Shown: positions 1-47,843 of the stretch, one piece after another | Layout of the letters: each line of letters begins with the position of its first letter | Numbering within the stretch: the stretch's first letter is position 1 | Source of the DNA: an uncultured Thermotogae bacterium | Lineage (GTDB): Bacteria; Bipolaricaulota; Bipolaricaulia; UBA7950; UBA9294 | NCBI GenBank assembly: GCA_964528085.1 | Contig: CAZGRE010000006.1 | Location: forward strand, 1 to 47,843 | Direction: 5' to 3' | Length of the DNA: 47,843 nucleotides | Translations under genes and position numbers: made by a program | Notes under the pieces: generated by a model | Told to the model about the DNA's origin: nothing | The model's input: only the letters and a program-made list of their open reading frames with translations | Databases searched by the model: none

Positions 1-48
1 GTGCGATCAAGAGCAAAACCCATCCAAAAGGGGCTTTTATGCGTCGGA

Positions 49-122
49 TGGGCCTGCCTGGATTCGAACCAGGGACCTCCCGCTTATCAGGCGAGCGCTC
101 TAACCAACTGAGCTACAGACCC
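49..122 (-). tRNA. tRNA-Ile (anticodon GAT)
   Basis: Reverse complement reads GGGTCTGTAGCTCAGTTGGTTAGAGC...CTGATAAG...GGTTCGAATCC...CAGGCCCA. It has a cloverleaf with a 7-bp acceptor stem, anticodon stem ctcgc/gcggg, and loop cTGATAa with U33 and A37. No encoded CCA. Confidence 0.85.
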
Positions 123-204
123 GAGAGAATCGATATCCGATGGTAGCTAGCAGGAAAGCGGCTGTCAAGGAACGAAAGGGACAGACCACCATTCCAAACC
201 GGGT

Positions 205-1272
205 TTATTCCGCCAGCGCCTCCTCGGCTGCGGCGGCGCGGAGGGCGTCGACGAGGTCGTCCATCTCACCTTCCAGGATCCTGACGAGATCGTAGAGGGA
301 GAGGTTTATCCGATGATCGGTCACCCGGTTCTGCGGGAAGTTGTAGGTCCGGATCTTCTCGCTCCGATCCCCTGAGCCGATCTTGCTCCGCCGCTTGGCC
401 GACAGCTCGGCCTCCTTCTCCTGCTCGTAGCGGTCCCGCAGCCGCGCGCGGAGGACGCGCATCGCCTGCGCCTTGTTCTTGTGCTGCGATTTCTCGTCCT
501 GGCAGCTGACGACGATCCCGGTCGGGATATGGGTAATCCTGACAGCGGAATCGGTCGTGTTCACGCTCTGTCCCCCCGGACCGGATGAGCGGAAGACGTC
601 GATCCGCAGGTCCTTCGGATCGATCTCGATCTCCACCTCCTCCGCCTCGGGGAGGACGACGACGCTCGCCGTCGAGGTATGGATCCTCCCCTGCGACTCG
701 GTCTCAGGGACCCGCTGCACGCGATGGACGCCGGATTCGTACCGGAATACCCCGTAGGCCCCCTTCCCCTCCACGCTGAAGGTGAGCTGCTTGAACCCGC
801 CGAGGGGGGTCGGATGGCTGTCGAGGAGGGATACCTTGAACCCCCTCTTCTCCGCGAACCGGGCGTACATCCGGAACAGGTCGGCGGCGAACAGGGTCGA
901 TTCGTCCCCTCCGGTCCCGGCGCGGATCTCGACGATCGCGTTCTTTGAACCCTCCGGATCGGGAGGGGCGAGGAGGAGACGAAACCTCCGCTCGAGCTCC
1001 TCCAGCCTCCGGCGGTCCCCGTCGAGCTCCTCGTCGAGCTCCTCGCGGAGGTCGTCCTCAGTCTGGCGGAGCTCCTCCATCTCGGCGATCGCAGCCTTCA
1101 ACCCCTCCCACTCCTCGCCGAGGCGGATCAGGTCCTTCAAGCGGGAGTAGCGCTGCGCGAGCTGCGGGTAGTCCGGCTGGGCGAAGACCTTCGGGTCGGC
1201 GAGCCTCCGCTCGAGTTCGCCCGCCTCGACGCGCGCCTTTTTCAGCTGCTCGGAGATGTGAAGGGCAGACAT
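205..1272 (-). CDS. prfA: peptide chain release factor 1
   Basis: 355-aa ORF with a GGQ motif ([23 protein letters not shown]) and a PxT-type tripeptide motif (RVPETES), characteristic of RF1 rather than RF2. Confidence 0.93.
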
Positions 1273-1315
1273 TTCGGATTAACCGTACAGGAAGAAAAGC
1301 CCTATTTCAATCGGG

Positions 1316-1573
1316 TTATCGGGAGATCCGCCCGCGGAGGAAGAGGACCTCCTCCCGGAGGGAATCGATCTGGGCGTCCTTCTCCGCGAGCCTCGCGTAG
1401 AGCTCCTTGATCAGCGCATGTGCACCGAGGACCGCGTCCTTGCGAGCGGCGGCGAGCTGTTCGCGGAGGAAGAGGATCTGCTCGGCCAGTATCCGCTCGA
1501 CGTCGCTCGCGTAGTCGATCGCGTCGAGCGTGACCTCGGATAGGAGTCTGTCGATGAACTCGTTCGGCTCCAT
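1316..1573 (-). CDS. hypothetical small coiled-coil protein (85 aa)
   Basis: ATG-initiated ORF upstream of prfA with coiled-coil-like heptad composition (LREQLAAARKDAVL...LYARLAEKDAQIDSLREEV). No recognisable family. The overlapping ORF 1302..1646 in another frame is Arg/Pro-rich and was not preferred. Confidence 0.4.
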   Translation of the reverse strand: MEPNEFIDRLLSEVTLDAIDYASDVERILAEQILFLREQLAAARKDAVLGAHALIKELYARLAEKDAQIDSLREEVLFLRGRISR

Positions 1574-1715
1574 GGACCGAATCTATCCCCAGAAGAGAGG
1601 GTTGAACCGGACAGATGGCCCGATCGCAGCGGACGTTCTGCACCACCGCCGCACCCCCCCTCCCGACCTTATCCTCCCCCTCCTCATAGAATCGACAAGG
1701 AGGGCGCTATTTGAC

Positions 1716-2594
1716 ATGGCAGAAATCACCATTGATAAGACAGCATGCGTCCGATGCGGTGCCTGTGTGGATGTCTGTGTGATCGCCGGGGTCTTCGAGC
1801 TGAAAGACGACGGCGCGCATGCGGTCCATCCGGAGCGGTGTTGGGGGTGTGGACACTGCGTCGCCGTCTGCCCAACGGACGCGATCGACCATGAGGACTT
1901 CCCGCTTGAGGAGGCGCCGATCATCGATCAGGGGATTCTCCCCTCCCTCGAATCCCTCGAGACCGCGTTCCGTGCCCGCCGGTCGTGCCGGATGTTCAAG
2001 GACGAGCCGGTCCCGCGCGATCTCGTCCGCCTCCTCATCTCGATCGGCCGCTGGGGGCCGACGGCACACAACAGCCAAGCGGTCGATTGGCTGGGGATCG
2101 ACGATCGGCTACGGATAGCAGAGCTGGCGAAGCTCACGATCGATCGGCTCGTTCATTACGCCCGCCTCGTCGGAAACCCGCTCCTCCGGCCGCTTCTATC
2201 CCTCGCATTCGGGAAGGGGAACGTCCGGACGCTCAAGGACTACCGGAGGACCGCGTTCTCCCTATCGAAACGGTGGAGGGAGGGGAAGGACCCGATCTTC
2301 TACCGGGCGCCTGTCGTACTGATCGCGCATACCCCCTCGGGAAACCCGTTCGGATGCGACGACGCTGCATACGCCGCCTACCACATCATCCTCGCCGCCG
2401 AGCGGCTCGGCCTGGGGACCTGCCAGATCGGGTTCGTGCAAGGGTTGGCAAACCGGGATCGGAAGATCAAACGAGCGATTCCGGTACCGGCCTCGCGCAA
2501 GGTTCAGGTCATCCTCGCACTCGGCTATCCGAAGCACAACTTCCGCCGGATGCTACCCCGCCGGGATCCGAACCTCGTCTGGAACCCGCGCTAG
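1716..2594 (+). CDS. 2x[4Fe-4S] ferredoxin domain fused to a nitroreductase-family domain
   Basis: ATG at 1716 preceded by AAGGAGGG (1697-1704). N-terminal CVRCGACVDVC and CWGCGHCVAVCP cluster motifs. The C-terminal part has a nitroreductase-like fold (GPTAHNSQAVDW, LGLGTCQIG). The ORF-track start at 1530 was judged an upstream read-through. Confidence 0.75.
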   Translation: MAEITIDKTACVRCGACVDVCVIAGVFELKDDGAHAVHPERCWGCGHCVAVCPTDAIDHEDFPLEEAPIIDQGILPSLESLETAFRARRSCRMFKDEPVPRDLVRLLISIGRWGPTAHNSQAVDWLGIDDRLRIAELAKLTIDRLVHYARLVGNPLLRPLLSLAFGKGNVRTLKDYRRTAFSLSKRWREGKDPIFYRAPVVLIAHTPSGNPFGCDDAAYAAYHIILAAERLGLGTCQIGFVQGLANRDRKIKRAIPVPASRKVQVILALGYPKHNFRRMLPRRDPNLVWNPR

Positions 2595-3262
2595 CCAGCC
2601 TGCTCCGACGAGGCCCTCATCCAATCGAGAAACTGGCGGATCCCGGTCATGATCCCGACAGCGACCTTATCCTGATAATCGGGGTCGAGGAGGAGCTCGA
2701 GCTCCTCCGGATTGGTCATGTACCCGACCTCGACCGAGACGGCCGGCATAGCCGTCCGACGGAGGTAGAGCTCCTGCGAATGGACCCCGCGATCGGCCGC
2801 ACCGGTCGCCTCGCTCACGGCATCCTCGATCATCGCGGCCAGGACCCAGCTCGGATCGTCATCGGCCCTCGTGTCGTCGACCCACGTCTCGATCCCGTGC
2901 ACACCCGGATCGTCGAACGAGTTGACGTGGACCGAGATGTAGATCGTCGCCCCTACCTCCTCGGCCCGGGTTATCCGCTCCTCGAGCGGGACGAAGACGT
3001 CCACGGTACGGACGAGGAAGGCCTTCATATCATCCTGCGCATCGACGAGCTCCCCGAGCCGCTTGACGATCGCAAGGTTCAGATCCTTCTCGGCGATCCC
3101 GTTCACCGCCGCTCCCGGATCCCTCCCCCCGTGCCCGGCGTCGAGGGCGATCACGTACTCCGGCTCCTTCGGAGGCGGGGTGCGATGAAACGGGTTGACG
3201 AGGAAGAAGACCAAAAGACCGACGGCGATGAGCGCAAGACCGAGGATCAATCTTCTGTTCAT
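2591..3262 (-). CDS. N-acetylmuramoyl-L-alanine amidase (Amidase_3/CwlD-like), membrane-anchored
   Basis: N-terminal TM helix, then IALDAGHGGRDPGA...ISVHVNSF...EVGYMTNPEE, the canonical Amidase_3 zinc-ligand pattern. Confidence 0.85.
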   Translation of the reverse strand: MNRRLILGLALIAVGLLVFFLVNPFHRTPPPKEPEYVIALDAGHGGRDPGAAVNGIAEKDLNLAIVKRLGELVDAQDDMKAFLVRTVDVFVPLEERITRAEEVGATIYISVHVNSFDDPGVHGIETWVDDTRADDDPSWVLAAMIEDAVSEATGAADRGVHSQELYLRRTAMPAVSVEVGYMTNPEELELLLDPDYQDKVAVGIMTGIRQFLDWMRASSEQAG

Positions 3263-3317
3263 GGGAGGAAGGATACACGATAGCCCGGCTTGGTCCTAGT
3301 CAGGAGAGTAAGATAGG

Positions 3318-3832
3318 ATGGCTACAGATCCGAGGAGGGACGGTTTGGATGTCAAACGGTTCGTAGCCGAGGTGAAGCGGGACTACTCGGAATGGGAGGA
3401 GGCCATCCGCCTTGTCCCGCCCGATAGGCTGCGAGAACCTGGCGTCTCTGGGGTCTGGTCGGTCGTCGACATCGTCGCTCACATCTCCTGGTACGAGCGG
3501 GAGATGAACGGTCTCCTCGCTTCGCACGAGCTCGCCGGCTCTCCGTGGTGGGAGCTCCCGCTCGATCAACAGAACGAGCGGATCTACGAGGAGAACAGAG
3601 GCCGGCCGGAGAGGTTTTAAAAGAGGCTCGATCGATCCACGAAGAGCTCATAGAGAGGCTCCGCTCACTCAGGGACGAAGACCTGACCGATCCCGCGAGG
3701 TTTAACGGGATGCCGAGCGATTGGTCACCGGCCGACGTGATCGCGGGGAGCATGTATAAGCACTACCGCGCCCACGCCGCCGCCGTCCGAAGGTGGCTTT
3801 CAGCGGGTCAGTCGTCCTCAGGGCAGCAGTAG
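3318..3832 (+). pseudogene. ClbS/DfsB (DUF1706, DinB-superfamily) four-helix-bundle protein, apparently frameshifted
   Basis: ORF 3318..3620 (frame 0) carries the N-terminal motif GVWSVVDIVAHISWYEREMN and stops at TAA 3618-3620. ORF 3545..3832 in another frame continues with ...EVLKEARSIHEELIERLRSLRDEDLTDP...MYKHYRAHAAAVRRWL, the typical C-terminal half. The frame switch lies in the GGCCGGCCGG run at about 3603-3615. Confidence 0.5.
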
Positions 3833-4281
3833 ACGGTGAGGACGGGGCAACGGGCGATCCGGACGACCTTCTCCGTGACCGAACCGAAGATCCGCCGCCG
3901 CCAACCGGCCGCACCGTGGGTGGCGAGGACGATCAGATCGACCCCTTCCTCAGAGGCGACGCGGACGATCTCGTGCGCCGCATCCCCGTGCGTGACGAGG
4001 ACGCGCCCGTCGACCGACGAGGGAACGTTCCGCTTCAGCCGCTCCTTCAGGGATGCCTCGGCGCTCTCGGTCAGCTCATGCTGATAGGCGGCGACGTCGA
4101 ACCCTCCCATCCCGGCAGGATTATCGAGGGTCGGGATCGCGCCGACGACGTGCATCAGGATCAGCTCGGCCGAGAACGCCTCTGCGAGCTCACCGGCCGC
4201 CTTGATCGCCCGGCATGCCGGCTCGCTGAAGTCGGTCGGGCAGAGGATCCTCTTGAACGGGAGCAACCGTTTCTCGTTCAT
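3808..4281 (-). CDS. universal stress protein UspA family
   Basis: 157 aa with ILCPTDFSE...LILMHVV...GVDLIVLATHGAAGWRRRIFGSVTEKVVRIARCPVLTV, the USP ATP-binding signature. Confidence 0.88.
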   Translation of the reverse strand: MNEKRLLPFKRILCPTDFSEPACRAIKAAGELAEAFSAELILMHVVGAIPTLDNPAGMGGFDVAAYQHELTESAEASLKERLKRNVPSSVDGRVLVTHGDAAHEIVRVASEEGVDLIVLATHGAAGWRRRIFGSVTEKVVRIARCPVLTVYCCPEDD

Positions 4282-4437
4282 AGACCTCGAACAGACCTCC
4301 GCTTACCAGCCTAGGGGAACCGGACCGATCCGTCAAGGGCTCAGGCTTTCCTTTCCCAAGCCGACCCTGTACACTCTCCCGGGCGGACCCGATCGGGATC
4401 CGCCCTATTCGACGAGGGTTCAGAAAGGGAGGGTATC

Positions 4438-5889
4438 GTGGCAGCGCAAGGGGTGACCCCACGGAGCGTCGATTACGCCCGCTGGTACACCGACGTCGTC
4501 AAGATGGCCGAGCTCGCCGATTATGCGCCGGTCCGCGGGTGCATGATCATCAAGCCCTACGGGTATGAGCTGTGGGAGAACATAAAGGCGGCGCTGGATC
4601 GGCGGTTCAAGGAGACCGGGCACAAGAACGCCTATTTCCCGCTCCTCATCCCGATGAGCTTCATTAAGAAGGAGGCCGAGCACGTCGAGGGGTTCGCCCC
4701 GGAGCTCGCCGTCGTCACGCACGGGGGAGGGAAGGAGCTCGACGAGCCCCTCGTCATCCGCCCGACATCCGAGACGGTGATCGGCTATGCATTCGCCGAG
4801 TGGATCCAGTCGTACCGCGATCTACCCCTCCTCATCAACCAATGGGCGAACGTCGTCCGGTGGGAGCTCCGGCCGCGGCTCTTCCTCAGAACGACCGAGT
4901 TCCTTTGGCAGGAGGGGCATACCGCCCATGCCACCGAGGAGGAGGCGCTCGCCGAGACGATGGCGATACTCGATCAGTACGTGGACTTCGCGATCAACGA
5001 GGCTGCGATCCCGGTGATAAAGGGGAAGAAGAGCGATCAGGAGAAGTTCGCCGGAGCCGTCGCCTCGTACTCGATCGAGGCGATGATGGGGAACAAGTGG
5101 GCCCTTCAATCCGGAACCTCCCACTTCCTCGGCCAGAACTTCGCCAAGGCGTTCGAGATCAAGTTCCTCGACGAGTCGAACGAGCTCCACTACGCATGGA
5201 CGACCTCGTGGGGCGTCTCGACCCGGATGGTCGGTGGGATCATCATGGCACATGGGGACGACAAGGGGCTCCGCCTCCCCCCGCGGCTCGCCCCGATCCA
5301 GGCGGTGATCGTCCCGATATGGAAGAGCGACGAGGAGAAGGAAGGGGTCGATCGGCTGATCGCTGAAGTGCGCCCTCAGCTTGAAGAGGCCGGGATCCGG
5401 GTTCACGTCGACAGGCGGGAGGGGATGACCCCGGGGTTCAAGTTCAACGACTGGGAGATGCGCGGAGTCCCGCTCCGAATCGAGGTCGGCCCCCGCGACG
5501 TCGAGGACCGCGCGGTCATGGTCTCCCGGCGCGACGCCCCAGGGAAGGAAGGGAAGGCGGCCGTACCCCTCGACGGGCTCGCCGGGCGGATCCAGACCCT
5601 TCTGGATGAGATCCAGGAGGGGATGCTCGATCGCGCGACCGCGTTCCGGGAGGAGAACCTCCATGAAGCCCGCTCCTACGATGAGTTGAAGGAGATCGTG
5701 AAGGATGGCTGGGCGCTGATCTGGCACTGCGGCCGGCCCGAGTGCGAGGCGAAGATCAAGGAGGAGACGAAGGCGACGAGCCGCTGCTTCCCCCTCGATC
5801 TAAACGAGACCTGGAACCCGACCGGTGCGACCTGCACCGTCTGCGGGAAGCCGGCCCATGGGAGGGCCTACTTCGCAAGGGCGTACTAG
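4438..5889 (+). CDS. proS: proline--tRNA ligase, archaeal/eukaryotic-type (class II, C-terminal zinc-binding domain)
   Basis: GTG start preceded by AAAGGGAGGG. Class II aaRS motifs are present and the C-terminal domain ends with a tyrosine (...ARAY), as in archaeal-type ProRS. It lacks the bacterial INS editing domain. Confidence 0.9.
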   Translation: MAAQGVTPRSVDYARWYTDVVKMAELADYAPVRGCMIIKPYGYELWENIKAALDRRFKETGHKNAYFPLLIPMSFIKKEAEHVEGFAPELAVVTHGGGKELDEPLVIRPTSETVIGYAFAEWIQSYRDLPLLINQWANVVRWELRPRLFLRTTEFLWQEGHTAHATEEEALAETMAILDQYVDFAINEAAIPVIKGKKSDQEKFAGAVASYSIEAMMGNKWALQSGTSHFLGQNFAKAFEIKFLDESNELHYAWTTSWGVSTRMVGGIIMAHGDDKGLRLPPRLAPIQAVIVPIWKSDEEKEGVDRLIAEVRPQLEEAGIRVHVDRREGMTPGFKFNDWEMRGVPLRIEVGPRDVEDRAVMVSRRDAPGKEGKAAVPLDGLAGRIQTLLDEIQEGMLDRATAFREENLHEARSYDELKEIVKDGWALIWHCGRPECEAKIKEETKATSRCFPLDLNETWNPTGATCTVCGKPAHGRAYFARAY

Positions 5890-5903
5890 GGGGTGAATCT
5901 CCT

Positions 5904-6713
5904 ATGCTGATTACCCGCGACATGAAACCGGAGGACGAGTACTTTGTCTCGACCTGCTCACACGTGAATGAATCGGAAGAGATCGACCGCTGCGCGTCGA
6001 AGAGGCGCTCTCTGTTCGCAGAGCTAAAGGAGAGAGGCGCCCTGCTCAAGGTCGCACTCCTCGAAGGGAAACACGCGGGTTTTGCGTACGGAATACCGAT
6101 CGAGCACTCCCCATGGGGACCGCTCGGCGAGGATCTCGTCGTGATCCCGTGTCTCTACGTCCTCGCTCCAGCAACCGGTCAAGGGGCGGGGCGCATGCTG
6201 ATCGAATCGATCGAGGATGATGCACACGCAATGGGGCGAAAGGGCGTGACGGTGACGGCGTACCAGGGGCTCTACGGAGCCGATTGGTTCATGCCCGCTT
6301 CGTACTTCGAACACATCGGATACGAAACCGTTGCCATCCATCAGAGCGCGATCCTCCTCTGGAAGCCCTTCACCCCTGACGCCGAATCGCCCCGCTTCCT
6401 CCGACCGGACTACGCATTCAAAGAGAGGCCGGGAAAGGTCGTTGTCGATCTCTTTTGGAACGCCTTCTGCGAGACGAGCAACATCGAAGCCGAGCGTGTC
6501 CGCGATGTGTGCAGCGAATTCGGCGATCGGGTCATCCTGAACGAGTATCAGGCCGAGGATCGCGCGACCCTCCTTGCCCACCAGATCCCACGCGCAATCT
6601 TTGTAAATGGAAAGGAGATCTTTTGGGGGTACGAAGCGCCGAAGGAAGGGATCCGGGCCACCATCAAGAAAGCGCTCCTGGGTTGCGACACCGGAGGGCG
6701 AGATGAAGGGTAA
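5904..6713 (+). CDS. GNAT N-acetyltransferase fused to a C-terminal thioredoxin-fold (monothiol CxxS) domain
   Basis: ATG 5904 follows the proS stop. The N-terminal half has the GNAT acetyl-CoA fold (LYVLAPATGQGAGRMLIESIEDDAHAMGRKGVTV). The C-terminal 90 aa (VVVDLFWNAFCETS...IFVNGKEIFWGYEAP) looks glutaredoxin/thioredoxin-like. The ORF-track start at 5742 was rejected because it overlaps proS. Confidence 0.6.
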   Translation: MLITRDMKPEDEYFVSTCSHVNESEEIDRCASKRRSLFAELKERGALLKVALLEGKHAGFAYGIPIEHSPWGPLGEDLVVIPCLYVLAPATGQGAGRMLIESIEDDAHAMGRKGVTVTAYQGLYGADWFMPASYFEHIGYETVAIHQSAILLWKPFTPDAESPRFLRPDYAFKERPGKVVVDLFWNAFCETSNIEAERVRDVCSEFGDRVILNEYQAEDRATLLAHQIPRAIFVNGKEIFWGYEAPKEGIRATIKKALLGCDTGGRDEG

Positions 6714-6822
6714 GTACTTCCCCCTGGTTTGGCTTGCGGAAGGGGGATGATTCCGGCGGACAGGATCTCCCTTTCATCCGGACGGGAAAACGCGTATCCT
6801 GTAGCCTATCAAGGAGGTCGTC

Positions 6823-8232
6823 ATGCAGCTTCGTGTTCTATTGATCCCGGTTCTCGTCGGTATCGTCATCCTTTCGCTCTTCGGCTGCGGCCATAAAGAG
6901 ACCGAGCCCGTCACCGGCCCGACGGCTGAACCCTCAGCACAGGTGGAGACCCCTGCGACAGGGGGAGAGGGGGTAGTTGCCTACATCAACGGGGAGCCGA
7001 TCTCCCAGGAGGAGCTCGCCGGGGCGAAAGAGGCGCTCATCGGCTACTACCAACAGATCTATTCCCAGTTCGGGATGGACATCCGCTCGATGCTGACCGG
7101 CGGGAGGGGACGCGTGATGGAGCTGAACCTGGAGGTCGACGCGCTGGAGAGGCTGTTCTTCAACGCGATCGTGGCCCAGGAGGCAAAAAGGCGGGGGATT
7201 CAACCGACTGAGGAGGAGATCGAGGCGGAGTTTCAGCAGGAGTACACGACGTTCCTCGACGACCACCAGCTGACCGAGGAGCAGCTCGCCGAATACCTCA
7301 CCGGACAAGGTGAATCGCTCGATCGATTCAAGGCCGACGCGCGGAAGAGCGTAGCCGACCAGCTCACCGTTCAGGCGGTCCGGAACGCCGTCGCGGGGGA
7401 GATCGACCTCACCGACGATCAGATCGAAGCGTACTTCGAGGAGAACCGGGACCGCTACGACACCGAAGAGGAGATCCGCGCCTCCCATATCCTCGTCGCA
7501 ACGGAGGAGGAAGCACAGGAGATCCTCGACGAGCTCGCCGATGGGGCCGACTTCGCAACGCTGGCGAAGGAACGGTCGACCGACACGGGTAGCGCGGCGA
7601 ACGGCGGGGACCTCGGCTGGTTCAAGCACGGACAGATGGTGAAGCCGTTCGAGGACGCGGCGTTCGCCCTCAAGGTCGGAGAGACGAGCGGGATCGTCAA
7701 GACCGACTATGGGTATCACATCATCCTCCTGACCGATCGGAAGGAGGCGACCCATCCCGAGCTCTCCGAGGTGATCGACCAGGTGAGAAGCGACCTCACG
7801 GATGAGATCGTCTCAGAGAGGTTCCGCAGCTGGTACGAGGATGCGTACGACAACTCGACCGTATCGATCCTCCTCCCCGTCCTCGATGCGGTCCGCATCC
7901 AGCAGGACGACCCCGACGCCGGGCTCGCAGCCCTCGAGCGGCTGAAGGAGGACGGGACCGTCGATGAGCCGTACCTTGAGTTCATGATCGGGTACGCCTA
8001 CGAAAAGAGGATGAACGACGCGATCGCCGAGAAGAGCAAGCTGGAAGAGGAAGGCTCGGACGATCCTGCAACGAAAGAGAGGATCGATGAGCTCGCTTCT
8101 GAGATCGAAAGCGCAAGGGCGAGCGCCCTTTCCGCCTACCAGGAGGCGCTCGGGAAGCACAGCGGGGATGCGGAGATCGAGGGAAGAATCGAAGCCTTAC
8201 AACCACAGACCCCGTCAGAGGAGACTGAATAG
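6823..8232 (+). CDS. parvulin-type peptidyl-prolyl isomerase lipoprotein (PrsA/SurA-like foldase)
   Basis: RBS AAGGAGG at 6810-6816. Signal peptide with lipobox LFGC. PpiC/parvulin domain IRASHILVATEEEAQ...GGDLGWFKHGQMVKPFEDAAF...DYGYHIILLTDRK. Confidence 0.85.
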   Translation: MQLRVLLIPVLVGIVILSLFGCGHKETEPVTGPTAEPSAQVETPATGGEGVVAYINGEPISQEELAGAKEALIGYYQQIYSQFGMDIRSMLTGGRGRVMELNLEVDALERLFFNAIVAQEAKRRGIQPTEEEIEAEFQQEYTTFLDDHQLTEEQLAEYLTGQGESLDRFKADARKSVADQLTVQAVRNAVAGEIDLTDDQIEAYFEENRDRYDTEEEIRASHILVATEEEAQEILDELADGADFATLAKERSTDTGSAANGGDLGWFKHGQMVKPFEDAAFALKVGETSGIVKTDYGYHIILLTDRKEATHPELSEVIDQVRSDLTDEIVSERFRSWYEDAYDNSTVSILLPVLDAVRIQQDDPDAGLAALERLKEDGTVDEPYLEFMIGYAYEKRMNDAIAEKSKLEEEGSDDPATKERIDELASEIESARASALSAYQEALGKHSGDAEIEGRIEALQPQTPSEETE

Positions 8233-8259
8233 GAGCCAAAACAGGAGGGAGCCTCCCGG

Positions 8260-9096
8260 ATGAAAATACAAAAGCTGAATGGTCTCGTATCCGTTTTGTC
8301 GATCGCAGTCGCCCTTGTTTTGACCGTCTCATCCGTCTCGACCCTGGCGAACACAGCACCGGAGCCGGCGTTCACCGCATGGCGGGTGGAGGGGAAGGGG
8401 GAGACGGTCGTCGGATTCGACGCCTCCTCGTCGAGCGATCCGGATGGAGCGATCGCGGTCTATCAATGGACGTTCGGCGACCGGTCGAGCGGGTCGGGGA
8501 TGACGGTCGAGCATACCTACCCCTCGGTCGGAACCTACGAGGTCACCCTCGTTGTGATCGACGATGGAGGCGCGGCAGGGATCCTGACGAAGGAGATCGA
8601 CATCGCCCAGCTCCTTACCTCTCCTCACACAGGAGAGGCTGAACCTGCCGTGGCCCCTGCGAACGTTCCGATCGGGACGGGCGTCGGGGAGCGCGCCCCG
8701 GAGTTCACCCTGATCGATTTCGACGGTCAGTCCGTCCACCTCTCCGATTTCCTCGGGAAGGTCGTTTTGATCGAGTTCTGGAGGAGGACCTGCCCGCACT
8801 GCGTCGCCTCGACCCCGTATCTGGAGGAGCTCCGCCAGGCGTTCGCCGAGGAGGACTTCGTCGTCATCCTGATCGTCCTCGACTACAACCCGGCCGAGGC
8901 GGAGCGGTACCTGACCGAGAACGGGTTCACCGACCTCCTCGCCCTGCGGGAGCCGGTTTCGAGCGAACGGAAGACGGCGGAAACGTACAGAATCACCAAC
9001 GTCCCCCGCGCATTCCTGATCGACAAGACGGGGGTGATCCGTTATTACGGGGCACCGGATGATCTGAGCGAGGAGACGATCGCCCCCTGGCTGTAG
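8260..9096 (+). CDS. secreted PKD-domain / TlpA-ResA-like thiol-disulfide oxidoreductase fusion
   Basis: Signal peptide, then a PKD-like domain (GFDASSSSDPDGAIAVYQWTFGD...TYEVTLVVIDDGG), then a thioredoxin fold with WRRTCPHC (CxxC) and the TlpA-like pattern PEFTLIDFDGQSVHLSDFLGKVVLIEFW. Confidence 0.8.
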   Translation: MKIQKLNGLVSVLSIAVALVLTVSSVSTLANTAPEPAFTAWRVEGKGETVVGFDASSSSDPDGAIAVYQWTFGDRSSGSGMTVEHTYPSVGTYEVTLVVIDDGGAAGILTKEIDIAQLLTSPHTGEAEPAVAPANVPIGTGVGERAPEFTLIDFDGQSVHLSDFLGKVVLIEFWRRTCPHCVASTPYLEELRQAFAEEDFVVILIVLDYNPAEAERYLTENGFTDLLALREPVSSERKTAETYRITNVPRAFLIDKTGVIRYYGAPDDLSEETIAPWL

Positions 9097-9321
9097 AACC
9101 GCCCGGAAAGGAGGCCCCGATCTCCGAGCGCGTGTTGAAAGACGACAACCAAAGCTGCGAGGTCAGGCTCGAGGAATACCTCGACATCAAGCGGATGATC
9201 GATCAGTTCGGAAAGACGGCTTATCGAGCGGTGCGCGACTATTTATTACCGATCCTGCGGATACGAGGCGGGATACGACCTCGCCCTCTCCCTGATCAAG
9301 GAAGGGAAGCTGACAAAGGAG

Positions 9322-9660
9322 ATGATCGAGGCCGATCCGGCGGGGAGCCTCCTTCTACTGATGGAGGAGTTCTTCTCCCGGAGGGGAGGGAACCGGCCGA
9401 TCCTCGTCCGCAACGGGGATGAGGTCACCCTGACGACGAGAAACGCGGCCTTCTGCCCGTCACCGATCGCCCAGCGTGAGAGCGGCGTCCAGCCCAAGGA
9501 CATATGCAACATCCACAAGCGCGCGTTCATGGACGGTTTCTCCCGAATGATCGCGGCCCTCTCCCCAACGGTGCAGATCCAGTACACGAACGCCTCATCG
9601 CGGAGCATCGACCCGGACGCCGACTGCATCGAGCTCTTCCGCGTCCTCACCCCGGCTTAG
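9322..9660 (+). CDS. Cys-rich small protein, ATC-hydrolase-like (tentative); possible frameshifted 5' extension in 9132-9245
   Basis: ATG-initiated 112-aa ORF with conserved-looking Cys motifs (AAFCPSP, KDICNIHKRAFMDGF, DADCIELF). The same frame is open upstream back to a stop at 9196-9198 but contains no start codon. The frame-0 ORF beginning at GTG 9132 (MLKDDNQSCEVRLEEYLDIKRMIDQFGKTAYRAVRDY) then degenerates into Arg/Gly/Pro-rich sequence, which suggests a frameshift near TATTTATTA at 9240-9250. Confidence 0.4.
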   Translation: MIEADPAGSLLLLMEEFFSRRGGNRPILVRNGDEVTLTTRNAAFCPSPIAQRESGVQPKDICNIHKRAFMDGFSRMIAALSPTVQIQYTNASSRSIDPDADCIELFRVLTPA

Positions 9661-11450
9661 CCGCCGACCCGGTAGATCGCAACCTCTTCTGAACGCCCCT
9701 TGAGCGCCCTGCGGGGGAGCCTGATCGCCTCGATCTCATCCCGCAGGAGATTGTACGTCCCTTCTGTGATCAGGATCTCACCCGCCTTGGCGATCCCCTG
9801 GAGGCGGGAGGCGACGTTCACGCTGTCGCCGATCACCGTGTAGTCCATCATCCTCTCTGAGCCGACGTTCCCGACGATCACCTCGCCGGAGCTGATCCCG
9901 ATCCCGAGCCCGATCCTGCGGAGGGTATCATCCCGTGGATCATCGACCAGGCGCGAGAACTCGACCTGCATCTCCCGCGCCGCAGCGATCGCCCGACGGG
10001 CCGCGTCGGCGCGGGTCTCTCCCACCTCGAAGAATGCGAGGAGCCCATCGCCGAGGAACTTGTCGAGGATCCCGCCGTTCCTCAGGACAGCGTCGACCAA
10101 TCGGGGGAGGATCCGGTTCAACGTCTCCATCACCGTCCGGGCGTCGTGCTCCTCGGCAAAGCCGGTGAACCCGCGGACGTCGGCGAACAGGACGGAGACA
10201 TGGCACGCCTCGCCACCGAGGCCCATATGCCGGGATGGATCGGCCAGGATCCGCACGGTTATCTCATCGGGGAGGTAATGGCTCAACGTCGACGAGAGCC
10301 GCTCGTTGTGCTCGCTCAACTCCACCCCGGCGCGGCTGTTCCGTATCCCCCGCCGAACGAGGAAGAACGCACCGATCCCAACCCCAATGAAGGCAAGCCC
10401 GTCGAATATGAGGAGCGATCCGAGTCCGGCACCCCGGGCCTCGGCCATTATCCCGGCTGGAAGCCGGGAGACGATCTTCCAACCGTACGAGCCCCCCGGA
10501 GGATCCAATTGAGGGTCGCTCAAACCGGTGAGTTCACAGGTCGCCTCCCCTACCTCCTGCAATGGATAGACCGTCGCGTAGCTGAACAGCCCGTTTTCGG
10601 TCTCAAACTGCCCCGCTTCAGAAGAGCCGATCCTAGCCCATTCCGCCGGGTAGAGGTTCCCAAACCGTTCATCCTCCCTCCCTGGGAGGATGAACCCCCA
10701 CTCACGGCTACGATCCGCCCCCTGCAGCCAGTACCCATCGCCGTTTAGGAGCGAAACGACCGCTCCTTCGGAGCTCCGGACCCGGTCGAATCCGCGGAGA
10801 AGCTCATCTCCGCGCAGGTTGAGGACGATGATCCCCCCGTCCTTCCCCTCTCCGGATGGGACGTAGACGGCGAATCGGACGAGCGGTTTCAACGGCCGCT
10901 CGACCTCGCCGCCTTCGATGTTTAAATCGAACGGCGATACGTACACCATCCCAGGAGCGCAGGCGAGGGCTTCCCGAACGTAATATCTATCACTTTTGTC
11001 CTGCAAGCGTGCGGAGGGGACGGCGATGGCTTCGCCGGCATTATAGTCGACGCGGACGAGTTCCATCCCATCCTCGCTCAGCAGCCTGAGCTGGTCGTAT
11101 ACCATCCGCCTTCGCATAAACGAGATAAACTCCCACGTCAACCCCTCCCGGACCTGATCGACCGGCTCAGACAGATATCCCCTCACCTCATTCAGCTCGG
11201 AGAGGTAGAGGATGTCGGAGACAGCCGTTCGAAAGGCGCCGGATAGGCTGCTTTTCCGCATCTGGACGTTGTGAACCTCAGCCTCCCCGATCAGGCGTTC
11301 GCGGCGGGCGATCGTATTCAGGCGGACCGCATAGGAAACCCCACCGATGAGGATCGCAGATAAAAGGAGGGCTGCGCCGAACCGCTTGAGAAGCTCCCTC
11401 CTCCACCCTTCCCCGTCCAATCGCTCACCCCCTTCGTGTAACTGAGTCAA
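9657..11450 (-). CDS. class III adenylate/guanylate cyclase with N-terminal TM, extracytoplasmic sensor domain and second TM
   Basis: 597 aa. A TM helix near the N-terminus, a periplasmic domain of about 300 aa, a second TM (LGSLLIFDGLAFIGVGIGAFFLV), then the cyclase catalytic domain (VSVLFADVRGFTGF...FLGDGLLAFF...GISSGEVIVGNVGS...DYTVIGDSVNVASRL). Confidence 0.85.
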   Translation of the reverse strand: MTQLHEGGERLDGEGWRRELLKRFGAALLLSAILIGGVSYAVRLNTIARRERLIGEAEVHNVQMRKSSLSGAFRTAVSDILYLSELNEVRGYLSEPVDQVREGLTWEFISFMRRRMVYDQLRLLSEDGMELVRVDYNAGEAIAVPSARLQDKSDRYYVREALACAPGMVYVSPFDLNIEGGEVERPLKPLVRFAVYVPSGEGKDGGIIVLNLRGDELLRGFDRVRSSEGAVVSLLNGDGYWLQGADRSREWGFILPGREDERFGNLYPAEWARIGSSEAGQFETENGLFSYATVYPLQEVGEATCELTGLSDPQLDPPGGSYGWKIVSRLPAGIMAEARGAGLGSLLIFDGLAFIGVGIGAFFLVRRGIRNSRAGVELSEHNERLSSTLSHYLPDEITVRILADPSRHMGLGGEACHVSVLFADVRGFTGFAEEHDARTVMETLNRILPRLVDAVLRNGGILDKFLGDGLLAFFEVGETRADAARRAIAAAREMQVEFSRLVDDPRDDTLRRIGLGIGISSGEVIVGNVGSERMMDYTVIGDSVNVASRLQGIAKAGEILITEGTYNLLRDEIEAIRLPRRALKGRSEEVAIYRVGG

Positions 11451-11531
11451 GCCTATAGAAGACCATTGAAGAATTGTAGGGGTTCTGCTGGAGATTAGGT
11501 GAGCATCGACCCGGATCTAGAATAGGGGGCT

Positions 11532-12347
11532 TCAACGCTCGCGCCGGCGTTTCGGCGACATCGCGGTCGAGATGAGAAACAGGCCGGCCGCACAGAGGGC
11601 GATCGCCGAGCCGATCGGAAGATCGGCCCACAGGGAGAAGAGGAACCCAAAGAGTGCCGATCCACCGCCGATGAGCGGGGCGATGAGAAAGACCTTCTTG
11701 ATGTCATAGGCCCACTGAAACGCGCTCGTCGCCGGGAGGACCATGAGGGCATAGATCAACAACCCTCCGGTTATCCGGAGCGAAACCGAGACTACAACCG
11801 CAACGAGGACGAGGATCCCGTAGTAGTAGCCGCGCGCGTTCAGACCGGAGGCGATGGCGAGCCTCCGATCCAACAGGAGCGCGAAGAACCCCTTCCAGAA
11901 ACCGATAAAGACGAGAATGATGAGAAGGGCGACGATGGCGAGGATCCACACCTCCTCCATCGTCATCCCAAGGACGCTCCCCCAGAGGAGGGAGAGGGCA
12001 CCGCTTCCGATCCCGCCGCTCGGGGTCTTGGTCAGGAAGACGAACCCGAGCGCCATCGCCACGGGAAAGAGGGCACCGAGGACAGCGTCCGTGTTCATCC
12101 GGGATATGTCGGCGAGCGGACCGAGGAGGAGGGAGACGAGGAGGGAGAACGCGATCGCCGTCCACAGCGGCTCGAGGGAGAGCATCATCCCGAGGGCCGC
12201 CCCGGCGAACGCGGCATGCGATATCGCGAACCCGAGCGAGGAGAGCTTCATCCGAACGACGAACACCCCGATCGAACCGCAGATGAGACCGGCGAGGATC
12301 GATCCGATCAACGTGGGAAGAACGATGTGCCACGGAAGCCCGAACAT
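11532..12347 (-). CDS. ABC-3 family metal ABC transporter permease (ZnuB/TroC/MntB-like)
   Basis: 271 aa with 8-9 predicted TM helices and composition typical of cluster A-I metal transporter permeases. Terminal gene of the nikR-linked operon. Confidence 0.85.
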   Translation of the reverse strand: MFGLPWHIVLPTLIGSILAGLICGSIGVFVVRMKLSSLGFAISHAAFAGAALGMMLSLEPLWTAIAFSLLVSLLLGPLADISRMNTDAVLGALFPVAMALGFVFLTKTPSGGIGSGALSLLWGSVLGMTMEEVWILAIVALLIILVFIGFWKGFFALLLDRRLAIASGLNARGYYYGILVLVAVVVSVSLRITGGLLIYALMVLPATSAFQWAYDIKKVFLIAPLIGGGSALFGFLFSLWADLPIGSAIALCAAGLFLISTAMSPKRRRER

Positions 12348-13054
12348 CAGCCTGATCCCCCCTTCCCGGCCGGCCGGTCCGATACGATCCGGCCTTCCAC
12401 GATGGTGACGATCCTCCCGGCGCGGTCGCGGAGGTATCCCGCCTCGTGGCTGACGACGAGAGCGGTTGAGGAGAGCTCATCCTTGAGGGAGACGACAAGG
12501 TGTTCAATATCCGCTTTCGCCTCCGGATCGAGGTTCGCCGTCGGCTCATCGAGGAGGAGGAGGCGGGCGCGTTGAGCGAGGGCACGGGCGAGGAGGGCCT
12601 TCCGCTGCTGTCCACCGGAGATCCGGCCGATCGGACGACGGGAGAGGGGTGCCAGGCCGACCGCAGCGAGGGCCTCGGCGAGGGCCTCGCGGTCGGCCCG
12701 ACGGACGAACCTGAACGGGGGCAACCCCCCGAATCTCGCCATCAACACGACGTCCCGGACGAGATACGGGGTCGACGGGGGGAAGAAGAGGTCCTGGGGA
12801 ACGTAGCCGATCGACCGTCTTAACCGGTGCGCATCCGGCCCCATCTCTTCCCCGAAGACACGGACATCCCCACGCACCACAGGGAGGAGGCCGTCGATAA
12901 CGTCGAGGAGGGTCGTCTTCCCCGCCCCGTTCGGCCCGACGATCGCCAGGAGCTCCCCCTCTCTCACCGAAAGGTCGATATCCCTCAGGGTCGCTGCGCG
13001 CTCCCCTTCGTAAGCGGCCTCGACCCGGCTTAATCGGATGACGGGCCGGTCCAC
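12347..13054 (-). CDS. metal ABC transporter ATP-binding protein (ZnuC/TroB-like)
   Basis: Walker A GPNGAGKTT, signature LSGGQQRK, Walker B LLLLDEP. The GTG start at 13054 (with GGAG upstream) was chosen over the ORF-track start at 13240, which would overlap the FwdE gene by about 210 nt. Start uncertain. Confidence 0.8.
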   Translation of the reverse strand: MDRPVIRLSRVEAAYEGERAATLRDIDLSVREGELLAIVGPNGAGKTTLLDVIDGLLPVVRGDVRVFGEEMGPDAHRLRRSIGYVPQDLFFPPSTPYLVRDVVLMARFGGLPPFRFVRRADREALAEALAAVGLAPLSRRPIGRISGGQQRKALLARALAQRARLLLLDEPTANLDPEAKADIEHLVVSLKDELSSTALVVSHEAGYLRDRAGRIVTIVEGRIVSDRPAGKGGSG

Positions 13055-13470
13055 GCGAAGAGCTCCGTCAAGGGTAGAGACCTCGCCCTCTCTGACTCGG
13101 CTTCGATCTCCCCTTCTCTGAACATTCGGAGGACCTCGCCACGAAGCTCGATCGAGACGCGCCTTCCATCGTCGGTCGTGAACCTGACGCGGGGGATCCC
13201 CGAGTCGATCACGCGGAGGTTCCCCTTGCCGATCGTGCACCCCGACCCGATCTGGATCCCGTCGGAGAAGCAGGAGACAGGGGGCTCCCCCCCTGTCTCC
13301 GACTCGGCGCGGATTCCGAAGTAGCCGGGATGATCAAGGAGCTTGAGGCCGAGGAGGCCAGCGCGGATCCCAGCGATCAGGAACGGGCCGGTATGCCCGT
13401 GGAGGAGGACGCCCCGATCGATGAAATCGCCCAAGTCCGCCCGATCCGCCTCGATGCGAAGCTTTTTCAT
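13030..13470 (-). CDS. FwdE/FmdE-domain protein (variant lacking the canonical Cys ligands)
   Basis: ATG 13470 lies 1 nt after the SBP stop. It carries the FwdE signature region LHGHTGPFLIAGIRAG (canonical form is HGHxCPG), followed by an alpha/beta domain. No C-terminal CxxC zinc ribbon. Confidence 0.6.
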   Translation of the reverse strand: MKKLRIEADRADLGDFIDRGVLLHGHTGPFLIAGIRAGLLGLKLLDHPGYFGIRAESETGGEPPVSCFSDGIQIGSGCTIGKGNLRVIDSGIPRVRFTTDDGRRVSIELRGEVLRMFREGEIEAESERARSLPLTELFAWTGPSSD

Positions 13471-13471
13471 T

Positions 13472-14284
13472 TCACTCTTCGGCCGGTTCGATCGCCGAGA
13501 AGAGGGCCTCAGCGTTGTGGGAGAAAAGATCGATGAGGCTCGCCGTCCCTGGGGGAAAGCCGGGGAAGTTGGAGAGGACAACGTGAACCGCGCCGATCTC
13601 CTCCGCGAGCTTCTTCCCGAAATCGATGCCGCTCTGCCAGTTATCGATCACAAGGATGGCACCGCCCTCCCGCCCCGCATCCGCGAGTTCGACGAGGTCG
13701 CGCATCGAGAGCCCCTCCGGCATCGGATAAGTCGCCACGACATCGAACCCGAGCCAGGAGACGAAACCGACCTGCCACTCCATACAGACGACCGGAACCC
13801 CCTCGACGCCGCGGTCGGTCGCCTCATTACGAAGGGATTCGGCAAGAGCAGCGAGCCTCGCCTCATAGTCGGCGGCGTTAGCCCGGAAGGTATCCGCCTT
13901 ATCCGGGAAGCGGGCGGCGAGAGCAGCGGCGATCGCATCCGCCTTCGCCGCTGCCGCCTCGGGGGTGTTCCACGGTCCGGGAAGAGAGACGGCGATCCCT
14001 TCGTTCCCGACGGCGGAGAGGAGGGTGTCGACCCACGCCTCAAACCCGGAGTAGAAGACGAGATCGGCCCCTGCAAACGCTGCTATGTCGCTCGGGCAAA
14101 GGTCGTAGTGCGCCGGACAGAACCCGGGCGGGATGATCGTCACAACCTCGATTAATCCATCCCCTATCTCTCCGGCAATCTCTCCGAAGACCGCATGCGT
14201 GGCAACGACGATCGGCTCCGCCGCGGCGATGACCGCAACGAAGGTAGTGAGGAGTACAGCGATAAGGAAGATCCGCTTCAACAT
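13472..14284 (-). CDS. metal ABC transporter substrate-binding protein (cluster A-I, ZnuA/TroA/PsaA-like)
   Basis: Signal peptide (MLKRIFLIAVLLTTFVAVIAAA), then a metal-binding region GFCPAHYDLCPSD matching the (D)PHxWLxP site of TroA-family SBPs. Length about 270 aa. Confidence 0.82.
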   Translation of the reverse strand: MLKRIFLIAVLLTTFVAVIAAAEPIVVATHAVFGEIAGEIGDGLIEVVTIIPPGFCPAHYDLCPSDIAAFAGADLVFYSGFEAWVDTLLSAVGNEGIAVSLPGPWNTPEAAAAKADAIAAALAARFPDKADTFRANAADYEARLAALAESLRNEATDRGVEGVPVVCMEWQVGFVSWLGFDVVATYPMPEGLSMRDLVELADAGREGGAILVIDNWQSGIDFGKKLAEEIGAVHVVLSNFPGFPPGTASLIDLFSHNAEALFSAIEPAEE

Positions 14285-14297
14285 CTTCTTCTCCTTT

Positions 14298-14714
14298 CTA
14301 AACGATTCTCTCTCCGGTTGAGGTGGCCGTCAGCCCGCCGTGTTTCACCCCTTTTAAGCTGATCAACCGGTCGGCGAGAGCGCGGATCCCCCCGGCGTCC
14401 CCCCGGACAGCGATAAGCTCAAGGCAGTTGTCCCCGTCAAGGTGGATGTGGGTCGTGGCGATCACATACGGAAGGGCATGATGCTGGAGATCGGTGATCC
14501 TCTCCGCCAGGCCGGGACGGTGATGGTCGTAGAGGAGGGTGATCACACCGGCGACCTGTTCGTCGTCCGCCCATTCCTGCAGCACCAGCTGCTGCCGGAT
14601 CGCATCGCGGATCGCCTCAGAGCGGTTCTCGTACCCGCGCTTCCGCCAGAGGGCATCGAACCCCTCGATCAGCCGCTCATCGATCGACACGCTGAACCTG
14701 ACGAGTCTCCCCAT
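14298..14714 (-). CDS. nikR: nickel-responsive transcriptional regulator NikR (RHH + ACT-like metal-binding domain)
   Basis: 138 aa. N-terminal ribbon-helix-helix VRFSVSIDERLIEGFDALWRKRGYENRSEAIRDAIR and C-terminal domain with HHRPGLAERITDLQHHALPYVIATTHIHLDGDNCLELIAVRGD, closely resembling E. coli NikR. Confidence 0.88.
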   Translation of the reverse strand: MGRLVRFSVSIDERLIEGFDALWRKRGYENRSEAIRDAIRQQLVLQEWADDEQVAGVITLLYDHHRPGLAERITDLQHHALPYVIATTHIHLDGDNCLELIAVRGDAGGIRALADRLISLKGVKHGGLTATSTGERIV

Positions 14715-14824
14715 GGTAACACTTCCTCTTAATTTCGTAACACCGCGATAGTTTACCGATATTCATCCGCTTCGCAAGCTCCCTCTTTCCCCGGCGGGAG
14801 GAACCGGATATAGTCTCAGTCGGC

Positions 14825-15610
14825 ATGAAACCGTTCCTCGTCGAGAAACCGCTTATCGGGATGATCCATCTCAGGCCGCTCGCCGGGAGCGTCGGCTACC
14901 GGAAGCAGGGGACCGGGCCGATCCTCGATCTGGCCCTCCGCGACCTGTACGCGCTCGAGACCGGAGGGATAGACGCCGTCATCGTGGAGAACCTGGGGGA
15001 CGCGCCGTACGCCAAGATGGCACCGCGGGAGACGATCGCGATGATGGCGGTCATCGTCCAGCGGCTCGTCGAGAAGACGACCCTCCCCGTGGGGGTGAAC
15101 GTCCTTAGGAACGACGGGCTCGCAGCGATGGCGATCGCCGCCGCGACCGGGGCATCGTTCATCCGGGTGAACGTCTTCACCGGGGTCGCGTTCACCGATC
15201 AGGGGATCATCGAGGGACAGGCACGCGATCTTAAGTGGCTGAAGCGCGACCTGGGGACGGAGACGGCGATCCTCGCCGACATCCACGTCAAGCACGCCGC
15301 CCACCTGACCGGTATCGAGGAGGCGGCGATCGACGCAGCGAGGAACAACCCGGACGGGTTGATCGTCTCGGGGATCGGGACCGGAAAGAGGACGCCGCCG
15401 GAGGATCTGCAGGTGGTGAAGGGGGCTGTGAATCTTCCCGTATTCGTCGGAAGTGGGGTTCGAATCGACAATCTCTCCACGTACCGTGACGCAGACGGGT
15501 TCATCGTCGGGACGGTCCTGAAGGAGAACGGAAAGATCGACGCCCCGATCGACGTCGATCGCGTCCGCGCACTGGCGGAGGGGGTCGCAACCTTGAGGAA
15601 GAAGGTCTAG
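14825..15610 (+). CDS. BtpA/SgcQ family TIM-barrel protein
   Basis: 261 aa, with LIGMIHLRPLAGS... and overall BtpA (photosystem I biogenesis-like) family similarity. Confidence 0.75.
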   Translation: MKPFLVEKPLIGMIHLRPLAGSVGYRKQGTGPILDLALRDLYALETGGIDAVIVENLGDAPYAKMAPRETIAMMAVIVQRLVEKTTLPVGVNVLRNDGLAAMAIAAATGASFIRVNVFTGVAFTDQGIIEGQARDLKWLKRDLGTETAILADIHVKHAAHLTGIEEAAIDAARNNPDGLIVSGIGTGKRTPPEDLQVVKGAVNLPVFVGSGVRIDNLSTYRDADGFIVGTVLKENGKIDAPIDVDRVRALAEGVATLRKKV

Positions 15611-15611
15611 G

Positions 15612-16571
15612 ATGGATGAAAAGACAGGGGTCCTGATCGCCATTGCCGTCGGCCTGATCATCGCCGCTACCCTCCTTTTCTTCGTCATCCCCGAACCGGG
15701 AAACCGCGCGGTGATCGCGACGGAGAAGCTCGACGTCGTCCTGTTCCCATTCAGGAACAGCTCAAGCTGGCCGGGGGCCGAGGAGACCCTCGCAAGCAGG
15801 ATCGAGGCGAGCCTTGTCGGAGCAGGGGGGGTGAACGTCTTCTCCCGTGCCCAACTCGACCGGCTTCTGATCGACAGAGCCGCGGGGGAAGGGATCGACC
15901 GGCCGACCGCAATTGAGATCGGCTCGCTCACCGGGGCGAACAAGCTGATCACAGGGACGGTCTATGCCGTCGACACCTACACCAGGGAGACGACGATCTG
16001 CGTCAAGTGGGAGGACGGAGACTGCGTCGAGGAGGGGCCGGCGACCGAGTACAAGATCTTCCTCGCCGCTCAGATCGAGATCGTAGACACAAAGACCGGT
16101 CTGATCGAACGGGTGATCGATCTGTCGGAGGCGGAGGCGAAGACGGTGGAATCGGAGATCCTGTTTAACGGATTCGATTCGATGATCGCAGACGCCGCAG
16201 GATCGATCGCCGACCGACTCGCATCCGGGCTGAGAACAGCCTACACGCGTGAGATCCGCTACGGGCTCTACGAGGGGATCGAGAGGAAGGGGCCGGGCTA
16301 CATCGGGAAGGGGAAGACGAGCAGGTTCCATGCCGGCGGGACCGTTCACCTGATCGTCCATTTCACGCGGATCAAGGACGGGGATACGTTCGATCTCTCC
16401 TTCTACGCCCCCGATGGTACGAGGGTGAAGACGGTGGAAGACGTCGTTTCCAAGGGGGATTGGCGCCATTACGAGCTCGAGCTCGAAGGGGTATCCCCAG
16501 GGCGCTACCAAGTCGAGGGGATCCTGGGCGGGATAGAGGCGTTCACCGAGGCGTTCACCGTCTCACCGTAG
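15612..16571 (+). CDS. membrane-anchored hypothetical protein with CsgG/LpoB-like N-domain and C-terminal beta-sandwich
   Basis: ATG 1 nt after the btpA stop. N-terminal TM, then VVLFPFRNSS...GANKLITGTVYAV resembling the CsgG/TolB-N-like fold. The C-terminal roughly 90 aa are Ig/beta-sandwich-like. Confidence 0.55.
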   Translation: MDEKTGVLIAIAVGLIIAATLLFFVIPEPGNRAVIATEKLDVVLFPFRNSSSWPGAEETLASRIEASLVGAGGVNVFSRAQLDRLLIDRAAGEGIDRPTAIEIGSLTGANKLITGTVYAVDTYTRETTICVKWEDGDCVEEGPATEYKIFLAAQIEIVDTKTGLIERVIDLSEAEAKTVESEILFNGFDSMIADAAGSIADRLASGLRTAYTREIRYGLYEGIERKGPGYIGKGKTSRFHAGGTVHLIVHFTRIKDGDTFDLSFYAPDGTRVKTVEDVVSKGDWRHYELELEGVSPGRYQVEGILGGIEAFTEAFTVSP

Positions 16572-16577
16572 GAGAGG

Positions 16578-17243
16578 ATGGAGACACTCCGGACCCTCGC
16601 CCTGATCATCGTAGTAGCCGCAATCGCGCTCGGGATCATCTTAATATCGCAGAATCGGGGTGGCTTACCGGATGCGTGGGAGGTGAACCTCGCCGATCCG
16701 ATCCTGATCGGAGATGCATCCGATCGATTCGCCTACGCCGGCGGGCCTTCAATCCTTCCGGTCGAGGGATCGGGAAAACTGAAGCTCACAGACGGCGAGG
16801 GCTCGATCGACCTCCGGTTCACTCCGCCCACCGATGGTTCAGAGTGGATCGGGCCGGTCACGATCCGTGCGTCGATCGGGACCCCTGGGACGATCGAGAT
16901 CGACGCGTTGATAAACGGCGAGACCGGCCGCGGCGAACCCCTCCTCCCTGAGACCTACGCATACGTCTTCGGGACGAGCCGGTTCACCATCCATTCAGGG
17001 ACGCAGGGAACCCGAAATGTGGAAGGTTTCTGGTCGCTCGCTCACGCTCTGAGAAGAGGGGACGGATCGATCAGGAACCAAGGGCTCATTTACTCCCCGC
17101 TTCTGCGCGATAAGAGTATATTCTCCGATCCGGAGAGGCTTGAGTTCACCCTGATCCTCTACGAGGAGGACGAGGTCATCCTCGATCTCGTCTACCGCTC
17201 GGTTGAAATCGCCCGCTTCCCCCCCTCAGAGGATCTCCCCTGA
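16578..17243 (+). CDS. membrane-anchored hypothetical protein
   Basis: RBS GGAGAGG then ATG 16578. N-terminal TM (LALIIVVAAIALGIILI) followed by a roughly 190-aa extracytoplasmic domain. No family recognised. Confidence 0.5.
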   Translation: METLRTLALIIVVAAIALGIILISQNRGGLPDAWEVNLADPILIGDASDRFAYAGGPSILPVEGSGKLKLTDGEGSIDLRFTPPTDGSEWIGPVTIRASIGTPGTIEIDALINGETGRGEPLLPETYAYVFGTSRFTIHSGTQGTRNVEGFWSLAHALRRGDGSIRNQGLIYSPLLRDKSIFSDPERLEFTLILYEEDEVILDLVYRSVEIARFPPSEDLP

Positions 17244-17248
17244 GCGGT

Positions 17249-17992
17249 TCAGTTTCCCTCCTCGGATCGCGTCTCCGGTCTCCGCGGTCGGGGACGGAGG
17301 ACGATCGACGCGAAGCTCCGCCTCTGTCCGAACAGATCGGAAGCCCGCCCTAACCCCTCACCCGTTCCGACGAGGAGGACCCGATCCCCTGGGAGGAGGC
17401 GATCACGGCCGGATGGGAAGAGGAGACGGGGATCCCCCTTCCGCATCAGCCCGGCGACGACGCATCCGTGCGGGAAACGCCGGTCGGCACGGACCTCTTC
17501 GAGCGGACGGTTGCATACGTCCGCACCATCGGCGACGGTGACCCAGACGATCGCCCCCTGCCCATCCGCTATCGCCGCCACCTGATGGACGGGTGGGCGC
17601 TCGATCTCGAACACGAGCCGATCGATGAACATCCCCGCGACATCGAGGATCGTCGTCACCCCGGCCCGCTCGTACGCAGCCCTGTACTTCGGATTCGGCA
17701 TCCTGGCGATGATCCGCTCCACCCCCGCCCCACGCGCCAGAAGGGAGAAGGCGAGGTTGTCCGCGCTCGCGCGCATCAGCCCGACGGCGACGTCGATCCG
17801 GGAGATCTCCGCCTCCTCGAGAATCGTGATATCGGTCGCATTCCCCTGGATCGCGACGACCCCGAACTCAGAACTGATCGCCTCGCAGACGTCGCGGTCG
17901 AGATCGATGACCACGATCTCATTCCTCCCGCTTGCAAGCTCCTCGACCAGCCGCCTCCCAGTGATACCAGCCCCAGCAATCAGGATTCTCAT
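17249..17992 (-). CDS. trkA: potassium transporter peripheral subunit TrkA (RCK_N + RCK_C)
   Basis: MRILIAGAGITGRRL Rossmann GxGxxG motif and a C-terminal RCK_C domain. ATG 17992 with GGAGGT 11 nt upstream; GTG 18001 is an alternative start. Confidence 0.85.
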   Translation of the reverse strand: MRILIAGAGITGRRLVEELASGRNEIVVIDLDRDVCEAISSEFGVVAIQGNATDITILEEAEISRIDVAVGLMRASADNLAFSLLARGAGVERIIARMPNPKYRAAYERAGVTTILDVAGMFIDRLVFEIERPPVHQVAAIADGQGAIVWVTVADGADVCNRPLEEVRADRRFPHGCVVAGLMRKGDPRLLFPSGRDRLLPGDRVLLVGTGEGLGRASDLFGQRRSFASIVLRPRPRRPETRSEEGN

Positions 17993-18001
17993 CGAGCCCA
18001 C

Positions 18002-19468
18002 CTACCTCCAAACCCGCCGGGAGAAGATCAAAAGGAGCGGAAGGATCTCCAGGCGTCCGGCGACCATCGCCAGGATATAGGTGACCTTCGCCCCCGCCCC
18101 GATTCTCAAGAACGCCTCGGAAGGGATGTAATTCGGACCGACGTTTCCAAGGGCGGCTGCCGCTGCTGAGAGCGATTCCCACCCGCCGAGGCCGCTCGCT
18201 GCGCTCGCCGCCAGCCAGACGAGGACTATCGAGCCGGCCCAGCCGACCGCAACCGCCGCTGCCCGCTCCACCTCGCCGGAGGGGACGAGCCGCCGGTTGA
18301 GCGTGACTGGGAGGACCTCGTGCCTCGTTCCGGTTATGCCCCGGAGCCTCCGACGGAGGAGCTTTCCGAGGAGGACGACGCGCATCACCTTCAGCCCGCC
18401 GGACGTCGATCCGATGCACCCACCGACGAGCATCAACAAGAACAAAACCTGCTTCGTAAACGGGGAGAACCAGACAGAATCGATCGGATGCGTTGTGAAA
18501 CCGGTTGTGGACGCAATCGAAATAACGTGAAACAGGGCGCTCCGGATGTATTCCTGAACCCCGACGTCCGCGATCCTCCCCCGATCGGCGATCGCCACGA
18601 GGGCCGTCGCCCCGATCAGCATCCCGATCCATGCTAGAACCTCGGTATTCCGAAAGACCGCTGCGAGCCGACGGCGAAGGAGATGCCAATGAACAAGGAA
18701 GCTCGTCCCCCCGAGGAACATGAACGCGATTATCGTGTACTCGATTCCAGCTGCATGGGGATACCCTGCTGCAGCGAAATGCCCGATGCTCGCATCATAG
18801 TTGGAGAACCCGCCGGTGGAGACGGCCGTCATCCCATGCACAGCGGCATCGAACGGGCTCATCCCTTCGGCCCACAACAGAAGAGCACAACCGACCGTCA
18901 ATCCGGCGTAAATCGACCAAAGGATGCGAAGCGAGCTGAACAGCCCGGGGGAGAACCGCTCCGATGTCGCCTTATGCGCCTCCGCACTCATCAGGATATG
19001 CCGGTCGCCCCCTTCGCGGAAGACGAACAGGAACAGGGTGAAGATCCCAAGCCCTCCGATCCATTCTGTCAGCCCCCGCCAGAGGAGGATGCTCTTCGGA
19101 AGGAGGGAGAGCCCGGTGAACAGGGTCGCCCCGGTCGTAGTAAACCCGCTCGTCGCTTCGAAGAATGCATCGAGGTACGTGACATCGAGGGCAAGCCAGT
19201 AGGGGATCGCTCCGAGAAGGGAAAGGGTGAACCATCCGAGGGTCCCGACCGCCATCGCCGCCCCGAGGGTGAGCCGGCGGGAGTGGAACAAGAAGACGAG
19301 AAGGAGACCGACGGATAGGCTGATCCCGGCCGGGATGACGTATATCCGCATCGGAAACCTGACCGTCTCTCGGTAGATAGCGCTGATGAGGAGGGGGGCA
19401 GCCTGAAGGAGCGAGAAGGCGACGAGGATCGTGCCGAGATAGTGAAGGACCGCCCCGTACCTGCGCAT
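18002..19468 (-). CDS. trkH: TrkH-family potassium uptake protein
   Basis: 488 aa with multiple TM helices and TrkH/KtrB-type selectivity-filter Gly motifs. Immediately upstream of trkA. Confidence 0.88.
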   Translation of the reverse strand: MRRYGAVLHYLGTILVAFSLLQAAPLLISAIYRETVRFPMRIYVIPAGISLSVGLLLVFLFHSRRLTLGAAMAVGTLGWFTLSLLGAIPYWLALDVTYLDAFFEATSGFTTTGATLFTGLSLLPKSILLWRGLTEWIGGLGIFTLFLFVFREGGDRHILMSAEAHKATSERFSPGLFSSLRILWSIYAGLTVGCALLLWAEGMSPFDAAVHGMTAVSTGGFSNYDASIGHFAAAGYPHAAGIEYTIIAFMFLGGTSFLVHWHLLRRRLAAVFRNTEVLAWIGMLIGATALVAIADRGRIADVGVQEYIRSALFHVISIASTTGFTTHPIDSVWFSPFTKQVLFLLMLVGGCIGSTSGGLKVMRVVLLGKLLRRRLRGITGTRHEVLPVTLNRRLVPSGEVERAAAVAVGWAGSIVLVWLAASAASGLGGWESLSAAAAALGNVGPNYIPSEAFLRIGAGAKVTYILAMVAGRLEILPLLLIFSRRVWR

Positions 19469-19527
19469 CTACCCCCTCCGCCCGATTCTAACCGGGAGAA
19501 AGGGGATCCGCCTAGGGACGAGCCGGC

Positions 19528-22464
19528 TCATCCCTCCCCTCGAAGCAAAAGGAGGTAGGCCTCGCCCTCCTTGCACGTCGCCCACACGAAGTAGGTCTCA
19601 TCGGATAGGAGCTCCGGATCGACCTCGAGCTCGACCCCATCCGCACTCCGCCTCGTGGAGAAGGCCCCTTTTCCCAAGATCGAACCTCCTCCCCCGGCCG
19701 CCTCCCCCTGCGGGACGGTGATCCTGATCCATGGCCGGTCGCCCCCTGATGGGATGAAGAACGTCTCCCCTCCCCCGACCGCTTGCGGGGGGATCTCCGA
19801 CTCGGCGAAGGCGATCAGCCGATCGAGGGGAGGGGAGTTCGGCTTCCCCGCGGTAGCGGGAAGGAGATGGCCGTCCTCGTCGCGGCCGTAAGCGAGGATC
19901 CCCGGGCTCGTCTGCCAGTTGTCGGCGAAATCGCCGCGGAGGGGATCGATCCGCTCCATCGTCGCGCAGGTCCGCGGATCGCCCCCCGGCCAGCCGCTCC
20001 TCCCTGAATTATCGAGGTTCGCCGAATCGACGACTTCACCATTCGGATCGATCAGGAGGACGACCCCTCCATCGCCGGGGAGGGGAGGGCCGGTGAAGAC
20101 GAGGTCCGCAGGGATGTCCCTCACCGTATCGTCGCTCCCCCATTCGATCAGATAGTATCCGCGCCCATCACTCTCGGATTTCCCCGCCCCCCACCACGAT
20201 AGATCGATCAGCCTCCAGGCGCTCTCCTCCCGCACCGCGGCGAGCTTCATGAGCCCGTCCGGCCGAGCGTCAAGGGAGAACGGGAGGGGATCGATCGTCC
20301 CGGAGAGCGCGATCGTCACCCACCCTCCTTCATCGGGGAGAGGATCCTCCTTCTCATAGAAGCCGATCCGCCAGCCGGTGAGATCGACCGGACCTTCCTC
20401 CAGACTCAGAAGCTCAATCCACTGATCGTGTGGATCGGACGGCGTCCCCGCCCATGCGATCTCGCTTATCACAACGCGAGAAGACGATGAGGCCGAACCC
20501 CCTCCCCCTTCGATCGGGAGGAGGATCTCGACGGTGGCGGCCGAGTCGGCCGTAACCGGTCTGCCGGCAGCAAACCCGAGGAGCTTCGCCGAATCGGAAA
20601 GCGGTCCGGGTAGGTCCCCTTCCCGCACGGTGTATCCCGCGCTTACGACGATCGATCCTCCCGGCTCGAGCGGCAATGAGGGAAGATCGACCCTCCCGAG
20701 GAGGTCATCGGTCAGGGAGAGATCCGTGATCCTGACATCCCCATTATTCTCGATCCTGAACGTATAAGTCACCGTCTCCCCCACCCCTACCACACTCCGG
20801 TCCGTCGTCTCGATCAAGCCGAGTTCCGCCCGCCCCACGCGCGGAAAGAAGACGATCGAATCGTTCCCCGAAACGTCTACACCGTCCGCCGTCCGGGCGG
20901 TTGCATCGACCCTGACCTCGAACGGGCCTGCGATATCCTCCGGACCGACGATGACGACGAAGCTCGCGCTCCTCCTTCCCCACGGCGGAAGGGTATCGCC
21001 GGGAAACGGGACCTCCTCCCCCCCCGAGGCGACATGAAGATTGAAGAGCGCCTCGTCACTCAGGTTCGTCAGGCTGACCGTGAAGGTGATCCGATCCCCG
21101 ATCGTCGGAGAGTAGAACGGGGATAGCGGGAGGCCACCAGGATCGAACCCCTGAAGCTCGACCGCAAACCCGGGGGGGGAGGATGAGCCCTCCTCCGGAA
21201 CCGGCATGACTGTGACTGAGACCTCGTCTGATCCCTCCTGGCCGCAAAGGTCGATCGCAACCAACCGGAACCGAAGGTCGGTCGGCTGATCCACGGATGG
21301 GGCATCGAATCGAAGGGACGTCGTCGCGGCTCCCTCAAGGTCGGCCGGGGGTCCGGAAATCTCTTCCCAATGGACAGAGACGACATCATCGTCGAAGACC
21401 GACCCGAAGAGGACGACCTCCTCCCCGCTGTGGACCGATCGATCCTCTCCCGCGTCGACCTGCGGGGGGAGGTTCTGATTGCGAACATGGAGGGTGAACG
21501 ACCCCTCCGTCTCTGCTCCCCAATTGTCGGTCACGGTAAGCGTAAGCAGAATATCGACGTCATCGCAGCCTGGAAGATCCGGGACGGTGTAGGTCGGGTG
21601 AAGCTCGGCCGCAGTCGGGAGGAACTCCCCTCCCGCTCCTCCGTCGCTCCAGGCATAAGAGACGATCCAACCGTCCGGATCGCTGACCACAACGTCATCG
21701 AGGAGAATCGATTCCCCCTCATCGACCGTCATCCCCCCTCCGAGCTCGATCGATGGTGGGACATCGACGCACACCCGACAGGAGTCGCTCGCCTCCCCTC
21801 CACTCGCATCGGTGACCGTCAGCGTCAGATCGATCAGCCCGCTCACCGGAGGAGGGGTGTACGTCGGGTTGAGGATCGATGGATCGTCGAACGTCCCCCC
21901 CGCCCCTCCATCGCTCCAGGCATAAGAGGCGATCCCCCCTCCGCCGTCGTCCGCCGACGCATTGCTCAGCGTAACCGCCCCACCGATCTCAACGAGAAGG
22001 TTGGGGCCGGCATCGACCGAAGGGAGTACGTTCACCGAGACCTCCGCTATAGCGAGGACTCCGCCTCCGGTCAGGACCTGCGCGGTGGTGTGAAGCGAGG
22101 CCGGGGCGGTCCATTCGACGGGTGCGCGGATCTCGAATTCAAGCCCTTCTCCGGCCGGTATCGAATCGAGCGGGATCAGGCCGTTCGCCGGGTAGGCCGT
22201 CCAATCCCCGCTGTCGAGGCGGTAGGAAGCGGTCCACTGATCGATCCCGGTCGGAAGCGGAACGTAGATGGTCGCTGAATCGAGGGGATCGAGCCCGCCG
22301 TTTGTGACCCCGCCGGTGTAGGTCAGAACCTCACCACGAGCGACCGGAGCCGGCGTCGCCTGGAGCGTCAAAGAGACGCCGGCAAAGCCATCGAGCGAAA
22401 CGACGAGGGGAACGCCCATCCCGATGAGGAGGGCGACCCCGATCCTGACCACTCTCTTTCGCAT
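19528..22464 (-). CDS. large secreted surface protein with PKD/Ig-like repeats, DUF11-like repeat and C-terminal lamin-tail domain (LTD)
   Basis: 978 aa. Signal peptide, then repeated SYAWSDGGAGG...TYTVP PKD-like modules, a DUF11-like segment (TVTYTFRIENNGDVRITD), and a C-terminal VVISEIAWAGTPSDPHDQWIELLSLEEGPVDLTGWRIGF matching the LTD fold. Confidence 0.8.
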   Translation of the reverse strand: MRKRVVRIGVALLIGMGVPLVVSLDGFAGVSLTLQATPAPVARGEVLTYTGGVTNGGLDPLDSATIYVPLPTGIDQWTASYRLDSGDWTAYPANGLIPLDSIPAGEGLEFEIRAPVEWTAPASLHTTAQVLTGGGVLAIAEVSVNVLPSVDAGPNLLVEIGGAVTLSNASADDGGGGIASYAWSDGGAGGTFDDPSILNPTYTPPPVSGLIDLTLTVTDASGGEASDSCRVCVDVPPSIELGGGMTVDEGESILLDDVVVSDPDGWIVSYAWSDGGAGGEFLPTAAELHPTYTVPDLPGCDDVDILLTLTVTDNWGAETEGSFTLHVRNQNLPPQVDAGEDRSVHSGEEVVLFGSVFDDDVVSVHWEEISGPPADLEGAATTSLRFDAPSVDQPTDLRFRLVAIDLCGQEGSDEVSVTVMPVPEEGSSSPPGFAVELQGFDPGGLPLSPFYSPTIGDRITFTVSLTNLSDEALFNLHVASGGEEVPFPGDTLPPWGRRSASFVVIVGPEDIAGPFEVRVDATARTADGVDVSGNDSIVFFPRVGRAELGLIETTDRSVVGVGETVTYTFRIENNGDVRITDLSLTDDLLGRVDLPSLPLEPGGSIVVSAGYTVREGDLPGPLSDSAKLLGFAAGRPVTADSAATVEILLPIEGGGGSASSSSRVVISEIAWAGTPSDPHDQWIELLSLEEGPVDLTGWRIGFYEKEDPLPDEGGWVTIALSGTIDPLPFSLDARPDGLMKLAAVREESAWRLIDLSWWGAGKSESDGRGYYLIEWGSDDTVRDIPADLVFTGPPLPGDGGVVLLIDPNGEVVDSANLDNSGRSGWPGGDPRTCATMERIDPLRGDFADNWQTSPGILAYGRDEDGHLLPATAGKPNSPPLDRLIAFAESEIPPQAVGGGETFFIPSGGDRPWIRITVPQGEAAGGGGSILGKGAFSTRRSADGVELEVDPELLSDETYFVWATCKEGEAYLLLLRGEG

Positions 22465-22562
22465 CCCGAAGACGAGTCTCTCGGATCCGGGGGAGGAACG
22501 AGGTCATCGAGGTACGAATCCAACGGCAAGTCGGTTACCCGTCGGCCAGACAAACGCACCGA

Positions 22563-23105
22563 TCAGGTGAACAGCCGACGCAAGCGATAGAAATACTCGC
22601 CGCCCGAGATCAAAGAGAGGGCGATCGCCATCCCGAGGGTCCAGGTCTTCGCCGCCCCCCATTCAGGCCCAAGGTCGAACGATTCCCCGACGAGGATGAT
22701 CAAGACGAGGGCGACGTGCGAGATCGTCTTTAATTTGCCGAGTAGGCTGGCAGCGATCACCTCCCCCTCGGAGATGGCGAGGATCCGAAGGCCGGTGACG
22801 AGAAACTCCCGCGCCACGATCACCATCACCGCCCAACCGGAGAGCTCGCCGAGCTGGAGGAGGGCGATCAACGCACCGGTTATCAGGAGCTTGTCCGCGA
22901 TCGGATCGGCGAACTTTCCGAACGTCGTCGTCTGCTTGAAGCTCCGTGCGAGGTAACCGTCGACGGCATCGGAGACGGCAGCGAGGAAGAACAATACGAC
23001 GGCGAGGATCCGCCCGACGTTCGAGCCGGAGAGGATGAGATACATCAGAAGCGGGACGCTCAGGATTCGGGCAAGGGTGATCTGGTTCGGTATCGTCTTG
23101 AACAT
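22563..23105 (-). CDS. pgsA: CDP-alcohol phosphatidyltransferase (PgsA-like)
   Basis: Motif DAVDGYLAR...GKFADPIADK (DG-x2-AR...G-x3-D-x3-D). ATG 23105 follows the tpiA stop directly. The ORF-track upstream extension was rejected. Confidence 0.8.
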   Translation of the reverse strand: MFKTIPNQITLARILSVPLLMYLILSGSNVGRILAVVLFFLAAVSDAVDGYLARSFKQTTTFGKFADPIADKLLITGALIALLQLGELSGWAVMVIVAREFLVTGLRILAISEGEVIAASLLGKLKTISHVALVLIILVGESFDLGPEWGAAKTWTLGMAIALSLISGGEYFYRLRRLFT

Positions 23106-23106
23106 C

Positions 23107-23871
23107 CTACCCCTTCGCCGAAGCACCCGCCCGGACGATCGCAGCGAATTTTGCAGGGTCGAGCGAGGCGCCGCCGACGAGGACGCCATCGATATCCTCC
23201 TTATCGAGGATGGCCGTGGCGTTATCCGGGTTCACGCTCCCCCCGTAGAGGATGCGGGTCGAGGAGGCGGCATCCTCGCCGAGCCGCGAACCGATCCATC
23301 CCCGGATCGTCTCCGCCATCTCATCCGCCATCTCCGGTGTCGCCGTCCTCCCAGTTCCGATCGCCCAGACGGGCTCGTAGGCGATCACGATCCGATCCGG
23401 ATCGATAGAGTCGAGCGCCGCCTCCAGCTGGCCCCCGACCACCCTCTCCGAATCACCTTGAGACCTCTCTTCCGCGGTCTCTCCGACGCATAGGATCGCT
23501 GAAAGCCCCGAATCGAGGGCGGACTTGAGCTTTAAGTGAACTATCCGATCGTCGTCGCCGAACAGGTGCCGCCGCTCGGAATGCCCGACGAGGACGTAGC
23601 GACATCCGCATGCGCGGATCAGCGCGGCTGAAATCGCACCGGTGTACGCCCCTCTTTCTTCGAAATAAAGGTCCTGAGCCCCGAGACCGATCCCCGACCC
23701 TGAAAGGATCCTCCCTGCCCGATCGAGGCTCGTGTACGGGGGGAAGAGGGCGACTTCGATGCCTCTCACCCCATCGACCGCAGGGAGAAACTCGTTCAGG
23801 AACGCCTCGGTCTCGGCAGGCGTCTTATTCATCTTCCAGTTTCCCGCGATCAGGATCCGCCGTGTCATCAT
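23107..23871 (-). CDS. tpiA: triosephosphate isomerase
   Basis: 254 aa with AGNWKMN...YEPVWAIGTG...GGSV, classic TIM motifs. Confidence 0.93.
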   Translation of the reverse strand: MMTRRILIAGNWKMNKTPAETEAFLNEFLPAVDGVRGIEVALFPPYTSLDRAGRILSGSGIGLGAQDLYFEERGAYTGAISAALIRACGCRYVLVGHSERRHLFGDDDRIVHLKLKSALDSGLSAILCVGETAEERSQGDSERVVGGQLEAALDSIDPDRIVIAYEPVWAIGTGRTATPEMADEMAETIRGWIGSRLGEDAASSTRILYGGSVNPDNATAILDKEDIDGVLVGGASLDPAKFAAIVRAGASAKG

Positions 23872-23917
23872 CCCCCTCTCAATCGAGTATAACGATCCAC
23901 CCCTTTCATTTACAGAA

Positions 23918-23946
23918 TTGACAATCTAGGGAGCGCTTCCTACCAT
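23918..23946 (+). promoter_or_regulatory. candidate sigma70-type promoter for the SPFH gene (TTGACA-17-TACCAT)
   Basis: TTGACA at 23918-23923, a 17-nt spacer, then TACCAT at 23941-23946. An AAGGAGG RBS at 23969-23975 and ATG at 23985 follow. Confidence 0.35.
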
Positions 23947-23984
23947 CTCCTCGGTTTTTAAGGAATCCAAGGAGGTAAGAACCG

Positions 23985-24734
23985 ATGTATACGACAATCG
24001 GAGCGATCATCGCATTGGTCGTGCTTTTCCTGCTGAACGCAATAAAGATCGTGCGCGAGTACGAACGCGGTGTGATATTCCGGCTCGGTAGGCTCGTAGG
24101 GGCGAAGGGGCCGGGGATCTTCCTGATCATCCCGCTCGTCGACAAGATGGTGAAGATCAGCCTCCGGGTCGTGACCCTCGACGTCCCGCCGCAGGAAGTG
24201 ATAACCAAGGACAACGTCTCGGCGCTGGTGAACGCTGTTTTGTTCTTCCGCGTCGTCGATCCGTGCGCCGCGGTCGTAGAGGTGCAGAACTTCATCGAAG
24301 CGACGCGGCAGATCGCGATGACAACTTTGCGGAGCGTCCTCGGCGGGGTGGAGCTCGACCAGGTCCTCGCCGAGCGGGAGAAGATCAACCTGAAACTACA
24401 GGAGATCATCGACGAGCAGACCGATCCGTGGGGGATCAAGGTGAAGACGGTCGAGATAAAGGACGTGAAGATCCCGCAGGAGATGCAGCGGGCGATCGCG
24501 CGTCAGGCCGAGGCAGAAAGGGAGCGGCGGGCGAAGATCATCAACGCCCAGGGCGAGCTCCAGGCGGCGACTAAACTCTCCGAGGCCGCAGCGATAATCC
24601 AGAAGAACCCGGCCGCGCTCCAGCTCCGCTACCTTCAGAGCCTCGTCGACATCTCGGCGGAGAACGCATCGACGATCGTCTTCCCGATCCCGATCGACCT
24701 GTTTAACTTCTTCAAGAAGGGGCAGGACTCCTAG
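23985..24734 (+). CDS. SPFH/band-7 domain protein (stomatin/slipin-like)
   Basis: N-terminal TM, an SPFH domain ([16 protein letters not shown]...), and a C-terminal coiled coil with [19 protein letters not shown]. Confidence 0.88.
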
Positions 24735-24743
24735 CAGGTAGGG

Positions 24744-26588
24744 ATGAAGTCCTACGATGTTGTTGTGATCGGCGCCGGGCACGCCGGTTGTGAGGCTGCC
24801 CTTGCTGCATCGCGGCTCGGGTGTGCGACGGCGCTTATCACGCTCAACCTATCAGAGGTCGGGAAGATGCCATGCAACCCGTCGATCGGCGGGCCGGGAA
24901 AGTCGCAGATCGTCAAGGAGATCGACGCCCTCGGCGGGGAGATGGCCCGGGTCACCGACGCGGCGACGATCCACATCAGGATGCTGAACACGAGCAAGGG
25001 GCGGGTGATGCAGGTCCGCCGCGCTCAGGCAGACCGCTCGATCTACAAAGGGACCTGGAAGCGGATCCTCGAGAATGCAGAGAACCTCGAGCTGATCGAA
25101 GGGCTCGTCGATGAGCTCCTGGTCTCGGACGGGCGCGTGGGCGGCGTCCGTCTCCGCGAGGGGCTCCGCCTCAGAGCGCGGGCGGTCGTCGTGGCGACCG
25201 GTACGTTCCTTAACGGGAGGATCCTGATCGGCGACGTCGTCTACCCGGCAGGGAGGGGAGGGGAGCCACCGTCGGTCGGGCTCGCCGAATCCCTCCGCCG
25301 GCTCGGCCTGGAGGTGGGACGGATGAAGACCGGGACGACCCCGCGCGTCAACCGCCGGTCGGTCGACTATTCCACCCTCGACCGGCAGGACACCTCCCCT
25401 GAGCCGCTCTGTTTCTCATTCTGGAACAGCCCGAGGCCGATCCAGGATCCGCTTGCGGTCTACGTGACCCACACGAACGAAGAGACGCATCGGATCATCA
25501 GGGAGAACCTGCACAAGAGCGCCAATTACAACGGGCTCCTCGAAGGGGTCGGCCCGCGCCACTGCCCGTCGCTCGAGAGCAAGATCGTCAGGTTCCCGGA
25601 TCGCAAAAGCCACAAGGTCTTCCTCGAGCCTGAAGGGCGGAATACGGCTGAGGTCTATCTGCAGGGGATCTACACTGCATTCTCCCCCGAGGTTCAGGAG
25701 ATGATCGTCCACTCGATCGAGGGGCTGGAGAGGGCGCAGATTGAGCGGTACGGGTACGACATCGAGTACGACTACGTCAATCCGATCCAGCTGTCGGCGA
25801 CCCTGGAGATCGACGGGATTGGAGGGCTGTACCTCGCCGGCCAGATAAACGGGACGACCGGGTACGAGGAGGCGGCGGGGCAGGGGTTGATCGCCGGGAT
25901 CAACGCGGCTCGAAAGGTGAGAGGGAAAGATCCGCTCGTCCTTCACCGTGAGGAGGCGATGATCGGGGTGATGATCGACGATCTCGTCACGAAGGGGGTG
26001 ACGGAACCGTACCGGATGCTCCCGTCCCGCGCCGAATATCGGATCACGCTGCGGGAGGGGAACGCCGACCTCCGCCTAGCGCGGATCGGCTACGAGATAG
26101 GGCTCCTCGATGAGGGACGCTACGAGGCGGTCGAAGAGAGGAGGAGGAGGATCGAGCGGCTGATCGGAAGGCTCAGATCGACGCGTATCGGGCCGAGGGA
26201 CCCGATAAACGAGCGCATCGCCAAGCGGGGAAGCCGGCCGCTCGCGGACAACGGCGCCTCGCTGTTCGAGCTCCTCCGTCGCCCCGAGGTCCGGCTCGAG
26301 GACTTGATCCCTCCGGACGGGATCCCGGCAGACGTAAGGGAGGAGGTCGAGATCGAGGGGAAATACGCAGGCTACCTCGCCCAACAGAGGAGCCAGATCG
26401 AGAGGCTGCGGAGGATGGAGGAGATCCCGATCCCGGATGACCTCGACTACCACGATTTGACCAACATCTCGATCGAAGGGCGTGAGCTTTTATCCCGCGT
26501 CCGTCCGCGTAGCTTCGGCCAGGCTTCCCGCATCCCCGGGATCTCCCAGGCCGACCTCTCCATCCTCGCGATCGTCCTGCGCCGCTAG
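24744..26588 (+). CDS. mnmG: tRNA uridine 5-carboxymethylaminomethyl modification enzyme MnmG (GidA)
   Basis: 614 aa with the FAD motif YDVVVIGAGHAGCEAA and full-length MnmG similarity. Confidence 0.93.
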   Translation: MKSYDVVVIGAGHAGCEAALAASRLGCATALITLNLSEVGKMPCNPSIGGPGKSQIVKEIDALGGEMARVTDAATIHIRMLNTSKGRVMQVRRAQADRSIYKGTWKRILENAENLELIEGLVDELLVSDGRVGGVRLREGLRLRARAVVVATGTFLNGRILIGDVVYPAGRGGEPPSVGLAESLRRLGLEVGRMKTGTTPRVNRRSVDYSTLDRQDTSPEPLCFSFWNSPRPIQDPLAVYVTHTNEETHRIIRENLHKSANYNGLLEGVGPRHCPSLESKIVRFPDRKSHKVFLEPEGRNTAEVYLQGIYTAFSPEVQEMIVHSIEGLERAQIERYGYDIEYDYVNPIQLSATLEIDGIGGLYLAGQINGTTGYEEAAGQGLIAGINAARKVRGKDPLVLHREEAMIGVMIDDLVTKGVTEPYRMLPSRAEYRITLREGNADLRLARIGYEIGLLDEGRYEAVEERRRRIERLIGRLRSTRIGPRDPINERIAKRGSRPLADNGASLFELLRRPEVRLEDLIPPDGIPADVREEVEIEGKYAGYLAQQRSQIERLRRMEEIPIPDDLDYHDLTNISIEGRELLSRVRPRSFGQASRIPGISQADLSILAIVLRR

Positions 26589-26669
26589 ACCATCCGATCG
26601 TTCGGTGCTACATCCTATTCTCGTTTCTGAGCGGGTTTTCCCTCTTCTTCTTCGCGTAAGCCGAGCAGG

Positions 26670-28001
26670 TCAAGGGGTGACGAGGGACTCGATCGCATCA
26701 CCGAGCCGCCGGGCGGCCTCCTCGAACCTGAGGTCCTCTGCGAACTTCCGCGCCCGCTTTCCCATCTCGTTCAGCTCATCCCGGTCGCGGCCGAGCAGGT
26801 CGCGCAGACCGCGGTAGATCCCGCTCGGGCTCGTCTCCACCACCCTCCCGAACGCGTCCTGCACCAGATCGCGGGCGGAGCGGTGATCGGTTGTGAGGAC
26901 GGAGAGCCCGGCGCGGAGCGCCTCCACCAGGGTGAGGCCGTAGCTCTCGTGGCGGGAGGGGAAGACGTAGAGGTCGGCGAGCGCGAAGAACGCTGCCTTA
27001 CGAACCCCGGTCACATAGCCGGGGAAGTGGACCGGGATCCGCTGGAGCCGCCCGGCCATCCTCCGGAGCCGCTCGGTGTAACTCCTCCCGTGGATGTACG
27101 CCGACTCCCCACAGATGATGACAACAGGGACGATCTCCTCCCTCCGCTCCCAGCGCCTAAGCGCAGAGATCAGGAGGTCCTGTCCCTTCTCCGGCGAGAT
27201 CCGGCTGAGGGAGAGGATGACAGGGGATTCGGGATCGATCCCATACTCCTCCTTTATCCTCTCCACCTCCGCTGCAACGGCTTCACCGTCCGCCGGCCGA
27301 TCGGAGAACCCTCCCCATGGGATCACGCGGACGTCATCCCACGTCCGCCACGGGTAGGAGCGGAGGACGATCTCTGCCATCCCGCTGGACGGGACGACGA
27401 TCAGGTCGGAGCGGCGGGCGCAGTCCTCCTCCTTCTCGAAGATGAGCCTGACCACGTCCGGGAGGAAGCGTTCGATCGGTATCACAGCCCGGAACGCCCG
27501 TGCCAGTAGCGGTGCGGAGACAAGCCCGCCCAGGTAAATGCTCGCCGCGTAGTCGACGACGTCCACGTGGAAGATCGTCGCCTGGGGAAAGCCACACCGG
27601 TGGATCGCATCGAAATCGCCGGCCTCGGCGAGGTCGTTGTGCAGGACGCAGATCCGGCGCGGATCGCGGCGGCGGGAGAGGTCGGTGAGGAATTCTGTCA
27701 CCCCGCGCTCGAACTGGCGGGAGAACGAGGCGTAGCCGGGAACCGAGAGGTCGGTGAGGACACCATCGCGCCCGGGGACCCACCAGGGTATCCGATGGTA
27801 TCGGACGTTGGGGACCCCGTCCCACTCGGTCCCAGGGCCCGATCCGAGGACGGTGATGTCGAACCGCCCCTCATCCGCCCAATGGCGGATGAGGTGGTTT
27901 CCAACCTGTCCTCCCCCTCCTATCGGGATCCTCATGATATCTTGGCCAAGGTGTGCCCCGGCAAACACGATCTCGGTTTGCGTAAGCCTCGACTGCCACA
28001 T
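26670..28001 (-). CDS. glycosyltransferase family 4 (GT-B fold)
   Basis: C-terminal RHESYGLTLVEALRAGLSVLTTD (the EX7E-like GT4 motif) and an N-terminal GT4 acceptor domain. Confidence 0.8.
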   Translation of the reverse strand: MWQSRLTQTEIVFAGAHLGQDIMRIPIGGGGQVGNHLIRHWADEGRFDITVLGSGPGTEWDGVPNVRYHRIPWWVPGRDGVLTDLSVPGYASFSRQFERGVTEFLTDLSRRRDPRRICVLHNDLAEAGDFDAIHRCGFPQATIFHVDVVDYAASIYLGGLVSAPLLARAFRAVIPIERFLPDVVRLIFEKEEDCARRSDLIVVPSSGMAEIVLRSYPWRTWDDVRVIPWGGFSDRPADGEAVAAEVERIKEEYGIDPESPVILSLSRISPEKGQDLLISALRRWERREEIVPVVIICGESAYIHGRSYTERLRRMAGRLQRIPVHFPGYVTGVRKAAFFALADLYVFPSRHESYGLTLVEALRAGLSVLTTDHRSARDLVQDAFGRVVETSPSGIYRGLRDLLGRDRDELNEMGKRARKFAEDLRFEEAARRLGDAIESLVTP

Positions 28002-28122
28002 GCCGATCTTCCTCCTTGTAAACGTGAATCAGAGGTCGATTTCCATCTTATCATTGGTCCAGTTTTGTGGGTGAAGGTCAACCCTCTCCCAGAGGGAGAG
28101 GGGACGCCTTTCTCGAGGAGAG

Positions 28123-28161
28123 GGAGGAAGAGTGGGGATCGAACGCTCTCCTTCCTTTTTT
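28123..28161 (+). terminator. intrinsic-terminator-like hairpin plus T6 on the plus strand (orphan; candidate sRNA 3' end)
   Basis: GGAGGAAGAG (28123-28132), a 13-nt loop, CTCTCCTTCC (28146-28155), then TTTTTT (28156-28161). No plus-strand CDS ends here. Confidence 0.3.
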
Positions 28162-28239
28162 CTACCCCGGAGGAGAGGGGATCCCTTGGGGGTTCTCGGC
28201 CTGTTATTTTCTATACAGCTCCCCGCGACCGAGCGGCGA

Positions 28240-29280
28240 TCAGATGAGCTCCTCGAAGACGCGGAGGAAGTTCCTGTAGCAGACCTTCTCTACCTGCCGC
28301 TCGGAGAGGCCGGCCTTCCGGAGGAGATCGACGAGGCGCGGATAGTCGGCGACCGAATCAAACCCGAGGGGGGTCTTCGATATCCCGTCGAGGTCCGCTC
28401 CGAACCCGACCGCATCCTCCCCACCGACGTTGATCGCGTGAACGACGTGCCTGACCGCCCAATCGAGGCTCGGGCGGGGGAGGTGAGCGATCTCAGCTCG
28501 GAGGCGGTCGCGCTCATCATCCGAAACATCCGGCCTTCTCGCCGCCTCGATCAGGGGCTCCGCCGCCTTCAGATATTCCGGATCAAGGAACAGGGGGGCG
28601 AGGTTTATCCCAATCACACCTCCGGCATCGGCGATGGAGCGGATCATCGGATCGGTCAGGTTGCGCGGATGAGGGCAGAGCGCACGGCAGTTCGAATGGC
28701 TGGCGATGAACGGCCGGCGCGCCATGGCAAGGACGGAGCGAAAGGCGGAATCCGAGAGATGAGAGACATCGACCATCACCCCGAGCTCCTCGGCAAGCCC
28801 CAGGAGCCTCTCCCCCTCCTCGGTCAGCGGTGTGTCCTCCCCGAACGCCGTACCTGAGAACGGATTGTCCTTCCAGGCGAAGATCAGATCGCGCACGCCA
28901 AGATCGAAGAAGTGCCGGAGGTTCTCCGCCCTCCCCTCGAGCGGATCGGCACCCTCAAGCCCGATCAGAGCGGCGAGCGGCCCGCCGGAAAACGCTGCTG
29001 ACAGCCCCGATCGATCGGTGACCTTCGCCATCCGCCCGTCCGCTGAGGCGATCATCCCCTCGATCGCCTCGATCATCCCCTCGGCCCGCTCCCGCGCCCT
29101 CCCCGGGTAGCGCTCCTCGAGGACGAAGCAGGCGAATATCTGGGCGCGGACGCCGCCCTCGATCATCCCCGGGAGGCTGACGTGCGCCCCTCCGTCTTCG
29201 GATAGGAAGTCCGCCCCTTGATCGAGGACCTTCATCGCCGTGTCGCAGTGGGCGTCGAACAGGGGGAGGGGCCGGTTCAT
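28240..29280 (-). CDS. membrane dipeptidase (peptidase family M19)
   Basis: FDAHCDT... start typical of M19 dipeptidases. 346 aa. Confidence 0.85.
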   Translation of the reverse strand: MNRPLPLFDAHCDTAMKVLDQGADFLSEDGGAHVSLPGMIEGGVRAQIFACFVLEERYPGRARERAEGMIEAIEGMIASADGRMAKVTDRSGLSAAFSGGPLAALIGLEGADPLEGRAENLRHFFDLGVRDLIFAWKDNPFSGTAFGEDTPLTEEGERLLGLAEELGVMVDVSHLSDSAFRSVLAMARRPFIASHSNCRALCPHPRNLTDPMIRSIADAGGVIGINLAPLFLDPEYLKAAEPLIEAARRPDVSDDERDRLRAEIAHLPRPSLDWAVRHVVHAINVGGEDAVGFGADLDGISKTPLGFDSVADYPRLVDLLRKAGLSERQVEKVCYRNFLRVFEELI

Positions 29281-29654
29281 CCCTCGACCAGGGCGATCGC
29301 CTCGATCTCGAGCCGGGCCCCCATCGGGAGCGACCCGACGGCGACCGTCGCGCGGGCAGGATACGGGGCGGAGAATGCCTGCGAATAGACCTCGTTCACC
29401 GCGGCGAAGTCGTCCATGTCCGCAAGGTAGATCGTCACCTTGACGACCGAACCGAGGCTCGCCCCGCCGGCGGCAAGGACGGCGCTCAGGTTCGCCAGCG
29501 CCTGCCGCGCCGCCTTCCTCACGTCATCGGTGATCAGCTCCCCTTCCGCGGTCAGCGGGAGCTGGCCGGAGGCAAAGACGAACCTCCCGGCGCGCACCCC
29601 CTGCGAGTACGGGCCGATCGCCGCTGGTGCCCCGTCGGTCTCGATCGGTTCCAT
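29277..29654 (-). CDS. ridA: RidA/YjgF family reactive intermediate deaminase
   Basis: 125 aa with PAAIGPYSQGVRAG...RATVAVGSLPMGARLEIEAI, the Rid family signature. Confidence 0.88.
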   Translation of the reverse strand: MEPIETDGAPAAIGPYSQGVRAGRFVFASGQLPLTAEGELITDDVRKAARQALANLSAVLAAGGASLGSVVKVTIYLADMDDFAAVNEVYSQAFSAPYPARATVAVGSLPMGARLEIEAIALVEG

Positions 29655-30832
29655 CAGCCTATCGCCCCGAGCTCGCGGCCGACCTTGGCGAACGCGTCGA
29701 TCGCGAAGTCAAGGTCGTCGCGCGAATGGGCGGCCGACAGCATGACGCGGATCCGCGCCTTACCGCGCGGCACGGTCGGGAAGGCGATCGCGGTGGCGAA
29801 TATCCCCTCGTCGAACAGCCGCTTGGAGAAGTCCCACGCCGTCTTCGCCTCGCCGAGCATCACCGGGGTTATCGGGGTCTCGCTGTGGCCGGTGTCGAAC
29901 CCGAGGTCCTGGAGGCTCTTCTTGAAGTACTCGGCGTTATCCCACAGCTTGCGGACAGGCTCGTCGCTCTCCTCGAGGATGTCGACCGCGGCGATGCAGG
30001 CCGCGACGTCGGAGGGAGTGGCGGCGGAGGAGAAGAGGAACGGGCGGGCGCGCTGGCGGAGGTACTCGATCACCTTCGCCGGGCCGGCGATGTACCCTCC
30101 CATCACACCGAACGCCTTCGACATCGTACCGCACTCGATGTCGACCCTACCGTGCAGGCCGTAATGATCGACGATCCCGCGGCCGTGGCTCCCGAGGACC
30201 CCTTCACCGTGCGCGTCGTCGACCATGACGATCGCCCCGTACTTTTCGGCGAGCTCGACGATCCCGGGGAGAGGGGCGAGGTCCCCGTCCATCGAGAAGA
30301 CACCGTCGGTGACGATCAGCTTCTTCTCGATATCCTTGTGCTCCTCGAGCGCCTTCGCCAGCCCGTCGACGTCGCAGTGCGGGTAGATCACGCGCTGCGC
30401 CTTCGTCAGGCGGACCCCGTCGATGATCGAGGCGTGGTTCAGCTCGTCGGTGAAGATGACGTCTTCCTTCCCCATCAGGAGCGGGATGACGGCGAGGTTG
30501 GTGTTCAACCCGGACTGGACCGACAACGCCGCCTCCGTCCCCTTGAACCGGGCAAGCTTCTCCTCGAGCTCGATGTGCAGACTCATCGTCCCGGCGATCG
30601 ACCGGACGGCACCCGGCCCGACCCCGTACCCGTCGATCGCCCGCTTCGCCGCCTGGACGAGGCGCGGGTCGTTGGCGAACCCGAGGTAGTTGTTCGAGCA
30701 CAGGTTGAGGACGCGCTTACCCTCGATCGTCACCCACGCGCCGACCGGGCCTTCGATCGTGCGGATCGTGTTGTACAACCCCTTTTCGTGAAGCTCAGCG
30801 AGCGCCCGGTCGATGAATCCGAACTTGTCCAT
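29654..30832 (-). CDS. kbl: glycine C-acetyltransferase (2-amino-3-ketobutyrate CoA ligase), PLP-dependent
   Basis: 392 aa, near-colinear with E. coli Kbl ([31 protein letters not shown]-lysine region GTMSKAFG). Confidence 0.88.
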
Positions 30833-30867
30833 CGTCTTCTCCTCCTTGTTCTCCCTAGAATTGTCGA

Positions 30868-31323
30868 TTACGCCTTGACTAGATTCTCCGCGAGGTACCC
30901 CTCCGCTTCGGCGAGGATCCTCCTCCCCTGCTCGTAGGTGAGCGTCCGCACGGCCTCGGCCGGTGAGAACCAGCCGGCCGCGCTGTGCTCACCGGATATC
31001 TTCACCCCGTCATCGTACACGCGGGCGAGGAAATAGACGACCGTCTTGTCGACCGGGGATCCGTCGCGGTCGAACCGGTAGCGGCTGACCGCGCGGAACC
31101 CGGGGTAGAGCTCGAGCTGTCCGATCCCGGTCTCCTCGCGTATCTCCCTCTTAGCCGCGGAAAGCTCATCCTCGCCATCCTCGATCCTCCCCTTGGGGAA
31201 CCCCCAGTGGCCGCCGTTGCGGTGGCGGAGGAGGAGGTAGCGGCGGTTTTCCCCCTCCTGGCGGAAGAGGACGAACCCGGCCGATCTCTCCTTACCGTTA
31301 TGGGATGTCGATCTCGTGGTCAT
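30868..31323 (-). CDS. NUDIX hydrolase
   Basis: Nudix box [30 protein letters not shown]. Its start overlaps the rpoB stop by 26 nt. Confidence 0.82.
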
Positions 31324-34300
31324 TCCGGTCGTAGACGCGCGGATGGAGCCCGAGGCTGCGGAGCTCCCGTAACAGGACCTTGAACGACTCGGGTAGCCCG
31401 GGCTTGGGGAACTCCTCCCCCTTCAGGATCGCCTTGTACAGCTGAATCCGTCCGCGCGTGTCGTCCGACTTCACGGTCAGCATCTCCTGCAACAGGGCGG
31501 AGGCACCGTAGGCCTCGAGGGCCCAGACCTCCATCTCGCCGAGGCGCTGGCCGCCGAACTGCGCCTTCCCCCCGAGCGGCTGCTGGGTGATCAGGGCGTA
31601 CGGACCGGTCGAGCGGGCGTGGATCTTCTCGTCGGCGATGTGCTCGAGCTTGAGGACGTACATGTACCCGACGGTGATCGGGCGAGCGAACGGCTCGCCG
31701 GTCCGGCCGTCGCGGAGGATGACCTTCCCATCGCAGTCGTCGCCATCGGCGAGGCCGGCCTTCACCCTCTCCTCGTGGAGCTCGTCGAGGATCTCGTCCT
31801 CCTGCGCCCCGTCAAATATCGGGCTCGCCACGTACTCCCCCTTCAGCTTGGCGAGCCATCCGAGGTTCGCCTCGAATATCTGACCGAGGTTCATCCGGGA
31901 TGGGACCCCCATCGGGTTCAGTACGACGTCGACCGGCGTCCCGTCGGGGAGGAACGGCATCTCGGCCATCGGCCGGATCGTGGAGATGACCCCCTTGTTA
32001 CCGTGCCGACCGGCGAGCTTGTCCCCGATCGAGATCGTCTTCCGCTGGGCGACGAAGACCTTCACCAGCTCGTTCACCCCGGCGTCGAGCTCGTCCCCCT
32101 GCTCGCGGGAGAACCGCTTCACCTTTATCACCTTCGCCGTCCCGGCGACCGGCCGCATCCGCAGCGACGTGTTCTTCACGTTCCGCGCCCGCTCCCCGAA
32201 TATCGAGCGGAAGATCTTCTCCTCCGGGGTCGGCTCCGACTCGCCGCGCGGGGTTATCTTCCCGACGAGGATGTCGCCTGTACGGACGACCGTCCCCTCG
32301 CGGACGATCCCGTGCTCGTCGAGGTTCTTTAAGTCCTCCTTCGATATGTTCGGGATGTCGGCCGTGATCTCCTCCGGGCCGAGCTTCGTCTCCTCCGCCT
32401 TCACCTCGAACTCCTCGATGTGTATCGAGTCGAGGAGGTTCTCACGGACGAGTCGGTCGGAGATGACGATCGCATCCTCGTAGTTGTACCCCTCGAACGG
32501 CATGACGGCGACGAGGAGGTTCCTCCCGAGGGCGAGCTCACCGTGGTCGCTCGACGGCCCGTCGGCGAGGAGGTCGCCCTTCTTCACCGACTGCCCTTCG
32601 CTCACCACCGGCCGCTGGTGGAGGATCGTGTCCTGGTTCGAGCGCTCGAAGTTGACGAGCGGATATTCCTTCTTCTTCTTCCCCTTCTTGACGACGATGT
32701 GCTGCGCATCGACCTCGGCGACGACCCCATCCTCCTCGGCGACGAGGAGCATCCCGGAGTCCATCGCCGCCTGGAACTCGAGCCCGGTCCCGACGAGCGG
32801 GGCCTCCGGCCTGAGGAGAGGGACGGCCTGGCGCTGCATGTTCGCCCCCATCAGGGCCCGGTTCGAGTCGTCGTGCTCGAGGAACGGGATGAGGGCCGCC
32901 GATATCCCAACGAGCGCGCGGGGGGAGACGCCAATGAAGTCTACCTCCTTCGGATCGACAAGCCTCACCTCCTCACGGCCGGTTCTCACCTCTATCCTCT
33001 CGCCGAGGAGCCGGCCGTCCTTCCCGAGCGGGACGGTCGCCGGTGCGATCTTGTAGCGCTCCTCGTCGTCGGCCATCAGGTAGACGATCTCGTCGGTCGC
33101 CTTACCGTCGACGACCTTCCGGTAAGGGGCGACGAGGAACCCGTATTCGTTGACGCTCGCGTAGCAGGCGAGGGATGTGATCAGCCCGATGTTCTGCCCC
33201 TCCGGGGTCTCGATCGGGCAGATCCGCGCGTAGTGCGACGGGTGGACGTCGCGGACCTCGATCTTCGCCCGCCGCTTCGTCAGCCCGCCGCCGAGGGCGT
33301 TCAGCCGCCGCTTGTGCGTCAGCTCGGTCAGCGGGTTCGTCTGCTCGAGGAACTGGGAGAACCTACCGGTATAGAAGAGCTGGTTTATCGCCCCCTGCAC
33401 CGTCCGCGTCGAGATCAGCCGGCGGATCGTGTCCTTCTCGTCGAGGGCGTACTTGGAGAGCTTGTCCCGCGCGATCCTCGCCATCCGGGCGAGCCCGGTG
33501 CGGAGCGCGTTCTCGGCGAGCTCCCCGGGTAGGCGGACCCGCTTGTTCGCCAGGTGGTCCTTCTCGTCGAGGAGGGAGGGGTTCTCCGGGACGGCGAGGA
33601 GGAGCTTTATCGTCCGGACGATGTCGGCGAGGTAGAGGACCGGCTGCTTCAGCTGAAGGCCGAGCTTCCGGTTCACCTTAAACCTCCCGACGTCCGAGAG
33701 GTGATAGCTCGCCGGATGGAAGTAGAGGTTCTCGACGTATTCGCCCATCTGAGCCGGGGAGGAGCGGTCCGACGGCCTCAGCCGACGGTATACGGCCCGG
33801 AGCGCCTCCTCCTGACTCGTCGTCTGGTCCGCCTCCAGCGCCCGCTGGATGTAGCGGTCGACGAGCCTGATCGAATCGAGCCCAAGACCGGCCAAATCGG
33901 CCAGATGCTCCTTCTGGAGCGTATCCCCAACCGCGAGGAACCCCTCACCGTCCTTCTCGACGTCCATCCCCAGCCGGTAGCCGACGTAAGGTTCCAGCCT
34001 CTCGATCGTCACCGGGAAAACATCGAACGCGTAGTAGCGGCAGATCCTCTCCTCGTCGAAGCCGAGCGCCTTGAGGAGGGTGGTAGCGACGACCTTCCCC
34101 TTCCGGTCGAGGTTGGCGCGTAGGGTCATCCGCTTCGTGTCGAGGAGTATCTCCAGCCACGCCCCGAGCTCGGGAAGGATGTGCCCCTTGTACTGATCCT
34201 TGTCCTCGCGCGTGAAGTAGACGCCCGGTGCGCGGGTCAGCTCGTTGACGAGCGCGTTCTCCGAGCCGTTGATGATGAACGTCCCGCGCGAAGTCATCAT

Positions 34301-34627
34301 CGGGAAGTCGCCGATGTACAGCTCGGTCTCCTGGATGACCTTCGCGTTCTGCTTGAGAATCGCTTTCACCCGCAAGGGGCGCGAATACGTCAGGTCCTTG
34401 TCCTTGCATTCGAGCTCCGTGTTCCTCGGCTCCCCGAGGTACGGCTTCTCGAACTCGAGGGTCAGCCCCTCCTTACCGTGGCCGACGATCGGTGAGATGT
34501 CCTCGAACGCCTGCGTTATACCCTTCTCTACGAAATCATTAAACGATCTGCGGACATCGGAAAGGAGATACGGTGGGGGGAGGATCTCCTGGCTCCGTCC
34601 GTAGGACCTACGTTCTCGATATTTCAT
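31298..34627 (-). CDS. rpoB: DNA-directed RNA polymerase subunit beta
   Basis: 1109 aa. The N-terminal region ILPPPYLLSDVRRSFNDFV parallels E. coli RpoB, and conserved rifampicin-cluster and catalytic regions are present. Confidence 0.97.
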   Translation of the reverse strand: MKYRERRSYGRSQEILPPPYLLSDVRRSFNDFVEKGITQAFEDISPIVGHGKEGLTLEFEKPYLGEPRNTELECKDKDLTYSRPLRVKAILKQNAKVIQETELYIGDFPMMTSRGTFIINGSENALVNELTRAPGVYFTREDKDQYKGHILPELGAWLEILLDTKRMTLRANLDRKGKVVATTLLKALGFDEERICRYYAFDVFPVTIERLEPYVGYRLGMDVEKDGEGFLAVGDTLQKEHLADLAGLGLDSIRLVDRYIQRALEADQTTSQEEALRAVYRRLRPSDRSSPAQMGEYVENLYFHPASYHLSDVGRFKVNRKLGLQLKQPVLYLADIVRTIKLLLAVPENPSLLDEKDHLANKRVRLPGELAENALRTGLARMARIARDKLSKYALDEKDTIRRLISTRTVQGAINQLFYTGRFSQFLEQTNPLTELTHKRRLNALGGGLTKRRAKIEVRDVHPSHYARICPIETPEGQNIGLITSLACYASVNEYGFLVAPYRKVVDGKATDEIVYLMADDEERYKIAPATVPLGKDGRLLGERIEVRTGREEVRLVDPKEVDFIGVSPRALVGISAALIPFLEHDDSNRALMGANMQRQAVPLLRPEAPLVGTGLEFQAAMDSGMLLVAEEDGVVAEVDAQHIVVKKGKKKKEYPLVNFERSNQDTILHQRPVVSEGQSVKKGDLLADGPSSDHGELALGRNLLVAVMPFEGYNYEDAIVISDRLVRENLLDSIHIEEFEVKAEETKLGPEEITADIPNISKEDLKNLDEHGIVREGTVVRTGDILVGKITPRGESEPTPEEKIFRSIFGERARNVKNTSLRMRPVAGTAKVIKVKRFSREQGDELDAGVNELVKVFVAQRKTISIGDKLAGRHGNKGVISTIRPMAEMPFLPDGTPVDVVLNPMGVPSRMNLGQIFEANLGWLAKLKGEYVASPIFDGAQEDEILDELHEERVKAGLADGDDCDGKVILRDGRTGEPFARPITVGYMYVLKLEHIADEKIHARSTGPYALITQQPLGGKAQFGGQRLGEMEVWALEAYGASALLQEMLTVKSDDTRGRIQLYKAILKGEEFPKPGLPESFKVLLRELRSLGLHPRVYDRNDHEIDIP

Positions 34628-34635
34628 CTTCGCCC

Positions 34636-34687
34636 CTCGAAAAGGACGCCCCGCCTCGAGGAAGACTCAGCCTCAAGGCAGGCGTCC
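34636..34687 (-). terminator. rplL-rpoB intergenic attenuator/terminator hairpin
   Basis: On the minus strand, GGACGCC...(31-nt loop with inner pairing)...GGCGTCC is followed by TTTTCGAG. This is at the position of the well-known partial terminator between rplL and rpoB. Confidence 0.4.
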
Positions 34688-34721
34688 GACAGTGACCCTG
34701 GGAAGAGAGCGCGTCCTCGCC

Positions 34722-35099
34722 CTACTGCAATTCGACCTCAGCTCCGGCCGCCTCCAGCTTCTCCTTGATGCTCGCCGCCTCGTCCGCCCCGACGTCCTCT
34801 TTGATCGTCGCCGGGAGGTTGTCGACGAGCTCCTTGCATTCCTTCAGGCCCTTACCGGTGATCTCCTTGATCTCCTTGATGACCTGAATCTTCTTCTGGC
34901 CGGCGCTCGTCATCACGACCTTGACGGTATCCGCCCCGCCGGCCTCACCCTCTCCTCCACCTGCCGGTGCCGCTGCGACAGCGACCGGTGCCGCCATCGC
35001 CGCCGAGACGTTGAACCGCTCCTCGATCATCTCGACGAGCTCGGCGAGCTCCTTCACCGACATCTCCTCTATCTGCTGGAGGATCTCCTCTTTCGCCAT
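34722..35099 (-). CDS. rplL: 50S ribosomal protein L7/L12
   Basis: 125 aa with an N-terminal dimerisation helix, an Ala/Gly-rich hinge and a conserved C-terminal domain ([16 protein letters not shown]). Confidence 0.96.
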
Positions 35100-35632
35100 T
35101 ATACTGCCTCCTCTTTCTCACGTTGTTTCTTAACCTCATTCAGAACGACCGCCAACTCGCGGATCTTCGCCTGCAACACGACGGCGAGGGCACGGATCGG
35201 CCCGCTCAGGACGAGCGCCAGCTTCGCGTGGAGCTCCTCGCGCGACGGGAGGGAGACGTACCTCTTTACCTCCTCCTCGGTTACGAGGACCCCCTCGAAC
35301 AGCCCGCCCTTCAGCTCGTACCGCGGGGCGTACGCCTTCCTACACTCCTCGCTCAGCTTGAACGGGATCCCAGGATCCTCGTAGCTTATCGCCAGCGCGA
35401 CCGGTCCTCGGAACATCTCCGCTAATCCATCGATCCCCGCCTCCTCGGCGGCGATCCGTGCCAGGGTGTCCTTCACGACGCGGTACTCCAGGCCCTGCTT
35501 GGTGAACCTCTCCCGCAACTCGACCATCTCGTTCGCCGTGAGCCCGCGGTAGTCGCAGAGGACCAAGCCGACGGCCCGCTCGAACCTCTCCTTCAGGCGC
35601 TTGACTTCCTCGATTTTCGCTTGAGTCGGCAT
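35099..35632 (-). CDS. rplJ: 50S ribosomal protein L10
   Basis: 177-aa L10 family protein, with its stop overlapping the rplL start. Confidence 0.95.
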
Positions 35633-35641
35633 CCCCGCTCC

Positions 35642-36349
35642 CTACCCCGTACCCTCTATCAGCCCGTTGATCTCGTCGAGATCGAGGGTTATACCAGGCC
35701 CCATCGTCGAGGCGATCGTCACCTTCTTCATGTAGCGCCCCTTGACGCCCTCCTCCGGCCGCCGTTCGGCGATGCTCCGGATGACGGCGATCAGGTTCTC
35801 CTTCAGGGCGGGGAGATCGAACGAGACCTTCCCGAAGACCGTGTGGATCACCCCGTAGCGGTCGGAACGATACTCGATCATCCCCCGCTTCAGCTCGCCA
35901 ATGACCCGGCCGATGTCCTTCGTCACCGTCCCGCTCTTCGGGGAGGGCATCAGCCCACGCGGGCCGAGGAGCCTACCGAGCTTCCCGACGATCGGCATCA
36001 TGTCCGGGGTCGCAACGATCTTGTCGAACTCGAACCACCCCTCCTGGATCCGCTTGGCGAGATCCTCACCTCCGACGTAGTCGGCCCCGGCCTCCTCTGC
36101 CTCGGAGACGCTCGTCCCCTTGGCGAACGCGAGGACCCTGACCGATTTACCCGTTCCGTGCGGGAGGTTGCACGTCCCGCGGACGACGACCTGGCTCGCC
36201 TTGATCCCGAGCGCGATCGCGACCTCGGCCGTCTCGTCGAAACCGGCGGTCGCCGTCGCCTTCATCTTCTCCAGCCCTTCGTCTATGCTGTAGGCCGCAA
36301 CGGGATCGACGAGGGTGGCTGCCCCTTGGTAACGCCTGCTCCTTTTCAC
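35642..36349 (-). CDS. rplA: 50S ribosomal protein L1
   Basis: 235-aa L1 family protein. Confidence 0.95.
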   Translation of the reverse strand: MKRSRRYQGAATLVDPVAAYSIDEGLEKMKATATAGFDETAEVAIALGIKASQVVVRGTCNLPHGTGKSVRVLAFAKGTSVSEAEEAGADYVGGEDLAKRIQEGWFEFDKIVATPDMMPIVGKLGRLLGPRGLMPSPKSGTVTKDIGRVIGELKRGMIEYRSDRYGVIHTVFGKVSFDLPALKENLIAVIRSIAERRPEEGVKGRYMKKVTIASTMGPGITLDLDEINGLIEGTG

Positions 36350-36777
36350 TCGTCCACCACCTCGACCCCCATGTTGCGGGCGGTTCCCTCGATGATCTTC
36401 ACCGCGGATTCGAACTTGTACGTGTTCAGATCGGGGAGCTTCCGTTCGACGATCCTCCGGACCTGCTCCCGCGTTATCTTCGCCACCTTCATCCGGTTCG
36501 GCTCAGGGGAACCTGATTGTATCCCAGCCGCCATCTTGATCAACTCGGCGGCCGGCGGCTGTTTGAGGACGAAATCGTACTTCCCCCCCAAGTAGACCGA
36601 TATGACGACTGGGATGATCGTTCCGGGGACCTCGTTCTTCGTCGCCTCGTTGAACTTCTTGCAGAAGTCCATGATGTTCAGCTTGTGCTCACCGAGCGCG
36701 GGTCCAACCGGAGGGGCCGGCGTCGCCTGGCCTGCAGGGATATGCAGGTTGATCCTTGCAATGACGTTCTTCGCCAT
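36346..36777 (-). CDS. rplK: 50S ribosomal protein L11
   Basis: 143 aa with PPVGPALG, the L11 signature. Overlaps the rplA start by 4 nt. Confidence 0.96.
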   Translation of the reverse strand: MAKNVIARINLHIPAGQATPAPPVGPALGEHKLNIMDFCKKFNEATKNEVPGTIIPVVISVYLGGKYDFVLKQPPAAELIKMAAGIQSGSPEPNRMKVAKITREQVRRIVERKLPDLNTYKFESAVKIIEGTARNMGVEVVDE

Positions 36778-36799
36778 CCTACCTCCTCCCCAGCTTAAC

Positions 36800-37909
36800 T
36801 TATAGCTTTTCGATCCCGTCGAAGCCGAGCCTCACCGGGGTCTCCCTCCCGAAGATCTTGACGATCACCGTCACCTCTTCGGCTTCCTTGTCTATCTCCT
36901 TGATCTCGCCCGTGAAGTCGGCGAACGGGCCCTCGACGATCTCCACGACCTCGCCGACCGTGAAGTCGACCTCGACCTTCGGCTCGGACGAGGTCGATGC
37001 GGAGGCGACCGGGACGGCGAGGAGCCCGGCCTTCCGCTTGATCAGCTTCATCTCCGGCCCCTCGATCGGCATCGGGGTGTAGCGCGAACCGACGTAGCGG
37101 ACGGCACCCTTCACCCCGTCGATCAGCTCCATCATCTCCTCCGCATCGAGGCCGAGGCGCCCGAATACGTACCCCGGGAAGAGCCGGCGCTTCTCGATCC
37201 GCTGTATCGTCACCACCCGCTTGTCCTTGTACTCCTTGACCTTGAGGAGACCTGTCGCCCGGCTCGTTATCTGATCCTCGGTCTCCAGCAGGTCCCCCTT
37301 CTTAAGCTCCATCCCCTCGCGGATCCGGGCGATGTACTTCTCGGGGATGATCCTTTTTTTCTCCCGCCCGTCCGCGTACTGGAGCGTCACCCGCTTCACC
37401 TTGTCCCGCAGGACGACCGTCCCGCGGTTCGTCACCATGAACCTCTCGTCGCTGTCCGTGGTGAGCGGGACGCCGTTTCTTATCTTCTCCCCGACGCGGA
37501 TGTCGCGGCGGATCCGCTTGTCGACCGGGACGAGGTAGACCTCCTCGTTCCGGTTCGTCATCTCCACGATCACCCGCTGGAGGGGCTCGACCTCCACGAC
37601 CTTGGCATCCGCCTCCACGTGGCGCGGCGGCTTGCGGGCGATCACGTCACCGCGCATCACCCGCTCGTTCGGCTTCACGACGAGGTCGTAGTCGTAGGGG
37701 ATCCGGTACTCCACCCCCGCGCTCCGCCGGCTACGCGAGGTGATGACCTCCTCCACCGGGACGAGGAAGAAGGTCTCCTCACCGTCGACGGTGAACCGCT
37801 CTACGGCATCCTCCCACCCTCTGCGCCGGATCCGCTCGTTCAGATCCTCCTTGACCTTCAACTCAGAGCCGGCATAGGTCTGGATCGCATACCATTTCTT
37901 AAGCCGCAT
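36800..37909 (-). CDS. nusG: transcription termination/antitermination factor NusG with a ~190-aa insertion in the NGN domain
   Basis: NGN start KKWYAIQTYAGSE..., then an insertion between VPVEEVI and KRRLFPGYVF, then the KOW domain GEVVEIVEGPFADFTGEIKEID. The insertion is at the same place as the Thermotoga-type DII domain. ATG 37909 was chosen because the ORF-track start overlaps secE. Confidence 0.85.
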   Translation of the reverse strand: MRLKKWYAIQTYAGSELKVKEDLNERIRRRGWEDAVERFTVDGEETFFLVPVEEVITSRSRRSAGVEYRIPYDYDLVVKPNERVMRGDVIARKPPRHVEADAKVVEVEPLQRVIVEMTNRNEEVYLVPVDKRIRRDIRVGEKIRNGVPLTTDSDERFMVTNRGTVVLRDKVKRVTLQYADGREKKRIIPEKYIARIREGMELKKGDLLETEDQITSRATGLLKVKEYKDKRVVTIQRIEKRRLFPGYVFGRLGLDAEEMMELIDGVKGAVRYVGSRYTPMPIEGPEMKLIKRKAGLLAVPVASASTSSEPKVEVDFTVGEVVEIVEGPFADFTGEIKEIDKEAEEVTVIVKIFGRETPVRLGFDGIEKL

Positions 37910-37916
37910 GATCAGA

Positions 37917-38108
37917 TCAACCGCTTCTGATGAAGACCTTGAGGAGCGTGGCGAGCATCCCGTCCACACCCCAGATGTAGACCGTCATTATCACCATCAG
38001 GATGATGATCAGGACGGTGAGGGAAACGAGCTCCGTCCTCGTCGGCCAGCTGACGCGCGCGACCTCGGCGCGCACGCCCTTGAGATAGTTAACGATACGA
38101 TCTATCAT
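37917..38108 (-). CDS. secE: preprotein translocase subunit SecE
   Basis: 63 aa with a single C-terminal TM and the conserved secE position between tRNA-Trp and nusG. Confidence 0.88.
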   Translation of the reverse strand: MIDRIVNYLKGVRAEVARVSWPTRTELVSLTVLIIILMVIMTVYIWGVDGMLATLLKVFIRSG

Positions 38109-38136
38109 TCCACGTCTCCTCGTCGCCGAATCCTTG

Positions 38137-38209
38137 CAGGCCCGGGAGGACTTGAACCCCCAGCCTTCCGATTTGGAGTCGGACGCTCTGCCAGTTGAGC
38201 TACGGGCCT
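38137..38209 (-). tRNA. tRNA-Trp (anticodon CCA)
   Basis: Reverse complement reads AGGCCCGTAGCTCAACTGGCAGAGCGTCCGACTCCAAATCGGAAGGCTGGGGGTTCAAGTCCTCCCGGGCCT. Anticodon stem tccga/tcgga and loop cuCCAaa. Canonical location between rpmG and secE. Confidence 0.9.
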
Positions 38210-38232
38210 ATTCTCACCCAGCCGTCCTCCGG

Positions 38233-38397
38233 CTAGACCTCCTTGTGCAGCGTGTGCTTCCGGTCCCACTTGCAATACTTGCGGAGCGCGAGCTTGTCGC
38301 GCGTGTTGTTCTTGTTCCGCTTCGTGTGGTAGTTGCGCCGGCCGCACTCGCTACATGCCAGTGTAACGTGAATGACCGCTTCGCCCTTCTTCGCCAT
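38233..38397 (-). CDS. rpmG: 50S ribosomal protein L33
   Basis: Not in the supplied ORF track (it is under 60 aa). Manual translation of the minus strand gives [54 protein letters not shown] (54 aa), with the L33 Cys4 zinc-ribbon pattern. Confidence 0.88.
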
Positions 38398-38409
38398 TTA
38401 CTCCATCCC

Positions 38410-39609
38410 TTATTCGAGGATCTTGGTGACCACGCCGGAGGCGATCGTCTTCCCGCCCTCGCGGACGGCGAACCTGAGCCCTTCGTCCATCGCCACGGGG
38501 TGGATCAGCTCGCCGAAGATCTTCACGTGATCGCCGGGCATCACCATCTCGACGCCCTCCGGCAGGAGGACGGTCCCGGTGATGTCGGTCGTCCGGAAGA
38601 AGAACTGCGGCCTGTACCCGGAGAAGAACGGCTTATGACGTCCGCCTTCGTCCTTGGTCAGGACGTAGACCTCACCCTCGAATTTCCGATGCGGGGTGAT
38701 CGTCCCTGGAGCAGCGACGACCTGGCCACGCTCCACCTCGTCCTTGTCGATTCCGCGGAGGAGGATCCCGACGTTGTCGCCGGCGATCGCATAATCGAGC
38801 GTCTTGTTGAACATCTCGAGGCTTGTGGCGACCGTCTTCTGGATCTCATCGTGTACACCGACGATCTCGACCTCCATCCCGGGGGTGATCTTCCCGCGCT
38901 CGACGCGGCCGGTGACGACCGTACCCCGCCCCTTGATCGAGAAGATGTCCTCGATCGGCATCAGGAACGGCTTGTCCTCCTCACGGTCCGGGAGCGGGAT
39001 GTACTCGTCGACCGCCTTCATCAGCTCGACGATGCACTCCGTATCCGGGTGGTTCGGCTCGTCCCCGTGCTCCATCGCCTTCAGCGCCGAGCCGCGGATG
39101 ATCGGGACCTCGTCCCCGGGGAACTCGTATTCGGAGAGGAGCTCGCGGATCTCCATCTCGATCAGATCGATCAGCTCCGGGTCGTCGACCATGTCGACCT
39201 TGTTCAGGAAGACGACGATCGCCGGAACGTTCACCTGCCGCGCAAGGAGGACGTGCTCGCGCGTCTGCGGCATCGGCCCGTCGTCGGCGGCGACCACGAG
39301 GATCGCCCCGTCCATCTGCGCGGCTCCGGTGATCATGTTCTTGATGTAGTCCGCATGTCCCGGACAATCGATATGGGCGTAGTGGCGGTTCTCGGTCTCG
39401 TACTCGACGTGCCGGACGTTGATTGTGATCCCGCGCGCCTTCTCCTCCGGCGCGTTGTCGATGTCCTCGAATGCCAACGCCCGCGCCTTACCCTGGGTGG
39501 CGAGGACCTTGGTGATCGCCGAGGTCAACGTTGTCTTCCCATGGTCGATATGCCCGATCGTCCCAATGTTCAGATGGGGCTTATCCCTCACAAACGCTTC
39601 CTTCGCCAT
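38410..39609 (-). CDS. tuf: elongation factor Tu
   Basis: 399 aa with [17 protein letters not shown] and NKVD G-motifs and the full EF-Tu domain II/III. Confidence 0.97.
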
Positions 39610-39686
39610 CGCTTAAACCTCCTTAGCGCCTGTTGTAAGATCCATCCCTTTCGCTTAAATAGGAAGGACTATCTCTCGCAAGCATG

Positions 39687-39759
39687 AGCCCGCGGACGGA
39701 GTCGAACCGACGACCTCCCCCTTACCAAGGGGGTGCTCTACCACCTGAGCTACACGGGC
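39687..39759 (-). tRNA. tRNA-Thr (anticodon GGT)
   Basis: Reverse complement reads GCCCGTGTAGCTCAGGTGGTAGAGCACCCCTTGGTAAGGGGGAGGTCGTCGGTTCGACTCCGTCCGCGGGCT. Acceptor stem GCCCGTG/CGCGGGC and anticodon loop cuGGUaa. Confidence 0.85.
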
Positions 39760-39810
39760 GCTTCGAACTCCGTAGAACGGAGTTTAACCGAAAGCTTCGA
39801 TCCTTCCAAC

Positions 39811-39893
39811 TGGAGGGGGAGGGATTCGAACCCCCGAAGGCGTCCGCCAACGGATTTACAGTCCGCCCCGTTTGGCCACTTCGGTACCCCTCC
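39811..39893 (-). tRNA. tRNA-Tyr (anticodon GTA), long variable arm
   Basis: Reverse complement reads GGAGGGGTACCGAAGTGGCCAAACGGGGCGGACTGTAAATCCGTTGGCGGACGCCTTCGGGGGTTCGAATCCCTCCCCCTCCA. Anticodon loop cuGUAaa, with an extended variable arm typical of tRNA-Tyr. Confidence 0.88.
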
Positions 39894-39908
39894 AACCGTG
39901 ATCGGAAG

Positions 39909-39981
39909 AGCCAGCGGCCAGAGTCGAACTGGCAACCTACTGATTACAAATCAGTTGCTCTGCCGATTGAGCTACGCTGGC
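39909..39981 (-). tRNA. tRNA-Thr (anticodon TGT)
   Basis: Reverse complement reads GCCAGCGTAGCTCAATCGGCAGAGCAACTGATTTGTAATCAGTAGGTTGCCAGTTCGACTCTGGCCGCTGGCT. Anticodon stem actga/tcagt and loop uuUGUaa. Confidence 0.88.
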
Positions 39982-40027
39982 ACCTTTCACGACGCCGTGC
40001 GGATTTTACTTGAGGGATCTTTCCCGG

Positions 40028-40420
40028 TCAAGAAAGGAAGTTGACCCATACCCTCCTGTTCCGTGGGCCGTCGAACTCGCACAGGAAGATCCCCTGCCAT
40101 GTCCCGAGGGCAAGCCGTCCGTCCCTGATCCCGACGGTGACGCTCGAACCGATCAGCGACGCCTTGATGTGCGCCGGGGAGTTACCCTCGGCGTGCTCCC
40201 AATCCCCAACGTGATCGACGATCCGGGCAAGCCCCTGGATGATGTCCCGACCGACCGCCGGATCGGCCGACTCGTTGATCGTCAGGCCGGCCGTGGTGTG
40301 CGGACAGAAGAGAAAACAGATCCCATCCTGGATCCCTGAGCGGCGGACCACTCGATCGACCGCGTCGGTGATATCGAGGAGGGCCTCCCTCGCCCTGGTC
40401 TCGAAGCGGAGTTCCTCCAT
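40028..40420 (-). CDS. YjbQ/UPF0047 family protein
   Basis: 130 aa starting at MEELRFETRAREALLDITDAV, with ICFLFCPHTTAGLTINE...NSPAHIKASLIGSSVTV, the YjbQ signature. The ORF-track N-terminal extension (Pro/Gly/Arg-rich) was rejected. Confidence 0.82.
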   Translation of the reverse strand: MEELRFETRAREALLDITDAVDRVVRRSGIQDGICFLFCPHTTAGLTINESADPAVGRDIIQGLARIVDHVGDWEHAEGNSPAHIKASLIGSSVTVGIRDGRLALGTWQGIFLCEFDGPRNRRVWVNFLS

Positions 40421-40998
40421 CACCCCTCCTTGAGGGAGGCCTCGAGATCCTCGCGGAGCCGTTCGCGGTCGTCGATCCCCTGAACGCGGAGGATCACCTC
40501 CCGGCGCGACCCGTCCTCCTCCCCCTGCGTCAGGCTGACCAACCGGACATTGTGCTCGCGGAGGACCTGCAAGACGCGGTAGAGGTCGTCGGAATCCGTC
40601 CTCGCCCAAACGGTCAAACGTGTACCCTCGAGCCCGATCCCGAGCCCGGAGGCGAGCCCGCGGAGGATCTCCCCCTGGGTTATCACCCCGACAAGCCGTT
40701 CCTCGACCGTCACCGGGAGGACGACGAGCCTATTCTCTAGCACGATCAGGGCCGCCTTCTCCAGGGTATCCTCCGGTGAGACGGCGAATCTGACCGGATG
40801 GGCCACGCGCTCGACCGGGAGGTCGTCGTCCGCCCCCTTGAGCGAGGCGCGGGTGACGAAACCAACGAGCCTTCCATCCGAAGCGACGACAAGGACGATC
40901 GAGAACCGGTTCTCGTCCATCAGCCCCCTCACCTCGGCAGAAGGGGCGTCGGGGAGGACGGTGACCGCCCTCCTATCCATGTACCGCTCGACGTTCAT
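40420..40998 (-). CDS. CBS-domain pair protein with C-terminal ACT-like domain
   Basis: Two CBS motifs (VTVLPDAPSAEVRGLMDENRFSIVLVV...LVGFVT and VSPEDTLEKAALIVLENRLVVLPV...LVGVIT), then a regulatory-like C-terminus. Confidence 0.75.
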   Translation of the reverse strand: MNVERYMDRRAVTVLPDAPSAEVRGLMDENRFSIVLVVASDGRLVGFVTRASLKGADDDLPVERVAHPVRFAVSPEDTLEKAALIVLENRLVVLPVTVEERLVGVITQGEILRGLASGLGIGLEGTRLTVWARTDSDDLYRVLQVLREHNVRLVSLTQGEEDGSRREVILRVQGIDDRERLREDLEASLKEG

Positions 40999-42959
40999 TC
41001 CTCTTTCTGTGCCTGGGCGATGATCTTGTCCTGGAGGTTGCCGGGGACCGGCTGGTACTTGGAGAACTCCATCTGGAACGTCGCCCTCCCCTGGGTCATC
41101 GACTTCAGATCGAGGGCATAGCTCTGCATCTCGGCGAGCGGGACCTCGGCGTGGATCACCGTCGTCTTCCCTGCCGGGTCCATCCCGAGGATCCGGCCGC
41201 GCCTCCCGTTCAGGTCGCTGATGATGTCCCCGGTGAACTCCTCGGGTACCCTGACCTTCACCGACATGACAGGCTCGAGGAGGCAGGGATCGGCCTTGTC
41301 GAACGCGTCCCGGAAGGCGTTCCGCGCCGCCAGCTTGAACGCGAGCTCGGACGAGTCGACCGGGTGATAGCTCCCGTCGAAGACGGCGACCGAGACGTTC
41401 GTCACCGGGTATTTGGCGAGGTTACCCTCCTCCATCGCCTCGAGGACCCCCTTCTCGACCCCTGGGATGTACTGGCCGGGGATCGCCGCCCCCTTGATCT
41501 CGTCGATGAACCGGTAACCCCCCTCGCCGGAGTACGGCTCGATTCTGAGGACGACCTCCCCGAACTGACCGCGGCCGCCGGTCTGCTTCTTGTGCCGGTA
41601 CTTCGCCTCGGCCTTCTTCTTGATCGTCTCCTTGTACGGGATCCGTGGCTGGTGCATCTCGAGCGAGACGTTGTAGCGGTTCTTCAGCCGCTCGATGAAT
41701 ACGGCGAGGTGGACATCCCCCAAACCTTGGATGATCAGCTCCTTGGTGACCGGGTCGCGGTCGACGCTGATCGTGACCTTCGTCCCGACGATCTCCCGGA
41801 GAGCCTCGCTCATCTTCTCCACGTCGGCCTGGCTCTTGGGGACGATCGCCCGCGAGTAGACCGGCTTGGGGAACTCGGGCATCTCGAACGGCTCGGCCGA
41901 CTGATCGGCGGCGAGAGTCGCCCCGATCGACACCGAGTCGATCTTCCCGATGGCGACGATATCCCCGGCCTCGGCGACCGGGACGCGCTTCTGCTTCGTA
42001 CCGTCGACGGCGTATATGTCGCGGACGTCGACGCGCGATCCGTCGGCGACGTTGACGAGTGACTTGCCCTCCTGCAGCTTCCCCTCGAGGACGCGGACGA
42101 ACGTCAGCCTCCCGAGGTAGGGGTCGTTCGTCAGGTTGAAGACGACCGCGCGCGGGGACCCGGCAGGGTTCCACTTATCGGCCGGGATCATCTCGATGAA
42201 CGCGTGCGACAGCCGGTTGAGCCCCTTCTTCTCGAGGGCCGAGCTGCAGAGGATCGGGACGATCTCACCGGCGAGGACGCCCTTGGCCAGCGCCGCCGCG
42301 ACCTCGGCCTCTGAGATCTCCTCCTCCTCGAGGAACTTCATCATCAGCTCGTCGTCGAACCCGGCCACCTCCTCGAGGAGCCGGGCGCGCCCCTCCTCCG
42401 CCCGAGCGGCGAGATCGGGTGGAAGCTCACCCTTCGAGCCGCCGGAGAAGTAGAACGGCTTATTGGTCACGAGGTCGACGACCCCGACGAACTCCCCGCC
42501 GTCGCGGATCGGGATCTCGATCGGGATCAGCTTCCCCTCGAAGTGCGACCGGAGGGACTCGACGGCCTCGTCGAACTTCGCGTTCTCCTTGTCCATCTGA
42601 TTGACGAGGATGGCGGTCGGCCGCTTCGCCGCACCGGTCAGCTCCCACGCCCGCTCGGTGACGACCTCGACAGCCTTCTCCGCGCTGACGACCAACAGGG
42701 ACAAGTCGGAGACCGGGACGCCCTTGTACATCTCCTCGACGAACTCATCCCCCCCTGGGGTATCGATGAGGATGATCCGCTCCTCGCCGACGGTGTAGGA
42801 AGCGAATCCCATGTCGATCGTGTAGCCGCGTTCCTTCTCCTCCTGCGACGCGTCGAGCGTGATCTCCTTGTACCCAGCCTTCTCCAAAAGCGCAGCGGCG
42901 AGGGTCGTCTTCCCACAACCGGAATGCCCCACCAAGCAGATGCTCCTCGCTTGCCCCAT
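40995..42959 (-). CDS. elongation factor G-like GTPase paralog (EF-G2-like) with altered G motifs
   Basis: ATG 42959 with AAGGGGG upstream. G1 is GHSGCGKTT (EF-G has AHIDAGKTT), G3 is DTPG, G4 is NQMD (EF-G has NKMD). Domains II-V are EF-G-like (GRLTFVRVLEGKL, ...HKKQTGGRGQFG..., ...GYIPGVEKG...). Confidence 0.85.
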   Translation of the reverse strand: MGQARSICLVGHSGCGKTTLAAALLEKAGYKEITLDASQEEKERGYTIDMGFASYTVGEERIILIDTPGGDEFVEEMYKGVPVSDLSLLVVSAEKAVEVVTERAWELTGAAKRPTAILVNQMDKENAKFDEAVESLRSHFEGKLIPIEIPIRDGGEFVGVVDLVTNKPFYFSGGSKGELPPDLAARAEEGRARLLEEVAGFDDELMMKFLEEEEISEAEVAAALAKGVLAGEIVPILCSSALEKKGLNRLSHAFIEMIPADKWNPAGSPRAVVFNLTNDPYLGRLTFVRVLEGKLQEGKSLVNVADGSRVDVRDIYAVDGTKQKRVPVAEAGDIVAIGKIDSVSIGATLAADQSAEPFEMPEFPKPVYSRAIVPKSQADVEKMSEALREIVGTKVTISVDRDPVTKELIIQGLGDVHLAVFIERLKNRYNVSLEMHQPRIPYKETIKKKAEAKYRHKKQTGGRGQFGEVVLRIEPYSGEGGYRFIDEIKGAAIPGQYIPGVEKGVLEAMEEGNLAKYPVTNVSVAVFDGSYHPVDSSELAFKLAARNAFRDAFDKADPCLLEPVMSVKVRVPEEFTGDIISDLNGRRGRILGMDPAGKTTVIHAEVPLAEMQSYALDLKSMTQGRATFQMEFSKYQPVPGNLQDKIIAQAQKEE

Positions 42960-43071
42960 GTTGATATCCCCCTTGGGTAGAATCGAAACGATTTCTCGCG
43001 GAGTATATCCACGCCCGCGCGGAGGGACAAGAGACGGACCGAGGGGATTGCTCTCCTTGCGGACGGAGAAA

Positions 43072-44724
43072 ATGGGGCGTACCCTGAGCCCCCGCACGAC
43101 GAAGGAGGAAAACTTGGCGGAACACCTTTTGTTGGGGGATGAGGCCCTCGCCCTGGGGGCGATCGACGCCGGGATCTCCGGGGCGTACGCCTACCCGGGG
43201 ACCCCCTCGACCGAGATCACGGAGTTCCTGATGCGAAGCGAGGAGCACCGCTCAGGGAATCTGTCGGTCGCGTGGACGACGAACGAGAAGACGGCGCTCG
43301 AGGCGGCCCTCGGTATGAGCTACGCGGGTAAACGGGCGATGGCGAGCATGAAGCACGTCGGTCTGAACGTCGCCGCCGATCCGTTCATCAACGGGGCGAT
43401 CGCCGGGGCGAACGGGGGTCTCGTCGTCGCCGTCGCCGACGACCCGTCGATGCACTCATCCCAGAACGAGCAGGACTCCCGACTGTACACCGATATCGCC
43501 CTCGTCCCGTGCATCGAACCGGCCGATCAGCAGGAGGCATACGACGCCGCCGTGTACGCGTTCGACCTGTCGGAGAGGCTGAGGGTCCCAATCCTCGTCC
43601 GCCTGACGACGAGGCTCGCCCACTCGCGCGGGCTCGTCGTCAGACGGAAGCAGCGGGCGCAGAACACGATCGATCCGCCCGAGGACACGACCCGCTACAT
43701 CCTCCTCCCGGCAACGGCGAGGGAGTCGTACGCCGATCTCGTCCACCGGCAGGAGGGGTTCGTCCGCGAGAGCGAGGAAAGCCCATTCAACTCCCTCCAT
43801 CCCGGAGAGGACACAACCCTCGGGATCATCGCCTCGGGGATCGCTTATTCCTACCTCCTCGATGTGACCGGGGGCTCCCCGCGGAACCCGGTCCTGAAGA
43901 TCGGGCAGTACCCCCTCCCGCTCGGCCTGATCGACGAGCTCCTTGAAAGCTGCAAGCGGATCCTCGTCCTGGAGGAGGGCTACCCCTACATCGAGACCCG
44001 CCTCCGCGGGATCCCGACCCGCACGACACCGGAGATCCGCGGCCGGCTGACCGGAGACCTACCCAGGACCGGGGAGCTGACCCCGGGTGCCGTCGCCTCG
44101 GCCGCCGGGATCGATCGGACGAGCGTCCGGCCCGATTCGGACCTCCCCGTACCCCGGCCTCCCGCCCTCTGCCCCGGCTGCCCGCACGCCGACACGTGCC
44201 GCGCCCTGAACGAGGCCCTCGCCGATCGGCCGGAGGGGCGCGTCTTCTCCGACATCGGCTGCTACACCCTCGCCGCCCTACCACCGTACGAGGCGATCGA
44301 CACCTGCGTCGAGATGGGGGGATCGATCACGATGGCGAAGGGGGCGTCGACAGCCGGGCTGAGGCCGGCGGTCGCCCTGATCGGGGACTCGACGTTCACC
44401 CACTCGGGGATGACCGGGCTCCTCGACTGCGTGAACGAGAGGACGGATATAACAGTCGTCATCGTCGACAACCTGACCGTCGCCATGACCGGGGGGCAGG
44501 AATCGGCAGCGAGGAACAGGATCGAGTCGATCTGCGCCGGGCTCGGGATCGAACCGGAACATATCAGGGTGATCGAGCCGCTACCGCAGAATCATGAGCG
44601 CAACGTCGCGATCATCCGTGCTGAGATCGATCATCCCGGCCCGTCGGTGATCATCGCCAGGCGCGAATGCGTCCAGACCGCGGCGCGGCGGGCGCGGAAG
44701 GTGCAGCGGAAGGGGGAGGGATGA
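43072..44724 (+). CDS. iorA: indolepyruvate ferredoxin oxidoreductase subunit alpha
   Basis: ATG 43072 with GGAG upstream. N-terminal GDEALALGAIDAGISGAYAYPGTPSTEI (IorA/PFOR TPP domain), a Cys cluster CPGCPH, and a thiamine-PP binding fold. The ORF-track start at 42859 would overlap the divergent EF-G-like gene. Confidence 0.85.
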   Translation: MGRTLSPRTTKEENLAEHLLLGDEALALGAIDAGISGAYAYPGTPSTEITEFLMRSEEHRSGNLSVAWTTNEKTALEAALGMSYAGKRAMASMKHVGLNVAADPFINGAIAGANGGLVVAVADDPSMHSSQNEQDSRLYTDIALVPCIEPADQQEAYDAAVYAFDLSERLRVPILVRLTTRLAHSRGLVVRRKQRAQNTIDPPEDTTRYILLPATARESYADLVHRQEGFVRESEESPFNSLHPGEDTTLGIIASGIAYSYLLDVTGGSPRNPVLKIGQYPLPLGLIDELLESCKRILVLEEGYPYIETRLRGIPTRTTPEIRGRLTGDLPRTGELTPGAVASAAGIDRTSVRPDSDLPVPRPPALCPGCPHADTCRALNEALADRPEGRVFSDIGCYTLAALPPYEAIDTCVEMGGSITMAKGASTAGLRPAVALIGDSTFTHSGMTGLLDCVNERTDITVVIVDNLTVAMTGGQESAARNRIESICAGLGIEPEHIRVIEPLPQNHERNVAIIRAEIDHPGPSVIIARRECVQTAARRARKVQRKGEG

Positions 44725-45296
44725 AGCGGGAGATCATCCTCGCCGGGGTCGGTGGGCAGGGGCTCCTCTCCCTCGCCGCCGTGATCACACGGGCGGCGCA
44801 GAACGAGGGGCTCTGTGTCAAGCAGGCCGAGGTGCACGGGATGGCGCAGCGCGGAGGGACGGTGGAGAGCCATATCCGGTTGAGCAACCGGGAGGTCTAC
44901 TCCCCCCTGATCCGGGAGGGGACGGCCGACCTGATCCTCGCCCTCGAGCCGATGGAGGGGCTCCGCCAGATCCGCTTCCTCTCCCCTGAGGGAGGATTCG
45001 TCGCAGGCTCGGCCCCGTTCGTGAACATCCCCAATTATCCGCCGATCGAGAGGATCCTCGAGGAGATCGAGAAGATCGAAAACCACCGGCTGATCGATGC
45101 ACCGGCAATCGCAAGGAAGATCGGCTCGCCGCGGGCGGCGAACATGGTCCTCCTCGGGGCCGCCTTCCCGTTCCTTAAGTTGAGTGAGGAGGCCCTGATC
45201 GAGGGGATCGAGTCGGTCTTCGCCGGCAGGCTGAGCGAAGAGATGATCTCCTCGAACATCGCCGCGTTCCGCCGCGGCCTCGCCGAATCCGGTTAG
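44721..45296 (+). CDS. iorB: indolepyruvate oxidoreductase subunit beta
   Basis: MKREIILAGVGGQGLLSLA... (PFOR gamma-domain-like). The ATGA overlap with the iorA stop indicates translational coupling. Confidence 0.85.
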   Translation: MKREIILAGVGGQGLLSLAAVITRAAQNEGLCVKQAEVHGMAQRGGTVESHIRLSNREVYSPLIREGTADLILALEPMEGLRQIRFLSPEGGFVAGSAPFVNIPNYPPIERILEEIEKIENHRLIDAPAIARKIGSPRAANMVLLGAAFPFLKLSEEALIEGIESVFAGRLSEEMISSNIAAFRRGLAESG

Positions 45297-45610
45297 GCGA
45301 GCTTCCCGCCGTGACGGTAGTCGCGCGTCTCGTTGTAGCGGACCTTGGCGGCTATCGCCCGCTCGAGGTCGAACCCCATCCCTCCGGCGAGATCGAGGAT
45401 GCGGATGACCGCATCGGCGAGCTCCTCCTCCAGGCGGGTAAACCCCGGGATCTTTCGGCTCTCAGGGTTCCCGATCCGGTATGCCTCCATCCCCTCGGCG
45501 ATCTCGGTGACGATCAGCATCAACGCCTCACCGGTCGGGCGCGGCCGGTCCCACCATCCGTGCTCGACTGCGATCCGATGGACCTCTTCCTGCAGTTCCC
45601 CGATCCTCAT
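45293..45610 (-). CDS. MazG-like nucleotide pyrophosphohydrolase (small all-alpha NTP-PPase)
   Basis: 105 aa with LIVTEIAEGMEAYR...LEEELADAVIRILDLA, the EExxE/D MazG-type motif pattern. Confidence 0.75.
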   Translation of the reverse strand: MRIGELQEEVHRIAVEHGWWDRPRPTGEALMLIVTEIAEGMEAYRIGNPESRKIPGFTRLEEELADAVIRILDLAGGMGFDLERAIAAKVRYNETRDYRHGGKLA

Positions 45611-45689
45611 CGGTCTCCTTTCGAATCAGCCTTGCCCATCGCCTCCCCCTGCGCTAGTCTCTAACAGACAAGACCGCTAGGAGGCTATC

Positions 45690-46571
45690 ATGAAAATGCG
45701 AAATACGATCATCATTCTCCTCGCCGTCGGGCTGCTCGCCGGCTGTTCGACCGGGGCCCTCGGGCTGAAGGTCGGGATCGTGACCGACATCCACGCCCAT
45801 GATACCGACTCGCCGGGCGAGGGGAAAATCATGACGGACTACCCGGAGCGGCTGGGGGCGTTCGTCGACGCGATGAACACCTGGCCGGCCGATCTGGTCA
45901 TCGAGCTCGGCGACTTCGTGAACGGGAACTTCGTCTTCGGCCCGCCGCCCGGGGACCCGGCGCGGATCGTCGAGATCCTCGACGAGGCAGAAGCGATCTA
46001 CGCGATGCTCGACGCGCCCCGCTACTACGTCCTCGGGAACCACGATGTCTACGACCTCTCCAAGGAGGAGTTCGTCGAGCATACAGGCTGCTCGTTCACC
46101 TACGGGAGCTTCGACGCCGACGGGTATCACTTCGTCATCCTCGACGCCCAGTACAACAGAGACGGGGAGGACCTCGACCACGTCGGCTGGGTGGTGCAGG
46201 GGTACATCCCGGAAGTACAGCTCGAGTGGCTGAAGGGCGACCTGGCGGAGACGGACAAGCCGACAATCGTCTGCGTCCATCAGCGCCTCGACGTCGACGT
46301 CGACTTCCTCTCCGGGAACGCCCCTGAGATCCGAAACAACAAGGACGTGCAGAGGATCCTCGAGGAATCCGGGGTCGTGATCGCCGTATTCCAGGGGCAC
46401 GACCACGAGAACGCCTACACGCTGATAAACGGGATCCACTACATCGAGTTCGACCAGCTCGTCAACGAGGAAAGCGAGCCGTCGTGGGCGTACGTCACCC
46501 TCGACCCGGATGCGCGGACGATAACGATCGTCGGCGAGGGTGAGCAGGAGGACTGGCACCTGAAATACTGA
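45690..46571 (+). CDS. calcineurin-like metallophosphoesterase lipoprotein
   Basis: Signal peptide with lipobox LLAGCS. Phosphoesterase motifs DIHAHD, GDFVNGN, GNHD, GHDHEN. Confidence 0.82.
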   Translation: MKMRNTIIILLAVGLLAGCSTGALGLKVGIVTDIHAHDTDSPGEGKIMTDYPERLGAFVDAMNTWPADLVIELGDFVNGNFVFGPPPGDPARIVEILDEAEAIYAMLDAPRYYVLGNHDVYDLSKEEFVEHTGCSFTYGSFDADGYHFVILDAQYNRDGEDLDHVGWVVQGYIPEVQLEWLKGDLAETDKPTIVCVHQRLDVDVDFLSGNAPEIRNNKDVQRILEESGVVIAVFQGHDHENAYTLINGIHYIEFDQLVNEESEPSWAYVTLDPDARTITIVGEGEQEDWHLKY

Positions 46572-46608
46572 TTTGATTTCCATCCCGAAACAACATATAA
46601 GAATCATC

Positions 46609-47706
46609 ATGAAGCCACGAATAGTAGGAAGCCTCGTCGCACTTGTCGTTCTTCTATTACTGCTATTTGGGTGTGGCAAAAAGGTGGGAGACTTCTCGAT
46701 ATTTGTATCTTCAGGAGGGCTATTTGTTGATCAAAATAGAAGTTCCTCTGTCTCCATCGGTGTCACTCGCTCCGAGGGATTCACAAAGGAGATAACCTTT
46801 TCACTAACTGGCGCACCAGAGGGAGTCAAAGCTAACTTCACTCCTAACCCTTTAGTTGGAGACACCTGTGTACTTACTTTAACAGCGGCGAAAAGTGCGC
46901 CTGTTGGGACTTATCCCGTCAACATAGTAGGCAGTAGTGGTAGCTTGAGATCCACCATTAGCCTGAAATTGACGATAGTCCTCGGCACCAACTCAGACAC
47001 GGGAGTAGAATATGTATTTCGAGTCTCTGGCGCAGATAAAATGGATCAGGACCAACTAGATCCAACAATGGACGAAATCATTGCCACCATAAAACAACGC
47101 ATAAGCAGTTACGGAATTACTGATGTGGAACTGAAAACTATGGGAACTGGTCAAATCGAAGTAAAGGTTCTTGGAGAACTAGACGACGCAGAGAGGCAGC
47201 GAATTAGACGCCTCTTAGGAACTACAGGGCAGATAGAATTCCTAAGGGTGGTTAAGAGAGGCGAAAGCCCTTACGACGCTAACGTTATTCCAACATCGCT
47301 CACACAAGAAGTCCTGTATGATCGAGATGGAATCCCTTATGTGCTGGAATCTCAACCATTGTTGACAAGCAGTCACATATCTAACGCCGCCGTGGTTCAG
47401 TTAACTGGGGGAGCACCCGCCATCAGACTGGCTTTCACTAAAGATGGTGCAATGCTCTTTTCCAAACTGGTGGACGAATTCCTCGTAAACGACTGTATAG
47501 CGATAGTTATAGATAATGTAGTGTACTCAGTTCGATGCATAACTCAATCCCTTAAGGCCGCTGCGAAAGCAGGTTGGGAAAACGTACAAAGCTGTACTGT
47601 CATAAGTAATGGATTCAATGCGGATGATGCTAAACTGCTGGCCTTGATAATTCGCAATGGAGCATTTCCTGTACCAGTACTTATCGTTAGTGACATATCA
47701 TTCTAA
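46609..47706 (+). CDS. lipoprotein with N-terminal beta-sandwich domain and SecD-like periplasmic (P1 head/base) domain, no membrane domain; encoded in a low-GC island
   Basis: ATG 46609 (the ORF track begins at in-frame TTG 46573). Lipobox LLLFGC. Residues about 150-366 resemble the SecD P1 region (ISSYGITDVELKTMGTGQIEVKVLGELDDAERQRIRRLLGTTGQIEFLRV; CIAIVIDNVVYSVRCITQSL; DAKLLALIIRNGAFPVPV). The ORF ends before any SecD TM2-6. Codon usage and GC (about 40%) differ sharply from the rest of the window. Confidence 0.6.
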   Translation: MKPRIVGSLVALVVLLLLLFGCGKKVGDFSIFVSSGGLFVDQNRSSSVSIGVTRSEGFTKEITFSLTGAPEGVKANFTPNPLVGDTCVLTLTAAKSAPVGTYPVNIVGSSGSLRSTISLKLTIVLGTNSDTGVEYVFRVSGADKMDQDQLDPTMDEIIATIKQRISSYGITDVELKTMGTGQIEVKVLGELDDAERQRIRRLLGTTGQIEFLRVVKRGESPYDANVIPTSLTQEVLYDRDGIPYVLESQPLLTSSHISNAAVVQLTGGAPAIRLAFTKDGAMLFSKLVDEFLVNDCIAIVIDNVVYSVRCITQSLKAAAKAGWENVQSCTVISNGFNADDAKLLALIIRNGAFPVPVLIVSDISF

Positions 47707-47765
47707 AAATTGATAGAATAGCGTTAAGAGCTGACAGCAAAAGACACTACTCGAGGAGGCACAGG

Positions 47766-47843
47766 ATGATCGTCGATTTCTCCATATTCCCGATCGGGAA
47801 GGGGGTCTCCCTCAGCCGGTACGTCGCCGAGGCGTACAGGATA
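47766..47843 (+). CDS. MTH1187/YkoF (DUF77) family protein, 5' partial at window edge
   Basis: GAGGAGG RBS at 47751-47757 and ATG 47766. MIVDFSIFPIGKGVSLSRYVAEAYRI matches the conserved N-terminus of the UPF0045/YkoF thiamin-binding-like family. Confidence 0.6.
   Translation, partial: MIVDFSIFPIGKGVSLSRYVAEAYRI

Follow-up and report, generated by a model that had tools for sequence, protein, structure and literature searches.

Importers of the ZnuABC, TroABCD, MntABC and PsaABC type share a three-component architecture, a substrate-binding protein (SBP) with a long helix between its lobes and a permease of family PF00950. The locus analyzed here, within a 47,843-nucleotide stretch of DNA (the window), has all of these features, but its SBP lacks the canonical ligands and the His-rich loop and has a C-terminal lobe that cannot be recognised by sequence, a NikR-type regulator takes the place of Zur, MntR or TroR, and the SBP and ATPase genes are separated by an FmdE gene. 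Like the locus, E. coli nikABCDE-nikR places the gene of a nickel-responsive ribbon-helix-helix (RHH) repressor beside an SBP-dependent ABC importer, with predicted repression through a bipartite operator whose E. coli half-sites lie about two helical turns apart, as at the window operator. However, the E. coli transporter belongs to the unrelated peptide/nickel family rather than to ABC-3, its half-site is GTATGA instead of GTGTTAC and it has no FmdE component, while nikR of the window, in contrast to that of E. coli, is the first gene of its operon and predicted to be autoregulated. The ECF-type nickel/cobalt transporters Nik/CbiMNQO are comparable in their NikR-box-controlled uptake in anaerobes, and ECF S-like, CbiQ and CbiO-type components are fused or adjacent to the same FmdE subtype elsewhere; the window system, in turn, has a soluble SBP and an ABC-3 permease instead of CbiM/NikM, CbiQ and an ECF-type ATPase. 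The AztABCD zinc system is likewise an ABC-3-type operon with an additional, fourth gene; its product AztD is a metal-transfer protein, a periplasmic metallochaperone that loads the SBP. The folds of AztD and the window FmdE protein are unrelated, and the latter has no signal peptide and would act on the cytoplasmic side, since a relative of it is fused to an ATPase.

Structures of FmdE-family proteins have been solved from D. hafniense (2GLZ), T. acidophilum (2GVI) and S. aciditrophicus (3D00). The metal site was occupied by Zn/Ni in 2GLZ and by Zn in 2GVI, the crystals containing mostly zinc; 3D00 departs from the four-ligand site at two ligands, and 2GLZ has no zinc finger (PMC2954224), so that neither the full four-ligand site is universal in the family nor the treble-clef zinc finger family-defining. 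That most PF02663 genes adjoin metal-ion transporter genes was already remarked by Axelrod et al. in 2010 (PMC2954224), while no link of FmdE proteins to a nickel regulon was found described in the searchable literature. The window protein has the alpha+beta core and the HGH and Cys ligands of the solved members and, like 2GLZ, no zinc-finger domain, but differs from them in a three-ligand site and in its genetic setting, an importer operon under predicted NikR control instead of an fmd/fwd operon; no fmd/fwd genes were present among its neighbours or in the surveyed ORFs of the window. For Methanothermobacter, Kaster et al. (2011) noted that the NikR-family gene MTH603 adjoins a ZnuABC-annotated transporter, which resembles the present arrangement; theirs was only a remark at the level of annotation that guessed at the opposite, a regulator responsive to zinc, and came without operator, ligand or FmdE analysis (PMC3087415).

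The five genes are co-directional and tightly packed (Table 1), and their order, from nikR through SBP, FmdE and ATPase to permease, agreed between the original prediction, the gene calls and the public calls; the public calls, made independently on near-identical contigs, matched all five products and their lengths. Overlaps of 1-25 nt had been claimed throughout. They were found between FmdE and ATPase (25 nt, with the same GTG start in the public call) and between ATPase and permease (1 nt, the base common to the ATPase stop codon and the permease ATG), but gaps of 13 nt and 1 nt separate nikR from SBP and SBP from FmdE. No component of NikABCDE or Nik/CbiMNQO was found in the operon, whose parts are a ZnuA-fold SBP, an ABC-3 permease and a Znu/Azt-like ATPase. 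The host is an uncultured Bipolaricaulota/Acetothermia bacterium of acetogen type and not a methanogen; Acetothermia typically encode Ni-dependent CODH/ACS (PMC9586279).

Table 1. Features of the nikR operon, in order of transcription (positions in the window).
Feature	Position	Strand	Basis
Putative -35 hexamer TTGCGA, nikR operon promoter	14772..14777	-	Read from sequence; conserved footprint
Putative -10 hexamer TAAACT, 16 nt downstream of -35	14750..14755	-	Sequence; upstream-region alignment
Predicted NikR operator GTGTTAC-N14-GTGTTAC, just upstream of nikR	14716..14743	-	Motif uniqueness; conservation
nikR, nickel-responsive ribbon-helix-helix repressor, 138 aa	14298..14714	-	Pfam RHH_1 and NikR_C; NCBIfam; PDB match
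Secreted substrate-binding protein (SBP), 270 aa	13472..14284	-	Pfam ZnuA; AF2 model; Foldseek
Single-domain FmdE-family protein, HGHxGP subtype, 146 aa	13030..13470	-	PF02663; AF2 model
ABC transporter ATPase, GTG start, 235 aa	12347..13054	-	Pfam ABC_tran
ABC-3 family permease, 271 aa	11532..12347	-	Pfam ABC-3

With a probability of roughly 55%, we read this operon as a NikR-autorepressed ABC-3 importer of nickel, taken up as free Ni(II) or as a small chelate, with a cytoplasmic FmdE protein as metal acceptor. Regulation and context point to nickel as the transported substrate; control by repression is presumed, and that FmdE acts as acceptor is likewise a proposal.

The regulator combines an RHH_1 domain (40.2 bits), the N-terminal DNA-binding domain, with NikR_C (105.2 bits), the ACT-like tetramerisation and metal domain. 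It scored 171.8 bits against the NCBIfam equivalog NF003381 (cut-off 105), and its best solved relative was P. horikoshii NikR (PDB 2bj1, E 4e-41). Residues H78, H89, H91 and C97 are all the same as their aligned counterparts in P. horikoshii and H. pylori NikR, at positions that structural work has established as the high-affinity square-planar nickel ligands (three His, one Cys). Judged by its sequence, the regulator is a genuine NikR, as had been predicted, and not one of the non-nickel RHH regulators that had been named beforehand as contrary to the prediction.

The search for an upstream NikR operator, suggested together with the original prediction, returned a site that has no second copy in the window and is conserved among relatives. 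The heptamer GTGTTAC occurs only twice in the 47.8 kb, as the two half-sites of the predicted operator, and the bipartite pattern gave one match in the window and none in 100 shuffles. In a comparison set of 80 loci with the HGHxGP FmdE subtype (about 750 kb in all), 45 loci had exactly one copy of the box, always in the same place, and no further copy occurred. The site matches the predicted consensus GTGTTAC-N13/14-GTAACAC in front of nickel transporters (PMC545781); its half-sites are direct, not inverted, repeats, and inverted versions are present in L010, L013, L020 and L034. The first half-site abuts the putative -10 and the likely transcription start, and the second sits between the Shine-Dalgarno sequence AGAGGA (14729-14724) and the nikR ATG, the predicted operator overlapping the ribosome-binding site. 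An alignment of 16 orthologous upstream regions showed TTGC/TTGA kept at the -35 position and, in the -10 region, two invariant columns (T46 and A47) and a conserved GTAnnCT-like box 5-8 nt upstream of the first half-site. Since a strict consensus scan called no promoter at nikR (8/12 matches), the putative -35 is based on the conserved footprint only.

These features bear on a different explanation, according to which the operon imports zinc (or manganese) and the adjacent NikR-like regulator responds to zinc or some other metal, a possibility on which Kaster et al. (2011) speculated for the Methanothermobacter NikR homologue beside ZnuABC (PMC3087415). The conservation of all four nickel-site residues, a family score above the equivalog cut-off and the fit of the predicted operator to the NikR consensus used before nickel transporters make a zinc or manganese importer unlikely, and the same box is found 5' of a CbiO-type ATPase::FmdE fusion. 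In favour of zinc are the Pfam family of the SBP, which is ZnuA (PF01297, 101.4 bits, cut-off 29), and the prevalence of zinc in crystallised FmdE sites (PMC2954224).

The AF2 model of the SBP (pLDDT 92) has a long helix (127-157) joining two lobes and matched TroA, YfeA, ZnuA, AztC, MntC and PsaA at Foldseek TM values of 0.72-0.79, all solved cluster A-I proteins being equally distant; as modelled, the fold is that of cluster A-I (ZnuA/TroA/PsaA). In alignments, the canonical His/His/His(Glu)/Asp ligands are all missing: His1 is replaced by A58, the His2 loop is deleted, His3 is replaced by M168 and N239 stands at the Asp position. The His-rich loop is also deleted, and the C-lobe alone gave no PDB match by sequence. 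The protein fell below every NCBIfam equivalog cut-off, both for zinc (ZnuA 50 vs 268, AztC 49 vs 350) and for manganese (MntC 32 vs 500, SloC 32 vs 525), with scores 5- to 15-fold under the thresholds. A Zn/Mn binder of known kind was rejected on the grounds of the lost ligands and of these scores, and the firm placement in a Zn or Mn clade that was named beforehand as contrary to the original prediction was not found. Zinc import by the cassette is further disfavoured by the absence of all three Zn-type His ligands and by L031, L032 and L033, where the cassette has a canonical ZnuA (with DPH, His-rich loop, DPHVW and TDH) as neighbour, together with a separate ATPase for this ZnuA and, in L032 and L033, a permease and FeoB.

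The cleft of the SBP is lined by invariant W84, W105, W170, Q171, D214, N215, Q217 and N239; C56 is near-invariant and sits in the loop that the model predicts with the lowest confidence (pLDDT ~65). A cleft of Trp, Gln, Asn and Asp without bare-ion ligands would suit import of a nickel-organic complex (a metallophore or amino-acid chelate), with FmdE as an enzyme-like factor whose metal-adjacent cysteine frees the metal inside the cell. The unidentified ligand 1.8 A from the conserved Cys61 in 2GVI, the equivalent of C67 in the window protein, is consistent with a covalent adduct and fits such a factor (PMC2954224). So does one S-like::FmdE fusion that lies behind a TonB-dependent receptor, a usual route of chelate uptake. 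We nevertheless consider this role very improbable: metallophore biosynthesis genes were not seen in the window, ABC-3 permeases are to our knowledge known only for free divalent cations, and we know of no catalytic precedent for FmdE.

The permease matched Pfam ABC-3 (PF00950) with 177.3 bits over profile positions 4-257 of 258 and stayed under the NCBIfam cut-offs for AztB, SloB and ZnuB. The ATPase matched ABC_tran with 109 bits, and its best NCBIfam match was AztA (157.7 bits, under the cut-off of 220). The closest named relatives of the two proteins are thus zinc AztA/AztB, although below cut-off, best scores that also speak for a zinc importer. At 235 aa the ATPase is short, without a C-terminal regulatory domain.

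The FmdE protein scored 69.6 bits against PF02663 (cut-off 22.9), and its AF2 model (pLDDT 93.8) matched 2gvi, 2glz and 3d00 with Foldseek probability 1.00 and TM 0.66-0.75; no significant match to solved structures was obtained beyond these three. The HGHTGPF motif was present as predicted, and H24, H26, G28, P29, C67 and C78 are invariant across the subfamily. The protein had been described as Cys-less, which proved wrong for C67 and C78. The proposed comparison of homologues for loss of Cys ligands gave a divided answer, in that the Cys of HGHxCP is replaced by invariant Gly28, whereas C67 is retained, the aligned counterpart of metal ligand Cys55/Cys61 in the solved structures. Gly28 is the sole replacement, leaving the four-ligand His-x-His-x-Cys ... 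Cys site incomplete, with three of the four crystallographic ligands (His24, His26 and Cys67) kept and invariant; between the two options offered earlier, "differently liganded" is therefore better than "non-metal-binding". The C-terminal CxxC...CxxC ribbon is indeed missing, yet this is not unusual: past residue 110, neither the window protein nor any of the 80 loci shows a CxxC, and the ribbon is also lacking in 2GLZ.

The colinear nikR-SBP-FmdE-ATPase-permease cassette recurred in about 40 independent loci from Bipolaricaulota and other phyla, which argues against a chance juxtaposition, and FmdE was present in the orthologous operons, its absence from which had been set as contrary evidence. 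Among the 80 loci, ABC-3 genes were adjacent to FmdE in 57 and an ECF S-component-like gene in 10, while 13 had no transporter partner; nikR and/or the box were found in 55. Thermoplasmatales cassettes have a divergently oriented nikR, with the box in the intergenic region common to both sides. Some cassettes (L038, L045, L048, L073 and L075) have neither nikR nor box within reach. In Bathyarchaeia the box lies directly 5' of FmdE and an S-like gene, and ABC-3 genes are absent. Fusions included S-like::FmdE (L061 and P0311, the latter between the TonB-dependent receptor and CbiQ) and a CbiO-type ATPase::His-rich linker::FmdE protein (P0278), whose gene is preceded by GTGTTAC-N13-GTATTAC. Many FmdE relatives have a signal-peptide-like N-terminus followed by a fusion to a nucleoside-hydrolase-like domain, suggesting at least one further, possibly extracytoplasmic, role for the FmdE domain.

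Overlap or abutment of the FmdE and ATPase genes also recurs across orthologous loci, with FmdE always directly 5' of the ATPase gene. Some ABC importer ATPases carry C-terminal regulatory domains, and FmdE might stand in for these by sensing metal in the cytoplasm, docking on the ATPase of a nickel importer and throttling transport when metal is plentiful (trans-inhibition). Besides this gene order, the lack of such a domain in the ATPase and the C-terminal position of FmdE in the ATPase::FmdE fusion, typical for regulatory domains, would agree with a sensor. FmdE is also fused or adjacent to S components without an ATPase next door, however, and a solvent-exposed three-ligand site fits metal transfer equally; we regard a sensor function as rather doubtful.

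For the preferred reading, a NikR-autorepressed nickel importer with FmdE as acceptor, the following sequence of events is envisaged. When cytoplasmic nickel is sufficient, Ni-NikR would occupy both GTGTTAC half-sites and, as these span the nikR transcription start and ribosome-binding site, switch off the five-gene transcript; when nickel is scarce, the operon would be expressed. The secreted SBP, with its canonical Zn/Mn ligands replaced, would capture the substrate and deliver it to the permease/ATPase. The FmdE-type protein, presumably made in step with the ATPase through the overlapping genes, could take the metal at the cytoplasmic face in its His-His-Cys site, which would leave one coordination position open, and hand it on, as an importer-coupled metallochaperone or buffer. 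Counting against this reading are the direct orientation of the window half-sites, the cassettes with neither nikR nor box, the FmdE loci that have no transporter partner, the resemblance of ATPase and permease to zinc AztA/AztB, the zinc in most crystallised FmdE sites and the fusions to a nucleoside-hydrolase-like domain.

More tentatively, and at odds clearly below even, single-domain HGHxGP FmdE proteins may form a previously unrecognised class of nickel-handling, importer-coupled acceptors or metallochaperones that serve ABC-3 and ECF importers under NikR in bacteria and archaea, and the SBP may represent a nickel- or nickel-chelate-specific branch of cluster A-I with a wholly new ligand set. 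The sequence comparison of about 80 loci suggests that the FmdE-like protein works with metal importers as a partner that handles nickel; if this is true, a long-unexplained protein family would gain a testable role.

The gene survey placed five closely packed genes on the minus strand, in the order and orientation of the original prediction, and the same five products were present in public gene calls (four contigs with an identical NikR protein). In operon order, gaps of 13 nt and 1 nt are followed by overlaps of 25 nt and 1 nt. The best-supported reading of this cassette is that it encodes an importer for nickel or a nickel chelate (probability of nickel as substrate about 0.6) under NikR autorepression, built on an ABC-3 chassis and equipped with a cytoplasmic acceptor or chaperone of the FmdE (FwdE) family.

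Features of the window and of related public loci (L-numbers)
Feature	Sequence	Position	Strand	Description
Operon	window	11532-14757	minus	five genes
nikR	window	14714-14298	minus	138 aa; RHH_1 + NikR_C
Substrate-binding protein (SBP)	window	14284-13472	minus	270 aa; signal peptide; Pfam ZnuA
FmdE-domain protein	window	13470-13030	minus	146 aa; PF02663
ABC ATPase	window	13054-12347	minus	235 aa; GTG start
ABC-3 permease	window	12347-11532	minus	271 aa; PF00950
Putative NikR operator	window	14743-14716		GTGTTAC-N14-GTGTTAC
Cyclase	window	9657-11450	minus	597 aa; membrane adenylate/guanylate cyclase, extracellular sensor domain (PF21623 + PF00211)
BtpA-family and CsgG-like lipoprotein genes	window	14825-16571	plus	divergent from nikR
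Lower-GC segment	window	46001-47000		GC 0.548 vs about 0.63 elsewhere in the window
Canonical ZnuA + ATPase	L031	1-1541		adjoin NikR cassette, opposite orientation
Canonical ZnuA + ATPase	L032	8016-12406		adjoin NikR cassette, opposite orientation
Canonical ZnuA + ATPase	L033	7983-12399		adjoin NikR cassette, opposite orientation
Conserved protein	L054, L064, L067, L068	about 4200-5930 (with the preceding KaiC-like ATPase gene)		283-293 aa; no Pfam match; precedes NikR-box/FmdE unit
Conserved protein	L056	297-1151		283-293 aa; no Pfam match; precedes NikR-box/FmdE unit
P0311 fusion locus	L086	2640-6235		S-component-like::FmdE; between TonB-dependent receptor gene and cbiQ

The closest genomic relatives were MAGs of Bipolaricaulota/Acetothermia, among them a Guaymas MAG whose FmdE is 74% identical, indicating that the host is a bacterium of an acetogen-type phylum and not a methanogen. 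FmdE as a sign of a methanogen or of formylmethanofuran dehydrogenase function was rejected, since the host is bacterial and no fmd/fwd genes were seen. A demand for nickel is plausible in the host phylum, CODH/ACS being typical of Acetothermia (PMC9586279). The remaining window held ordinary housekeeping genes (prfA-like release factor, proS, rpoB, TIM, MnmG, TrkAH and tRNAs). The cyclase gene begins 81 nt beyond the permease gene, with which it shares the strand, and no terminator-like site was predicted between the two, so that they may be co-transcribed. On the other side, a 110-bp region containing the nikR promoter and operator separates nikR from the BtpA-side genes; BtpA-family and CsgG-like neighbours were also found in L081-L084.

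The regulator scored 171.8 against a curated NikR equivalog cut-off of 105 and aligned end to end with NikR of P. horikoshii (E 4e-41), with H78, H89, H91 and C97 conserved. The search for a NikR operator suggested with the original prediction yielded a single bipartite match in the window, directly upstream of the nikR ATG. Only two copies of the GTGTTAC heptamer occur in the 47.8 kb, both within this operator, and the bipartite pattern did not occur in 100 shuffles. The predicted delta-proteobacterial NikR signal, GTGTTAC-N13/14-GTAACAC (PMC545781), has this heptamer as its half-site. Over about 800 kb searched, a degenerate form of the pattern was detected in the window and in 45 of the 80 related loci, a single time in each sequence, and nowhere else. 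It was always located just upstream of nikR, apart from L040 (before the SBP gene) and Bathyarchaeia (before the FmdE gene itself). The second half-site was direct in the window and most loci, and inverted in L010, L013, L020 and L034, which match the published consensus exactly; in L049 the flipped half-site was the first one. The outer GT...AC was constant in either orientation. Alignment of 16 upstream regions revealed conserved TTGC/TTGA (-35) and GTAnnCT (-10) elements, with the first half-site 5-8 nt after the -10 and the second between the Shine-Dalgarno sequence and the start codon. A strict consensus promoter scan called no sigma-70 site, and the promoter is proposed on the basis of conservation. 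Repression is the presumed mode of control, in which Ni-NikR would switch off the whole operon, its own gene included, at this promoter/operator.

Inspection of the FmdE protein confirmed the HGHTGPF motif and the absence of a C-terminal CxxC ribbon, which is equally absent from the solved family member 2GLZ and from 80/80 related loci. The description of the protein as Cys-less was incorrect: two cysteines, C67 and C78, are present and, like H24, G25, H26, G28 and P29, do not vary among 25 aligned homologues. Its AlphaFold model (pLDDT 93.8) had fold matches in the PDB only to 2gvi, 2glz and 3d00, and in a profile alignment to solved members the HxH ligands correspond to H24/H26 and the ligand Cys to C67. 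In 2GLZ the N-terminal-domain site comprises His15, His17, Cys19 and Cys55 and is occupied by a mixture of Zn and Ni (2.6:1); its counterpart in 2GVI comprises His16, His18, Cys20 and Cys61 (PMC2954224). The window protein resembles 2GLZ in having no zinc finger, yet carries Gly where these four-ligand sites have Cys19/Cys20. Thus, three of the four ligands are retained, and only the Cys of the HGHxCP motif is replaced by an invariant Gly (HGHxGP subtype). As judged from sequence, these ligands and the large conserved subfamily argue against the suggestion that the protein may be non-metal-binding. A degenerate, non-binding remnant was likewise rejected, given the size of the subfamily and its strongly conserved residues.

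The AlphaFold model of the SBP, built from an alignment of database homologues, had a cluster A-I fold (pLDDT 92), with TM values of 0.72-0.79 and identities of 15-26% to TroA, ZnuA, AztC, YfeA, MntC and PsaA. In the clade check proposed originally, similarity to solved proteins favoured neither the zinc nor the manganese clade, and all NCBIfam Zn/Mn equivalogs were far below cut-off. The N-lobe alone aligned when the family profile was compared with solved proteins, and a C-lobe-only profile gave no match in the PDB; C-lobe ligands were mapped by alignment with the three canonical ZnuA-type proteins encoded in L031, L032 and L033. In the alignments, the first canonical His (DPH) is A58 and the Asp of DPH a near-invariant C56; the second His is deleted with its His-rich loop (29-residue gap; W105 kept), the third is M168, and the canonical Asp position holds a Ser-Asn239 insertion. 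The conserved residues lining the cleft in the subfamily are C56, D61, E82, W84, W105, M168, W170, Q171, D214, N215, Q217 and N239, the model being least certain in the C56 loop (pLDDT about 65). As read from these alignments, the site is of no known zinc or manganese type.

One rival substrate is zinc, Kaster's guess for Methanothermobacter. Relatives of the SBP carry database names such as "ABC-type Zn uptake system ZnuABC Zn-binding protein ZnuA", "zinc", "zinc/manganese" or a generic "metal" SBP. The best matches of the ATPase and permease are zinc-like and zinc is present in FmdE crystals (PMC2954224), both of which were counted against the nickel/FmdE model. In L031, L032 and L033, the ZnuA beside the cassette has the DPH, His-rich loop, DPHVW and TDH features; the adjoining canonical ZnuA and ATPase show that zinc is served by a separate system there. 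L032 and L033 also contain a permease and a FeoB-like gene, forming a small metal-uptake island. The other rival substrate is a nickel-organic complex. Under the nickel reading, the ABC-3 chassis would import nickel or a nickel chelate.

Comparison of the five window proteins with the 80 loci by tblastn showed a colinear nikR-SBP-FmdE-ATPase-permease order in about 40, mostly from Bipolaricaulota, but also from MAGs labelled Fraserbacteria and Verrucomicrobiales. In Thermoplasmatales nikR was divergent, with the box in the shared intergenic region, and in Methanomicrobiales the other four genes occurred without nikR; that some cassettes are without nikR was counted against the model. Throughout, the FmdE gene abutted or overlapped the ATPase gene, suggesting translational coupling. 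All loci recovered with the FmdE profile (80/80) had the HGHxGP form, adjacent to ABC-3 components in 57 and to an ECF S-component-like membrane protein (S-like; PF12822) in 10, with no transporter partner seen in 13; nikR was present in 48, and nikR or the box in 55. In Bathyarchaeia the box directly preceded FmdE, with an adjacent S-like gene and no ABC-3 genes. The 283-293-aa gene was itself preceded by a KaiC-like ATPase gene (PF06745) in L054, L064, L067 and L068, the L056 stretch covering only the 283-293-aa gene. The order was nikR, S-like, FmdE in L065 (Bacillota MAG) and, with nikR divergent, in L077.

Fusions were found as well. L061 encodes an S-like::FmdE fusion (PF12822, 61 bits; PF02663, 59 bits), and P0311 in L086 is another; the gene of the latter, between the TonB-dependent receptor gene and cbiQ, is followed by a transposase-like HTH gene, and no NikR box was found there. 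In P0278, another protein from the profile search, a CbiO/ECF-type ATPase (TIGR01166, 205.8 bits vs cut-off 211.8) is joined through a His-rich linker (HEHRHRHAGAIHRHPHQHGHSHPHEEE) to FmdE, and its gene is preceded by TTGACA...GTGTTAC-N13-GTATTAC. A NikK label for the 80-aa fragment downstream was dropped, as it had no Pfam match (contig only 2.5 kb). When 1.84 billion cluster representatives were searched exhaustively with the profile, 1,863 relatives were recovered (E<=1e-3), with Gly at the former Cys position in 134 of the 150 best-scoring. These counts and linkages delineate a large conserved subtype repeatedly coupled to NikR and to two unrelated metal-importer classes. What the analysis shows directly are the family and fold assignments, the ligands kept and lost, the unique and conserved operator, and the gene linkages and fusions. 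FmdE would act in the cytoplasm as an acceptor or chaperone for metal, coupled with the ATPase and permease, a role held tentatively, at slightly under even odds; the main alternative makes it a trans-inhibition sensor acting on the ATPase.

An inosine-uridine nucleoside hydrolase-like domain (PF01156, DTDxGxDD motif) was joined to many HGHxGP FmdE domains, in L059, L060 and L070, in P0194, P0195, P0199 and P0254, and in about 25 others among the top 150 representatives. These fusions start with signal-peptide-like N-termini, suggesting an extracytoplasmic role apart from the transporter context, and they were counted against the nickel/FmdE model. Two further fusions are P0300 (293 aa) and P0323 (289 aa). 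In one, FmdE is joined to a piece that aligns with PF00374 positions 412-508, at the C-terminal end of [NiFe]-hydrogenase large subunits, and in the other to a TM1506/DUF1893 domain.

Acetogenesis and methanogenesis centre on CODH/acetyl-CoA synthase and [NiFe] hydrogenases, enzymes that cannot work without nickel. Many anaerobes have no assigned nickel uptake route, as said of Methanothermobacter (Kaster 2011, PMC3087415). If the nickel reading is true, the NikR-controlled ABC-3 system would likely represent a third architecture among nickel ABC importers, and the "ZnuA/zinc" annotation of hundreds of such proteins would probably be wrong. We know of no function for FmdE, whose structures have been solved since 2006. 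It was already known that most PF02663 genes adjoin metal-transporter genes (Axelrod 2010, PMC2954224) and that a NikR homologue lies beside ZnuABC in Methanothermobacter (Kaster 2011, PMC3087415). No link of FwdE/FmdE to NikR, nickel, ZnuA, metallochaperones or Bipolaricaulota was found in the literature covered; nor was any description of an operator before these cassettes or of a ligand-less SBP. That literature did not include Rodionov 2006, on nickel/cobalt transporters, which may already mention the cassette. The operator, neighbourhood and fusion evidence makes FmdE function concretely testable, as nickel binding, transfer and transporter coupling, and offers a testable function for a structurally known, functionally orphan family.

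Follow-up and report, generated by a model that had tools for sequence, protein, structure and literature searches.

A free-standing SecD P1 lipoprotein encoded by a low-GC single-gene cassette at a fixed site in Bipolaricaulota

What is an abruptly AT-rich, one-gene stretch doing between GC-rich neighbors, and how did it get there? The question is raised by the window analyzed here, the whole 47,843-nt stretch (positions 1 to 47,843) of contig CAZGRE010000006.1 from an uncultured bacterium placed by GTDB in the Bipolaricaulota (GCA_964528085.1), close to the end of which lies a low-GC islet (Table 1). An earlier sequence-only reading had described a sharply bounded island of foreign-looking composition at this position, which sliding-window GC, GC3 and CAI all bear out. 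GC is 0.446 in the islet versus 0.636 in positions 1-46571, which places it at the GC minimum of the window on a 1.17-kb scale, about 7 sd under the window mean (the minimum among all 1169-nt windows is 0.443, starting at 46561; mean 0.634, sd 0.027). The drop from 67% to 40% that had been claimed is thus real, although somewhat exaggerated in size, the measured change being from about 64% to about 45%. Both transitions are abrupt, within about 20 nt: in 40-nt windows, GC falls from 0.62 (46520-59) to 0.33 (46560-99) on the left and rises from 0.33 (47700-39) to 0.65 (47780-819) on the right. A second GC dip, at window positions 23800-24100, lies in an ordinary intergenic region between divergent genes.

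Table 1. Features of the islet and of its two flanking genes, with positions in the window.
Feature	Position	Strand	Remarks
Left flank: calcineurin-like metallophosphoesterase gene	45690..46571	+	Itself a predicted lipoprotein; normal GC, GC3 0.895
Low-GC islet	46572..47740	.	44.6% GC; present/absent unit between the metallophosphoesterase and ykoF-like genes
Promoter-like element	46573..46601	+	TTGATT-17 nt-TATAAG; ends 7 nt before the ATG
Lipoprotein CDS	46609..47706	+	365 aa, coordinates including the stop codon; signal peptide, Ig-like domain, SecD P1 base and head
Signal peptide with lipobox LLFG-C	46609..46674	+	Cys22 codon 46672-46674; read from the sequence
Ig-like beta-sandwich	46690..46980	+	Residues ~28-124
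SecD P1 domain, base and head	46996..47700	+	Residues 130-364
Pfam SecD_1st match	47068-47250	+	PF21760, E 1.2e-5, 25.1 bits vs cut-off 27
Pfam SecDF_P1_head match	47308-47673	+	PF22599, E 1.7e-14, 54.1 bits vs cut-off 27
Clade-specific insertion	47554..47598 (approximate limits)	+	Residues ~316-330, KAAAKAGWENVQSCT
AT-rich 3' spacer	47707..47765	+	Ends in the ykoF Shine-Dalgarno GAGGAGG (47753-47759); overlaps a sigma70-like site at 47690-47719
Right flank: start of YkoF/MTH1187-family (Thiamine_BP) gene	47766..47843	+	Cut by the window end

The deviation extends to the coding sequence itself. The islet holds exactly one ORF (stop codon 47704-47706), for which GC3 is 0.404, compared with 0.85-0.90 in the neighboring genes and about 0.87 for the host, while CAI is 0.255 versus 0.684 +/- 0.061 in 38 reference genes (z = -7) and rare codons make up 35% versus a mean of 5.8%. 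These ORF, GC3 and CAI analyses confirm the previous description of a single ORF with AT-rich codon usage unlike that of the other genes. A search of the flanks found no direct or inverted repeats and no att sites bracketing the islet, which also carries no mobility machinery (a single ORF and no integrase, with the tRNA genes distant). No intrinsic terminator was found 3' of the gene, and an Rfam scan of 45500-47843 gave no match near threshold, thus arguing against a TPP riboswitch ahead of ykoF.

Given the metagenomic source and a compositional break that is sharp at both gene boundaries, the islet might be an assembly chimera, with DNA of a low-GC organism joined into a GC-rich contig, but this can practically be discounted, since positions 46519-47818 are reproduced by two independent Logan assemblies of separate runs (100% and 99.9% identity), both of which span the two junctions, and the Metallophos-P1-ykoF arrangement recurs in at least seven other independent assemblies (NCBI, ENA, JGI, Logan).

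From sequence alone, the islet product had been read as a lipoprotein signal peptide and a beta-sandwich followed by a SecD P1 domain that ends before TM2, and Pfam, the Thermus thermophilus SecDF P1 crystal structure 3AQO, and an AF2 model each agree with that outline. Under the lipobox rule (PROSITE PS00013/PS51257), a K/R-bearing n-region and a hydrophobic h-region precede [LVI..][..][AGS]-C, with the Cys at position 15-35. The N-terminus, MKPRIVGSLVALVVLLLLLFG-C22, satisfies this rule when checked by eye; the lipobox and its Cys are invariant in P0001-P0004, the same motif occurs in P0018 and L022, and the variants across all orthologues are LFGC, LSGC, or FSC. The Ig-like domain that follows has no Pfam match, even in the giant proteins carrying it as a repeat. 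Its homologues form 4-35 tandem repeats in giant uncharacterized envelope proteins of 350-3900 aa, and in the AF2 model its fold resembles SbsC/Sap S-layer and Rib domains (E ~1e-5). For the P1 domain, the comparison with SecD/SecDF structures that the sequence-only reading had called for yielded a sequence match to 3AQO over residues 146-359 (E 2.7e-14), and Foldseek comparison of the AF2 model with the PDB placed 5YHF/3AQO at the top (E ~1e-13, TM-score 0.74-0.79 on 3AQO chains). This model was built from a 48-sequence alignment and has a pLDDT of 88, replacing a four-orthologue version with a pLDDT of 54; it shows the P1 base fold, and PF21760 is listed for P0001 in a precomputed table.

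Resemblance to SecD stops at the end of P1, with the last residue of the lipoprotein, 365, aligning with SecD residue ~281. For TM2-6, there is no PF02355 match, and tblastn with full SecD finds nothing past P1 in any frame, while at the N-terminus, TM1 of SecD is replaced by a cleavable signal peptide and the ~100-residue Ig-like domain. Consistent with this, the whole-protein TIGR01129 score of the lipoprotein is 83.5 bits, under the cut-off of 244.4, compared with 398 bits for the genuine SecD P0158. Together, the alignments and the model confirm that the islet protein, a predicted lipoprotein, corresponds to SecD reduced to its outer head part, with a complete P1 base and head.

Judging from the nucleotides upstream of its ATG, the gene is probably transcribed from a promoter of its own and translated from a leaderless mRNA. 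TTG 46573 was considered as a start and rejected, the true start being ATG 46609. Cross-lineage alignment, which brought the promoter-like element to light, shows that its geometry is the same or nearly so in the window, L002, L011, and L056; L001 and L007 have it offset by 1 nt, and in L031 and L022 the motif is degenerate. A consensus promoter scanner did not call the element at 46573..46601, because the sixth base of its -10 hexamer is G. Further, there is no Shine-Dalgarno sequence ahead of the lipoprotein gene, unlike its neighbor, and given the short distance between the promoter-like element and the ATG, we infer a leaderless mRNA.

The end of the protein exactly where TM2 would start, its poor codon usage, and the existence of other truncated SecD-like singletons, one of which (P0121) has a full-length sibling, could be taken to indicate a decaying, functionless pseudogene remnant of secD. 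We regard this as highly improbable. In eight lineages, the ORF is intact at 358-366 aa and agrees in its start, lipobox, Ig-like domain, and end; dN/dS among orthologues is 0.23-0.35 at dS of up to 1.3; the N-terminus is a new architecture rather than a truncated SecD TM1; and TM-coding remains were found in no frame. The suggestion of a truncated remnant of a foreign secD is therefore not supported, as a full-length gene with its lipobox and stop has been kept in all eight lineages under purifying selection. Rather, these comparisons support a working gene. P0121, P0148, and P0159 were considered as other free-standing P1 proteins; all are singletons, and since P0121 has a 636-aa full-SecD sibling, such singletons were not counted as evidence of a wider family, and none is claimed from them.

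The P1 domain points to a source within the phylum. The closest non-orthologous relatives of the lipoprotein are Bipolaricaulota SecDs (35-38% identity, E 1e-62 to 1e-98), compared with 25-30% identity to other SecDs, and its P1 family branches as the sister group to the Bipolaricaulota-type SecDs. Specifically, a 10-residue insertion, KxAAxxGWxxVQ, is found in all lipoprotein orthologues and in SecDs P0156-P0163 and is absent from 16 other SecDs. Because the two groups have this insertion in common and branch as sisters, the lipoprotein would be a phylum-internal paralogue of SecD. One assembly, GCA_001684015.1, holds both a yajC-secD locus (L103) and the lipoprotein gene (L056), and the P1-coding part of its genuine secD has a GC3 of 0.75. 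In the SecD "YSAP" motif, the conserved Pro is replaced in the lipoprotein (YSVR/CSVL). Hence, of the earlier proposal of a foreign gene, the foreign-looking composition stands, but a foreign phylum does not, since both the insertion and the branching point to Bipolaricaulota SecD.

Across relatives, the gene occupies one fixed site. A search between metallophosphoesterase and ykoF homologues, as had been proposed, found it there on other Bipolaricaulota-like contigs, and the order is Metallophos, P1, Thiamine_BP in all unbiased contexts. At the orthologous position, about 60 loci were informative, and in none of them is there a full-length secD with comparable GC; the lipoprotein gene is never beside yajC or secF in the contexts examined, while the genuine secD of relatives follows yajC. 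Where the site is empty, just 1-27 nt separate the two flanking genes. Filled and empty sites can be paired as window/L018, L001/L021, L031/L029, and L011/L030, L018 being the closest relative of the window by flanking genes, and the cassette appears dispensable, because sister lineages show a clean empty site. About 17 loci with ~0.95 kb between the flanking genes were considered as a third cassette and set aside, the extra sequence being a tandem metallophosphoesterase paralogue of normal GC.

The distribution also carries a signal of exchange. Between L011 and L031, the P1 proteins are 87% identical, compared with 64% for Metallophos and 74% for ykoF. The L031 junctions resemble L011 within the islet and L029 outside it, which puts the exchange breakpoints at the islet edges. 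These alignments support a lateral transfer between lineages in which the islet itself was the unit moved. Most of the patchiness could nonetheless reflect an ancestral gene that was lost repeatedly instead of being gained repeatedly.

A recent import from an unrelated low-GC organism, with the composition being that of the donor, would fit the sharp compositional break, the CAI and rare-codon values, the lack of a Shine-Dalgarno sequence, and the empty site of L018. It would also fit the directional changes on the branch of the window itself (15 W->S versus 4 S->W), which are in keeping with some amelioration. We consider it very unlikely, given that the P1 domain has the insertion specific to Bipolaricaulota SecDs and groups with them. 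Moreover, among 5.8 billion proteins, homologues of >40% identity occur only at the same site on other Bipolaricaulota-like contigs, and the nearest allele is just 65% identical, so that no recent donor is visible. Nor did searches of viral-contig, phage, and plasmid collections find a donor or reservoir: in IMG/VR (two profiles), INPHARED, and PLSDB, a mobile reservoir was sought and only ordinary SecD genes were recovered, at 23-27% identity. Thus, the description of the gene as recently acquired is not supported for this genome, both on the distance to the nearest allele and on its presence in relatives at the same site.

If the composition is not a donor's imprint, it may be a kept property. 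In eight lineages, GC3 is 0.34-0.50 in the lipoprotein gene versus 0.61-0.90 in the flanks. In five of seven lineages, S->W changes occur per site at least as fast as W->S changes, giving an implied equilibrium GC3 of 0.2-0.57, compared with 0.8-0.9 for the adjacent gene in the same lineages; the directional substitution counts behind these values are small (3-18 events per class) and come from parsimony at near-saturated sites (dS 0.4-1.3). This pattern suggests that synonymous sites stay AT-rich whatever the host, and that the composition is not the mark of a fresh import.

Taken as a whole, we lean, without great assurance, towards an explanation in which a one-gene accessory cassette of Bipolaricaulota acts in a holdase, ratchet, or add-on mode. 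The identity and evolution of the lipoprotein cassette are the part of this explanation that we hold with high confidence. The gene would derive from the phylum's own secD, retaining the periplasmic P1 base and head, with TM1 replaced by a lipoprotein signal peptide and the Ig-like stalk domain and TM2-6 lost, and the cassette would have passed between lineages as exactly the islet unit, only between the metallophosphoesterase and ykoF genes. The protein is predicted to be exported by Sec and lipid-modified at Cys22, and it would then be held at a membrane of a toga-bearing diderm, on the side facing the periplasm; both an S-layer and an outer membrane of the toga type have been reported for Bipolaricaulota (PMC6092417; bioRxiv 10.1101/2025.11.21.689855). 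There, the P1 head, which contacts unfolded precursors in SecDF, might bind emerging or unfolded exported polypeptides, working passively as a holdase or ratchet or else supplementing SecYEG/SecDF. Without the TM proton path, none of these modes would include a proton-driven power stroke. A flexible periplasmic region of SecDF contacts an unfolded protein (review, PMC5974789), and from domain homology, a role as a periplasmic, proton-independent binder of unfolded exported proteins can be put forward tentatively. Against it, the P1 base pairs with SecF P4 in SecDF, and a lone P1 may act differently.

Alternatively, the exposed lipoprotein could serve defense or exclusion, as a decoy or blocker that mimics the periplasmic face of SecD or masks an envelope receptor against phages, toxins, or competitors. 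Such a role would account for the patchy, laterally exchanged, AT-rich, self-promoted, "moron-like" character of the cassette, that is, its patchiness among sister lineages and exchange between lineages, as well as its promoter-like element. It would also suit an Ig-like domain of a type found in giant surface proteins and an evolution faster than that of the neighboring gene (between the window and L002, P1 is 65% identical and Metallophos 86%). However, PADLOC and PHROGs searches gave no match, no relatives were found on viral contigs, and dN/dS is below 0.35, overall without a sign of diversifying selection. In addition, the cassette does not lie in a prophage or defense island, because its flanks are core genes (POR, an EF-G-like protein, tRNAs, and similar). 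We therefore judge a defensive role to be rather improbable. An account that combines a useful P1 activity without the proton-driven engine, whether as ratchet/holdase or as SecD-mimic decoy, with a self-promoted, leaderless, travelling cassette and an AT-rich, rare-codon coding kept by selection (for example, to throttle translation) is unlikely in that full form.

Returning to the accessory-cassette explanation, comparison with known systems shows how much of SecD has been retained. The complete base and head fold is common to the lipoprotein and to the P1 domain of SecD/SecDF (T. thermophilus SecDF; 3AQO, 3AQP, 5YHF), and relative to the latter, the head-flanking motifs LLGxTGxIEF and LALIIRxGxFPxP are conserved. 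In contrast to SecDF, the lipoprotein has a signal peptide and an Ig-like domain and lacks TM1, TM2-6 (no PF02355), and a SecF partner, and thus has no proton pathway. The genuine Bipolaricaulota SecDs (MEA1871602.1 = P0157, P0158, P0213), which have the closest P1 and the same insertion, are full-length membrane proteins that adjoin yajC and have a GC3 of 0.75-0.88, whereas the lipoprotein is TM-free and AT-rich at third positions. Full-length SecDF paralogues are reported as well, with two SecDF forms in Streptomyces coelicolor (PMC4139356) and SecDF1/SecDF2 in Vibrio (PMC11470409); these are likewise extra SecD-derived copies beside the housekeeping one, but they keep the whole 12-TM machine, whereas the lipoprotein keeps only the periplasmic domain.

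A functional parallel might be sought elsewhere. The PrsA lipoprotein of Firmicutes and PpiD/YfgM of E. coli are membrane-tethered, ATP-/PMF-independent proteins thought to receive unfolded proteins leaving SecYEG. Their folds (parvulin, SurA-like, TPR) are unrelated to that of the lipoprotein, and homology was detected in no search. In genomic terms, compositionally deviant single-gene islets or "morons" are familiar, as are surface loci that are exchanged and stay low in GC, O-antigen clusters among them. Like these, the cassette is self-contained, AT-rich, and patchy, has a promoter-like element, and is exchanged at a fixed site between conserved genes. It differs in having no prophage context, terminator, integrase, or flanking repeats and was not on the viral contigs or plasmids searched.

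The free-standing SecD P1 lipoprotein is an undescribed accessory gene of Bipolaricaulota. The sequence-only reading knew of no such protein, and this holds: literature searches returned no description, and the databases label its homologues as "hypothetical" or mislabel fragments as "SecD". The practical reach is limited, all members of the family known so far coming from a few metagenomic Bipolaricaulota lineages. SecDF models tie P1 head function to proton-driven movements of the membrane domain, and a stand-alone P1 under selection is in this respect a natural experiment, one that also supplies a compact soluble construct with which binding and structure could be studied. Further, the cassette bears on the question of whether the low GC of accessory genes is a donor signature or is maintained, and in it, one domain of a housekeeping machine has become an accessory gene, exchanged at a single fixed location.

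The islet of low GC beside the metallophosphoesterase gene has sharp edges and a codon usage far from that of its host, as the sequence-only reading had held. By direct counts and the composition profile, the islet has a GC content of 0.446 and the preceding 46.5 kb one of 0.636; the earlier figures of 67% and 40% thus had the drop right and its magnitude slightly overstated. Among all windows of 1169 nt, the lowest (GC 0.443, ~7 sd under the mean of 0.634, sd 0.027) starts at 46561. In 40-nt windows, GC drops from 0.62 to 0.33 across 46520-46599, at the left edge, and climbs from 0.33 to 0.65 across 47700-47819, at the right edge, bearing out the coordinates first proposed. The single gene in the islet (hereafter, the P1 gene) has a GC content of 0.54/0.42/0.40 at codon positions 1/2/3, compared with 0.65/0.34/0.90 in the metallophosphoesterase gene. 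Its codon adaptation index is 0.255, versus 0.684 +/- 0.061 (z = -7) in a reference set of 38 window genes, and window-rare codons make up 35% of it (mean 5.8% and maximum 11% in the reference genes).

The automatic ORF call begins at TTG 46573; ATG 46609 is the plausible start, giving the product MKPRIVGSLVALVVLLLLLFGC. The sequence and structure searches agree on its domains, and none of the frames downstream encodes a TM segment; the earlier reading of a lipoprotein that carries a beta-sandwich and then the periplasmic base and head (P1) of SecD is therefore correct. The best solved relative is 3AQO, the isolated Thermus thermophilus SecDF P1 (E 2.7e-14; query residues 146-359 aligned to residues 14-222 of the 229-residue chain), and an AF2 model from a 48-sequence alignment (mean pLDDT 88) has 5YHF and 3AQO as its top PDB fold matches (E about 1e-13; TM-score 0.74-0.79 for the 3AQO chains). 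SecD homology stops at the final P1 strand. The Ig-like module, which matched no Pfam family in searches of the lipoprotein and of repeat-carrying giant proteins, is elsewhere very common: uncharacterised envelope proteins, 350-3900 aa long, carry 4-35 tandem copies of it. In contrast to SecD, the lipoprotein lacks TM1 and TM2-6, has no yajC/secF context, and covers only positions 26-233 of the NCBIfam secD profile TIGR01129, at 83.5 bits versus a cut-off of 244; it thus falls outside SecD as that family is defined. In public records, it is hypothetical, with fragments labelled "SecD", and literature searches turned up no account of a P1 lipoprotein that stands alone, in keeping with the earlier statement that none was known.

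Features of the low-GC islet, its surroundings, and related loci (window coordinates; L numbers denote related metagenome loci)
Feature	Location	Particulars
Divergent intergenic region, tpiA (-) / SPFH/Band-7 gene (+)	23800-24100	Sole other stretch of the window under 55% GC; looks like an ordinary promoter region
tRNA cluster (Trp, Thr, Tyr, Thr)	38136-39981 (-)	Upstream of an EF-G-like gene
Antisense ORF, 341 aa	45654-46679 (-)	Covers the entire metallophosphoesterase gene and extends into the islet; dismissed as a typical spurious ORF of GC-rich DNA
Metallophosphoesterase	45690-46571	Also a predicted lipoprotein (LLAGC)
Islet	46572-47740	
P1 gene	46609-47706 (+)	Stop codon 47704-47706
Ig-like sandwich	residues about 28-124	Fold matches S-layer (SbsC, Sap) and Rib domains, E about 1e-5
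SecD_1st (Pfam)	residues 154-214	E 1.2e-5, slightly under cut-off
SecDF_P1_head (Pfam)	residues 234-355	E 1.7e-14
Sigma70-like site	47690-47719 (+)	GTGACA-18-TAGAAT, extended -10 TG; within the last P1-gene codons, ~47 nt upstream of ykoF
ykoF/Thiamine_BP	from 47766	
Spacer element	window, L002	TTGAyT - 17 nt - TATAAr - 7 nt - ATG
Spacer element	L011, L056	TTGACC - 17 nt - TACAGT - 7 nt - ATG
Spacer element	L001, L007; L031, L022	Shifted one base; degenerate, respectively
Site empty		1-27 nt spacer; ykoF Shine-Dalgarno often overlaps the stop codon
Site with tandem paralogue	about 17 loci: L024-L028, L033, L040, L046, L054, L058-L068, L079, L081	Second metallophosphoesterase copy, normal GC
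Site with P1 gene	window, L001, L002, L007, L011, L056, L022, L031	

An assembly chimera is excluded as far as assemblies can exclude it, since 46519-47818, with both junctions, recurs in two Logan assemblies, each from a different sequencing run, and other independent assemblies agree. The two Logan contigs, L100 (46519-47818) and L101 (46519-47795), share their exact first base, which lies ~50 nt before the islet, and run on for 50-80 nt past it; these limits may reflect an assembly-graph branch, caused by a sample in which some strains have the islet and others lack it. The suggestion of a truncated secD remnant is contradicted by a lipobox, Ig-like domain, P1 domain, and C-terminal end common to four window-type orthologues, by the same layout in a second subtype (type 2), and by pairwise dN/dS values of 0.23-0.35 at dS 0.36-1.3. 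With neighbours at 0.06-0.29, the P1 gene is somewhat more relaxed than they are, yet clearly constrained.

A foreign origin, in the sense of another phylum, is likewise contradicted. In a profile search with the P1 part, orthologues ranked first. Behind them came a set at 35-38% identity (E 1e-62 to 1e-98), among which are genuine SecDs complete with TM domain, one of them named Candidatus Bipolaricaulota; SecDs of other groups ranked lower still (25-30% identity, E about 1e-27). The lipoprotein and Bipolaricaulota-type SecDs have in common a 10-residue insertion (consensus KxAAxxGWxxVQ) that is absent from 16 other SecDs, and a neighbour-joining tree places the lipoprotein family, a monophyletic group of two subtypes, as sister to the Bipolaricaulota-type SecD clade. 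Assembly GCA_001684015.1 carries both yajC-secD (contig LZCG01000299) and the lipoprotein gene (contig LZCG01000341), so the latter is an additional paralogue rather than a substitute for SecD; since GC3 is 0.75 in the P1-coding part of that secD versus 0.50 in the lipoprotein gene, AT-richness is no property of P1 coding.

Close relatives are few: only three protein clusters at 60-65% identity among 5.8 billion proteins and, from an exhaustive representative search, the type-2 protein P0018 at about 45%. All contexts recovered without bias share one gene order (POR subunits, a MazG-like gene on the opposite strand, metallophosphoesterase, P1 lipoprotein, YkoF/Thiamine_BP), one such contig being titled a Candidatus Bipolaricaulota MAG, and each context has an AT-rich P1 gene (GC 0.42-0.49, GC3 0.34-0.50; flanking genes GC3 0.65-0.90). 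The EF-G-like/POR neighbourhood is also conserved in L011, which places the islet in a core, syntenic region.

With the metallophosphoesterase as query, 80 loci were retrieved from metagenomes; the site before ykoF takes three states at them: the P1 gene is present in 7 loci besides the window, and other sites are empty or hold a tandem metallophosphoesterase paralogue, which makes the junction structurally variable in more than one way. In the flanking-protein tree, carriers are interleaved with empty sites (window/L018, L001/L021, L031/L029, L011+L056/L030+L032), and even L018, to which the window is most closely related (metallophosphoesterase 81% identical), has an empty site. The strongest evidence of lateral movement comes from L011 and L031, which are 87% identical in the P1 protein, 64% in the metallophosphoesterase, and 74% in ykoF; elsewhere, P1 outpaces its flank in divergence (65% versus 86% identity between the window and L002). 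Between a point ~20 nt short of the metallophosphoesterase stop and the ykoF start codon, L031 tracks L011; outside that stretch, it tracks its empty sister L029. The islet and the exchanged unit thus coincide. Neither repeats nor an integrase or tRNA were found at the insertion site; the likeliest route of exchange would be recombination via the conserved ends of both flanking genes. Much of the patchiness could also reflect repeated loss.

In an islet that was nothing more than a recent import, synonymous sites would be expected to drift toward host composition. When third-position synonymous changes were polarised by parsimony, per-site G/C to A/T changes in the P1 gene equalled or exceeded the reverse in 5 of 7 lineages, with an implied equilibrium GC3 of 0.2-0.57; in the same lineages, the metallophosphoesterase gave 0.8-0.9 (0.56-0.63 in L029 and L031), matching its observed composition. 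With small counts and sites near saturation, this is suggestive, not conclusive, of an AT-richness that is not merely that of a recent import. On the window branch, the P1 gene shows 15 changes toward G/C versus 4 toward A/T, an excess by which some amelioration may be under way in a very GC-rich host. The low GC3 could stem from selection favouring AT-ending or rare codons, from exemption of the P1 gene from the force that keeps the remaining genome GC-rich, or from repeated re-seeding out of an unsampled AT-rich pool; viral contigs, phages, and plasmids yielded no reservoir of the cassette.

A spacer of ~37 nt after the metallophosphoesterase stop is conserved. No Shine-Dalgarno sequence precedes the P1 gene in any of the eight loci; that of ykoF is GGAGG in window-type loci and GAAGG in type-2 loci. 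The simplest reading would be a promoter of its own and a leaderless or near-leaderless transcript. Neither a terminator nor an Rfam element was found around the P1 gene. The sigma70-like site in its last codons may restore ykoF transcription where the cassette parts ykoF from its upstream gene.

The computations establish the domain architecture, the purifying selection, the coexistence with a genuine SecD, and the accessory, laterally exchanged nature of the lipoprotein. It descends from the SecD P1 domain and would work like it. According to a review (PMC5974789), SecDF has a flexible periplasmic region that contacts unfolded protein and moves in a manner coupled to the flow of protons through the TM domain; the envelope of Bipolaricaulota is reported to include an S-layer and a toga-like outer membrane with large polar periplasmic spaces (PMC6092417; bioRxiv 10.1101/2025.11.21.689855). 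The lipoprotein would be exported and then lipidated at Cys22, with the Ig-like domain as a stalk, and its P1 base and head, in which the head-flanking motifs LLGxTGxIEF and LALIIRxGxFP are intact, might act as a passive holdase or ratchet that binds exported, unfolded polypeptides, or might dock onto the Sec machinery. A proton-driven pulling cycle would be impossible because the TM domain is absent. The main functional rival, a decoy or exclusion role, fits a patchy, exchanged, and self-promoted cassette, but PADLOC, PHROGs, and viral contigs lend it no direct support.

Three other apparently free-standing P1 proteins (P0121, P0148, and P0159) are singletons, one with a full-length sibling, and were set aside as support for a stand-alone P1 family on those grounds. 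The group of P0232 and L017 (P0121) is a Bipolaricaulota-type SecD variant with a lipobox-like 'SISGC' in its N-terminal TM1 and, ahead of P1, an additional DUF5105-like domain; it has 636 aa with a full TM domain, and the 461-aa version, which stops directly after P1, would be an allele cut short or else the product of a chimeric contig. The candidate ORFs of L098 (P0148, 332 aa) and L099 (P0159, 280 aa) stop precisely where a Bipolaricaulota-type P1 ends; no frame downstream encodes a TM region, and the contexts are unrelated and of moderate GC.
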